Origin: Octopus bimaculoides
Taxonomy: Eukaryota
Direction: 5' to 3'
Length of the DNA: 64,000 bases
NCBI RefSeq assembly: GCF_001194135.2
Contig: NC_068983.1
Span: 146,013,380-146,077,379 of the forward strand
How positions within the stretch are numbered: position 1 is the first letter of the stretch; every line of letters begins with the position of its first letter. The position numbers were made by a program, and so were the translations under genes. This document shows, piece by piece, positions 1 to 64,000 of this stretch. The notes below the pieces were generated by a model that worked only from the letters and a program-made list of their open reading frames with translations, made no database searches and was not told the origin of the DNA.

Positions 1-79
1 ATATATGCAAACTTAGAGCTAAATGATAACATATATTTATACTTCTATATTCTCGTGTGTATTTGTGTATATTGCTAAT

Positions 80-310
80 TTCTTCACTGCCCACAAGGGG
101 GCTACACACAGAGGGGACAAACAAGGACAGACAAACGGATAAAGTCGATTATATCGATCCGAGTGCGTAACTGGTACTCATTTAATCGACCCCCGAAAGG
201 ATGAAAGGCAAAGTCGACCTCGGCGGAATTTGAACTCAGAACGTAGCACTAGATGAAATACTGCAAAGCATTTCGCCCGGCGTGCTAACGGTTCAGCCAT
301 CTCGTCACCT
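80..310 (-). mobile_element. tRNA-derived SINE, family A (abundant octopus-type; possibly MetaSINE-like core)
   Basis: Reverse complement of the head (...gttagcacgccgggcgaaatgct...ttctgagttcaaattccgccgaggtcgactttgcctttcatcctttcggggtcgat...agtaccag). The same sequence recurs more than 15 times in the window. Confidence 0.85.
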
Positions 311-501
311 TATTTGTGCGTGTCTAAACGTGTTAGTTACTATGCGTGCTTTTGAATGTGTGTGAATATGTGTGCGTGTGTGCGTCTTTGTGTATGTGTT
401 TGTGTGCGTGTGCATGAGCATTCGTTCGTGTGTCTATGTACTCATATCATATTATGCATATGTGTGTATGTAGGTCTTGTATCTACATGTGTGTGTGTGC
501 G

Positions 502-558
<57 letters not shown>

Positions 559-2350
559 ATCAATTATATCTATAAGGTTTATAAGTGTATATGAGTATGA
601 GTGTGTAGGTGTATAAAACTATATACTCATATCTTTACTATAAAAGGCAAATCTACTCTGTGTGTGTGTATGTTTAAAATTCATACATTTACACAATTCA
701 AAATTTCTTCGATTAAACAATCGCAATTAATATTCTAAATACAATAAGTTAGGTCACTGCGTCATTTTTTCACTCCAAAAATTTCCTAATAATGAATAAA
801 ATCCGTAAAACTACAGGAGTAAACATTTTCTCCCTAATAAAATCTAATTTCCTCTTTCTAATACAAATCTTTTCAACTCCTACTTCCTCTGATGAACTTT
901 TACGAAAAATCAAACAACAAATACAAAAAGAAAGGAAGGAGAAAAAGAAAACTATCAAAACTGAAACAATCACATTTCGATACTCTACAAACTGTGAGTT
1001 TTTTTTTGAAAATCTTTTCGTAANNNNNNNNNNNNNNNNNNNNNNNNNNNNNNNNNNNNNNNNNNNNNNNNNNNNNNNNNNNNNNNNNNNNNNNNNNNNN
1101 NNNNNNNNNNNNNNNNNNNNNNNNNNNNNNNNNNNNNNNNNNNNNNNNNNNNNNNNNNNNNNNNNNNNNNNNNNNNNNNNNNNNNNNNNNNNNNNNNNNN
1201 NNNNNNNNNTTAACAATCTTTTTTAAAACACTTTTACTTACTAACATCTTTTTTATTTAGTGTGTGTGTTGCCCATATATATATATATATATACACTTAA
1301 GACTTAGTTGTGGGTCACATTGCAGCAATTCACCACATTCCAGAAGTTACTTTGAACATAATGCAAAACGGTGCATCGTCATCTACTGCCCAATCTGATA
1401 GAATTCTGGCAGAACTGTGTAGCAACAGATCGCCAGCAATTGCTTCATCACAAATTGCCGTCCTAGCTCCTGCGAAAAGGAATTACCCTGCTATGTATAA
1501 TCAAGGCAGCGCAAAAAGTTGTTTTGCACAAGCATTTGTATAGCCAATTAGAGGGATGAAATTTACGTACACTTAATAATGTTACACAAAACAGCCTTCA
1601 CACTTTCCCTATTAATTTCGTCTTTTGAATTATGAGCATATTTACATCATAAGGATTTTTTCATTGTAAGGCTTGCTTTTTTAGTTGATTTTCACCTAGC
1701 AAGACTTATCGTAGATGGCGTAATAAGTCACACCCGGACAACGTCGGGTTATACTGCTAGTGTGTTATAAATCTGTATGTATGTTTGTATGACTACCTGT
1801 ACGCATGGCAGAGACAAAAGAGAGTGGTATATATCATATGTGTGTGCGTGTGTGTGTGTGTGAGTGCATGGATGGATGTATATTTATGTACGTACGTAGT
1901 TGTATATTTGTGGGTTTGTCTGAGTTTCTGTATGTTCGTATGTTACATATTTACAGTGCCTTTGATCTAATTAGTTAGAGTCTATAGGCAGCAATCTGTA
2001 ACACTATATCTGTTCGCCTGTCTATGTATGTGCGTTTGTATGTGTGTATCTCCCTGTGTTTGTATTTGTCTAATTAGTTTATATGACTATCTTTGTCAAT
2101 ATTTGTTACATGTGTGCGTGGATATGAAGCTGTGCAAGCCTGTTTTAATTTCTCTCCAGCCATCGTTTCTTTTTCTCTCACATTAATTACATTCGCTTCT
2201 CATCCTCTCTTTCTAAATATCTTTTCAAACACTTTTGTATTTCCTTATTTCTCTCCTCAAACATCCTGGTAGCATCTCTATTTATCTGTTTATCAATTAA
2301 ACATGTTTGTGATAACTTCAAATATATATATATATACATATACATGCATA

Positions 2351-2410
<60 letters not shown>

Positions 2411-4429
2411 NNNNNNNNNNNNNNNNNNNNNNNNNNNNNNNNNNNNNNNNNNNNNNNNNNNNNNNNNNNNNNNNNNNNNNNNNNNNNNNNNNNNNNNNNN
2501 NNNNNNNNNNNNNNNNNNNNNNNNNNNNNNNNNNNNNNNNNNNNNNNNNNNNNNNNNNNNNNNNNNNNNNNNNNNNNNNNNNNNNNNNNNNNNNNNNNNN
2601 NNNNNNNNNNNNNNNNNNNNNNNNNNNNNNNNNNNNGTGTGTGTGTGTGTGTGTGTGTTCCCCCCCCCCACAACTTTGCGGTTCGGCAGAAAGAGAGGAC
2701 AGAATACGAGTACCAGGCGTTTAAAAACTGAGTACTGAGGTCGATACATTAGATTGAAAATTCATCAAGGCTGCATTCAATCTGCATTTGCTACTGTTAC
2801 TACAAAGGTCTCTAGCCATAGATGCAAAATGATTGTACGCCATCTCACTTCAAACCCTACATAACACTCATTATGCAATATTTTGGGCTATTTATGTTAT
2901 CTATATTGTGTCCACTTATCTACCTCCCATATCCTGCACTAACCACTTTTCCAGTATGTCCTTCCCAGAATGTCATCTCTCTAAAATTCTCACCTACCAA
3001 TGTGTTTCTCTTTTTTTTTTATAAGTTGCTGAAGATGGACATCTACTACATCGATTTTATCAGACCCTGAGAGCCTACAAAGACGATGATTGCAGATCCT
3101 TCCTTCTGACAAAACCTTTAGACATAATATTAGTCACTTCATAGTGGAATCGGTGGCGCTGTTAGCCAGAAAACGTGGTCTGAGCACTGTCACTGGAATT
3201 CTTACTCTTTTTCTAAGAACAACTAATGTAACAAATCATATGCTGGGAAGGAAGGTTGGTAAGTGATCTGGGATGACGAGAGGAGAGATGAGTGTGTAAG
3301 GAGAAATTGAACTAAGATGGCATGCAACTTTATACAGTTAATAACGATATTAGATTTAAGAAATACATATCTATCATTTATTGTCAGTCGGCAGTAAATG
3401 TTTCACTTATCTGTCTCAAAATGGTATTTCGAATAGTTAATATAATTTTGAGTTGAAAATCGGGAATAAATTTACTCATTATTTGACTCAGGGGATTATT
3501 GTTCGTTTCAAAGGTTATATCGAAATGGGTCACCAAGCCATTCTGGACATAAGTACATGTAATTTTTATATATATGTAAGTATACCCTATTCTGATACCC
3601 TGCCAATTATTGAGTTGAAATAAAACTACCAAAGAACTATATTTAAATATTTAACTTGAGAAGATGAAGAGACTGGCTATCAGTAGTGTAATTGCAAATG
3701 TTGTCGCTTAGAAAATGATTGATATGTGGTTAGTGGGCTTTGTTTCTCATTTTTCTCTTTTAGTTATTGTTTCTAATGACTCGTATCAATTCCTATTTGA
3801 AATTTTAGAACTTAATTCATTGGTAATGGTTAACATATATGTGTGTGAGAGTTGACATAAAGCTTAGTAAAGTGACAACAAATAACTTGCAGAAAATCGA
3901 GAAAATAGTGTAACAGTTAGCTGTTTCCAAACATTTTTATTTAACACACACAGTAAAACAAATAGCAAAGCATTATTTCGAATAATTATCGGTAACATCA
4001 TCAGAAAGTACAGCAACAACAGTGGTCACGCCACGCTTCATATAACAATGACAACTTGAGATAATAAATGCATACTCTCGTATCTTACATTAAACACCCA
4101 AAAAATCAATTAAAATAGCTAAAAATTCAAGTGCCTCAGGCTACATAGAGTTACGAACATACATGTAAATAAAACACCCAGGGCTAGAAACAGTCGTTAA
4201 CATTATCCAATATACATAACTACTTGTTCCGATATTGTCTTGAACTGAATAAATCTTGTACATTGTTTTAGTTCAACATTTAAACCGTTCCACAAATTTC
4301 CCCCACAGATAATAAATTCACATGTTCTTCGTAGTGGTACAAACACATTTCTTTAGATTAAATTTTCTCTCAAATTTTAACCTCACCCACTTAGTCGAAG
4401 AATACTGTATACATACATACATGCATACA

Positions 4430-4462
<33 letters not shown>

Positions 4463-4688
4463 GCATGTATGTATGTATATGTATGTATTATGTATGTATG
4501 TATGCATGCATGTATGTATGTATATGTATGTATTATGTATGTATGTATGCACGCATGCATGCATGTATGTATGTATGTATGTATATACTGTGTAGTAAGA
4601 TTTTTAAGAAGTAGTATAGCACTCGATCAGTTAAGAGAGTAAAGACAATATAAAACACAAAAAGCCTTGTCAATACATTCATATGAAA

Positions 4689-4756
<68 letters not shown>

Positions 4757-7260
4757 TATTTTTGTTTTTTCGCTTTAAACATTATTTGTGCTGTGTTAAG
4801 TTCTACGAGAGCCATGAACTTCAAGGTATACAATTTCAAAAACAGCATATTTGTGTATTTTCGATTGCTTACATTGTTAACTATCATTATGGATGTAGGG
4901 TACTCTTATGAGCTTTACAACATACCTTCCCACAGTAATTAAGATACGTCAATGCATTTGAATAATGCAAAAAGTATAACACTAATTTGCCTTGTTTCTC
5001 CACCTCAGAAAAGAAAACAAAATGTAACACTCTTTCCCGTTCATGTTCACGCATTTTATGAGGTTTCCAGTTGAAGATGTGGTCTCATATCACACCCAGC
5101 ACTTTATTTCTGTATTTACGTTGCTTATCAGCACTTTAATATGACTGCAAATTTTACAGTTTCCGAACAGCATAAGCCTTGTTTTATTCAAATTTTATGA
5201 TAATTTATTTATTAGGCACCATCATTTTCATTTTCATTTTCATTTTCTTTTTTCTGCCGTGAAAACCTCCAAAATTTCCTGTAAAATCTCCCTTGAACAA
5301 AGGAGAATTTGTGTTGTTTCAAATAAACTAAAATATCAGTATTCTCAATATACTACATTTGTTATCTATGCACAAAATATTTTTTAAAATAGGGGTCTAA
5401 AACTGACCCTTGATATAATATACCAGTAATATCCTTACGAGATAACTTATGGTTACCTTATTGTCTGCTGCTTAAATAGCTTCCCAGCCAATTAAATTCA
5501 ATCCCGCTTTGTAATTAATCGAGTAATATATTGTGATCAATACTATAAAACACATTTTTAGATCTATAAATACACCCTGTGAATACTTTTTTGTCTACAT
5601 AATTAGTAATTTTTCACTTAATTCAATTAGCGTCAAAAAGGTTGATCAGTCGATTGTTAGATAATCGAATCAATTATTTGACTGTTCATTATCAGAAGTT
5701 TTCATCAGTGAGTAATTAGCTCTATTGACTTATACGCAAGAACCAATGGGACTGCATTCCCTCTTCTAGACACGTACACAGAAAAACACGCGCACACACA
5801 TAAACACAGTAGGATTTGAGCTCAACCCTTAGTATAATCCAACGAAATACCTTTGGGGGGAATGCTCAGGAAAACACTACTGTATATCGTATTGATGTCT
5901 CCATCAGTAGTACACCAGAAGACACATAAGACGTACAACACATATAGAAAAGAGAGAAGAAAACAAAGTGACGCATAAACATACTAAGAATAATAGCAGA
6001 CACCACATTTGGCCAATAGAAAGAAATAACTTTGGTATGACAATATATACGATCCATCATAGACCATATCAGTCCATCTCTGTCAAAAATAAACTATAAT
6101 TAAGTATAAGATACACAAAACAATGTACTTCAAGCTGCCGTAGGCTATACAAAAACCACACCCACAAAAATACTAAAAATGAAAGATTATATAAACGTAG
6201 GAAGAGCTATGCCTTTTACCGTTGCAAACTTCAACCTTTACAATTATGCCACTACATGAAAAGTCACCTCCAAGTACCGAGGCATATATACAGCACATCA
6301 GAACATTACTTCAACAGTAAACTAAAAATACTATCTCTTCCATTCACTCTAGATAAACATAAAAATACTTACGTACACCAATATCCTTATATTCCGAATA
6401 GTGTTTTGCAATGCACAGCTACTAGAGTCAGTGCATAAGAACAGCATCTATCACGCATCCAGACCGAGTCCACCTTGCTCGCTTTTACAGAAACCGGTAC
6501 GATAATCTAAGGGAGCAAATTGAATGTGCAGTGGGGAGAGTGAAACATGTCTAGACTGTCCACATAGGATCAGGACGGCATGTCAGAGTCCTACCTGAGT
6601 TCCTAAATATTTATGGTCCTCAGTTACGCGGACACAGGTCACAACTAGGAAGATATAGATGTAGGCCACACTGCATCGCTCAGTTGACTATTTTCATACC
6701 ACATAACTACTCGATCAAAGCAATTCCTGGAAAACATAAAAACAACTTCACTCGTACCCTTCACTTTAAGCTGAAATCTAAACCACAGCACAGGATTCTT
6801 GCAAAGAAAACTCTTCGAAACTTATTTCTAACTCATGGATCACCTTTGATGATTTCAACCGGAAATATTGTTTCGAGAATTCCATGCTGTACTAAATACG
6901 GCTTCGTAATACAATTTCGTTATTTTACTCACTTTCTACGTGACACAAGTAACACTTAGTGAATGTTACGTTCACTAAGTGTAAGTTTCATAGTTTTAAT
7001 GATGAACTGAAAATTGAAAAAACCAAGCTTACGGTGGCTAGCCAGTGAAAGTGAGATAATATCCTGCCTTGCATAAGAATAGATTCTGAAATTCCTAAGG
7101 GAAAATGTATGTGTCGTGGGTGTTGACCGAAAATTAATTCGCTTCTTTAGTTTAGGCTTGGAATGAGGTGATGAATGATGTGAAGATTCTGCTAGCTCGC
7201 TATGAGACAGAAGTCGTTGAACTTTTTTCAATTTAAAAAAGTGCTTTATGTAAAATTGTT

Positions 7261-7447
7261 TTCAAATTTTGGCAAGAGTTCGGAGGAGAGGCTAAGTCGA
7301 TTACATCGACACCAGTGCTCAACTGGTACTATTTTATCGATTCCGAAAAGATAAAAAGTAAAGCCAGCCTCGCCGGAATTTGAACACAGAACGTAAAGAC
7401 GGACGAAATGCAGCTAAGAATTTTTCCCGGCGTGCTAACGATTCAGT
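7261..7447 (-). mobile_element. SINE family A copy
   Basis: Shares the gtcgattacatcgac...ggaatttgaac...cggcgtgctaacgattc motifs with the other copies. Confidence 0.8.
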
Positions 7448-7718
7448 GTGCTTTATGTTATATTGCCAATGCAATATTGATAGTCACTTTGTCTCTGTGT
7501 CCAAATATGCTTTGGAAGCGCTGTCATATTTCCCAGGTGTTGCTGACAAAAGGCTTCGTAATGTTGCATTGACTTCTAAAGAATTTCTCTGTAAGTCCTG
7601 TATAGTTTGTTGATATATTACAGGAAGAAATTTCAACAAAGCATACGATAACTTTTCTAGATATTTATGAATGAGCATTTCGTGTGTCTGCTGTTAAATT
7701 CCCTCTGTACGTACGTAC

Positions 7719-7749
<31 letters not shown>

Positions 7750-7942
7750 TGTACGTTCGTATGTATGTATGTATGTATGTATGTATGTATGCATATATGT
7801 ATGTATGTATGTATGTATACATGTGTGTGTAAAAGAGATGATGTCCCAGTAGTTCTCACGCGTTTGACAATAAACAGATTAACAAGGAGTGTATAAGCAA
7901 ATATTATCCGTGCCACTGCGTGCGCATGAATGTAATATCCAT

Positions 7943-7997
<55 letters not shown>

Positions 7998-8220
7998 NNN
8001 NNNNNNNNNNNNNNNNNNNNNNNNNNNNNNNNNNNNNNNNNNNNNNNNNNNNNNNNNNNNNNNNNNNNNNNNNNNNNNNNNNNNNNNNNNNNNNNNNNNN
8101 NNNNNNNNNNNNNNNNNNNNNNNNNNNNNNNNNNNNNNNNNNNNNNNNNNNNNNNNNNNNNNNNNNNNNNNNNNNNNNNNNNNNNNNNNNNNNNNNNNNN
8201 NNNNNNNNNNNNNNNNNNNN

Positions 8221-8828
8221 ATTGATCCCAATTCTTGACTGGTACTTTATGGTACCGATCCCGAAAGGTTGAAAAGCAAAGTTGCCGGCAGCGGAATTAG
8301 AAAAACTCAGAATGTAAATAGCCAGGAGAAACACTAAGTCATTCCCGATGACCTGTCCGCGATATTTTCCGCGTCGGTTTCCAAGTAGTGTGAAGAAAAC
8401 ATTGCCAGTGAGATGTGTCAGCTCTTTCGATGAAAAGAGAACTGTATGAACAGAAGAGTTTAAATGATATTTCTCAGTCGGAAAGGAATTCCACCGAAGT
8501 CGACTTTACTTTTCATCCTTCCAGGGTGGATAACTAAGGAGCAGTTGACTACTGTGATTGATGTATTCATTGATCCAATAGTAGAAAGGATTATTACATT
8601 CTTGCCTAAAACGGCAAGCAGACAGTATCGTTAATGCATCGGACAAAATGCTAAGCAGCATTTCTTCCGTCTCTTCACGTTTTGAGTTCGAATTCCGCCG
8701 TAGTCGACTTTACCTTTCATCCTTCCCGAGTCGATAAAATAAGTACCAGCTGAACACCCGATTCGATGTAATCGACTTACCCCTTCTCCCTAAACATCTG
8801 ACCTTTTGTCAAATTTAGAAAAATTATT
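8221..8828. mobile_element. SINE family A: minus fragments (about 8221-8340, 8460-8540) and a plus copy (about 8610-8828)
   Basis: Core motif gtcgactttacctttcatcc...gtcgataaaataagtaccag. Confidence 0.75.
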
Positions 8829-8989
8829 ACATTCTTCGTTCATGCTGATGAAAATATTATTAAAGTCAGTGTTGATCTGGTAGATAATGATGATATTATT
8901 CTGACAAGGTTCTTTACAATATTACCATGGGTGGAAACTTTTTCTGATTTTCTCCCTCTATAAAAATCCATCCCTACATAAAAACCCAG

Positions 8990-10900
8990 GTGACACTGAT
9001 GTGGTAGATATTCACCTTATGTATGGAGTTGTCTGTATGCAGAGTGGTAATTCCAGTCGGTTATAGTTCTTGGGAAGAAAGAGAGAAATGCTTGGTGTTG
9101 TGGGATTTGGGAGATGATGCAAATCAAGAATTAAGATTGATGAAAGATGGGTGGAATGATTGCACTTAGAGGAAAGTGATGTACAATCTGTTAGTTCGAG
9201 GAGCAGAAAGCGTTGTATTAGTGGTATAACAGCAGAGTGAAGAAAGAGGACGTTTGTAAGCAAATAGTTTATGTTGATAATTGAATTTTTTTTCCAGTCA
9301 GTGAAGTGTAAGTAGTGCTCCGTTTGAGGAAATTAACGTTTCTAGAGAATCAGAAACATATCTGACTAAATTATTTCGTGACTCTAAAGTGGAATGCTAG
9401 TCATTGAGATTTGGTGTTGGCAATGCTTTTTAATAGGATCATCCTCAGTGTTCATCAAAACCTGGTTACGGGGCTATCATTTGAAGAGAAGCTAAGTTTT
9501 CGTTGCGTTATTCGATACAGATTCGTAGTTGGGGAAAGTAATGTGGAATGAGTGATATACTTGAAAAAAAATAAATCAAAGCATGGAAAGATCGTACTAT
9601 AAAGTGGAGGTGATTGTGCGAAAAAATTCTTTCAATGATGTCTCTTTCAGTTGGATTAAAACCTCACCAGGAGTGATTTTGGTTTTCCATACTCTGAGAG
9701 ATAAATATTTATCCAGTATATAGTAGATCGATTCAGTCGATATTATCTTCCAATATAATTTTGGCTTGATGTCAATGTAAAGTATGATTATATGAGAAAT
9801 ACCCACAAACCAATGAAATATTGACTCCTATTGACTTGGAAGAAAACACGAAAAGCATTTACGACATAAGTGAAATGAACTTGGAAATTAAAACCGTTTT
9901 GTAGTTCGAATCTCTCGAATCTTTACCTCTGCTGCACAACGCTTCCTCCCGTAACTTTCAATATGCCCAGTTAATTGAAAGACATTGTTAATCTGGAGGA
10001 AAAGTATCATATTGATTTGTGTAAATCTCTGTAGCAGATATAAACATCATCTGATTAATTTTGTAACTTAATGATATTTCCTGTCTTAATTAATCCATTA
10101 GAAGACAAAAGAACTAACAAATATCAATGCTTAAATATCTCAATTAAATGTAATAAACCTGTCTCGTTTCTGATGTAAGATTGATTACTGCTTCAAAGAG
10201 TATTCATAAGGCAATTGCCGTCTGTAAATCCTTTTCTTCTCTTCCGGTAAAGTTGAAACAAAAGATTTTTCTCTAAGTTTGCAATTGAATTCTCAGGACA
10301 AAAGAAAAGTTTCCTATGCGAATGGAAATAACTAAATAGTATTCTCACTTAATTATTTTCTCCAGAATCTAAACATTTACAAGATACAATATTCAGACAG
10401 ACTTAACTGTTTTTAAGTTTCCTGTAGATATCAGCGTTGTAAAAGAAGTGAATTGACTTTTATCAGAACTCGAAACGGCCATATATATTTGTCTTCTTAT
10501 ACTTTAATATTCATCTTGAACATTATAAATAACGATTTCTAACAGGAACACAAACGTTATGTGGAGGGATATATATTTGATTATATCGTTTACCAGTATG
10601 TGAATGGTAATATGTAATCGACCTGAGAAGGATAATAGGTGAAACTGACCTCAGCAGTATTAAAAAATCAGAACTTAAAATAAAGGGACGTAACTGAATT
10701 CGATAATTCATCATGTCTGAGTTCTGCCGTTCTTTATCTAATGCCTTCTTCTAATCCCCCAACCAATAAAGAACAATACTGATTTCTAACATAGATACAG
10801 AACTCACATTTGTGGAGAGGAGTATTGCCGATTAATCGACCAAGTACTTTATTAGTACTCACTTTACTTACTACAGAAGGGAGAAAGTCAATGATGGCTT
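8990..10900 (-). mobile_element. Highly decayed CR1/L2/Jockey-like LINE remnant
   Basis: The minus strand near 9040-9100 reads KHFSLS-FPRTITDWN across a frameshift, like the SFFPRTxxxWNxLP LINE C-terminus. A TITSTL-like segment lies near 9600 and a degenerate SDD near 10050. Many stops; boundaries uncertain. Confidence 0.5.
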
Positions 10901-11040
10901 TGGAGAGATTCGAAATCTGAAGGTAAAAAGTCGTAACTAAAATGAATAAAGTATTTTTTCGGAGTACACTATTATAATACAACAAAGCTGCTGACCCACC
11001 CCTCGGGATGATCGGAAACATGTAACTCGGAATATGGAAC

Positions 11041-11430
11041 TCTTACTCTTTTACCCTTTTACTTGTTTCAGTAATTTGACTGCGGCCATGCTGGAGCACC
11101 GCCTTTAGTCGAACAAATCGACTCCAGGACTTATTCTTTGTAAGCCTAGTACTTATTCTATCGGTCTCTTTTCTGAACCGCTAAGTTACGGGGACGTAAA
11201 CACACCAGCATCAGTTGTCAAATGATGTTGGAGGGACAACAGACACAAACATACACACACACACACACACACACANNNNNNNNNNNNNNNNNNNNNNNNN
11301 NNNNNNNNNNNNNNNNNNNNNNNNNNNNNNNNNNNNNNNNNNNNNNNNATATATACATATATATATATATATATATACATATATACGACGGGCTTCTTTC
11401 AGTTTCTGTCTACCAAATCCACTCACAAGC
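11041..11430 (-). mobile_element. SINE family B (tRNA-derived, possibly Deu/Nin-like core, internal microsatellite)
   Basis: Reverse complement of ...ggcttgtgagtggatttggtagacagaaactgaaagaagcccgtcg(TG/TA)n...aacttagcggttcagaaaagagaccgatagaataagtactagg...ctccagcatggccgcagtcaaattactgaaacaagtaaaagg. Interrupted by an N-gap. Confidence 0.85.
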
Positions 11431-11440
11431 CTTGTGTGTG

Positions 11441-11473
<33 letters not shown>

Positions 11474-11607
11474 GTGTGCGTGTGTGTATTTGCGTGTGTG
11501 TGTATTATATGTGTATGTAAACACAATATTGCGTGCTAAATTGTATGACACGGAAATACATGTAATAATACCCATATTGTCTATTCGCTTCATCTTTATT
11601 ACTGCAT

Positions 11608-12236
11608 ACATGATGATGACCGTCCACTCGTGACTGAGGAAGACCATTGCTGACCTTTAGGAACGTTGTGCGCTCTAGGACTAACTTATATTTTGCATTT
11701 GCAGCTCCGTTGGTGGCTAATGAGCCCTGCTCTTGATAAGCATACACGACTACAAACACTGCAAACCAAGCTTTCCCCTTTCACTATGCTAGCAGTGCGC
11801 TCTCGAGCAGCACACTTAATTCTTCATACAGAATATGTGCTCTTTTAAAGCTGTCAAGCCCCTCCTTAACCTGCTTCCTCCATCTATGACGATGATCGGC
11901 ATTGCTCTCTCAGTCGGTCTCCTGCATATTATAGGCCTTTAATGAGGACTTGACACAGTCCTTAAATTGCAGCCTTAGTTTCTGCCGGGGTCTTTTTCCA
12001 CTAACAAGTTCCCCATATAGCATCTGTTTAGCAATCCTGCTATCCTTCATTCTAATAAGGTGTCCAGTCCAACGTAACCGGTGCTTGTGTACTATCGCCT
12101 CAATACTGAAGATATCAGCTTTTCTCAGGACCTGTGTGTCTGGAGTTTTATGGTCCAGCCAACATTCAGAATGTGTCTCACATATCTCTGATGAAAGCGT
12201 ACAAGGACCTTTTCATGACGTTTTTAAAGGGTCCAT
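11608..12236 (-). mobile_element. RTE (BovB-like) LINE, 5'-truncated 3' end
   Basis: The minus strand encodes IFSIEAIVHKHRLRWTGHLIRMKDSRIAKQMLYGELVSGKR...WRKQVKEG...CSVCSRVCLSRAGLISHQRSCKCK*, followed by a short (CAT)n tail. Confidence 0.9.
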
Positions 12237-12288
12237 GTATGTATGTATGTATGTATGTATGTATGTATGCATACACACTCATACACGT

Positions 12289-12598
12289 GGAGGTACATGG
12301 CCTAGTAGTAAGAGCAGCAAACTCGCAGTCGAGGGATCGCGGGTTCGAATCTCAAACCAGGTGATGTGAGTGTTTAAGTGTTTATGAGCGAAAGGCCTAA
12401 GCTCCACGCGGCTCCGGCAGAAGGTAATGGTGAGCTTCTGCTGACTCTTTCGCCACCACTTTCTCTCACTCCTTCTTCTAGCAGCTCACCTGCGATGGAC
12501 CGGCATCCCGTCCAGATGGGGAACCTATACGCCAATGGAACCGGGAAACCGAGCCTTTTGAGCCGGACAAGGTTCTTGAAGGAAAAACAACAACAAAT
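12289..12598 (+). mobile_element. tRNA-derived SINE, family C (V-domain-like central core)
   Basis: A-box TGGCCTAGTAG, B-box GGTTCGAATC (12342-12351), central CCTGCGATGGACCGGCATCCCGTCCAG, and an (AAC)n tail. Confidence 0.7.
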
Positions 12599-12953
12599 AT
12601 GCACACAAACATACACTCACACATGTACACGTGCGGACGAGCATGCAGGCACATAATCGCTTGACATGTATAGTATTTCAAGAACCAATTTATTAACTCC
12701 AGACGAAAGGAAAACCAAACCAGAATTTCTGGGTACAAGTTGAATGTACTCAATGAGAATCTCTTCTCATATTTCTGTGACGTCACTTTCATGACTTATT
12801 ATTCAGTATAGGATATCCTTCTAATTACGCAATTTGTAAGACTATACTAGTGTTCCGTGTAGAAGCAGTAATTAGATAGCTTATAATCGAAAATCTGACA
12901 CACTTACAAGACAATGGCGAGTGTGTGTGTGTATGTACATATGCATACATACA

Positions 12954-12985
<32 letters not shown>

Positions 12986-14249
12986 CAAGCATATATATAT
13001 ATATATATATATATATATNNNNNNNNNNNNNNNNNNNNNNNNNNNNNNNNNNNNNNNNNNNNNNNNNNNNNNNNNNNNNNNNNNNNNNNNNNNNNNNNNN
13101 NNNNNNNNNNNNNNNNNNNNNNNNNNNNNNNNNNNNNNNNNNNNNNNNNNNNNNNNNNNNNNNNNNNNNNNNNNNNNNNNNNNNNNNNNNNNNNNNNNNN
13201 NNNNNNNNNNNNNNNNNNNNNNNNNNNNNNNNNNNNNNNNNNNNNNNNNNNNNNNNNNNNNNNNNNNNNNNNNNNNNNNNNNNNNNNNNNNNNNNNNNNN
13301 NNNNNNNNNNNNNATATATATAATAAACGCTTGCATATACATATACATCTTTTTTATCTTTTATCTTTTACTTCTATTAGTCATTACACTGAGGCCATTT
13401 GCATGTGTGTGTGTGTGTGTGTGTGTATGCATACATGCATGTATAATTCGTACGTGTCATACAGGATATTTTGATAGGGAAGCCCCACTCTGATTTGTGG
13501 TACTTCTAATGTAAATAGAATATAGATAATCTTTTGATATGATTTCATTTTACTTTGAGTTTAATTCATGCCTCTTAAAACTTGATAAATCTTTCTGTCC
13601 CTCTCCTTCTCCTTCTCTCTCTCATACACACACTTTTTCTCTCTTTTCCATATTATAACTAAATTGATGTACAACTGTTCTCAGTGAAGTAGATACAAAG
13701 CCACATAGCTTTAATGAAAATTAATTATACATTTGATCTCATTTAATTAGAATAAATTTGCTAACCAGAGTTTTATTAGCTTTCAATTAAAATTACTATC
13801 CTAAAATGCTTTCAGAAATGTGCATCGAATGACTGTTTGGGTGAAGTTTAAAACAATTTAATTAAGAAATCCGAAATTAGGTCAACAATCCGATATCGAA
13901 AAATCCGTGGGAAGTTTTATGCGGTCGCTTAACTTGCTAGAAATTGCAATCAAATCCTTTCAACTCACGCTCTAAGTCTTCAAATAAAGGGAGAGCACAT
14001 TGGATAATATTTTCCTAAATATACAATGTTCGAATAAAAACTGCGAAGATCAAAGCTGGAACAGTTTTGATAAGTTTACTTATGGCTAAACAGCAACAAC
14101 ATCAAAAATCTTTTTCCATTTTTTTTCTTTCTGATTTCATTCTCAATTTCTTGTTGATGTTAAATTATGGTTGCACATAAATAGTCAATGATCCTTTTCT
14201 TTAGTTCATTATTAGTTATTGGTTTGCTTTGGTCAAGAGATTAAAGGGC

Positions 14250-16060
14250 CATGCTGAAACACTCCTTCTGCTAATAACAATTTCATTTCACTTAAGCAGC
14301 TGCTGGTATCTCTCTTCAAAGGCATATTCTTCATACAGACCACTTTCTTTGACCCTGAAAATTCGGTGTCTTTTGCCTAAGTAAGAAATCCTGTGTCGAC
14401 TAACCACCTCACCTCCCTGATACTTTTAATTCTTTCATGCGCAAACAAACGTGGTATTCGAGGTGCGGCCGTACGAAGGAGGAGAAAAGTGGAATGATGA
14501 CACCTTGTTCTCTGGACTGGAGGATTCTTAGGCTCGAGGAGCTCATCCTACGAGCTATATCGATCTTGTTGTTTATGTGGGCACTGCAACTGAGATTGCT
14601 ATCAACAATTACTCCTAGGTCTCTGATATTATTAGATGCTATGAGAGGTTCCCATGAAGGAAGTGAGTATGGCTGTTTTAGCATAGTCTTTTTTTCCAAA
14701 ATGCATCAGCCCAAATTTTCTCTCGTTTAGTTGCATTTTATTTTTGTCTGCCCATTGACTCACAGCATGTAGATCAGACTGAAGTTGAGATCGGTCTTCT
14801 TCGATTATTTTCTAGAGCTTAGAGTCATCAACTAATATTTAATATTTTCACTTTGCTGTGTTTTATGACGCTGGAAAGGTTATTTATATAGATTATAAAG
14901 AGGGACACCAAAGGTGACTTTTGCTGCGCTTGAGTGGATTCCACCGCTTACAACATGTGTTCTGTTCTCCTGGTAATACTCAATCCAATATAGAAGTTTT
15001 CTACGGATTCCAACATTTGACAATTTTGACAGTAGGATACGCTTTACTGAAGTCAAGATATATGACATCAGAGTTCGAACCTGTTTCCAAGGCTTTAAGG
15101 ATATCATCGATGTAGTGTAAGAGCTGTGTTAGACAGTCGCTGCCGCAGTGAAAGCCATGCTGGTTTGAATTTAGGAGTTTGTGGCTCTCCAGGAAGTCAG
15201 CTATTCTTGATCTCACCACCCTTTCCAACACTTTAATGATATGGGAGGTGAGTGAGATTGGGCGATATTTGACTGTGAGGGATCTGTTTCTCTGTTTGAA
15301 AACCAGGATGGCAGACTGGGATAAGAGCTGTTTCTATATATAACCTGAGTCTTAAGAATTTCTCCAGAGGTTAGTCAGAGGGACTGCAAGTTGGTGTCTA
15401 CATTCCTTCAGGAGACTTGCGGGGAATCTATCAGGGCCTACAGCAGAACAGTATTTGATCTCATTTATTGCTGCTATGATGTCTGAAGCAGTAAAGCTTA
15501 TGTCCGAGATTATATGTTGGGAGTCGACTTCGTTCACATCCCTTACGTCAATATCAGTGAGATCACTAAAGACAGAGCAAGCATCGTGTTGGATAATGCC
15601 GTTATCATCGATCACTGGACCAATGGGTGAGACAGCGGTCCTATGCTTATTTGCAAATGAATAGAACACTTTTGGGTTCTGTTTGTTTGATCTTTTTTAT
15701 TACTCGCTGTTCCTCAGCAGCTCCTTGATTTTCAATGGAGGTTTACATGTTGGTCTGCAGATGTTTTTCCAACTCCAGCCTTTTCCATTGTTGTTGAACA
15801 TGGATGTTGTATGTGGGAGTATTTTATTTGGTTGATTTTTTTTATTAAGTCTTTTGATGCACCTGATGAGTGTTTTTTTTTTCTCTCTAGGGAGCCTGCT
15901 TTTGTTTGTGCGACATGATTTCGTAGAAGCGTGTTTTGAGCATGTATAGGTGACAATGTCCTCAAAGTGCTGCCATGTGGTTTCAATGGTTTCCACACTG
16001 CTGTCACCTCTTAAAGTGGTGAGTACAATATCATCTTGAGTACAATACCATCTTGGCATT
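14250..16060 (-). mobile_element. CR1-like LINE reverse transcriptase remnant (frameshifted, internally deleted)
   Basis: Minus-strand pieces GPDRFPASLLKECRHQLAVPLTNLWRNSL, LERVVRSRIADFLESHKLLNSNQHGF...LTQLL...DVIYLDFSKA, and RDLGVIVDSNLS...PLFSSFVRPHLEY. Confidence 0.9.
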
Positions 16061-17272
16061 GTACATCCGACGACAGCTAAGTGTTTAAACTATAGACATA
16101 ATGCGGTGAAAGTGACAGAAGCATACCGACCACCGAACCGTCATCTTGTTCTCAACAACCTTATATTGACGCGGACATGCGTGCTTTCCTTTTTACCGAC
16201 TTAACATATTTCAATTATGTTTTAAAATATCAACACCGCTTGAATCCCTCACCCCAAATTTATCGATAAACGCTAGTCGAACAACAATAAATCTTCCTAT
16301 ATTTCATGAGTAACAACACCAAAAGTAATTTCGTTTTATTCTCACTGAAATGTTAAAGATGATAGGAAATTCTTGGTAGTTTTGAATTAGCTTCGAATAC
16401 ATCTCAACACGACACTTTCTAACATCTTTACACTTCCATGCCAATTTCTCAATATTTTCACTTCTGAATATTTAGAAATTCAGCTTAGGATTTATAAACA
16501 TACGAAAAAAACATCGTCGGTTCCGACCATGAGCATTCAGTTATTCGATCAACTGAAATACATGTTCATTGAATAAGTGTGTTCCCTTAACAGTTAATCC
16601 AGCCAGACACGGGGTTAGAAGTCTGTATAGAGTAAAAGGTGAGTACTCACTTCGGTGACGAATTAGCATGGGATTGCACCTAGAATGTTCCCCTCCGAGG
16701 AACAGGTTTGGGACCTTGCGTATCTTAGATTCTTAGATGTTTTATATGTGTTTGTGGATTCATTATAGCAGACTGATACACATAAACACACACACAGAAA
16801 GCTGTATATCTTTGAATTATTGACACCACCTATTCGAAAATCTCTAGCGGTACTTCCGTCTAATCAAATTCACTCAAAAAGATTGGGAAATTCGAGGCTA
16901 TAGTAAGAAATACTTGTCCAAGATGCTATAAAGTGAAATAACACCCGAGATCTCATGACTGTAAAGCGAACTTAATGCGTCACCATGCCTGAAACTTATT
17001 TTTACTATTTACAACACCATGGCTGATTAGTTACTACCCTTTTTGTATCATTAGAATAGAAATTTGTCTAAATATGCTGTTGGTAGTGAATACTTGCTAC
17101 CGATGACGCGAAAATACGCAGAAATGACGTGATCTTGCAATTCCACTGCCGCTGCTGGACACTTTTAGTCAGATAGTTTTAATCAGCTAATGATACTTCT
17201 GAGCTTTTTTGCGCTTTGCGTCATACGTGATGCTTTCTTAAGACGAATGTCACAGTAACGTGGCTTTCTGCT

Positions 17273-17274
<2 letters not shown>

Positions 17275-17351
<77 letters not shown>

Positions 17352-17390
17352 GTGTGTGCGTGTGTGTGTGCGTGTGTGTGTGCGTGCGTG
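17275..17390. repeat. (TG)n microsatellite, representative of many (TG)n, (TA)n, (TACA)n and (TAGA)n tracts in the window
   Basis: Direct inspection. Other examples: (TAGA)n at about 4688-4756, 26098-26166, 38324-38381 and 47101-47150; (TG)n at about 22123-22206. Confidence 0.95.
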
Positions 17391-17889
17391 TCCTAACAGA
17401 ATATCCGACGTTACCCTAGCTGAAAAGTAGCTATCACTGAAAGCATATTCAGTTTAATGCAACACTGTTAAACCTCTCTTGAAAAGTTATCTTTCTTACA
17501 AGAAACAAAACTGTTTTCCAAGTTGCAATTGTTTAGTGTTTAATGCACTGATTTGCAGACAAGCACTCAGCATCATTTGGATATTTCGTAATTTAATTAT
17601 GTAAATAACATATCTAATTCTTACACTGTTAAATAAATCTGAAAACAGTTTTATTTCATTTGAAGCTATTATCAAAAATTAATATATTGCCTTTTATTCT
17701 TGAAATTCTTAAATTATTAAAATTATTCGAAAAAATATGCAGAAACAGACAATTGAGAGGTAAACTACTTATAGAGAAAATAAAACTATTCTTTTAACTT
17801 GTGGAAGCCAGAGTACCGAGAAGAAACCCGCACTTCCAAATATTGAAGCAGCAATTCATGTTGTGATAAAGTAAGACTAATTTGATTCG

Positions 17890-20330
17890 ATGAGCTATGG
17901 TATTAAATCCGTGCTCATCATAGATCTGGGGGTTCTGAATATTGTCATGCCATGATATGCAATGCTTTTGGTTTTACCATCAAGGAGATTATGGAAGATT
18001 TCAACTCTTGAGTTTCCTCGGTAATATTGGCAATTAGCCAGTCCAGCAATTGACAATGAAATTAAGTTTAATATAGCAAAACTTGTGTGTTCTAGTAGCA
18101 CTCAAGTTTTGCCATTTCTGCTAAATCGAAAGAGTGGAGTGGAATTCTTGGCGTAATTGAATTCCCTCTTTTGGTGCACCCATTAAAAATATTAGTGTCG
18201 ATGACATGTATTAGCTTCTGATCCATTTGTCTTGTATCATACTACTGCAACATTGATCTAGATTATACAGCAGCATTACAGGGAATATTTCTTTTTTAAC
18301 TGAAGCCTGTATGAGGAGAGACCTGAAAGTTCCAAGGAATCTAAATGCTGCAGGATAGTGAATTATTTCTTTCTGATTTACAGCAGTATCTATTGATTTG
18401 TATGTTTGACTATTTCCTGGATGTTCCTGCATCAGCTGCCAGTTGAAGCCGTTAACCGTTGTTTTACATTCGTACAGCCATTTATGTATTAGCACACCTT
18501 CGATATCAATTTGTCTGCAATCTGGTTCCATTGTATTGTAACTCCCGGAAAGAAAGCCTCTCTTCCCGACTTGTAACAACGTTTTGACAAAATAATTAGA
18601 CAGCTGATCTCATCTTTGTAGTCATTCAAAATTCATTTTCTTTGACTTAAAACTATAAAGTATGGATTTCATCGTCTTTTGTTCCTTCCGGGATCATTGG
18701 AGGATCTGACAGAATTCACTTAACAACAGCACTACTACTACTCCTATTTGAGATCTATCGTCACACATGTCCCTCAATGACCTCCTCAACGACTCCAGAG
18801 CTCTCTTGCGTGTTTAATCAGGTATGTCTTTCCAGTTCTACGACGATCATCAACGAAGCAAATTTCAGCTTCTTATTACCAGCCCCTATTAAAAAACGGC
18901 AGAATAGACTTCCTTCTCATCTGCAATCAGTTTGTCATGATATAATGCTTCGTTCAAAATTTACATATGTAATTGGATTGGGGGAGCCTGTATTTTTTAA
19001 GTTCTTGAATATTTATACCATTGAGTATTCCGATGACAGCGGCATTGTAAATTTCCTCTGTATACTCTATTTTCATGTCGGGTTACAACTTACCAAGCTT
19101 AATGCTGAAGATCTTCGACAATTTCATCATGATGTTTGTGCCAAAACTGAAGAGGATTGGGTGGTTCACAACATTTTAACCAATTCTTGGTTGTTTGAGA
19201 TAGAGAAGCTTCTGACTATAATGCATCCCACCAGCCATCATTTTTCATCAATTCAAATGTAAAACATATCTCTGTAGGTGGCCAAACTACTCCATTGATT
19301 ATTCGAAGATGTTGAAATTAATTTGAACCTTGCACTCTTTGGAGAAATCTTAGAAAGACGTTTTCTCGTTGATAGTCATGTAAAGTATACTGTTTTCCAC
19401 TAACATCGACAAAACTCATGTCACGTTGATCTTCAGCATGACTACATTACTTTCTTCATTTCCATTGCTTATTTATTGTAGGACAGAACTTAATGGTACA
19501 TCAGTGTTTGTACATCAAGGAAAAACTTTATGCGTTATACCCCTTGGACTCTGCACTTGCTGTGCCACAATTTGCTTGAGTGAAATAAACCTGCTGAGCA
19601 ATTTCCGGATGGACAGAAAACTGTTGAAAACTGGGATATCTTCATCAACAGGTAAAAGGAAGTTTCATTGCTGCTTATACAATGTCTTTGCTAGAATTGG
19701 TGACTTAATCGTCATTGTTTTACTGCATCGCAACAAACATTGCAGCATCAAATCTCTTAGTAACAAGTGTACAGCTATATCTGATGCAAGTTATTGGACT
19801 GCAGAACTACAAACTGATGTGTGCAATATTTGGTTAGCAGTACACAATCAAGAATTATTGATAACTTTATGATATTTAATAAAGGTTTGAAAGCCTCCTT
19901 TCTCTTGTACTCTTTTTCTGCAGCGATAGCCATCTCAACCTGTTTGGGTTTCCTTGAGAAATGGTCATGTAAGCGTTCTACCTCCTATTCAAATTGAACT
20001 CCTGCTGAAGACAACACAAGAACTGTGAGCCATCTGAATTTAAGGAATACTGAACAATTCGCAAGAAACTGGATGCTGTGTAGACGGAACAAATCTGATT
20101 AGAGAGAATTTTACTTATTTACAAGATCAACGTGTGTGAATGTGGCAAGCCCTCTTTTTCTATGGCTTTAATGATGGAAACATCATTTGCAGCAAAATGC
20201 TCATAACGAGGAGGATATATTTGATTGTAAGCGTAATTCGAATTCGCATCCTCAAGATTTGTCAATCTATTTCAATAAATTAAAATCAGATGTTATTTCA
20301 ACAGCCGATGTACGTAGTAGCATAATAGAC
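17890..20330 (-). mobile_element. Helitron Rep/Pif1-helicase remnant
   Basis: Minus strand, in canonical order: HUH-like IEKEGLPHSHTLIL (about 20122-20163), ATYRD..LHLN, EEIYNAA, Walker-A-like ICFVDDRRRTGKTYLI (about 18815-18870), QTYKSIDTAVNQKEIIHYPAAF...PVMLLYNLD, then SRV...DGKTKSIAY. Many stops and frameshifts. Confidence 0.85.
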
Positions 20331-20476
20331 AATAGATCTACATTAATCCTGTCTTCTGCTAACTATTACTTTACCATTTAATTTCTAGGAGGTGAGGGAA
20401 AGAGAAATGGAAGAGAGGTGGAAAAAGTGTCCATAGTAATATATAGTGACAGCGATAAAGAGAAACAGGAGATAGT

Positions 20477-20810
20477 CCTTTCTATTATAGGCACAAGGCC
20501 TGAAATTTGGGGGTAGGGGACTAGTCGATTACATCAACCCCAGTGTTTCACTGGTACTTATTTTACCGACCCGACGCCCTAGAAACAGAATATAATCTTT
20601 TCTAATCTAGGCACAAGGCCCGAAATTTGGGGTGGGGAGCCAGTCGATTAGATTGACGCCAGTATGCAACTGGTAATAAATTTATCGACCCCGAAAGGAT
20701 GAAAGGCAAAGTCGACCTCGGCGGAATTTGAACTAAGAACGTTGCGACGGGCGAAATACCGCTAAGCATTTTGTCCAGCGTGCTAACGATTCTGCCAGCT
20801 CGCCGCCCTA
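20477..20810 (-). mobile_element. Two tandem SINE family A copies (one partial, one near full)
   Basis: Repeated aggcacaaggcc(t/c)gaaatttgggg...gtcgatt...; the second copy carries the head through ctgccagctcgccgcc. Confidence 0.85.
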
Positions 20811-21720
20811 GAAACAGAAAATAGTGACTAAGGAGTATACATGATAAAAACTTGTATAAAACTTTCTCTTTTCTTGCCTTCCACTTCCTTTGTCATACAA
20901 GGAAGAAGACAAGAAAAGAAAACGTTCATGACAAAGAGAGGGAAGCAGGAGGAAGGAAAAGCACTTGATGAATTCTTATGTGGAGTGAGAGAAGACAAAA
21001 AAGAGAAACAGACAGACAGAGAGAAACATCAGAGATACTGGAGGTAGCAAAATTGGTGCCCCAAATACTTAATGTTTTAAGTCAAAGAAAATTTTACTTA
21101 AAATTACTGTCATCATGAAGAGAAAATTATTAATTTAATTATTAATTCTAGTCAAGAAGAACAATGAAGATACGTCTGACATTTGAATTAATTAGAATTT
21201 AGTAAAATGCAGGGTAACCCATTGAGATCCTCCGCTGTACAACGAAAACACCATTACGGAGATGTTTCTATGTCATTAGACTTCATCGCAAAGGATAGTA
21301 TTAATGGTACAGCCAAACTTCAGATAAAAGAAAGCTATATTGAGTTTTAATTAATAATATACTCATTGCGTGATATCTTAAATGGGTGACTGGTAGAAAA
21401 TACCCAAGGATGCCTGTTTGATGAAATTGATGCCAATATGTTTAATGTAAACCAGAAACTGGAATAGATGCTAACGAACTCCATAAATATACTTAATTAA
21501 TCGGGTAATGTTTCGTGAATTAAGTTAAGGAGCGTCGTATTGAATGTTATACGTAAAAGCCTTTTCTTGCATTTCATAAAGCAAGTATGTGTATCTACAT
21601 GCATACATATATAAATATATACATATATACATATATTTGTGCGTGTGGTCCCTTTCTATCATCTGTAATCCCTTTCTATCATCTGCACGTGTGTTTGTAT
21701 ATATACATATATATATATAA

Positions 21721-22116
21721 TTGAAAAAATTGGAGGCAACAAGAAGGGATACGGTTGGACATTTATTTTTTAATCATTACAATTGTTTCCACGCAACATA
21801 GTTCTCCAGGTGTGCAGGTACTTGATTATGAGATGTTGTGTTTCCTCAGGTGATATGTAAATATTATCTCTGTAAGTTTAAAATTCTCGGCTTCAAGACC
21901 ATCCTCTCTATCTGTCGTGACTTGAATTTAGTTTGTAGTCTCTGAGCTTATCAGCATGTGTTGTTAAACTGCTTTGAATGTGTAGATGCAGCGTGATAGG
22001 GATTCTGCTACGGATATGTGAGCATGTGTGTATATACGTATGTATATGTATATGTAGATGTATATATGTACATATACATATATGTGTGTGTGTGTATGTA
22101 TGTATATGTGAATGTA

Positions 22117-22209
<93 letters not shown>

Positions 22210-22587
22210 GAGCTTTGAATCTTAAAGGTCAGCTAAGGGCAATCGCATATGAAACGAACCATGAGGAACAAATCAGCAGTACAATGCCAATCCCTTTAAA
22301 ACAGCAACCAGTTTAACAGTAGAAGAATCACCATCCCACTACATCTACACATTCTAAATTCAGGCCACGACAGACAGAGAGGATGTTCTTGAAACCGAGG
22401 ATTTTAAACTTACGAAGACGATATTTACATATCGCCTGAGGAAACACAACTAGATCTCATAATGCAGAGAGACAGTTGCATAATCAAATACCTGTGTACC
22501 TGGAGAACTACGTTGCGTGAAAACAACTGTAGTGACTAAAAAATAAATGTCCAATTGTACCCCTTCTGTTTCACTCCAATTTTTTCA
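21721..22587. mobile_element. Inverted pair of Penelope-like terminal-repeat fragments
   Basis: About 21721-21931 is the diverged reverse complement of about 22356-22587. Contains cctgaggaaacac and cctggagaac...gaaaac...aataaatgtccaa. Confidence 0.6.
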
Positions 22588-23668
22588 GTTGTCTATTCAC
22601 ACATGACAGATGCCAAACGTAAACCTGGAAGTACGTATAATACTACTATTGAATAGCACAAGGTAAATCTGAAAGTGGACTAGCTTTATACTGTACTCTA
22701 CTATGTTCTTATAAATTATATATATATGTAAAATAACCGTGAGAGTGCGTATATCTTTCAGTGTATGTGTGTACAGGGATGCGTGTAACAGCGTACGCTT
22801 CTGTTTATCTGTCTGCATATGTCCATCAGTTAATGTGTGCGCACGCTTGTAAATGAGTTCGGAGCAAACTTTCCTTATCATTTAATGTTATAAAGTGGTA
22901 TGAGGTAATTGAAAAAAAGTATATCTAATGAACTTTTCATCACTGAACTGGTTTATTACTCTCTGTTATTTTCTTTTAAAGCAGTATTTTCTATTAAAAT
23001 ATTATTTTTCTATTAAAATACCTGTTTCAATTTTTTTTAAATGTTGCTTTCGTATTGATTTGTGAACTTTCATGATCTGAGCAGTAAAATAAATTTATGT
23101 CTCATGAGTTTAAACGTAAAAAAAATATCAAGCATTTATTACTGTCATCAATACTATGACTGTACTACATGAATGTTTTGGGTATGATTTTAAACTGTAT
23201 ACAGTGCTGGGTCCCTGATTTAGGAGCTCCAGGGTTTTGAGTTATGTGGAACCACCCCTTAACCACTTTTATTCCCAGGTCTATTCTGACCCGGATTAGT
23301 AACACATGTGAGGATCCCAGCTATACGCCAACTAGCTTATAGATAGAATTCACCTGTGAATATGAGAATAAACAACCCGGGACCAAATCACGGGTGGCTT
23401 CTTGCCATGTCCTAGCACGCGGTAACCACCTAGCCAGGTTTACATCGAAATCATGGGATGCAGCAGGATGGATGTTATCTATTTCGGCAAATGAACTTAT
23501 TGAATCAATGGCGATTATCACTAGATACTGAGCGGATGAACAGCCAACAGGACTAACCAGTTGAGTTAGCGTACTACTACTATCATCTGTAGTCGTGGCG
23601 TGCACAGATGAGATTTTTCAGTTTGAGAAAGACCAAATATAACTTATTGGTTCAGGCAAGTCGCCCGA

Positions 23669-23672
<4 letters not shown>

Positions 23673-23715
<43 letters not shown>

Positions 23716-23788
23716 CGATGATGATGATGACGACGATGATGATGATAACGATGATGATGATGACGATGATGATGATGATGGCGATGGC

Positions 23789-23829
<41 letters not shown>

Positions 23830-23870
23830 CGGTGATGACGGTGATGATNNNNNNNNNNGATGGCGATGGC

Positions 23871-23908
<38 letters not shown>

Positions 23909-23990
23909 CGATGATGATGATGACGATAATGACGACGATGATGATGATAACGATGATGATGATGACGATGATGATGATGATGGCGATGGC

Positions 23991-24031
<41 letters not shown>

Positions 24032-24090
24032 CGGTGATGACGGTGATGATGATGACGATGATGATGATGACGACGATGATGATGACGATA
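23673..24090. repeat. (GAT)n/(GAC) compound microsatellite, partly duplicated across a 10-N gap
   Basis: Direct inspection; the GATGGCGATGGC block recurs on both sides of the gap. Confidence 0.95.
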
Positions 24091-25309
24091 TACTACATCA
24101 AGCGAATCTACTGAACCTGGTTTTTACGAGTTATTTATTCATCGGTGTACCATTGTCAGTTGTATTAATTATAGAAAACATTGTATCCTTTCAAGACGAT
24201 GTGTGAAATCACTGGTACATTTTTTTTATTTGTGCATTTAATATTAAAATATTACAACTAATTTGGAAACGTGATAATACATGGCGCCACCAAAATCCTG
24301 TTTCACTACGATATATAAGTATATATGCAATTTCACCATCTTGTTTTACTTGTAACATATTTTTTACTGGTTCACTCAACTGTTCAATCGTGGATATAAA
24401 AATTTCCTAAAAAGTGATAGTTTACAAAAGTATTGCGATGTTATTTACAAAACATTAAATGTGTATATATGATGAACTTTATTATTGAAGTTATTTTATC
24501 GCAATATTCATAGTATCGTTTTCCATCGTTATTTATTAGTTTACTACGATTGCTCTTATTTTTCGTACTGCGTAAACGAATTAATGTTCATACCTCTTAC
24601 TCCATCACACTTTCATTTCACTTCTTTCACTCTCATTATTTCCCTGTTTGTTACTACGAGCTTTGGTGAAAAACAACTTCATCCTTTAGCTAAGTTTCAA
24701 TTTACTTCTATTATCACTCATTCTGTTTGTTTTTTTTCTTCTATTTCTCTATAGACTAACTCCTACGTCCATACTATTTCTTTTGTATGACAGCAAACAA
24801 ACGCACATTGCTAATTATCATATGTCCATCATTTCAATAATTCAGTACAACAGTGGATCATCAGAGTTGTTGCTTGATTATATCCAGTCCAGTGTTTCCT
24901 TTTTTTTTGTTTTAAATTCAGTGATGATGAAGATTAAGAAAACCAACTACTGTTTTCCGTCTTCTATATTACATTAATATAAAGGGATTCAATCGAATGT
25001 CCTCCCACCTCTAGCTATAATATATATACACACACACATAGTAGTGCGAACACGCTATCTTCAAGTTAGCATGTTCTTACGTTGATTTAATATCTTTGTA
25101 TCATATATTCTATAGTGTATATGCATAAGTATGCATATGGCATGCATGTAAGAAGAATGTTGACAAGACGTACAATATGAATGAAGCTCGAACAGCAATA
25201 ATGGAAAACGCAATGTAGGGCTATAAGATGAAATTCAATTATGTTAAAAGAACGTGCATTTATAAACCAATGAAAAGTTATTCCCTAATTACTGCCAATA
25301 AATATTATA

Positions 25310-25716
25310 ATACAATAACTACAAGATGATCCAGATCTTCATCAACAAATGTCTCCGGCAGATCCTCCATCTGAAGTGGTTCGACAGAGTGCCAAACATC
25401 GACCTGTGGTAAAGGGCCAACCAAGAACCCATACATGTTCAGATTAGACGAAGGAAATGGAGATGGATCGGGGGGACACTGTGGAAAGAACCCTCAAATG
25501 TGACACGACAAGTACTTGACTGGAACCCGCAGGGGAAAAGGAAGCGAGGACGCCCGAAGCAGACATGGAAGCGGGGAATTTTGGACGAGCTCAGGACCAC
25601 CGGCCTGACATGGAAAGTAACCAAGAAACACGCGAATGACCGCAAAAAGTGGAAAATAACTGTTGAGGACCTATGCTCCACAAGGGGAAAAAAAGATTAA
25701 GAAGTAGAAGAAGAAG
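25310..25716 (+). mobile_element. RTE-clade LINE 3' end
   Basis: FINKCLRQILHLKWFDRVPNIDLW...QIRRRKWRWIG...VTRQVLDWNPQGKRKRGRPKQTWKR...WKITVEDLCSTRGKKD*, followed by a GAA-rich tail. Confidence 0.9.
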
Positions 25717-26096
25717 TATCAACAACACACTTGCTCCAAGCAACGTAACTGGTCTACAAGATACTGGGTTTTTAATATGAATACCGCGTCTTCAGTTGTA
25801 GCTCTAACGCGGGTGTTTAAAGTTAATAGAAGCCACTGTTTCTATCTGTTGAAATTCGTAAACGAAGCATTCTCTGGTGTATACTGAGATAACATCAAAA
25901 TTTTTATTGCTGTATTGCTTGACTGTAACAATTTAATCTAAGTTTCGTGAGCCATTGCACTCTTCAACGAATATTTCGCCTGAAGTGACTATAATCGCAC
26001 TGAAATACCTGTTTTTAAATATAGGAGTGTGCATGTGTGTGCTTGTGATTATGTATTCATATCTATGTATACACATACACACACATATACACACAC

Positions 26097-26169
<73 letters not shown>

Positions 26170-26424
26170 CCGGTAACAGCACAAGCATTATCAGTAACAA
26201 CGGCACATGCAATCATTCATAACTGCATCAAATATATTATAGCTAATATTTCATTAAGATATCCCATTGTAGCCAAGTAAAATATTTTTCTGATTCTTTT
26301 ACATTTGTAGTGAAATCTTTAGTATAGCCTTACACTAATTATCAACATTTAAAAATCCACCAGTTTTAATTATACGACGATATGACCAAAACAGAAAAGA
26401 TTATTATTATTGTTATCATTATTA

Positions 26425-27093
26425 TTCTTTTCTACTCAAGGCACAAGGCCTGAAATGTTGAGAGAGGGGGGCCAGTCGATTAGAACGACTCCAGTATGCA
26501 ACTGGTACTTAATTTATCGTTCCCGAAAGGATGAAAGGCAAAGTCAACTTCGGCGGAATAGTTATTATCGTTAAGTCGACGAGTTGGCAGAATCATTAGC
26601 ACGCATTTCATCAGTCTTTCATAAATTTCGGGATCGATAGAATCAGTACCAGGTGAGCACTGGGGTCGATGTAACTGGCTTACCTCCTCTCTCGAAATTG
26701 TTGGCCATATGTTACAATTTGACACCAATATTATTATTTGTAAGGCGGCGAATTGGCAGAATCGTTAGCACACCGTGCAAAATGCTTAAAGGCACTTCTT
26801 ACGACTTTACATTCTGAGTTAAAATACTGCTAAGGTCGACTTTGCTTTTCATCCTTTCGGGATCGATAAATTAAGTACCAGTTGAGTATTGGAGTTGATG
26901 TAATCGACTAGCCCCCGCCCCTCTCCACTTCGCTAGAGTTTCAGGTCTTGTGCTTATAGTAGAAAGGATTTATTAATTCCGCCGAGGTCGACTTTACCTT
27001 TCATCCTTTCGGGGTCGATTAAATAAGTACCAGTTACGCACTGGGGTAGATGTAATCGACTTAATCTCTTTGTCTATCTTTGTTTGTCCCCTC
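26425..27093. mobile_element. Cluster of SINE family A copies (minus fragment, then plus copies)
   Basis: Core motifs at about 26450-26555 (minus), and about 26580-26720, 26745-26970 and 26976-27093 (plus). Confidence 0.8.
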
Positions 27094-27971
27094 NNNNNNN
27101 NNNNNNNNNNNNNNNNNNNNNNNNNNNNNNNNNNNNNNNNNNNNNNNNNNNNNNNNNNNNNNNNNNNNNNNNNNNNNNNNNNNNNNNNNNNNNNNNNNNN
27201 NNNNNNNNNNNNNNNNNNNNNNNNNNNNNNNNNNNNNNNNNNNNNNNNNNNNNNNNNNNNNNNNNNNNNNNNNNNNNNNNNNNNNNNNNNNNNNNNNNNN
27301 NNNNNNNNNNNNNNNNNNNNNNNNNNNNNNNNNNNNNNNNNNNNNNNNNNNNNNNNNNNNNNNNNNNNNNNNNNNNNNNNNNNNNNNNNNNNNNNNNNNN
27401 NNNNNNNNNNNNNNNNNNNNNNNNNNNNNNNNNNNNNNNNNNNNNNNNNNNNNNNNNNNNNNNNNNNNNNNNNNNNNNNNNNNNNNNNNNNNNNNNNNNN
27501 NNNNNNNNNNNNNNNNNNNNNNNNNNNNNNNNNNNNNNNNNNNNNNNNNNNNNNNNNNNNNNNNNNNNNNNNNNNNNNNNNNNNNNNNNNNNNNNNNNNN
27601 NNNNNNNNNNNNNNNNNNNNNNNNNNNNNNNNNNNNNNNNNNNNNNNNNNNNNNNNNNNNNNNNNNNNNNNNNNNNNNNNNNNNNNNNNNNNNNNNNNNN
27701 NNNNNNNNNNNNNNNNNNNNNNNNNNNNNNNNNNNNNNNNNNNNNNNNNNNNNNNNNNNNNNNNNNNNNNNNNNNNNNNNNNNNNNNNNNNNNNNNNNNN
27801 NNNNNNNNNNNNNNNNNNNNNNNNNNNNNNNNNNNNNNNNNNNNNNNNNNNNNNNNNNNNNNNNNNNNNNNNNNNNNNNNNNNNNNNNNNNNNNNNNNNN
27901 NNNNNNNNNNNNNAATGCAATCGATTTATCTCCTCCTCAAAAACTGCTGATCTTGTGCCAAAATCTGAAAC

Positions 27972-27974
<3 letters not shown>

Positions 27975-28053
<79 letters not shown>

Positions 28054-28250
28054 GTTGTTGTTGTTGTTGTTATGAAGGCAGTGAGTTGGTACAATCGTTA
28101 GCGCGTCAGACAGATTGCTTTATCAGCATTTCTTCCAGCTTTATTTCCTGAGTTCAAATTCCGCCAAGGAGTACAACTTGAACATTGACGTTGACTTGTC
28201 CCCGACCAACAAAGTTTCAGGCTTTGTGTCTATAACAGAAAGGATTATCA
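27975..28250 (+). repeat. (ATT)n/(GTT)n microsatellite followed by a SINE family A copy
   Basis: Direct inspection; SINE head gaaggcagtgagttggtacaatcgttagcgc from about 28074. Confidence 0.8.
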
Positions 28251-29770
28251 TCATCACTATTACTACTACTGCTGCTGCTGCTGCTACTACTACTACTGCT
28301 ACTGCTACTGCTACTACTGCTACTGCTGCAACTATTATTATGCATGAATATATATATGTATATATCTATGTATATATATGTGTGTGTATGCATGCATGTA
28401 TGTATTTTTGTATGGAAATGTCTGTGGACAATGGACGCATGTGTTTATTTACATGCATACACATACATACATACATACATACATACATACATACATACAT
28501 ACATACATACATGCATACATACATACATGCATACACATGCATATGTGTATAGTTGTATTCTGTCTATTGTAATTCTACGTATTCGCTTATATAAATGCAT
28601 TCAGATTATATATATGTGTTTACGCGCGCCAGTGTGTATGTGTGCGTGTGCCTGCGTGTAGGAAGATTACATATGTATGTGTGTGTGTGTATTTGTGTGT
28701 GTGTTCAAGTGTTCATGAGTTTGCATGCGTGTTTGCACGCTGTACGTGGCTGTTATGGGAATCTGTGAACTTGTAAATTTACATTGATTTGATTGTGAGC
28801 AATAATCATCATCAATGACAATCACGCCAATTTGTGCACTAAACTAAAAGATATTTTGTTATTATTTATTCATTTTGATTTCTCACTCCCGCCTAACCTT
28901 ACTGTCCATTCATTCTGTAATAACAGATGCACAACAAGCATGCCGTGGAGGCGTGGCCTAACGCCCTTCTCTAAAGAACAACAACTCGGCAAACATTTTA
29001 ATTGGACTATCACCAAACCGACCACTTAAAGACATGATAGCCATCGATATTTCATATTCCAGCATTCCTCTTNNNNNNNNNNNNNNNNNNNNNNNNNNNN
29101 NNNNNNNNNNNNNNNNNNNNNNNNNNNNNNNNNNNNNNNNNNNNNNNNNNNNNNNNNNNNNNNNNNNNNNNNNNNNNNNNNNNNNNNNNNNNNNNNNNNN
29201 NNNNNNNNNNNNNNNNNNNNNNNNNNNNNNNNNNNNNNNNNNNNNNNNNNNNNNNNNNNNNNNNNNNNNNNNNNNNNNNNNNNNNNNNNNNNNNNNNNNN
29301 NNNNNNNNNNNNNNNNNNNNNNNNNNNNNNNNNNNNNNNNNNNNNNNNNNNNNNNNNNNNNNNNNNNNNNNNNNNNNNNNNNNNNNNNNNNNNNNNNNNN
29401 NNNNNNNNNNNNNNNNNNNNNNNNNNNNNNNNNNNNNNNNNNNNNNNNNNNNNNNNNNNNNNNNNNNNNNNNNNNNNNNNNNNNNNNNNNNNNNNNNNNN
29501 NNNNNNNNNNNNNNNNNNNNNNNNNNNNNNNNNNNNNNNNNNNNNNNNNNNNNNNNNNNNNNNNNNNNNNNNNNNNNNNNNNNNNNNNNNNNNNNNNNNN
29601 NNNNNNNNNNNNNNNNNNNNNNNNNNNNNNNNNNNNNNNNNNNNNNNNNNNNNNNNNNNNNNNNNNNNNNNNNNNACACACTCACACACACACGCACATA
29701 TTCACACACACACGCACACGCACGCACACATACACACAAGCATATACATACATATATATATATATTTATT

Positions 29771-29803
<33 letters not shown>

Positions 29804-30223
29804 CTATATACTGAAACCAGTAAAAGAATATAGACAGACAGCCAGATAGATAGATAGATAGATATACATACTCATATATATGTAGATGCACATATATATG
29901 TATATATTTGTATGCATTTGTGTATGTACATATTTACATATATACAGATATGTATATATGTGTGTGTGTGTGTGTATGTATATATATGTATATATATATA
30001 CATATACATATATATATATACACATATACATATACATANNNNNNNNNNATATATATATATATATATATATATATAAGTGTAAATACACATACGCATACAT
30101 ACACGTGTAGGAGTGCGTCTGTATACATATACACACTCACACACACACGCACATATTCACACACACGCACACGCACACACACATACACACAAGCATATAC
30201 ATACATATATATATATATTTATT

Positions 30224-30256
<33 letters not shown>

Positions 30257-31162
30257 CTATATACTGAAACCAGTAAAAGAATATAGACNNNNNNNNNNNN
30301 NNNNNNNNNNNNNNNNNNNNNNNNNNNNNNNNNNNNNNNNNNNNNNNNNNNNNNNNNNNNNNNNNNNNNNNNNNNNNNNNNNNNNNNNNNNNNNNNNNNN
30401 NNNNNNNNNNNNNNNNNNNNNNNNNNNNNNNNNNNNNNNNNNNNNNNNNNNNNNNNNNNNNNNNNNNNNNNNNNNNNNNNNNNNNNNNNNNNNNNNNNNN
30501 NNNNNNNNNNNNNNNNNNNNNNNNNNNNNNNNNNNNNNNNNNNNNNNNNNNNNNNNNNNNNNNNNNNNNNNNNNNNNNNNNNNNNNNNNNNNNNNNNNNN
30601 NNNNNNNNNNNNNNNNNNNNNNNNNNNNNNNNNNNNNNNNNNNNNNNNNNNNNNNNNNNNNNNNNNNNNNNNNNCACACACACGCACACGCACACACACA
30701 TACACACAAGCATATACATACATATATACACACACGTACATACATGTGGGGGGACAGAGATAGAGGAGGAAGAAAAAACTGCTTATCTAACTCTCTTCCG
30801 AAATACGCCAACACAAACTGGAACACGCACATACATATGCATATGTACACACACACACACACACACAGTGGGACAGACGCACGCAAAGTATGAAAGGCGT
30901 GGTCGGACACATGCAAGTGTACGTGTCCATCTTATGCATGTGTGCATGTGAGTATAGAGATGTCTACGTGCATGCGCATGCATTTAACTGAGTGTGTGTG
31001 TGCGCGTGTGTGTGCGTATGTGCGCGCATGTGTGTCTGTGTAAGCGCGCGTGTGTGAACTTGTACATGTGGAAATGAGTGTGATAAAAGAAGGCGTGATA
31101 AGGAATGTGATAATCAAGCTGGTATCAAACTACGGTGAAGTATTGTTATTCAGTTTGAGAAG

Positions 31163-31197
31163 TATATATAAAAAGAAATCGCTTATCGCCATTCAGT
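31163..31197 (+). promoter_or_regulatory. Core promoter (TATA box + initiator) of the neuropeptide precursor gene
   Basis: TATATATAAAAAG at 31163-31175 and a TCAGT initiator at 31193-31197. The predicted +1 A at 31195 lies 28-30 nt from the TATA box and 77 nt upstream of ATG|GTAAGT. Confidence 0.65.
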
Positions 31198-31271
31198 AGT
31201 CACATACCAAAGCTTCTTCCCCGGATTCTCTAGGACGTCTCAAAATTTTTTTCACAGTATAACCAAGAAGA

Positions 31272-31274
31272 ATG
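31272..31274 (+). CDS. Neuropeptide precursor, exon 1 coding part (start ATG only; exon about 31195-31274)
   Basis: AAGAAGA-ATG is followed directly by a perfect GTAAGT donor (31275-31280). It supplies the phase-0 Met missing from exon 2, giving MVKITSIC..., and has TATA/Inr upstream. No transcript evidence, so another upstream exon cannot be excluded. Confidence 0.65.
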
Positions 31275-31687
31275 GTAAGTAAACTAATGGCCACCTCTGA
31301 CTGTCTCTTCTACTTTTACTTTCGCTATCTTCTTTCATTATTTATTTCTCTATTTCTCTCGCTCTCTCTCTTTCTCTCTCTCTCTCTCCATCTTACTCCG
31401 TCTCTCTTTCTCTTTCTCTCTCTCCCCTTCTCTCTCACACACACACGGTATATGCATACATGCATACATACATACAGACAGACTGACTGACAGGCAAACA
31501 GACAGACATATACACATACACACATTATATGAAAACATTTGCTTTGCTTATATATTCGAATGAATGTAATTTATATGGGAGTGTTTATATGTACTTTTGG
31601 TATATAGTTTGGCACGTATACAATATACACGCACACACACACAAACATATATACTTACATACATAAACACATGCATACATACACACG

Positions 31688-31718
<31 letters not shown>

Positions 31719-32081
31719 ACGTATGCATACATGTATACATACATATATATATATATATATATACACACATATTTGATAGTATAAGTGTGCTTTATAAGTT
31801 TGGTGCTTTACTATGAACATATATATANNNNNNNNNNNNNNNNNNNNNNNNNNNNNNNNNNNNNNNNNNNNNNNNNNNNNNNNNNNNNNNNNNNNNNNNN
31901 NATATATATATATATATATAAGTAACGAGAAGATGAATTTCGTATTAAACTTTATTCTATACAACGTTCATTTCGACCCGAAATATACCACGACTGCGGA
32001 TGACAACAGGTAGCCTAAACTCTGCCAGTGCTCTACTCAACACTTAAACACACTAATCGACTTATATCTATTAGTCCAAAA

Positions 32082-32082
<1 letters not shown>

Positions 32083-32138
<56 letters not shown>

Positions 32139-32173
32139 CATCATCATTATTATTATGATTATTATTATTATTA

Positions 32174-32220
<47 letters not shown>

Positions 32221-32291
32221 GTATATGAATATATATACACACACACAAATGCTTTCACAAATGCAACATCAACAAACATTAAGAAACATAA

Positions 32292-32356
<65 letters not shown>
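32083..32356. repeat. (ATT)n and (CA)n microsatellites in intron 1
   Basis: Direct inspection. Confidence 0.95.
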
Positions 32357-32358
<2 letters not shown>

Positions 32359-32612
32359 TAACTACATGTAGCTTATGATATTCAACTACTGTGAATAACA
32401 GTTTAGTTACATCTAAAAGATTAGAAAATTAAAAACTATTTGATCCCAGTTTTTTCTATATCAGTAAACAAACAGAATAGTAAAGGTATACAAAATTGTC
32501 GCATTTGATCGTAATTAGTTCCGACATACGATCAAAATAGCCGTTATTCATCATTTAAATTAACTGTTTGATGAATAAAACAAATTAGCAAACATTTAGT
32601 TTTTATTACATC

Positions 32613-33670
32613 TGATCTGCTGAAAAGGATTCGATCTGTCAGAGCCATTAGCACGCCGGGTAAAATGATTAGCGGTATTTTGTTCATCTTTACGTTCTGA
32701 GTTCAAATTCCGCCAAGACTGACTTTACTTTTCTGGGTCGACAGAATAAGTACCAGTTGAGTACTGGAATCATCCCCTTCCCCTAAATTGCTGGCCTTGT
32801 GCCAAAATTTGAAACCATTATTAATCTGCTGAAAGGCGGTGAACTGGTTGAATTGTTAGCACGCCGGGCAAATACTTAGCAGTGTTTCATCTGCCGCTAC
32901 GTTCAGAGTTCAAATTTTGCCGAAGTCGACTTTGCCTTTCATCCTTTCATCCTTTCGGGGTCCATAAATTAAGTATCAGAGAAGCACCAAATTTCAGGCC
33001 TTATGCCTATAGTAGAAAGGTTTATTAATCTACTGAAAGGCAGCGAGCTGGCAGAATTGTTAGCACGCCGGGCAAATGCTTAACGCTATTTAATCTGTCT
33101 TGACGTTCGGAGTTCAAATTCCGCTGATGTCGACTTTACTTTCCATCCTTTCCGTGTCGATGAAATAAGTACCAGTCTAGTCCCCTCCCACAAAATTTCA
33201 GGCCTTGTGCCTATAGTAGAAAGGATTATTAATCTGCTGGCAACGGCAGCAAACTAGTAGAATCGTTAGCACGCCGGACAAAATGCTAGGTGGCATTTCA
33301 TCCGTCTTTATATCTTGAGTTCAAATTCTGCCGAAGTCGACTTTTACTTTTATCCTTTCGAGTGTTGATAAAATTAGTATTAGTTGATTAATGGGGTCGT
33401 ATAATCGACTTACTCCGATATTGCTGGCCTTGTACCAAAATTTGAAATCATTATTATTATTAAGCCGGCAGAATTGTTAGCACACCGGCCAAAATGTTTA
33501 GCGACTTTTCGCCTGTCTTTATGTTCTGAGTTCAAATTCCACCGTGGTAGACTTTACTTTTCCTCCTTCCAGTGATCAATAAAATTTGAGTACTACCGGG
33601 GTCGAGGTAATCGTCTAACCTCCTCCCCACATATTTCAGGCTTTGTCTTTATAGTAGAAAGAATTAGTAT
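32613..33670 (+). mobile_element. Head-to-tail array of five SINE family A copies in intron 1
   Basis: Units start at about 32613, 32823, 33027, 33231 and 33460, a period of about 205-230 bp. Confidence 0.85.
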
Positions 33671-34506
33671 TATTTTAGATTTATATTTGTACTTTGTAGA
33701 CATCAATATACATAATATTTGGTGACCTTACGAACATATTGAACTTCCATCAGCCAGAGTTGTCTATGTATCAGTATATGTACGCATAGGCTTGGGCTAG
33801 ATTTTTTGGGTGGAAGCCTGGCAGGTGCCCATACATCCAAGTCTCCACTTTCCTTGCAACTGTTGATTATTCAATATAAAAACTCCCACTTTGGGCCGAT
33901 TTTGGCACCAGTGTCGTCACAGACGTTGCTGTCTGAATGCAAAGAACCGAAACAGACAACCTTAGACATTTCGTTCCAACTCTCAAACCATTCCTCCGAT
34001 TCAGCACCCTAGGTTGGTACTCTAGTAGAAATCTTCAAAAATGTAAATTTGGAGTTTGTGGCTCGATAAAAACGATATGAAAAATCAGTTCACTTGAGAG
34101 ATTAATTTTATGCTAGACATTTTCTGAAATTCAAAATGTGACTCTAATCAGTTGTCAAAGAGTAAATATTAAAGAAAAAATATCGATTCTTATTAAGAGG
34201 TTAATTTTTGTTTCTGTGGATATTGATGGGAGGGCAGAGAGTTCCAATAGATATAAAAAAAAATTTTGAAGAGCTAGAAAGAATATTGTAAAGTAGGAAA
34301 CGTACTTGTTGATAATACATCGTATTCATTTGCAAATGTGACTATATAAATATTAGTTTCAAATTTGGCCAGCAATTTCAGGCGAGGGGTAAGTCGATTA
34401 GATCGACCCCAGTACTCAACTGATATTTATTATTATAATTACGTAATTATATTATGTGATTATATAAATATTAAAATCAAATAATTTATTTTAGAACAAT
34501 TTTAGA

Positions 34507-34720
34507 GCTGCAAACCGGCATAATCGTTAATGCGTCAGACAAAATGTTTGGCGATATTTCTTCTCGCTATTTACGTTCTGAGTTCAAGTGTCACTGAGGT
34601 TGACTTTGCTTTTCTTTTTCCCAGGGCCGATAAAATAAGTACCGGTCAAGCACTGTCGTCGACGTAATTGACTTAATCCCTCCCCTAAAATTACTGGCCT
34701 TATGTTTAAGTTTGAAACCA
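34507..34720 (+). mobile_element. SINE family A copy (with a minus fragment at about 34367-34430)
   Basis: Head and core motifs match the other family A copies. Confidence 0.75.
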
Positions 34721-35699
34721 TTTTTTTTTAAAACGTTTTTTTAAGAATATGAACATTCAATGGTGGTATGACTCCAGAGTCAGAATAAAATCAAATTTAT
34801 TGTGAGGAGCCAGTTAAGTTGAATTTCACCATGTATGGGATTTTATGCGCTAACTTACTTTAAAAAAAAACACATTGCATAATATAACCGCATTCAGTGT
34901 CTTTATAAAAGATGGGACGATCACGATTGAAACATCTTTGATTATTGGTTTTCTGGAAAGGGGCAGATATGTTGCTTTATCAAATTTTCCAGTAGTGAAC
35001 GTTGGTCAGCAAATCTTCTGTGCTATACGATGAAATAGGGAAATGAAATGAAATAAAAACATTTAATAGTATTATTTGAAGATTTAATCCAAAAATAACT
35101 GTGCAAGTTGCTTAAAAATTTAGTTTCTAAGGTGTTCCTGTTGTCTAGATTTTGAACCAGTAGTCTATGTTCTTGGTTAAAGACGAGATGATTATAAGGT
35201 GTAAAGTTACTGTAGTCCATTGGATCGTCAGAAAACTACTGAAGACATCCTCTTTGCGAGAGACTACATCAGAATTGCTTACAGTGGCAGATTATAGCAT
35301 CTTCGTTATGTATTTAAACCCAAAAAGAGTGGTGTACGTTAGCTTGAGATGTGCAAATCAGTGATAGATTTCGAATCGCTGACATCCCGATCAGTATAAA
35401 AGCGCTTGATCGCTTTGACCAACCATGTTCTCTAAAAGAAGTTTATTGTAATGGTTTTCTCTTTCTTAAAAAAAAATATTCAGATTAAGACATTTTCAGG
35501 CATTACCAGTGAGATTCATGAGGTTGATGTTCAGCTTGAACTTCTTTAAATAAATAATTATAAGAAAAACATGGGTAAAGGGGAAATTCTATAAAACAGA
35601 ATGATGGGATTAGGCGAAGTTTTTATTCTCGGAGATACACCGAAAATAAACTGATTTGACACAAAATTAAATTTTACATTATAAAAAAAAAAACCAAGC

Positions 35700-36060
35700 A
35701 TATGATCTTTGGTTCAGACCCACTGTGTAGCATCTATGACAAGTTTCTTTTCCTGTAACCCAGGGCCGACCAAGAGCCATATGAGGGGGTTGGTTGACGG
35801 TAACTGAAAGAAGCATGTCGTATATACGTGTGTGCGTTTTATGTCTATATGTCTTTCTGTTTGTACCGCACCAACACTTGACAACCGGTGTTGGTTTGTT
35901 TATGCTCCTGTAACATAGCGGTTCGACAAAAGAGACTGATAGAATAAGTTCCAGGCTTTTAAAATAGATACTGGTGTCGATTTGTTCGACTAAACACTTC
36001 AATGCAGTGTCCCAGTGTAACCGTAGTCCAATGACTGAGACAAGTAAAAGATAAAAAGAT
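35700..36060 (+). mobile_element. SINE family B copy
   Basis: ggttcagacccactg...gggccgaccaagagcc...gacggtaactgaaagaagc...cttgacaaccggtgttgg...gactgagacaagtaaaagat. Confidence 0.8.
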
Positions 36061-36472
36061 TTTTTTTAAACCAGCTCAATTCATAATTTAGATGCGCAAA
36101 TAGCAAATTGTATTCACCTGAAAATAAACTTTACATTAAACATAACATAATCTTTGTAATAAAGCGTAAGTTTTAATTTTCGTTAGAAAATGAACACTAA
36201 TTTTCTTTTAGCTCTTAATTAACCATTACCTTACTTATTCGTTGACATCTAATAGTCAGATTCATATAAATGAGTTATTCCACCGTAATGGGTTGTCGAC
36301 TTCGATTGCACACAGTGCTTTGAGGTTTATTACTGTTGTTGATTAGCCTTAGAGCAGGGCTTTAATCAAAAGTATGTCGAGCATATATATTTTTTTTTGT
36401 TTTTAGTTGGGGGAACATTGAGGACTACATCACGTAATGCGTCCTTTTTAATCTGTATGATGTGATTTAGGG

Positions 36473-36769
36473 CAGTGCTACTCAAAGTGGTGGTACGCGG
36501 ACCGGTGCCGGTCTGCGAGCTATCAGCTGCTGGTACGCGGCAAGTTTCCAGAAAAGAAACATTATAAAATGCTTATAAAATGCTTATGTAATATTCTATT
36601 ATTTATTTACAAAATAAATATAAGATAAAAAATATTGTCAACTTTTATTATATTCATTATATATATTGTTTCTGGCATAAATAAATATTACTAAGAAATA
36701 TTGCCGGTCCCTGGCTCAGTGGGGGGGAAAAATGCCCGTACGCCACATCAGAAAGTTTGAGAAGCACTG
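36473..36769. mobile_element. hAT (Charlie-like) MITE
   Basis: TIRs CAGTGCTACTCAAAGT / AGTTTGAGAAGCACTG; 8-bp flanks ATTTAGGG and GTTTAGGG form a TSD with one mismatch. Confidence 0.85.
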
Positions 36770-37004
36770 GTTTAGGGAATTTGGCAGCTTTTTTGTAATT
36801 CCTTTCTCTTTTTTTTTTCTTTTTTTTTTTTTTTCGCTGTAGAGTGAGTGTGATTTTAAGATTTGTCTGAAGATCAAACAACAATGTTGACGGTTTTCTT
36901 GGTAGAAATCGGATTTTTTGGCTTAAACTCACCTAAAAGATTTGAATTCAGAACTACAAACTAATAGAATCCAATAATGCAGAGTATATACCTTTCCACA
37001 GTAA

Positions 37005-37375
37005 TTATTCTTTTACTCTTTTACTTGTTTCAGCTGGATTGCGGCCATGCTGGGGCAACGTTTAATAGGATTAGTCGAGAAAATATAAACACAAACACAC
37101 ACATTCACACATATACATACATATATGTGTGTGCGTTTACATTATACATACACACATGCACACACACGCACACACACGCACACACACACACATATATATA
37201 TATACACACATACACACACACGGGGGGCTTCGATACAGTTTCTGTCTACCAAATTCATCCAAAGAACAGCGATCCGCTCGAAGCCATAGTAGTAGACACT
37301 TTCTCAAGGTGCTCTGCATTTGGATTGAACGTGAAACTATGTGATTGCGAAGCGAACTTCGTAACCATACAGATG
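37005..37375 (-). mobile_element. SINE family B copy
   Basis: cttttactcttttacttgtttcag...gcggccatgctggggca...ggcttcgatacagtttctgtctaccaaattca. Confidence 0.75.
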
Positions 37376-37408
37376 TCAGCAGTTAGGTGAATTGAGATTG
37401 TCTTGTTG

Positions 37409-37440
<32 letters not shown>

Positions 37441-38321
37441 GGTGGTGGTGGTGGTGGTGGTATTGCTGTTTAACTCCAAGTCAATCTTGATAGAGCAAGT
37501 CTACGATCAAAGATGTTCCAGCTGTGATCATTCTGCCTTTCTGTGACTATCTAGGACTTGTATTATTTTAAGTGTCCTTCATTATCTAAGGCTCTTTCAT
37601 GCAATTTGAGAATGGTTTGGTTGTTCTTTAAGTTAATCTATCTCACAGACGATTAAGTACATTGCATTACGGTCAATGAATACGAACCATATAACCTTCT
37701 GTTAATAGTCTGACGCCACATTGGCTCCACCAGCTGCGATTCTCCATTGAAGTTCATATTTATGATAGTTTGTTTTACGTGAAATAGTTTTTCTTTGGAT
37801 TAAATTAATACATTAAATATGTCATAAATTAGATTATTCTAATGGACAGATAGGATATTTATAATACGCTCTCACTCTAAAGATTTAGAATACACTTTTT
37901 CAATAAGTTATTCATCTATTATTATTCAGTTCACATCAAGGATACTTTATAGGAATATGTAATCGATCTCAGTACTTCGCCTGATGCTTTGTTTTCGACT
38001 CCATATGGTATGAAAGGCAAAGTTGTGAACTCAGAAGGTAATGGGCCAGAACTAAACACTGTAAACATATTGTCCGATGCTTTAATGATGCTAATAGTCC
38101 ACCGCTCGTTATTTGTCCGAGCCTATATGATGAGAGACAATCAAAAGAATATATTGAACAAAACGAATAAAATTTTGTAAAATATTCGCAAATGACGCAT
38201 ACAAAATCTATCCTGCAAAGAGAGAAGTAAAAAACAGACTGCTAAATAAATATGATTGTAATATTACGTAAGATTCAATTTAGTAATCATGCATAATGTG
38301 GATTATGTGCATTGTGACGGG

Positions 38322-38381
<60 letters not shown>

Positions 38382-39902
38382 CCGAAAAAGTGATGCCCAG
38401 AAAACTTTAAGTAATGTGGAGTTGTGTTAAAGTGTTATTAAATGCATGTAACTCCAACTAAATGTGTCGAGCGCTACTTATTTGTTTGTTCACTCCCTGC
38501 AATATATAAGTGTGGATGTATGTGTGTTTTTATGTATATGTGTGTGTACAGGGAGAGAAAAAACACATCTATGTATTAATTCAATCTTTTAACGCTTTGT
38601 CGTATTTGCGTTTCAGTCTCTTATAGTTCGTTCGAACAATAAAGTTGCCAAGTTCATTTTTAACAACGTTGCCAAGCTATCTCAGCCTCATCATGAGGAT
38701 GTGGAATGGCTTTTGATTTCTGTATTACCTACATCACATACCATCAAAACAAAAAGGGTTAGAAAAATACGAACAAAGACTACTCCCATACTTTACAGAA
38801 TCCCCACACACACACACACACCAAAAAAATAATAAAGTGATTAAGGAAACAATACTAATATCGCAACAAGAAGCTACAATTGACATACAATATACACACA
38901 TTACAATCTACAATTGACATACAATATACACACATCACAACTTCAAACACTTTTACAGAGGATAGAAGATTACAGGAGTGAAGCATATGTACCAGAATTG
39001 ACAGAAGTAGTGGGCAAAATAAAACTAGTCATACATTATTCAAATAGAAAATATATTTTTCGAAGAACAGGCTGAACGATAAGTTAGCGGATAAAGTTAG
39101 ATAAGAAATTGATAGAATCTGTAGATTATGTATCAACACTCAATTCAGCATCTATTCAGTAGAGCATTTAACCACGTAAAGCATTCAATCACGTATTATG
39201 AAACGGGTTTTGCCTGTTTTGTTGTAACAGCGCAATTGATGATATTGTAACTCTGTTTTCACAAAAATAAATGAATTCTCATTTAGATTAGATTCAATGC
39301 TTAAAGAAAAGTTGTAAAGGATAAGAATAAGATAGTATAAGAACCATAGTTACCAGAAAGACTTAAGGAAATCTGTTTTCATTAAATTATGCAGTCAATA
39401 TGTTAGCTGCGCGGCAGAGCTATGAACATCGCATTATCTGAATACCTTTCTCTTCTATAATTTTCAGAAATGCAAATAAATCCCATTCAGATGCATATAT
39501 ATATACACACACAATGAACACATCCATCCATCTATCCATCCATACATACATACATACATACATACATACAAACATACATACACATACATACGTACACACG
39601 TACACACACACATATATATATTCGGAATGGTAGATCCCAGAGTAAATAAATCAATAAATAATAGTGTGTAAATAACCTTTTCGATCGAAAAAGTCGAAGG
39701 CAGCCTTCGACCTTTTCTATCGAATGAATTTTTAACCCAATATCCACACGGTATCATTTCTAGATTTATTTGCTTCCAGATCTACCATTCCTTCCCACCG
39801 AAAAAAAAATTATTTCACGTTCTCTCGAAGTCTATGAAAGTTTCTTATGACATCAACAATATATATGTACGTGTGTGCGTGCGTGTGTGTGTGTGTGTGC
39901 AT

Positions 39903-39935
<33 letters not shown>

Positions 39936-40197
39936 TTAAATTTACAGAAAAACAAAAGACGAAGACATGTGTATGAACAACAAGCAGGTGTATTAGTTTG
40001 ACACTCGGGAAAGTGAGAAAGTCTTTTACGTTTCGAGCCTACGCTCTTCAGCAGAAAAAAAATACGAGAAAATAAACAGAGAGAGAATTTTTAAAATCTT
40101 GTGGATTTAGCGGTCATACATATATATACATATACATGTATTCATACATACACACACACATATAGACATACATACACACATATATGTATACACACAC

Positions 40198-40228
<31 letters not shown>

Positions 40229-41454
40229 TGTATGTATGTATGTGTGCATTATTTAATGAATAGAAATCAATTTGATTTTAGTCAGGACAAGATTACTATT
40301 TTCGCGTGGGGAGGTTTATAGTTGATTTTACTTAGTTGTTAAATTTCTTTCAAACTGCATCCTACCATCTTAAAGGAAAATACGTTTGCTCAATCAGAAC
40401 TGACATCGAAGTACAGAACATTTGTTACTTTTTATTCAATGCCGGCTAGATTTGATGATAAATTTATCACAGCTATGAAACGAACTCAGAAACTTGATAT
40501 AAGTTACTGTACTGAATCACATCTGGCGCTCCACCGTTTTTGCCAGTTTATTCAAGTCTTACCATCAGACTTAACGTACCGACTATACAGTACATTCACC
40601 CACTAGTGAACTTTTCTTCACTCTAAATATGATTCCCCATCAACGAGTTACAATGTAAATCTAAACTACGTCACTTGAACAGCCGCGTAGCTTCAACATA
40701 TGCATAAGCTCTGTTAATCGTTTATTTTGTGGTTTAAACATAATTACATACTTAAAAGAAATACTTTGCTAATTATCTTCAAAAATCAATATTATTCTAC
40801 TAGATAAAATGGAGTGATCGATTCATTTCAAACTTTATACTTGCGATGCCGTAATATAACATAAATAATATAAAAGATAGAAGCATAATTATTCTTTTAG
40901 GTACACTGACTTCTAACACACGCACAAGTCCTTGCGCATTTCAGAGGAAAAGTGTAGTTGATTACACTTTTGGATTAAATCGATCCCAGGACCTATTTTT
41001 TAAATAAGATTTCATATAGGATTTAGGGAACAATAGAGCCATTATTCAATGATCGGGTCACTCTATTTTACAATTTTAAAAAATGACTAGAGATTGCTTG
41101 TGCAACACAGGCTAAACAAATATCACTCGAAGAATTTTCTTTCGAAAGCAGTGATTTATCAGTTTTCTCACCCCAACACAGCGGCGAAAGAGATACGTTT
41201 ATATGTATGTATATATATATANNNNNNNNNNNNNNNNNNNNNNNNNNNNNNNNNNNNNNNNNNNNNNNNNNNNNNNNNNNNNNNNNNNNNNNNNNNNNNN
41301 NNNNNNNNNNNNNNNNNNNNNNNNNNNNNNNNNNNNNNNNNNNNNNNNNNNNNNNNNNNNNNATATATACATACATATATATATGTACACACACATATAT
41401 AAATATATATATACATACATACATACATACATACATACATACAGCCGAAAATCA

Positions 41455-41692
41455 GTGAAAAAGAGAACACTTATGCTGAACTATTGAGAAATCTACAGTT
41501 ATTCTATCCAGATTACAAGTTCAGGTTTATACCTGTAATTATTGGGACCCTGTGATATGTAACACACTGCCTAAATACCAATCTTGAGAAATTAGGCTTC
41601 TCAAAACCAGAAAGCTAATTCGAACGCTACAGATCCAATCCATCACTGGAACTGTAAAAATCTGTAAAACTTTCCAGAAGTTTATCACTTAA
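41455..41692 (+). mobile_element. R4/Dong-type (restriction-like endonuclease) LINE C-terminal fragment
   Basis: KENTYAELLRNLQLFYPDYKFRFIPVIIGTL*YVTHCLNTNLEKLGF...LIRTLQIQSITGTVKICKTFQKFIT*, followed by a (TACA)n tail. Confidence 0.65.
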
Positions 41693-41859
41693 ATATATAT
41701 GAACATGTCTTGCTATGTAACTCTATGCATGAGAATACATACATAAAACATACAAATCTGCACATACATACATACATACATACATACATACATACATACA
41801 TACATACATACATACATACATACATACATACGTACGTACGTACGTACCCTGCTGTTAAT

Positions 41860-41915
41860 TATTTACATTCCTAGTTCGATTCCAGGCAGTGACTTGAATA
41901 ATAATAATAATAATG

Positions 41916-42008
<93 letters not shown>

Positions 42009-42190
42009 TCGAAAGATACCTTAGGAATGAGATCCCAGGCTCGAAATTTCCCCAAGATACCTGATGAAAACTGGAGGGTATATCAGCCGAAACGTTGTGT
42101 TAACAGCAAACAAGATGAGGACAAACATCCGTCAGATGTAAATAATGCAAATAATGTACATAATTCCTCATCTCTTAAATATAGAACTGT
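41860..42190 (+). mobile_element. Penelope-like terminal-repeat fragment with (AAT)n and a hammerhead-like core
   Basis: GATAC-CTGATGA...CAGCC-GAAACGTT-GTGTT at 42056-42101. Confidence 0.55.
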
Positions 42191-43696
42191 ACCTGCTGTT
42201 GATGTTGAAATTTCAATGAAGGAACCGTGGATCTAGGTTAGAAACCGGTTCTTTCTCTATTGGCAAGAAGTCTTGAAATAAACTGAATAATGACATACAT
42301 ACACACATGCATATATACATACATACATACACACACACATACATACATTCATATATGCACACACATACATACATACATACATACATACATACATACATAC
42401 ACATTTGTTTATGTGTTTCTATGTGTGCGAGGGGCTTTTGCACTGCTTCCGTCTACCAAATTTTATTTGCAACGAATTTGTCAACCTGAGGCAAATATCA
42501 AATGAATAGGAAGCAAACTTAACGACTCCGTAACCATGCCAGCACCCATTATACTGTATGGTAGTTACTTTAGTGACACCAGATAGTTGAAAGGTAGGTA
42601 AAGGATCGTTACTAAATACAGCAAAGCAATCCGTCATTGCCTCTTTGCTTCATATTAGCGATCACTTTCGATTCTTCCTCATCATATGTAATGACTAGTG
42701 GAGTCATGAATGTTAATGAGACAACGACTCCAAAATATTCACTTCTTGAATTTGCTTTTCTTACAGTATCAGTGTCCCAAATAGAACAAGACATCTTCAA
42801 CAAAACAATAAGCAAAGTCTATTAATTAATTTCTTTATAAAGCTAACAATTTACCAGAGTAAGTTGATGGAGTATCTTGGGTATCAATCACTCATTGACA
42901 ATCGGGCTCTTTACTTACAGTCATGGCTTTATATTTATATATATATATATNNNNNNNNNNNNNNNNNNNNNNNNNNNNNNNNNNNNNNNNNNNNNNNNNN
43001 NNNNNNNNNNNNNNNNNNNNNNNNNNNNNNNNNNNNNNNNNNNNNNNNNNNNNNNNNNNNNNNNNNNNNNNNNNNNNNNNNNNNNNNNNNNNNNNNNNNN
43101 NNNNNNNNNNNNNNNNNNNNNNNNNNNNNNNNNNNNNNNNNNNNNNNNNNNNNNNNNNNNNNNNNNNNNNNNNNNNNNNNNNNNNNNNNNNNNNNNNNNN
43201 NNNNNNNNNNNNNNNNNNNNNNNNNNNNNNNNNNNNNNNNNNNNNNNNNNNNNNNNNNNNNNNNNNNNNNNNNNNNNNNNNNNNNNNNNNNNNNNNNNNN
43301 NNNNNNNNNNNNNNNNNNNNNNNNNNNNNNNNNNNNNNNNNNNNNNNNNNNNNNNNNNNNNNNNNNNNNNNNNNNNNNNNNNNNNNNNNNNNNNNNNNNN
43401 NNNNNNNNNNNNNNNNNNNNNNNNNNNNNNNNNNNNNNNNNNNNNNNNNNNNNNNNNNNNNNNNNNNNNNNNNNNNNNNNNNNNNNNNNNNNNNNNNNNN
43501 NNNNNNNNNNNNNNNNNNNNNNNNNNNNNNNNNNNNNNNNNNNNNNNNNNNNNNNNNNNNNNNNNNNNNNNNNNNNNNNNNNNNNNNNNNNNNNNNNNNN
43601 NNNNNNNNNNNNNNNNNNNNNNNNNNNNNNNNNNNNNNNNNNNNNNNNNNNNNNNNNNNNNNATGTGGTTGGTAAGCAAGCTACTTACCACGCAGA

Positions 43697-43727
<31 letters not shown>

Positions 43728-44890
43728 CTTTTCAAGTCCATTTATGTGAAACATTTTTGAGTGTGCTCATAAAAGTTCCTATGCTATTTATTCCAGGTAT
43801 ATATATTCTCCTTAACTTCGTCTCTGTTTAGGTGACTTCAGTTGTCTGAGGAAGACAGATCAGCCCCCACATAATGCTAATAATAAGGCGAACATAATGG
43901 ACTCTCAACATCCTAGAATGTCTAATTGTAATAAGAATCCATTTTAGGTAGTTTAATTCCCCTTCTTTATGTCATCAGCAGGAGCATAGATGAGCTAATA
44001 TGGTAGTCCTAATATGGTAGTCCTAATATGGTCACTTGGTCTACCATATTTCTTTCAAGTCATACACTACCATCTTTAAAAATAAAAAAACACATTACAT
44101 AATATTCTCGTAGAAACAGTATGTCTGAGAAAAGGGACGGATACAGCTTGACTGTCTTTGGTTATAAGACCTGGGGCTAAGCAACAACAACACAACAACA
44201 ACGGTAGGGAACAGTAAAATATGACGAACGCACCATTTGTTTTTAGGGAATGAATTTAACTGTTCTTGTGGCTATTAAAATAGGAATTGTTGTGTCCTCC
44301 GGGTTTCGTATATCTATGTCCAAGTCGCATCAACGCAATAGGCTTATACGCATCAGTGTAGAAAAGAGTTAAGAGTCTGACATAATGGTCGAGATAAAGC
44401 ATTTTTTATTTGTATATATTTAGCTCACACTAATGTCACTGTATTGTTATAGGAAAGAGTGGATACAGTAAAACATGTTTGGAAATAAATTGAAAACAAA
44501 ACAGATTTACTATGTATATGTGTGCATATATGTGTATGCGTGCGTTGTGAAGACCTAAAGACTTTATAAAAAGACTTTATAAGCTAAAGAAAACAAAAGA
44601 TTTATTGTGTGTGTGTGTGTATTCGTACTCGTATGTGTGTATGTGTGTATGTGTGCAAACGGAAATCTTTATAAAGACTTCATAATATAAAGGATACAAT
44701 GGATTTAGCCTGCGCGCATGCTTGTATAATTTTAGCAAAATATTTTTAGTATGTGTGTGTGTGAATTTCAATGTATGATTATGTGTGTATGTGATGTAAG
44801 TGTTGTGAAGACCGAAGATGTTATAAGATAAAAAAATTAAAATATTAAGTTATACGTATACGCGTTTGCGTATGTGTGTGTGCGTGTGTG

Positions 44891-44925
<35 letters not shown>

Positions 44926-45269
44926 ACGTTTTCATGTCTATATAGTTGTGCGTGTAAAAACGCATCGGTTGGTTCAGGCGGAAGACGGGATAGCCCAGAA
45001 TAAACAAATATTTTAATCGGAATTTACAAACTGAATAGATTTTTGGATCATTATGATTTCTATTGTTTTGTTAATAGGTTGATATTGAATGATAAATTGT
45101 AAAGGTCTGTTTAGATTTCGCCTCAAATACAACAAAATATTTCTATAAAATCAGTGTTTTAAAATGTCCGTTGTATCAAGCTTCCCCCACTTCGGCACTT
45201 TTAAACGCGTACAGTTTTTGTTTCCTAAACTTGTGTTAGAGGAAGAGTAAAGCATATCATAATGATTTC

Positions 45270-45470
45270 TAATTTAGATACAAAGCCAATAATTTCGGGC
45301 AGGAGTGTTTAGTCTATTACATCGCGACCAAGGTTTTATTTTAACGACTTCGGCAGGATGAAAAGTAAAGGTGACCTCAGTGATAATTGAACTCAGAACG
45401 TAAAGTGTCGGAATAAATATCGCGAAGGATATTGCCAGACGTTCTAGTGATTCTTCCAATCTAACATCCT
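45270..45470 (-). mobile_element. SINE family A copy
   Basis: gcaggatgaaaagtaaaggtgacctc...ttgaactcagaacgtaaag. Confidence 0.7.
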
Positions 45471-46534
45471 TGCAGCAGTATAAAATAATATATCATAAGT
45501 TAATACCAAATTATCCAAGTGAGGATGGTATTCCACTAAATCCTCCTTGTATCACTGCCTCAAATCTTAAACAAGAATGGGATACATTAAATGTTATAGT
45601 CCTATATTATTCCTGAAAAAGCGGCATGATCATGGTTGGAATTCGTATAACCATAGGTCATCTCAGTAGAAGTGGACCTGAGGGCTACACAGTGTCATCT
45701 TCATCTTCATCATCGACTTTTTATCGTACATCTGTGGAGAATCAGCTTAAAGACCCTTCCCTACCATCTTCAGCCTTTTACCAAATATGGAGTTGAACTT
45801 ACCTCTGTTATTAATGGGGCCGATGCCAGTCTGTTTACTGAAACAGCCTCGTTCAAATTTCTTTCAAATCACATCCTCATATCTTAAACCTTTTAGTCAA
45901 AATTCACTGCATTTAGATACGAATCTGTTTCAATTCTACGCGCCTCATTACGTAACTGCCGGCGTGCTTAGCAAATTTGTTTTGCAACTATCGTTAGATA
46001 TACATATAATACTCATCTCGATTGTAAGGAGCCTAAATTGTTTTAAGAATTTTATATCATCTATACCACAAAAAACATAATGTACACACCCCTTATTTTA
46101 ATTTTCATTTTGTTGAAAAAAAGGAGTTATACAAAGACTTTACGTTATGTAGTTACGGGCTCGATCGCACTACAAGCATCTTGGACCTGAGTCCTCCGCC
46201 ATAGAGCCAATACTTAACTATATCTCACAATGGTGCCTATTTGTGCTTAGTATTTCCAATCAGTTTTTCAATGCACTACATGAAATATATTCACCACTAT
46301 TTAACGTTGATTTTTTAGGCGAAAAATGTTTCAATTAGGCAAAGTAGGTGTTTTATTTTTTATGCTAATTTTCCACTGCTATTTGGATTATAATATTACA
46401 TGGTTGCGTTTAAAATCAGAACATAAAGCGACGTCATAAAATATCGAAAAATGTTTTTCGTCCAGCTCTCTATCGACTTCGAAATACATCACTCGTTCAC
46501 ATAAAAAAAACTACTAACATTCATGTTAGTTCAA

Positions 46535-46740
46535 AGGCAGTTAGCTGACAGAATTGTTAGAACGTAGGGTAAAAAAAAATGCTTTGCTGTATTTCTTCAG
46601 TTTCATTACGTTCTGAATTCAAATTTCGCCAAGGTTGACTTTACTTTTCATCCTTTTGGAGTCAAGTGCTGGGATTGATGCAATCGACTTGTCCCTGACC
46701 CTCAAAATAGTTGGCTTTGTATTCAAATTAGAAAGAAATA
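46535..46740 (+). mobile_element. SINE family A copy about 100 bp upstream of the exon 2 acceptor
   Basis: aaggcagttagctgacagaattgttag...ttctgaattcaaatttcgccaaggttgactttacttttcatcc. Confidence 0.8.
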
Positions 46741-46841
46741 TTAATATCAGTTCAATTGAAATTTACAGAATGTTGTGAATGTTTTTGTATTTATTGTTTA
46801 TTTGTGTCTTCAATTTTTATTTTTTATTTTTTTATACTCAG

Positions 46842-47029
46842 GTAAAAATTACGTCCATATGCTTTTGCTTCCTTTTGGGATTGGGAGTATTGTTTGATTC
46901 CTGGGCTGAAGCCGGCTGCGCCAGACCTTGCCTTTTGAGTTTCTTTCGGTGTGTCAGAAGCGTTGAAGAAGAATGCTGTAGTGGTTACAGAACTTGCATG
47001 AAAGATGCCTGTGATGTCGCAAATCCATC
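46842..47029 (+). CDS. Neuropeptide precursor, exon 2 (signal peptide + most of an 8-Cys peptide)
   Basis: Long T-tract ending TACTCAG (acceptor) and GTAAGT donor at 47030. The 188 nt encode VKITSICFCFLLGLGVLFDSWAEA GCARPCLLSFFRCVRSVEEECCSGYRTCMKDACDVANP plus TC. Hydrophobic core with an A-x-A cleavage motif. The phase-2 end matches exon 3 (TC+A = Ser). Confidence 0.9.
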
Positions 47030-47101
47030 GTAAGTACAACTATTTCACTTTCATATAATTAATCCTTGTATCGAACTCTGATTTGTTGGTTCTCTTAGAT
47101 T

Positions 47102-47151
<50 letters not shown>

Positions 47152-48196
47152 AGAGAAGAGAAGGAATTTTATAACAGTGCATGACTTTTCGAATAACGTA
47201 CGAGCCGTGAGAAGACAATGACACCAGATGTGAAGATATTTTGCTCTCAGCATCCTATACCGTCTAATTGTGAGCGAAAGTCCACTTTCGGTAGCTTAGG
47301 AAGACAGACAAGCTAATGAATCACTGTGCAATAGTTCGAATGTAATAAATAGCAACCAAGTATCCTTCAAATCAAACCCCACAATCTTAAGAAGGAAGTA
47401 CATATCGAACAATGTAGTCCGATATGATCTTTAAAACACAAATCACACATTTTGATCGAAGGATATAAATGGTTAAATCCTTTTCGGTACTTCTACTTAC
47501 TTTATTGACCCCGAAATAATAGTCACTTGCTAACATCAGAGCCTCTATGTGGTCACTCGATCTGCTATAAATATCAGTAAGTGAATCGCTCTCTCAAACC
47601 ACACCCTATAGTCTTCAAAAAGAAAGAACTCTCAGGATAATGAAGTCAAAGATGAGAAAATCACAGCTGGAACGTCTCTAATCAAAGATTTGCTCAGTCA
47701 GGACTCAATCTAAACTAAATCGAGAACAACATCTTCCATTCCTTTCCAATCACAGAGTCTCTGTTAACATATGAATTCTGTTCCTTGAGTTCGCAGCAAC
47801 TACAGTACTTCGATATCTAGTTTTCACATTATACAGTAAAATCACTTGAATACAAATCATTGATATTGTTTTTCTAAAATCGTTCCGTGCTTTAGAGATC
47901 TGAGCTCAAGTCTTGAATGTGGAGCAACTTTTACATTTATTGTAGGTAGTAGATATAATTGTTCAAAAGTTTGAACGGGATACAGTTTATTTTAGTAACA
48001 AAATGATTAGTGCAAATAAATTAAATCACAAATGATGTAGAATGATTGCTGTATATAAAAGTCAGCTTCGAATTTGATCATTTATATCAAAGCTGTTTTA
48101 CACTTTCTTATTAGTCAGCAATGTTTTGTACGAACCAATAATGTTGTTCAGTTCATTAATATTACAAGACCTTTTCAATATCATCCATATCATTCC

Positions 48197-48403
48197 ATTA
48201 GAATCCTCAAAGTTATGATACGTACATGGTGGTCGTCAACTTAACGGTGTTGTGTAAGCTGTTATTCACTGTAAATTTCAGCACGGGAATTGCTGAGAGC
48301 CATTGTCTTTAACATCTAGGATTACACAGTTTATCGATGATGGCCATACTAGTCTACGAGTTGACAGCCACCATGTATGCATCATAACTCTTAGAATTCT
48401 AAT
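48197..48403. mobile_element. Fold-back element / MITE in intron 2
   Basis: About 45-bp imperfect inverted termini; the inner 31 bp match at 27/31 (AGTTATGATACGTACATGGTGGTCGTCAACT versus the reverse complement of 48359-48389). Confidence 0.65.
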
Positions 48404-49121
48404 AAAATATCTTCTATGACAGTTTACGAAAGTTTAACATCGTTACATGTAAACGCAGTTAACGGCAGCCATTTTAATCGTCTGACAACACATTTGCATG
48501 AACTTTTCAAACATTTCTTAAATGGTTTTACCACGATTAGAATGTGTTGCTTGAGAAAAGGGAAGAGTTTCCTAATTGCTTCGCATTTTCGTGAATGATT
48601 AGACAGTTAGAGCTGTCTTTCTCCCCAGATAAATAGAAAATAATTATATAGTTAATTTATCTGGCTAGGAATTGTCTCTTAAAATGAGTGTGTGTGTGTA
48701 CATCATTGTGTATGTATATGTGTGTGTGTGTGTCTGTGTATGTACGTACGTACGTATGTATGTATGTATGTATGTATGTATGTATGTATGTATGTATGTA
48801 CGTATGTATGTATAAAAATATGTGAGATAGAAATTAATTCACGCGACTCTTTATTTAGAGCCACTACGATAGTTTTGACTCATCATGCACCAGTACCTTA
48901 CCGGTAAGATGTACAAACAATTGTCATGCATCATTGGTGCAGATGCGTTTCCTCAAGTGACTTCTGAAAAAATTACCTCGTTTTTTTTTATATCTAGCCG
49001 TTTCGCTTATTTCTATAACAATACACTTTTGGTTAGTGTAGCATATTATCCTTCCTCATAAGGAACTGCGATATTTATGTATGTTTGTATGTATGTATGT
49101 ATGTATGTATGTATGTATATA

Positions 49122-49164
<43 letters not shown>

Positions 49165-50606
49165 NNNNNNNNNNNNNNNNNNNNNNNNNNNNNNNNNNNN
49201 NNNNNNNNNNNNNNNNNNNNNNNNNNNNNNNNNNNNNNNNNNNNNNNNNNNNNNNNNNNNNNNNNNNNNNNNNNNNNNNNNNNNNNNNNNNNNNNNNNNN
49301 NNNNNNNNNNNNNNNNNNNNNNNNNNNNNNNNNNNNNNNNNNNNNNNNNNNNNNNNNNNNNNNNNNNNNNNNNNNNNNNNNNNNNNNNNNNNNNNNNNNN
49401 NNNNNNNNNNNNNNNNNNNNNNNNNNNNNNNNNNNNNNNNNNNNNNNNNNNNNNNNNNNNNNNNNNNNNNNNNNNNNNNNNNCACGCACACGCACACGCA
49501 CACACACACGCACGCACACACACACACACACAAACACGAGCACGATTGTTTTCCATATACTTTTCGTCAACGAAATCCCACTGAAAGTATTGGTAAACCT
49601 ATGGCTGGAAAAAGTAGAAGACTGTACGGTAGTCCCAGCTACCGTACAGTGGGATCGAACTTTGAACCACTTTGTTGCGAAGCGAATTTCTAAATCAGAC
49701 GGCCAGCCATGCCGACACTTCATATAGTTTCGGATAGCATAACTGCACAGAATCACCTTTACCTTGAGTATTTATTCCGTGGTACTTAGCAGACACTGAG
49801 TTTCCTATAACATGATAACTACTTAAAACACATAACAGGTATAAATGACTTTGCAGGAATGATAATGCTATATCTGTAGATACAAACAGCGAGAATGATA
49901 AAGTTAGTGTCTGGCAAAATACCCTGCAATTAATAATTACATTTCTTTACAGTTCAGCTAAGGATTAGTTTGCCTTTCCTCTTTCCCAGTAATATACAAC
50001 CTCCTACAACCTCCTCCACTCCAAACAAACAGTTCTCTCCGTATGTTACTGTAGTAAAACCTATATTTCTGTCAACAAAATGTTTTTACTGTTGTTTAAT
50101 TCCAGATCCTCTCTGATCAAAGAAACTGATGGCGAAAGTCGTTCTAGTTGTGAACATTTCATCTTATTTGGAACTACATTGTCTAATGCATTTCCTTTTA
50201 AGATAGTCAGATATTGTTTGGGGGAGATTTAGTTAGTATTTCTAGTTGGTCTGGTTATGACGTAAAAGCTCCCTAGTTGGCTCGTTCCAGAGTCTCGGTA
50301 ACTCTCAAGGTAACAACGGCCTACATATTTCAAAGCATAAGGTATCCATTTTGGCCCATTTTGCTCTTATTACTGCTGCAAGTAACATTTATTCAAAATA
50401 CTGCATAGTATCAGTGTTACAATATGATGTTACGTTCATCAGGTAAAAGAGATTATCTGCTTTACGTATAAATATCTTGTATGAGAAGTTGAGAAAATCC
50501 AATCTCCTTACTGTAGACCATCCAACTAACACGTTATGGCCTTCGTTTCAGAAGATAGTATCGCAACTTGAGCTCATTATTACTTTTTTTTCTCTTTAAC
50601 TTTTAG

Positions 50607-50838
50607 ATGCAATGATAATGTCGGTAAACGAAGTGGCTGGTATAAACGTGGAAGTTGGGACAAACGTGGAAGCTGGAATAAGAAAAGTGATGATCAAACC
50701 AAACGTGGCAGCTGGAACAAACGTTCGGATGAAGAGGACAGCAAACGAGGCAGCTGGAACAAACGACAAGAAACGGACGACTTCTCTGAGGCAATGCTTA
50801 AGAAAGTCCTTAATGAAAACTATGGAGTCCACTTGTAA
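50607..50838 (+). CDS. Neuropeptide precursor, terminal exon: achatin-like / Ocp-3/Ocp-4 (GSWD, GSWN x3, SGWY) peptides
   Basis: Acceptor TTTTTTTTTCTCTTTAACTTTTAG. The frame from 50608 reads CNDNVGKRSGWYKRGSWDKRGSWNKKSDDQTKRGSWNKRSDEEDSKRGSWNKRQETDDFSEAMLKKVLNENYGVHL*, with TAA at 50836-50838. Repeated tetrapeptides sit between dibasic sites with acidic spacers. GSWD equals the octopus cardioactive peptide Ocp-3/4 (established knowledge). Confidence 0.95.
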
Positions 50839-51070
50839 ACAAATTATACTAATAATACATATATATAGAAACATATGTATATTATGATAAAATGTGAACT
50901 AAACTTTTCCTCTGGGATATTAACTGCATACAAATGGAAAGGATTATTACACGCCGGTTAGCACGAATGCCAAGACATTTCTTCTGTAAGATTCTTCGCA
51001 GCTAACAGTATGGAATTTAAAGGCTCTTCAAACCAACCTGCATTTTAAACATTTCATGCTTTTTTTTTTT

Positions 51071-51076
51071 AATAAA
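51071..51076 (+). terminator. Candidate polyadenylation signal of the neuropeptide gene
   Basis: First AATAAA after the stop codon, about 230 nt downstream, followed by T-rich sequence. A second AATAAA lies at about 51300-51305. Confidence 0.4.
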
Positions 51077-51349
51077 TTCATTTTCCTGAAACCGTTTCTT
51101 TCTTCATCATTTTTAAAAATCATTTATCTGTTATATCTTTTATTTTATACATTACTTTTATTTTTTTACCTTATGATTATCGGATGATCTCTTATTGTTG
51201 TGGATATCAGTAAAAATCTGAACCTGACGAGTTTGGAATCTATATGTATTTTTATTTTGCCTTTCAGGTTGCTATATTAAATATGTTGACTGAACTAGCA
51301 ATAAAGTAAAGAAAATATATACATACATATGTGGGTGCATAATAATGTT

Positions 51350-51720
51350 TCCCAATTTTAATTTCAAGAACAGCAAGTTTAAGGAGTGGGGACTAGTCGA
51401 TCACAGTGACGCGAATACTTGACTAGTATTTTATTTTATCAACCCAGAAAGAATAAAAGGCAAAGTTGATGTAAAGAGCCTAAAGAAATATTATTAAACA
51501 TTTTCTCCGTTATGCTAACGATTCTACTAGCTCACCGCCTTATTAATCCTTTCTATTATAAGCACAAGGCCTGAAATTTTGGGACTAGTCGATTACACTG
51601 ACACCAGTGTTCAGCTGGTACTTATTTAATTGACTCCGAAAGAATGAAAGACAAAATCGGCCTCGGCGGATTTTAACTCAGAACGTAATGACGGCGTGTT
51701 AAAGGTTAAAGGTTCATTTT
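51350..51720 (-). mobile_element. Two tandem SINE family A copies just 3' of the gene
   Basis: ggactagtcga...aaaggcaaagttg... and gcacaaggcctgaaatttttgggactagtcg...cctcggcggattttaactcagaacg. Confidence 0.75.
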
Positions 51721-51755
51721 GTCCGGCGTGTTAAAGGTTCTGCCACCTTACCATC

Positions 51756-51809
<54 letters not shown>

Positions 51810-51811
<2 letters not shown>

Positions 51812-52357
51812 GCCCTGATGCAGTACCAGACACTAGTTCTCATGGGTTCTCATCTTAACTTATTGGAAGTGTTATCATGTACATTGTTTTGTCTTGGCAT
51901 AAAAGACGGGCTACAGCAAATATTCTGCTCAGTACCATATATTTTCTTATCAGTTGTTTGAGCTTAACCAGTTGAGCATGTCCCTTAGTGGCTGACGATA
52001 TGTGCATCGCTGATCACGAGCAGAAGTAGTGGGGGAGCCATGTGTTTAGAGGGATTCTTTGGGGTTTGAATAATTCACCTTTGGAAATATCGGTGTTTCG
52101 TTCAACATCCTTAAACAAACCTTATTCAAGAACCTTTTGAGCGGAATGGGCTACTCGACCTGAAGAAAATTCTAACTGGACCCCACCTGCAAGGTCATGC
52201 GCTGTGTATTTTGATATAAGATCACTATGTCGCGCACATATGGTTGTGATGCATGTGCTTGGTGTACCCTTATCAGATGGGTTGTCATGATGGGTATACT
52301 GGGCTTCGTATAGTTTACCCTAGTGTCACTTTGATGACATGCACTGCTCTCCCACTC

Positions 52358-52390
<33 letters not shown>
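51810..52390 (+). repeat. Unclassified interspersed repeat ending in an (AAT)n tail
   Basis: Higher-complexity block bracketed by (AAT)n, ending ...gcactgctctcccactc(AAT)n. The tail suggests a retroposed element. Confidence 0.45.
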
Positions 52391-52393
<3 letters not shown>

Positions 52394-52439
52394 TTTTACT
52401 GGCCGCAAGAGTCGCAAATAAACATTTTGGAAAAAATAA

Positions 52440-55400
52440 AAACAAAGGACAATAGGGATTTACATTGTGACATTGTAATCAATATAATTGTTATTAACAA
52501 GAAAATTCTGACAACAAAATTCCCCAATAGCAGGGGAAAGCCACTCGGGGACAACCAAGGAACCCCACAAATCCCTTTGTCACCTTCCTCACCAAGAGTA
52601 CTAATGCAAGTGCTCCTCTCTCCTCCACACCATTCATTCGCTACATACTCGCTACTTTCACCAATATTCACCCTCAAATCAATAACGACATGGCTAAAAT
52701 GGAAATTGTTTAATGTCAGTCATTTCAGTCACACCCACCACACAACCTTATTCGCCGTTTCCACCAGTCACAGCATGAAAGTCTGTCCTTCCCTGCAAAA
52801 GGTAGACGGCGGGACGATTTTTACGATGGAGTCGGCCGATAGCCCGATCTGGTCTGCACGTGTTAGCAGCTGCTCGACATAAATCCACAAGTCAGAAATG
52901 CTTGAACACTGTACGAGCGCGCGGCTCTGCGTACATCTCAGGCAGATCCGACTGACATCACTACCATACCTACAGGATTTGTTAGGGATTTCTGGGAATT
53001 ATCCATGGATTCTGGCCCAAAAATCCTCGGGAAAAAGACCAGCGAGTTGATTTTCTTAAACGCCAAGTTCCCCTAAGGGCACCATCACTCTTACCTTCTG
53101 CTAATCTTCTATTGGACACCCACCGACCACATTGTTCGAGTGGCACTCTAGAGTGCTGTCAAGCACTCTAGTTACCATTCCTACATCTGATCCTGGATGG
53201 CAGGTTTGTTAAAGAGACGAGCTGAGGAACAAGCATCTAAGAAAAGGTAACCACTCCTGCTCAGCGTCAAAGAAAAGTTGAACATATCGCAGCCACAACG
53301 CATGTCTGCACATCCTCGTCTGCGGTATGATTAGTCCTCCACGCTGCGGATATTGACAACAAATGGACCGTACGATCAGCGGGACTAATCCTCTCAACAG
53401 AAAGCAGAGTAGCAAGCGCCCATACTGGTCAGCCATGAAGCAAGGCAAAACACAGCGGTCAGGTTGTATGAGAACATGACGGATATGGTGCAGGCATTCG
53501 CCACCTCACCCGATCCTTCAGGAATAATTTCCTCACGGCCGATTTTTTAGACTGACCAGCCTACTCGTCACCTTTTCCCTAAAGGTTTGGATCAAACCAG
53601 TGCCTCACAACGTTGTTGGGTGGTATAGACTTACCTCTCTACGTGCCGAGCTGCCGGGCCACTGGTTAATTTTTGCTCCTGTCGCTCCCTCATAGTTCCT
53701 CAGAGTAGTGCCGATCACCTCGGTGTGCTTCGTGTTTGACATTATTACGATGACGCCGTCTACATACGAGGGGTGTATGAAAAGTTTTGAGCCTTCAAGG
53801 CCTTTGAGCCTTCAAGGCCTTTGAGCCTTCAAGGCCTTTGAGCCTTCAAGGCCTTTGAGCCTTCAAGTCTTGTACCTTCATCATGTCTTGTATCATGTTT
53901 TTTTTTTTTTTGAGGCTCAAGACTTTTCATACACCCCTCTATGCAAACACGGTTCTTATACATCATCCTAGTTCTCGGGGGGTACCCCTGGAAACCTCCA
54001 ACGTCTGTAGTAGTGACTCAGTACGAGCTGAAGGGAAGAAATGATACTACTGACGGATCGAACGCATGACGCTGAATGGTTCCGACAGGTGACTGTTTAC
54101 TCTGACCACCAAATAGATATTACTGTACATTGCAACGGTCCAGGTTCTGAAGAATTCAGCAGGTCTACCATATCGAAATCCGCATACATCTGCTTAGAAA
54201 AGGTGCCTCCCCAATCCATCAAAGACCGAATTGTCACTCTGTTGCCATGTTGTACCTCTGTCATCCGGGATCATCGGACAACATCCGTTCCCTCGTGCCT
54301 AGGATTACGCGCCCAAGCTCTAACCTAAGAGCTTACCGTTGAAGAATTGGTCAAGGGCTAATCTCACCGCCAGCACGTCAGTTGCAATATCTTACTAAAG
54401 CGCCTCTTGTAGGTTGCTAACTAGCTCACCCTCTAATCTAGAATTCGCTATCATTATTTCTTATTGATTCTAATCTAATAACCTTATATAGGGTTATTAG
54501 ATTACCCCTATCAACTCCCTCTTAACAAGTTCTCTAATCTATCTCAGTAAAATAGGCGCACCGAGAAAGATGCGTTCAGATTCCAGTGACTGAACCTCTC
54601 TCTATGTAGCCTACGCAGGTTGATCATACAAATCACAAACTCATAGTGTGTAGTCGACCACTTTCAATTATGGACAATCTATGGTATTCCTACTAGTTTA
54701 CACGTACGATCTGGTTTATTCGATGTTGTTTGCCCTTGTCCACACTGGCATTAGCGAAATCCAGTTCGTACCTTTCAGCTGGTTAGAAACTACTGAGAAG
54801 TTTTGCGAGGCTTTTTTACATCCTTTCTTCTATGAGCTAGCCCCACACAATCCAGACATGTATCCAAGATGGCGATCTAATTGCCCACAAGCATTAAAAG
54901 GACATTCAAAGGAACCTACTGAAAACACCTAAAGAAATCCAGCCGGCCCGCCCCGCCCCAGTAGGAGCATAGATGGTGATAAGTCTAAAGGCACCACTTT
55001 CTTATTGTTCACGTCCAGGGCCACCAACTAATTCCCTTTCCGTTCGTTTGACGTTGAGGATGGCGTCACTGCCTTCTAAAGAAACACAGATCAACAATTA
55101 CCAGATTTTCAACCCAGATGAAACTCTATCATAATGCAGCATATCCTTCTCCCTAAATATGTTGGGAAGAAATGAGTTCCCTGTTGCATATGAGAACTAT
55201 GGAGCGCTTCAATTCAAGGGCTTTGCTCTTGAAGGGAACTTCTCTGTTCTCTGGTCACATGATCTATATCTGCCCATATTTCTTTTAGGGCTCTTTCCAC
55301 TTAGCAAGTGTCACAGTTTCTAGGTGCCGGATTTTAGTGGACACGGTGTTATACTACCGTCTTCTGTGCATCTGCTTACAAAAACTCAGCTGGGATGGTA

Positions 55401-55540
55401 ACTTGTACTTTCCTCCCATTTACCTTCACAAGCTGTTTCGCTTGTCAGGTTATCTCCTTGTCGCCAAGGGAGAGTGAAAAGTATCGTATTGATTTCCTCA
55501 CGATCCCAGAAAAAGTGACCTGCCCGTAGAGTCTCCCCAC
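52440..55540 (-). mobile_element. L1/Tx1-like LINE remnant (endonuclease + RT + C-terminal region), interrupted by a MITE
   Basis: Minus strand: APE-like VALDVNNKKSGAFRLITIYAPTGAGR and LVGN*IAILDTCLDCVG; RT-like WTVAMYSNIYLVVRVNSHLSEPFSVMRSIRQ and VFAYVDGVIVIMSNTKHTEVIGTTLRNYEGATGAKIN; then RSICCQYPQRGGL and ISDLWIYVEQLL. Confidence 0.8.
53767..53939. mobile_element. Tc1/mariner-type MITE with an internal 17-bp tandem repeat
   Basis: About 27-bp TIRs (C)GAGGGGTGTATGAAAAGT(T/C)TTGAGCCT; TA duplication at 53765-66 and 53940-41; TTTGAGCCTTCAAGGCC repeated about 4.8 times at 53786-53870. Confidence 0.9.
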
Positions 55541-55554
55541 ACTTAGACGTCATC

Positions 55555-55581
55555 GTTATTGTTATTGTTGCTGCTACTGCT

Positions 55582-55656
<75 letters not shown>

Positions 55657-55670
55657 GCTGTTGTTGTTCT
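55555..55670. repeat. (GTT)n microsatellite
   Basis: Direct inspection. Confidence 0.95.
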
Positions 55671-55945
55671 CGTACAAATTTCGTCTCGTGAAGTTTGTAG
55701 TAATAAGAGAAAATTTTCCCGCTACCGCCTCCTTAATAGTCGGTGTTGTTACCGCCATAATCCTAAAGAGACGAAAACCAGACGAAAGCAAATAAATATT
55801 GTGAAAATTTGCAGCCCCTTCTTCTTCCACAAAAGTAGGTGTTCTTATTTAAAGTTTTAAAAAGACTCGCAACGGTTAACAAATTATTTTTCAGCAACAC
55901 TTAATAAAATTTCGGAAGCCAATACGACGCACGCTCAACTCAAAG

Positions 55946-56002
<57 letters not shown>

Positions 56003-57296
56003 GATGATGATGATGATAACAGTCTTAATGCGACAGTCCCAAGGCTGACAGGAAGCGGTGCTGCTTCCTAGGGCTAAATAGCAGTAGTACTATTCCCTTC
56101 ATATGACTGTCCCATTAAGTTGACAGCATACAACTACTTTATCGTATCACTACTGCATAAATCTCTTTGAGAGATTTAGAAATGTATTATTTCTATTTTT
56201 GAAATCAGTAAATGTATTTCACTAGAATAATTATATGCATACAAGAGCTAGATAGGCATCTCCAACTAGCAAGCCATGCTACTCCAGACTGAAGACGAGC
56301 AAAGACTGAGAAACTAGTCTCTGGATGCAGGTTTAGCAGAGTGGAGGTGCTTATCTCCACCTTATAAACATAAGGACACAGGAAATGTGTCAAGGCTGAC
56401 AGGAAGCGGTGCTGCTTCCTGGGGTAAATAGTAGTAATATTATACCTTTCACGGGACTGTCACATTAAGTTGACAGCATACAACTACTTTATATATANNN
56501 NNNNNNNNNNNNNNNNNNNNNNNNNNNNNNNNNNNNNNNNNNNNNNNNNNNNNNNNNNNNNNNNNNNNNNNNNNNNNNNNNNNNNNNNNNNNNNNNNNNN
56601 NNNNNNNNNNNNNNNNNNNNNNNNNNNNNNNNNNNNNNNNNNNNNNNNNNNAACAAAGTTTTGTCAACAGAGTGATATAGTACTAAAGTATAATGAAGCA
56701 GCGTCTTAATTCTTCATGTTGAAATTCAAAGATACTTCCCCGACCTACAAAACATCGAAAAAGTTCATCGTTTCATCACCAATCCCTTTGCAATCTCTGT
56801 TGTCGACCTTCTGTCAGAAGATTACGTCATTCAAGAACCGTTGTCGCCAAATTGGCCCCCAAATTCATCGTTCCATTCGCAACAGTATACGAATGTGAGA
56901 CGGCTTTTCCAACTTTACTCACAATTAAAACAAAGGCTCGCAATAAACTGGATGTTGCGCATGACATGAGGGTCGCATTATCAAAAACGCAGCCTAATAT
57001 TGAGGACATGTTATAGACCAAACAAGTTCACTCCTCTCATTGAGGTTTTTTATTTTATCAGTAAAATTTTGTCTCATAAAAATTATTTTATACAAGGTTA
57101 TTTTGCTTTGTTCGTTTTCTCTATTTTTTTTCATTTTGAGGCGAGGCTAGGGGTCTGCGAAACCTCGAAAAAGTGGAAGGTTGTCCGTAGGACGAAAATT
57201 TTGAAAAAGTTTAGGAACCTAGGCAGTAGATAATAGTAGTTCCAGGGTTATCAATTGTTTTTTTGTTTTTTTTTTCTCATATAGATCAGTCGTTCT

Positions 57297-58178
57297 CGTA
57301 GGGTCTGATTAATAAATATCTGGACAGTTGCCATAGTAACAAAGCTAAAGCACGCAGAGTGAAGTCGCTTGGCACAGATTGACCTTGAACTTTGCTGTGC
57401 ATGCACACTAAAATTTAGCATTCAAGCTCACTTCCACAGTTTACAGCAATGCTTGGAAGGAACTTGCGTAGCGTGTGATCGTCGCATTGACCATGAATCT
57501 ACATCAAATTTTGCCAAAAGCTTGGCGATACCTGCTCAGAGGCCTACGCAATGTGACAGAAAGTGTATGGAGAGGAGTGTATGAGCCAAAATATTTCGAT
57601 AGTGACGAACGTTCTGAGAGACCGGCAACCAAAAGAACTGAGAAAAACATAGCAGATGTGTGTGCAGCTGCGAGGGGAAATCGTCGAATCATCATCCATG
57701 AGTTATCAGAGGGTGTGCAGATTAGTTACGATTCAGTTCAGTACATTATCACTGAAGATTTAGATATGAGACGCGTGTCTGACAAGTTTGTGCCAAAACT
57801 GCTTTCAGCTGACAATGCACCTGCCCATTCAATGCAGCTTCTGTAGCAGTTTTTGGCTAGGCACAGCATTCCCCAGGTCCGACAGCCACAGTATTCCCCA
57901 GATCTCGCCCCTTGCAACTGATTCCTCTTTCCAAAAATTATCCCGCTTGAAAGGAAGAAGATTTCAGGACGTCGAGAAAATCAAAGTAAATGCGACGAGG
58001 CAGCTGCTGATTATCCCAGAAAACGAGTTTCGGGATGCTTCCATCAATGGAAACAGCACTGGATTAAGTATGTGGCTTCTGAAGGGAACTACTTTGAAGG
58101 AGATAATTGCCAGATTGGTACATGTTGTAGTTTTGTTTTTATAACACATGTCCGGATACGTATTGATCAGACCTCGTA
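57297..58178 (+). mobile_element. Mariner transposon, non-autonomous internal-deletion derivative
   Basis: Degenerate TIRs of about 28 bp (57297-57326 and 58149-58176, then TA). Transposase pieces SDERSERPAT..., MRRVSDKFVPKLLS fused directly to DNAPAHS, then QPQYSPDLAP...LKGRRFQDVEKIK...ASEGNYFEGDN. Confidence 0.9.
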
Positions 58179-58197
58179 TATATATATATTTATATAT

Positions 58198-58236
<39 letters not shown>

Positions 58237-58986
58237 NNNNNNNNNNNNNNNNNNNNNNNNNNNNNNNNNNNNNNNNNNNNNNNNNNNNNNNNNNNNNNNN
58301 NNNNNNNNNNNNNNNNNNNNNNNNNNNNNNNNNNNNNNNNNNNNNNNNNNNNNNNNNNNNNNNNNNNNNNNNNNNNNNNNNNNNNNNNNNNNNNNNNNNN
58401 NNNNNNNNNNNNNNNNNNNNNNNNNNNNNNNNNNNNNNNNNNNNNNNNNNNNNNNNNNNNNNNNNNNNNNNNNNNNNNNNNNNNNNNNNNNNNNNNNNNN
58501 NNNNNNNNNNNNNNNNNNNNNNNNNNNNNNNNNNNNNNNNNNNNNNNNNNNNNNNNNNNNNNNNNNNNNNNNNNNNNNNNNNNNNNNNNNNNNNNNNNNN
58601 NNNNNNNNNNNNNNNNNNNNNNNNNNNNNNNNNNNNNNNNNNNNNNNNNNNNNNNNNNNNNNNNNNNNNNNNNNNNNNNNNNNNNNNNNNNNNNNNNNNN
58701 NNNNNNNNNNNNNNNNNNNNNNNNNNNNNNNNNNNNNNNNNNNNNNNNNNNNNNNNNNNNNNNNNNNNNNNNNNNNNNNNNNNNNNNNNNNNNNNNNNNN
58801 NNNNNNNNNNNNNNNNNNNNNNNNNNNNNNNNNNNNNNNNNNNNNNNNNNNNNNNNNNNNNNNNNNNNNNNNNNNNNNNNNNNNNNNNNNNNNNNNNNNN
58901 NNNNNNNNNNNNNNNNNNNNNNNNNNNNNNNNNNNNNNNNNNNNNNNNNNNNNNNNNNNNNNNNNNNNNNNNNNNNNNNNNNNNNN

Positions 58987-59210
58987 NTATATATTGATCG
59001 AAGCATTCCTGAAACTCGTTTTCTGGGATAATCAGCAGCTGTCTCATCACATTCACTTTGATTTCCTCGACATCCTGAAATCTTCTTCCTTTCAAGTGGG
59101 ATTTGATTTTTGGAAAGAGGAAACAGTCGCAAGGGGCGAGATCTGGGGAAATCGGTGGGTGTCGGACCTGGGGAATGCTGTGCCTAGCCAAAAACTGGCA
59201 CACAAACACA
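58987..59210 (-). mobile_element. Mariner transposase C-terminal fragment (same family, opposite strand)
   Basis: QFLARHSIPQVRHPPISPDLAPCDCFLFPKIKSHLKGRRFQDVEEIKVNVMRQLLIIPENEFQECF. Confidence 0.9.
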
Positions 59211-59250
59211 CGCACACACACACACACACTCACACACACACACACATATA

Positions 59251-59284
<34 letters not shown>

Positions 59285-59326
59285 CATTCATACATACATG
59301 CATGCATACATACATACATACATACA

Positions 59327-59361
<35 letters not shown>

Positions 59362-60431
59362 TAAAACATGGGGTAAAAAATCAGATATTAATTAATATCG
59401 ATTTATTACCAGGAAGCTAGCACATTTAAAGAATCAGAGAGATTCAGAAAGAATATCTGAGATCTTAGGGGATTAAAGTATATTTTTATATATAATGTTG
59501 ACCACTAAAGTGGTCATTTAATGTGCTAGAAGTAGATCACATGTTGTGTCTACTAAGACCTAATGGTTCTCAAAAGAAATTCAGCGAAATACCAAAACGT
59601 ATGCGGGCAAAACAGTGAAAATTACATAAATAAAACATTATTATTCGTGGACCGGTTTCGAAATTAAGACTCTTACCGAATGTCTATTTCTCTTCAGCAC
59701 GACTTGTAAGGAAATCATAATTCTCAGAATCTTATACAAGTTGTTCACTCCTAGAGGCAAACGTGTATATGGTTCTGCTAATTACAACTTAATGGTAAAA
59801 ATCAAATGTCTTCGTTTTGGCGCGCTAATTCCGGAAACATGTCTGCAGAAAATAGTTACTGCGTCGCATATATCCACTTTGAGAACTTGGTTATGGTTAA
59901 TAAAATTAAAACATAGAGTAAAAAATCAGATATTAATTCATATCGATTTATTACCAGGAAGCTAGCACATTTAAAGAATCAGAGAGATTCAGAAAAAATA
60001 TCTGAGATCTTGTATAAGTGAACAACTTGTATAAGATTCTGAGAATTATGATTTCCGATTTGAAGCGAGAATTTTTAAATACAAACAAATGAGTTTTCCA
60101 TAATAGCTTTCTCTCCGTAACTTACTAAGCCCTTCGAACACACACACATATGATAATGTATCATTATGTATACTTGTAACAGAAAGCGTCCCTTTCTATC
60201 ACCAACTCCAAACAGTCAGACTATAGATATTTCGATAAGTTTCCAGAGCAAAAGACCACCGCATAACTACGTTAAAAATCGGGAGTAAGGCTAACGTTAC
60301 TGAGAATTTTTCTCATCTTAATATAATGCTCGCTGAGCTGAGCTACTTGTAGGTGATTCCTTAAATTTTAAGATATATATTTACTGTCATTAACATGAGA
60401 AAGTTTTGCAAAATTATATCAAACAAATATA

Positions 60432-60750
60432 CGGGGTGGGGCAGAGAGGACAGAGATATTTTAAATGGCTATTACTCAGTCCCACTTTGAGTGACATATG
60501 TCCGATAGGTACCATTCGGTCTGTGGTGTCTTAGCATTTTTTATCTTTTTAGGTGAAGCCATGGCTCTATGGACGATAGAGTATTGCATGTTTGCCTACG
60601 ACAGTTATGTGAAGAATAACGGGTCTGTCACAGCAGTTCAGCGTGAGTTTCGGCGCCACTTCAACATTCACCGTAATCAGGATGTTCCCACCCGTAACAC
60701 AATCTTACGTTGGGCGAATGCGCTTCGTACACGAAGTACACTAATGAATA
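60432..60750 (+). mobile_element. 5' end of a Tc1/mariner-superfamily element with a DUF4817-type HTH transposase N-terminus
   Basis: TA-CGGGGTGGGG start; ATG at 60561 opens MALWTIEYCMFAYDSYVKNNGSVTAVQREFRRHFNIHRNQDVPTRNTILRWANALRTRSTLMN. Confidence 0.75.
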
Positions 60751-60978
60751 CGTCCAGCAGTTTCGAATGTGAATATGTTAATCGCTGTTGCATATTTTGT
60801 TATTGAAGAACAACTCCTTTCAGGTGAAAATGCGTTCACAACACATTGGGATTATTAGTGCAAGGGGAATTAATTAAGCGTGTTTATGAACATACATTCG
60901 TCTGAAAGGGGTTGTTCTCCTATGACGAAAGACAACAACGATTAGCATAGCATATTCACATTCGAATTTGCCGGAACG
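60751..60978. mobile_element. TA-flanked MITE
   Basis: Imperfect TIRs of about 45 bp (CGTCCAGCAGTTTCGAATGTGAATATG... / ...CATATTCACATTCGAATTTGCCGGAACG), with TA on both sides. Confidence 0.7.
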
Positions 60979-61009
60979 TATTAAGAATTCTTTCTAATGT
61001 TGACAGAAA

Positions 61010-61200
61010 GCCGACAATTTTGGGAGAAGGAGGGGTGGTCAAATCGATCTCATCAATTCCAGCACTTGACTGATACTTTATTTCATCGAATCCGGAGGAG
61101 AATTAAAGGCAAGGTTGGTCCCGGCGGAATTTGAATTTCGGAAAAAATTCCGACAAGCATGTTTTCCCGGCTCTCTAACGGTTCTACCAAATCACCGTTG
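61010..61200 (-). mobile_element. SINE family A copy
   Basis: aaaggcaaggttggtcccggcggaatttgaatt...cccggctctctaacggttctacc. Confidence 0.65.
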
Positions 61201-62239
61201 GCAGAACCGTTTTAAGAATGAATGCAAATGCCATCAATATTTACATGTGTTTTACCGTTAGTTTGCAGTTCTGAGTTCAGACCAAACCTCGGGAATGTAT
61301 TTGAAAGAGATGTACATCACCATTCACTGGCCTTGTCTAAATATACTAATATGAAAACGAAGTCTTCGGTGGTATTCCTATGACTCAATAGATTACAGAA
61401 CTCATCATCTCATCATTCCTAATGCAGTATTTATTTCACCCAGCTGGTTGTTCGGAGCGTTGACTTTTAATCAGCGTATATCTCTTATAGTCTATTACAA
61501 ACGTACAGCCGTTTGGGTTTCCACAACAGCATAATCCATGTAACTGTGATAACCTTCACCTTTTTTAAAGTAGACATTTCTTGTAATGTTCTCAGTCACT
61601 TATTTAAAGAAATGTGAAGAAGATTCATTGAAATTATTTATCTACTGACTGATCATCAATTTTCAGTTTTCCGGAAGTCTTTTTGCTTTGTTTTATTTAT
61701 TTGTTTGTTCTACTCGGAATGTGTATAACTTTTCTAGTAGAATTTATTTCTGACACTTACTATCGCTGATGGCTTTCTCTTCTTACTGCACACTGACACC
61801 TGGTCTCTATGATTTACTGAACCAGGTCTTCTAGTAACAAAATGGTAAGTGGAAAGAGTCGTTGAAAATTGTCTCAGAATACAGATGTAATTAACACTTT
61901 CCCTTAACATATATGATGATGTTAGTAAGTTGTTACATTGCTTCACACAGTGATTTATATTTATAATTTACAACCAAGCTGAATAATTCATTCTGATGAT
62001 GAATGAGTCAGTCCTGTGGCAGTAATAGAATTACCTTTCATGTGTAATATTAAAACTCAGTTATCAAAATCGTTCTTCATTTGTGCTCATTTCCTATCTA
62101 ATTTCTTTTAAGACTAAAAAGCAAACTAACATTATGGAAATTTGCGTTTGTAATGCACGTTTTGATTACTACATATTTAACAGTTTCGTTAACAATTTTA
62201 TAGAACATACATACATACATACATACATACATACATACA

Positions 62240-62760
<521 letters not shown>

Positions 62761-62829
62761 CTTTTGTTTTGTTTTTTTGTATACTAGCCACTATTCCCAA
62801 TCCTCCATCTCCAGAACATCGATCCACTG

Positions 62830-63003
62830 GAATCTCCCCTCGCTCATATCTTTCCTACAAGAGTGGACCAGCTTGTAAATAGATGGAAGGAAGTCATAGA
62901 TAATCAGGGAAAGTACATTGATGATTAAATTTCAATTAGATATAACATCTGTTGACTTGTTTTCTTCATTCAAAATTCGGACAGAACTTATGGGATGACC
63001 TGA
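62830..63003 (+). mobile_element. Mariner 3' end fragment
   Basis: DQLVNRWKEVIDNQGKYIDD*, followed by a TIR-like ...cggacagaacttatgggatgacctgata. Confidence 0.65.
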
Positions 63004-63040
63004 TATATGTGTGTATGCGTGTGGGTACATGTTTTTGTGA

Positions 63041-63180
63041 GGTATAACTACGGAGTAAGAAGTTTCGGGTTCAGTCCCACTGCGTGGCGCCTTCAGCAAG
63101 TTTCTTCTATTACAGTCCCGGGCCTATCAAAGCTATGTAAGTGGATTTGGTAGACGGAAAATAAAGGAAGCCTGCTGTAT

Positions 63181-63211
<31 letters not shown>

Positions 63212-63398
63212 TGCATGTCTTTGTGTGTCAGTGTCTGCCCAACTCTCATTACTTAACAACCGGTGTTCATTTCTTTAAGTTCCTGTAAACTAGCGATTCG
63301 GCAAAAGAGGCCGATAGAATAAGTACCGGGATCGATTTCTTCGACTAAAACCGTACAACACGGAGCTATATGACTGAAGCGAATAAAGAATAAAAGAT
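63041..63398 (+). mobile_element. SINE family B copy
   Basis: gggttcagtcccactgcgtggcgcc...gtggatttggtagacggaaa...(CA)n...gcgattcggcaaaagaggccgatagaataagtacc. Confidence 0.85.
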
Positions 63399-63507
63399 AT
63401 GTGTGGATGTGTACGTAGGTGTGTGTGTATATGTATGTATGTATATGTATGTATGTGTGTGTATGGAGGGTGTGTGTATGTGTGTGTTCATATATATATG
63501 CCATATG

Positions 63508-63634
<127 letters not shown>

Positions 63635-64000
63635 AATATAGGTTCGGCATGTGATATCCTACCCATAAACTTGCTTTATTACAACTGTCTCTGAGTAAGA
63701 TCTCTTTCTCCCAATTTGAAGCAAAATTTCACACAAACGTCTTCGGTTCCAAATCCTTCGCTGTACAACTAGCCTGGCATCACCAAGTGCACTAAACATA
63801 CGTTCTATTAAATATGTATTGATCGGTAACGAAATAGAGTGACGTGATGTGGCTATCATAAACTTTAGATCAAGCACAGAAGTTGCCGACCTCATAAGAA
63901 TTTATAAACTTCGGGAGAACGTGAGATAATTCTTTCTTGGAACATTGGATTTCGAAGCTGAGGATAAAGCTATAAATAATAGCATATAAATATTGAATTA

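What the first reader, a model, noticed from the sequence alone, without database searches (positions are those of the whole stretch)
50650..50760. GSWD (Ocp-3/Ocp-4) plus three GSWN copies: candidate L/D-Ser2 isomer peptides
Seen: GSWD at 50650-50661 and GSWN at 50668-50679, 50707-50718 and 50749-50760. They are built from an 18-nt unit (AAACG(T/A)GG(A/C)AG(C/T)TGG(G/A)A(C/T)), which indicates intragenic duplication. Established: GSWD and G-dSer-WD were isolated from Octopus minor brain as cardioactive peptides, and achatin-type peptides are isomerised at residue 2. Inference: GSWN, the majority product here, may also exist as L and D forms and may be the principal ligand.
Basis: partly seen in the sequence, partly recalled or inferred. 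Interest (0 to 1): 0.7.

Follow-up and report, generated by a model that had tools for sequence, protein, structure and literature searches.

The report
Octopus GSWN/GSWD neuropeptide precursor exon
The four GSWD/GSWN repeats are real and sit in the last exon of an annotated Octopus bimaculoides gene for a small secreted neuropeptide precursor; this gene family was described in squid in 2023, so the finding is correct but largely already known.

Summary
GSWD (50650-50661) and three GSWN copies (50668-50679, 50707-50718, 50749-50760) lie in one reading frame. Each is flanked by KR/KK cleavage sites. The 18-nt unit matches 4 times against 0 expected.

They lie in the terminal coding exon (50607-50838) of a three-exon gene:
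- ATG at 31272
- exon 2 at 46842-47029
- exon 3 at 50607-50838

The spliced 140-aa product is 100% identical to Octopus bimaculoides XP_014770093.1, "uncharacterized protein LOC106869081".

Orthologues exist in O. vulgaris/O. sinensis (139/140 identical), Argonauta hians and the squid Todarodes pacificus. A 2023 paper described the squid precursor as "achatin-related", noted the GSWN/GSWD polymorphism and already proposed looking for D-residues.

The architecture fits the mollusc "GSWN" precursor family better than true achatin precursors. The GSWN family is Cys-rich and coexists with achatin in oysters. Comparative data support GSWN as the conserved main product. L/D isomerisation cannot be tested in silico.

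The parts
31163..31176 (+). TATA box (GTATATATAAAAAG) of the gene's promoter
   Evidence: Nearly identical in O. bimaculoides, O. sinensis, O. vulgaris and Argonauta hians: 13 of 14 positions, with one A/G difference in Argonauta (alignment A3).
31195..31274 (+). Exon 1: about 77 nt of 5'UTR plus the ATG start codon (31272-31274), followed by donor GTAAGT. The start at 31195 is inferred from a conserved TCAGT initiator-like motif about 32 nt after the TATA box.
   Evidence: ATG|GTAAGT was the only perfect-donor candidate found. It coincides with the annotated CDS start of the O. sinensis and O. vulgaris orthologues (locus position 10001). The region is conserved in Argonauta. The transcription start site itself is an inference.
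46842..47029 (+). Exon 2: residues V2-A23 (rest of the signal peptide; cleavage after SWA is inferred) and E24 to the first two bases of S64, the 8-Cys domain. Acceptor ...tatactcag|, donor TC|gtaagt.
   Evidence: Sequence; splice and translation. tblastn gives 100% identity to P0001 and 60% to Todarodes. 99.5% identical in O. sinensis and O. vulgaris, with one synonymous change.
50607..50625 (+). Start of exon 3: last base of S64, then CNDNV and G70. This is the end of the Cys-rich peptide (E24-V69), with Gly as amide donor ahead of KR.
   Evidence: The G-KR signal is also present in Todarodes (DDRL-G-KR) and in the paralogue P0003 (YPF-G-KR).
50626..50643 (+).
   Evidence: Identical in O. 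vulgaris/O. sinensis. The aligned position is GSWN in Todarodes and SEYD in Argonauta.
50644..50661 (+). Unit 1: KR-GSWD (GSWD at 50650-50661).
50662..50685 (+). Unit 2: KR-GSWN-KK (GSWN at 50668-50679).
50701..50724 (+). Unit 3: KR-GSWN-KR (GSWN at 50707-50718), preceded by the spacer peptide SDDQT (50686-50700).
50743..50766 (+). Unit 4: KR-GSWN-KR (GSWN at 50749-50760), preceded by the spacer peptide SDEEDS (50725-50742). This is the copy that stays intact in Argonauta.
50767..50838 (+). C-terminal 23-aa peptide QETDDFSEAMLKKVLNENYGVHL plus the stop codon TAA (50836-50838).
   Evidence: The core is conserved across cephalopods: AMLKK[VI][LI]NE in octopods and AILRRLLLE in the squid Todarodes. 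Predicted helix at residues 123-136, at low confidence.
51071..51076 (+). Likely polyadenylation signal AATAAA, giving a 3'UTR of about 240 nt.
   Evidence: It lies in a 30-nt block (51062-51091) that is 93% identical in Argonauta.

Best explanation
The region is the peptide-encoding last exon of Octopus bimaculoides gene LOC106869081, a 140-residue prepro-neuropeptide.

Shown:
- The gene has three coding exons, and the spliced product equals the NCBI model XP_014770093.1.
- The protein starts with a hydrophobic signal sequence.
- An 8-cysteine segment follows, ending in Gly-Lys-Arg.
- Five tetrapeptide units follow (SGWY, GSWD, GSWN x3), each bracketed by Lys-Arg or Lys-Lys.
- A conserved C-terminal peptide ends the protein.
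- The whole structure is conserved in other octopods and in a squid, with mostly synonymous change.

Inferred from established prohormone processing:
- The signal peptide is removed in the ER, and the Cys-rich segment forms disulfides.
- Prohormone convertases cut after the dibasic pairs, and a carboxypeptidase trims the basic residues.
- This releases free-acid tetrapeptides, one GSWD and three GSWN per precursor plus SGWY, because no Gly follows them.
- It also releases a C-terminally amidated Cys-rich peptide and the 23-aa C-terminal peptide.

Inferred by analogy and not testable here:
- A neuronal peptidyl L/D isomerase converts part of the pool at residue 2 (Ser), as reported for GSWD in Octopus minor.
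- The peptides act on a GPCR.

By family, the gene belongs with the cephalopod 'achatin-related' GSWN/GSWD precursors. It most likely also belongs to the wider mollusc 'GSWN' precursor family, not to the true achatin (GF-x-D) gene.
For: Gene model:
- Acceptor and reading frame. Exon 2. ATG|GTAAGT exon 1.
- The spliced 140 aa is 100% identical over 100% of its length to XP_014770093.1.

Orthologues:
- O. vulgaris/O. sinensis: 139/140 identical.
- Argonauta hians: 55% identity by BLASTP, 62% in the pairwise MAFFT alignment.
- Todarodes: 59% identity, same layout with six copies.

Selection: 5 differences in 420 coding nt between O. bimaculoides and O. sinensis/O. vulgaris, of which 4 are synonymous and 1 is D->E.

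Conservation: all three exons, the TATA box and the polyA-signal block are conserved.

Repeat significance: 4 matches against 0 expected.

GSWN family:
- The Nucella lapillus precursor carries about ten GSWN-KR repeats behind a Cys-containing N-terminus.
- The oyster Cragi-GSWN precursor is described with an N-terminal Cys-rich peptide, a Cys-rich amidated peptide, strictly conserved GSWN and a C-terminal peptide (PMC8398477).

Expression: the squid orthologue is expressed in brain (PMC10172372).

Isomerisation in mollusc neuropeptides occurs at residue 2 or 3 across varied residues, and isomerase activity acts on the tetrapeptide GFFD (PMC11277431).
Against: - No peptide-level or expression data exist for this species in what I could reach.
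- The Ocp-3/Ocp-4 sequences could not be checked in the source paper.
- Only GSWD, not GSWN, is recalled as isolated by heart bioassay. GSWN might therefore be inactive on the heart or simply have been missed.
- Similarity of the Cys-rich domain to the one non-cephalopod relative available (Nucella) is weak: 5.7 bits with pairwise E about 1e-3, and hhalign P 0.037. The link to the oyster GSWN family therefore rests mainly on the published description.
- No oyster, Aplysia or Lottia sequence could be retrieved.
- Pfam finds no domain, and the structure model is low-confidence (mean pLDDT 54).
Confidence: 0.82

Rival explanations
1. It is a true achatin-family gene: a diverged paralogue of the GF-x-D achatin precursor whose products act, as D-forms, on achatin-type receptors. 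This matches the first reader's framing and the 'achatin-related' name given in 2023.
For: The products share a format: short acidic G-x-x-D/N tetrapeptides repeated between KR sites. Oyster achatin precursors give GFWD, one residue away from GSWD (PMC4200219). A chiton achatin precursor also mixes D with N/Q variants (GFGD, GFGN, GFGQ). A D-residue at position 2 is recalled for Ocp-4. The achatin receptor responds only to D-forms (PMC10089201).
Against: The chiton achatin precursor has no Cys-rich domain, and the profile comparison shows no similarity to this gene's N-terminal domain (E 0.3-0.8). The 1.84-billion-protein HMM search with the octopod profile returned no achatin precursor. Oysters carry separate achatin and GSWN genes. 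Position 2 is Ser, not the aromatic residue of achatins. Four-residue motifs between KR sites converge easily.
Confidence: 0.15
2. The main bioactive product is the disulfide-rich amidated N-terminal peptide, or the conserved C-terminal peptide. On this view the GSW[DN] units are secondary products or spacers.
For: The 8 cysteines are invariant across all seven cephalopod sequences, including paralogues that have lost the tetrapeptides: P0003/P0009 keep only GNYD/GNDD, and P0005 has none. The G-KR amidation signal is conserved in Octopus, Todarodes and the paralogue. Argonauta has let most tetrapeptide copies decay. In the oyster, mass spectrometry detected the C-terminal peptide, not GSWN.
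Against: GSWN is retained from bivalves to cephalopods and amplified independently, with about ten copies in Nucella and six in Todarodes. Changes within the units are synonymous. GSWD is recalled as isolated from octopus brain as an active peptide. The two roles are not mutually exclusive.
Confidence: 0.25
3. The repeats are a chance or non-coding feature, such as a simple repeat or a pseudo-exon.
For: Tandem Repeats Finder finds no array. The exon-only protein search found nothing.
Against: The pattern gives 4 matches against 0 expected. The spliced product is an exact match to an annotated protein. The gene is conserved, with synonymous-biased change, in three other species, and a brain transcript exists in squid.
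Confidence: 0.01

Closest known systems
Todarodes pacificus 'achatin-related' neuropeptide precursor (TRINITY_DN1065_c0_g3; Sci Rep 2023, PMC10172372)
   Same: It starts with MVK, then has a signal peptide, the same 8-Cys pattern, G-KR, a run of KR-flanked GSWN/GSWD units and a C-terminal ...ENYG..L peptide. Identity is 59%. It is expressed in brain.
   Different: The squid has six units (N, D, D, N, N, N), the first an intact GSWN. The octopus has five, the first degenerated to SGWY. The paper did not connect the peptides to Ocp-3/Ocp-4 (no such citation) or to the oyster GSWN family.
Mollusc 'GSWN' precursor family (Cragi-GSWN, LOC105336174; Mar Drugs 2021, PMC8398477)
   Same: [quoted passage not shown] The Nucella lapillus relative found here has C-x3-C-x6-C directly after its signal peptide, as in the octopus, and many GSWN-KR repeats.
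   Different: Bivalve precursors are described with a single GSWN copy, whereas cephalopods and Nucella have several. GSWD and SGWY variants were seen only in cephalopods.
Achatin / achatin-like precursors (achatin-I G-dF-AD; GFGD, GFFD, GFWD)
   Same: Free-acid tetrapeptides beginning with Gly and ending in Asp, repeated between dibasic sites. Residue 2 is isomerised in known members, and D-form-only receptor activation is known.
   Different: The achatin precursor example has no Cys-rich domain and no detectable similarity to this gene outside the motif format. Residue 2 is Ser here rather than Phe or Tyr. Most copies end in Asn.
Ocp-3 / Ocp-4 of Octopus minor (Iwakoshi, Hisada & Minakata 2000, Peptides 21:623)
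   Same: That equals unit 1 of this precursor, which would make this gene's O. minor orthologue their source.
   Different: The species differs. The sequences could not be verified from held text. GSWN and SGWY were not reported there, as far as I recall.

Membership tests
Cephalopod GSWN/GSWD ('achatin-related') precursors | N-terminal signal peptide followed by a domain with eight cysteines at conserved positions | tested here: met
   C27, C31, C38, C46, C47, C53, C58 and C65 are invariant in the 7-sequence alignment A2.
Cephalopod GSWN/GSWD ('achatin-related') precursors | Several GSW[ND] tetrapeptides flanked by dibasic cleavage sites | tested here: met
   One GSWD and three GSWN, each KR-/-K[KR] flanked. 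The layout is collinear with Todarodes.
Cephalopod GSWN/GSWD ('achatin-related') precursors | Conserved C-terminal peptide (…A[MI]L[KR][KR]…ENYG…L) | tested here: met
   Alignment A2.
Mollusc GSWN precursor family (Cragi-GSWN) | Strictly conserved GSWN peptide between cleavage sites | tested here: met
   Three KR-GSWN-K[KR] units. The family description is in PMC8398477.
Mollusc GSWN precursor family (Cragi-GSWN) | Cysteine-rich peptide with a C-terminal amidation signal | tested here: met
   ...CNDNV-G-KR at 50608-50631.
Mollusc GSWN precursor family (Cragi-GSWN) | Cysteine positions shared with the bivalve and gastropod members | tested here: inconclusive
   Only Nucella was available. The match is weak but collinear: AGCA.PCL.SF..C against SDCAAACLQSLDQC (hmmsearch 5.7 bits, pairwise E 1e-3; hhalign P 0.037). 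The oyster, Aplysia and Lottia sequences are shown only as images in the paper.
Achatin family | Repeated G-[F/Y]-x-D tetrapeptides (aromatic residue 2) between dibasic sites | tested here: not met
   Residue 2 is Ser and most copies end in Asn. Only the format is shared, namely a Gly1 tetrapeptide between KR sites.
Achatin family | Precursor homologous to known achatin precursors | tested here: not met
   No similarity to the chiton achatin precursor. No achatin precursor appeared among the hits of the profile search of 1.84 billion proteins. Only one achatin precursor was compared.
Achatin family | L-to-D isomerisation at residue 2, and activation of the achatin GPCR by the D-form only | not testable with these tools
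   Needs chiral peptidomics and receptor assays. Background is in PMC10089201 and PMC11277431.
Ocp-3/Ocp-4 (Octopus minor cardioactive peptides) | Peptide sequence Gly-Ser-Trp-Asp (L- or D-Ser) | not tested
   GSWD is encoded at 50650-50661. The published sequences could not be read: the paper is not held and only citations were found.

The most novel reading that the evidence does not exclude
GSWN is the ancestral ligand of a second tetrapeptide signalling system in molluscs that is independent of achatin. This system would be conserved from bivalves to cephalopods, use L-to-D isomerisation of Ser2 as an activity switch, and act on a still-orphan GPCR. On this view the octopus cardioactive peptides Ocp-3 and Ocp-4 are a lineage-specific Asp variant of it, and the co-released amidated Cys-rich peptide is a further, unstudied hormone.
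Probability: 0.25. Interest if true: 0.6.

Novelty: already known. Interest (0 to 1): 0.33.

Why it matters
Few animal neuropeptide families with a D-amino acid have a known receptor; PMC10089201 counts three receptors, serving two peptide systems. If the Ocp-3/Ocp-4 recollection is correct, this gene's O. minor orthologue is their precursor, which would give a concrete handle for several experiments:
- in situ probes for the producing neurons;
- a defined peptide set (GSWN, GSWD, SGWY, the Cys-rich amide, the C-terminal peptide) for chiral mass spectrometry;
- ligands for receptor deorphanisation in a model octopus.

The practical correction is that receptor searches should not be limited to achatin-receptor orthologues, because the precursor looks like a member of the separate mollusc GSWN family. 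I found no held paper that connects the three threads: Ocp-3/4, the cephalopod 'achatin-related' precursor and the oyster 'GSWN' precursor. Linking them is modest synthesis, not a new kind of system.

Tried and rejected
1. A signal-peptide-like ORF at 34530 (MRQTKCLAIFLLAIYVLSSS...) was my first candidate for the upstream exon. I rejected it because it lies in an interspersed repeat with at least 15 diverged copies in the window, and the true exon 2 was identified from the Todarodes sequence.
2. An in-frame ATG at 46779 reads through the polypyrimidine tract of intron 1. I rejected it in favour of ATG|GTAAGT at 31272, because orthologues begin M-VK and the annotated start coincides.
3. Tandem Repeats Finder found no array.
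4. A homology search with exon 3 alone found nothing.
5. Pfam gave no significant domain. The UniProt automatic names 'SMB domain-containing' and 'WAP domain-containing' are therefore not supported here.
6. AlphaFold2 on a two-sequence alignment gave mean pLDDT 54. That is too low for a meaningful fold search, so none was run.
7. A search with a chiton achatin precursor, meant to locate an octopus GFGD gene, returned only Capitella and one unnamed protein. Whether O. bimaculoides has a separate achatin gene was therefore not established.
8. The Nucella gene structure could not be fetched.
9. The tandem paralogue (KR-GNYD-KR) is not in the window. In O. vulgaris it lies about 48 kb from the gene.
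10. Searches for the Ocp peptide names and sequences found no confirming text.

Full report
**Observation**

The window is AT-rich (36% GC) draft eukaryotic sequence with 16 N gaps. At the reported coordinates the + strand reads, in one frame: CNDNVGKR-SGWY-KR-GSWD-KR-GSWN-KK-SDDQT-KR-GSWN-KR-SDEEDS-KR-GSWN-KR-QETDDFSEAMLKKVLNENYGVHL-stop.

- The units differ only at synonymous third positions, plus the G/A change that toggles Asp and Asn.
- A fifth unit, KR-SGWY (50626-50643), was overlooked.
- TRF sees no array because the spacers are unequal.

**Gene model**

- A strong acceptor (polypyrimidine tract plus AG at 50605-50606) opens the exon one base before the frame. The upstream exon must therefore end two bases into a codon.
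- The supplementary table of a 2023 squid paper gives the Todarodes pacificus 'achatin-related' precursor.
- Its N-terminal half matched an ORF at 46842-47029. That ORF is bounded by ...tatactcag| and TC|gtaagt.
- Squid and octopus both begin M-VK, so the ATG had to sit at the end of a further upstream exon.
- The only ATG followed by a perfect GTAAGT donor is at 31272. A TATA box lies about 100 nt upstream.
- The spliced 140-aa product is 100% identical over its full length to XP_014770093.1, 'uncharacterized protein LOC106869081 [Octopus bimaculoides]'.
- The window is therefore O. bimaculoides, and the finding lies in the gene's last coding exon.

**Conservation**

- O. vulgaris and O. sinensis encode a protein identical at 139 of 140 positions.
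- Their loci and that of Argonauta hians contain all three exons, and the annotated start coincides with the window's ATG.
- Across 420 coding nt, O. bimaculoides differs from O. sinensis/O. vulgaris at 5 sites. Four are synonymous and one is D->E in the C-terminal peptide. Flanking non-coding sequence is 94-97% identical.
- The TATA box is nearly identical in all four species, with one A/G difference in Argonauta. A TCAGT initiator-like motif is identical in all four.
- A 30-nt block around the AATAAA at 51071 is 93% identical in Argonauta.
- In Argonauta only the last KR-GSWN-KK unit keeps both cleavage sites. The other positions read GNWNHA, ASWDET and GSWDEI.
- Todarodes has six units: N, D, D, N, N, N.
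- The intragenic duplication therefore predates the octopus-squid split. G1 varies only in degenerate copies, S2 is mostly conserved, and W3 is conserved in all but the degenerate first unit. The D/N position toggles.

**Wider family**

A profile search of 1.84 billion representative proteins found very few relatives.

- A 95-aa O. bimaculoides paralogue with the same Cys domain and KR-GNYD-KR. Its O. vulgaris counterpart is the neighbouring annotated gene, about 48 kb away and outside this window.
- A Cys-domain-only paralogue in O. vulgaris.
- A 294-aa Nucella lapillus (gastropod) protein with about ten R-GSWN-KR-QPI repeats. Its N-terminus reads C-x3-C-x6-C directly after the signal peptide.

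The oyster neuropeptidome paper defines a mollusc-specific 'GSWN' precursor. It describes an N-terminal Cys-rich peptide, a Cys-rich amidated peptide, a strictly conserved GSWN and a C-terminal peptide. It reports homologues in Crassostrea virginica, Patinopecten (now Mizuhopecten) yessoensis, Lottia and Aplysia.

The octopus protein has each of these elements, including Gly-Lys-Arg after the Cys-rich segment. Direct similarity of the Cys domain to Nucella is weak but collinear. The oyster sequences were not retrievable. I rate membership of that wider family as likely, not proven.

**Achatin or not**

- A true achatin precursor (chiton, GFGD copies with GFGN and GFGQ variants) has no Cys-rich domain and no similarity to the octopus N-terminal profile.
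- Oysters carry a true achatin gene (GFWD/GFGD) alongside the separate GSWN gene.
- The gene therefore works like an achatin precursor: repeated Gly-initiated free-acid tetrapeptides between dibasic sites, plausibly isomerised at residue 2.
- It fails the tested membership features, namely aromatic residue 2 and precursor homology.
- Only one achatin precursor was compared, and a search for an octopus GFGD gene found nothing usable.

**Mechanism**

Shown: the gene structure, the signal-like N-terminus, the eight invariant cysteines, the dibasic flanks, the absence of a C-terminal Gly on the tetrapeptides, the presence of Gly-Lys-Arg after the Cys-rich segment, and purifying selection.

Inferred from standard prohormone processing: signal cleavage after SWA23, convertase and carboxypeptidase processing, and amidation of the Cys-rich peptide. 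The predicted products per precursor are:
- one SGWY, one GSWD and three GSWN as free acids;
- spacers SDDQT and SDEEDS;
- one 46-aa amidated 8-Cys peptide;
- one 23-aa C-terminal peptide.

The AlphaFold model fits this picture at low confidence. It shows two helices in the Cys domain (pLDDT about 75), a disordered repeat region (pLDDT below 50) and a C-terminal helix.

Inferred by analogy only: L-to-D conversion of Ser2. In Aplysia the D-residue is at position 2 or 3 with varied residue types. CNS extracts isomerise the tetrapeptide GFFD. The achatin receptor responds only to D-forms.

**Literature and novelty**

- The 2023 squid paper states that the deposited cephalopod homologues all encode four to six peptides 'polymorphic with GSWN or GSWD'. 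Its authors say they intend to look for D-residues. Both the observation and the hypothesis are thus already in print.
- That paper does not cite the Octopus minor Ocp work and calls its own result the first report in a cephalopod.
- No held paper contains LOC106869081.
- The claim that Ocp-3/Ocp-4 are GSWD and G-dS-WD matches my recollection, but I could not verify it from text.
- What this analysis adds: the exact gene model in O. bimaculoides, the SGWY unit, the amidated Cys-rich co-product, the comparative argument that GSWN is the conserved product, and the re-assignment from 'achatin-type' to the mollusc GSWN family.

**Verdict**

The feature is real and correctly read, biologically sensible and already known in kind. 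The L/D question remains open and needs experiments.

Noticed in passing
window 50626-50643: A fifth repeat unit encodes KR-SGWY. It looks like GSWN with Gly and Ser swapped and a Tyr at the end. It is identical in O. vulgaris/O. sinensis, reads GSWN in squid and SEYD in Argonauta. If processed, it would give a novel tetrapeptide SGWY of unknown activity.
   Followed up: partly
window 46908-47029 + 50607-50625: The precursor also encodes a 46-residue peptide with eight invariant cysteines, ending in Gly-Lys-Arg, a C-terminal amidation signal. It is the part best conserved among paralogues and may be a hormone in its own right. Pfam finds no domain, although UniProt auto-names the proteins 'SMB domain-containing' and 'WAP domain-containing'.
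   Followed up: partly
window 31163-31197: TATA box (GTATATATAAAAAG) and a TCAGT initiator-like motif about 32 nt downstream. The TCAGT motif is identical and the TATA box nearly so (one A/G difference in Argonauta) across O. bimaculoides, O. sinensis, O. vulgaris and Argonauta hians. This is a well-defined core promoter for a neuropeptide gene.
   Followed up: partly
window 34480-34720 (copies at e.g. 8614-8821, 45263-45441, 33050-33180, 46576-46649): An interspersed repeat family with at least 15 copies of about 70% identity in the window. One copy carries an ORF that mimics a signal peptide (MRQTKCLAIFLLAIYVLSSS) and could mislead exon hunting.
   Followed up: yes
L004 (O. vulgaris OX597816.1, about 48 kb from the orthologue in L002); not in the window: A tandem paralogue of 95 aa with the same Cys-rich domain but a single tetrapeptide: KR-GNYD-KR in O. 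bimaculoides, degraded to KR-GNDD-TR in O. vulgaris. A third, Cys-domain-only paralogue lies about ten annotated genes away in O. vulgaris.
   Followed up: partly
window 47098-47150, 48684-48810, 49046-49560 and elsewhere: Abundant microsatellites, (GATA)n and (TG/CA)n-type, and 16 assembly gaps totalling 4,982 N. These include gaps in intron 1 of the gene (e.g. 41222-41362, 42951-43662) and one in intron 2 (49165-49482).
   Followed up: no
P0004 (Nucella lapillus KAL8591767.1): A gastropod precursor with about ten GSWN copies, mostly preceded by a single Arg (E-R-GSWN-KR-QPI). Some copies have decayed (TESWNKQ, SGNWNKR, SQNWVNQ). GSWN copy number therefore appears to have expanded independently outside cephalopods.
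   Followed up: partly
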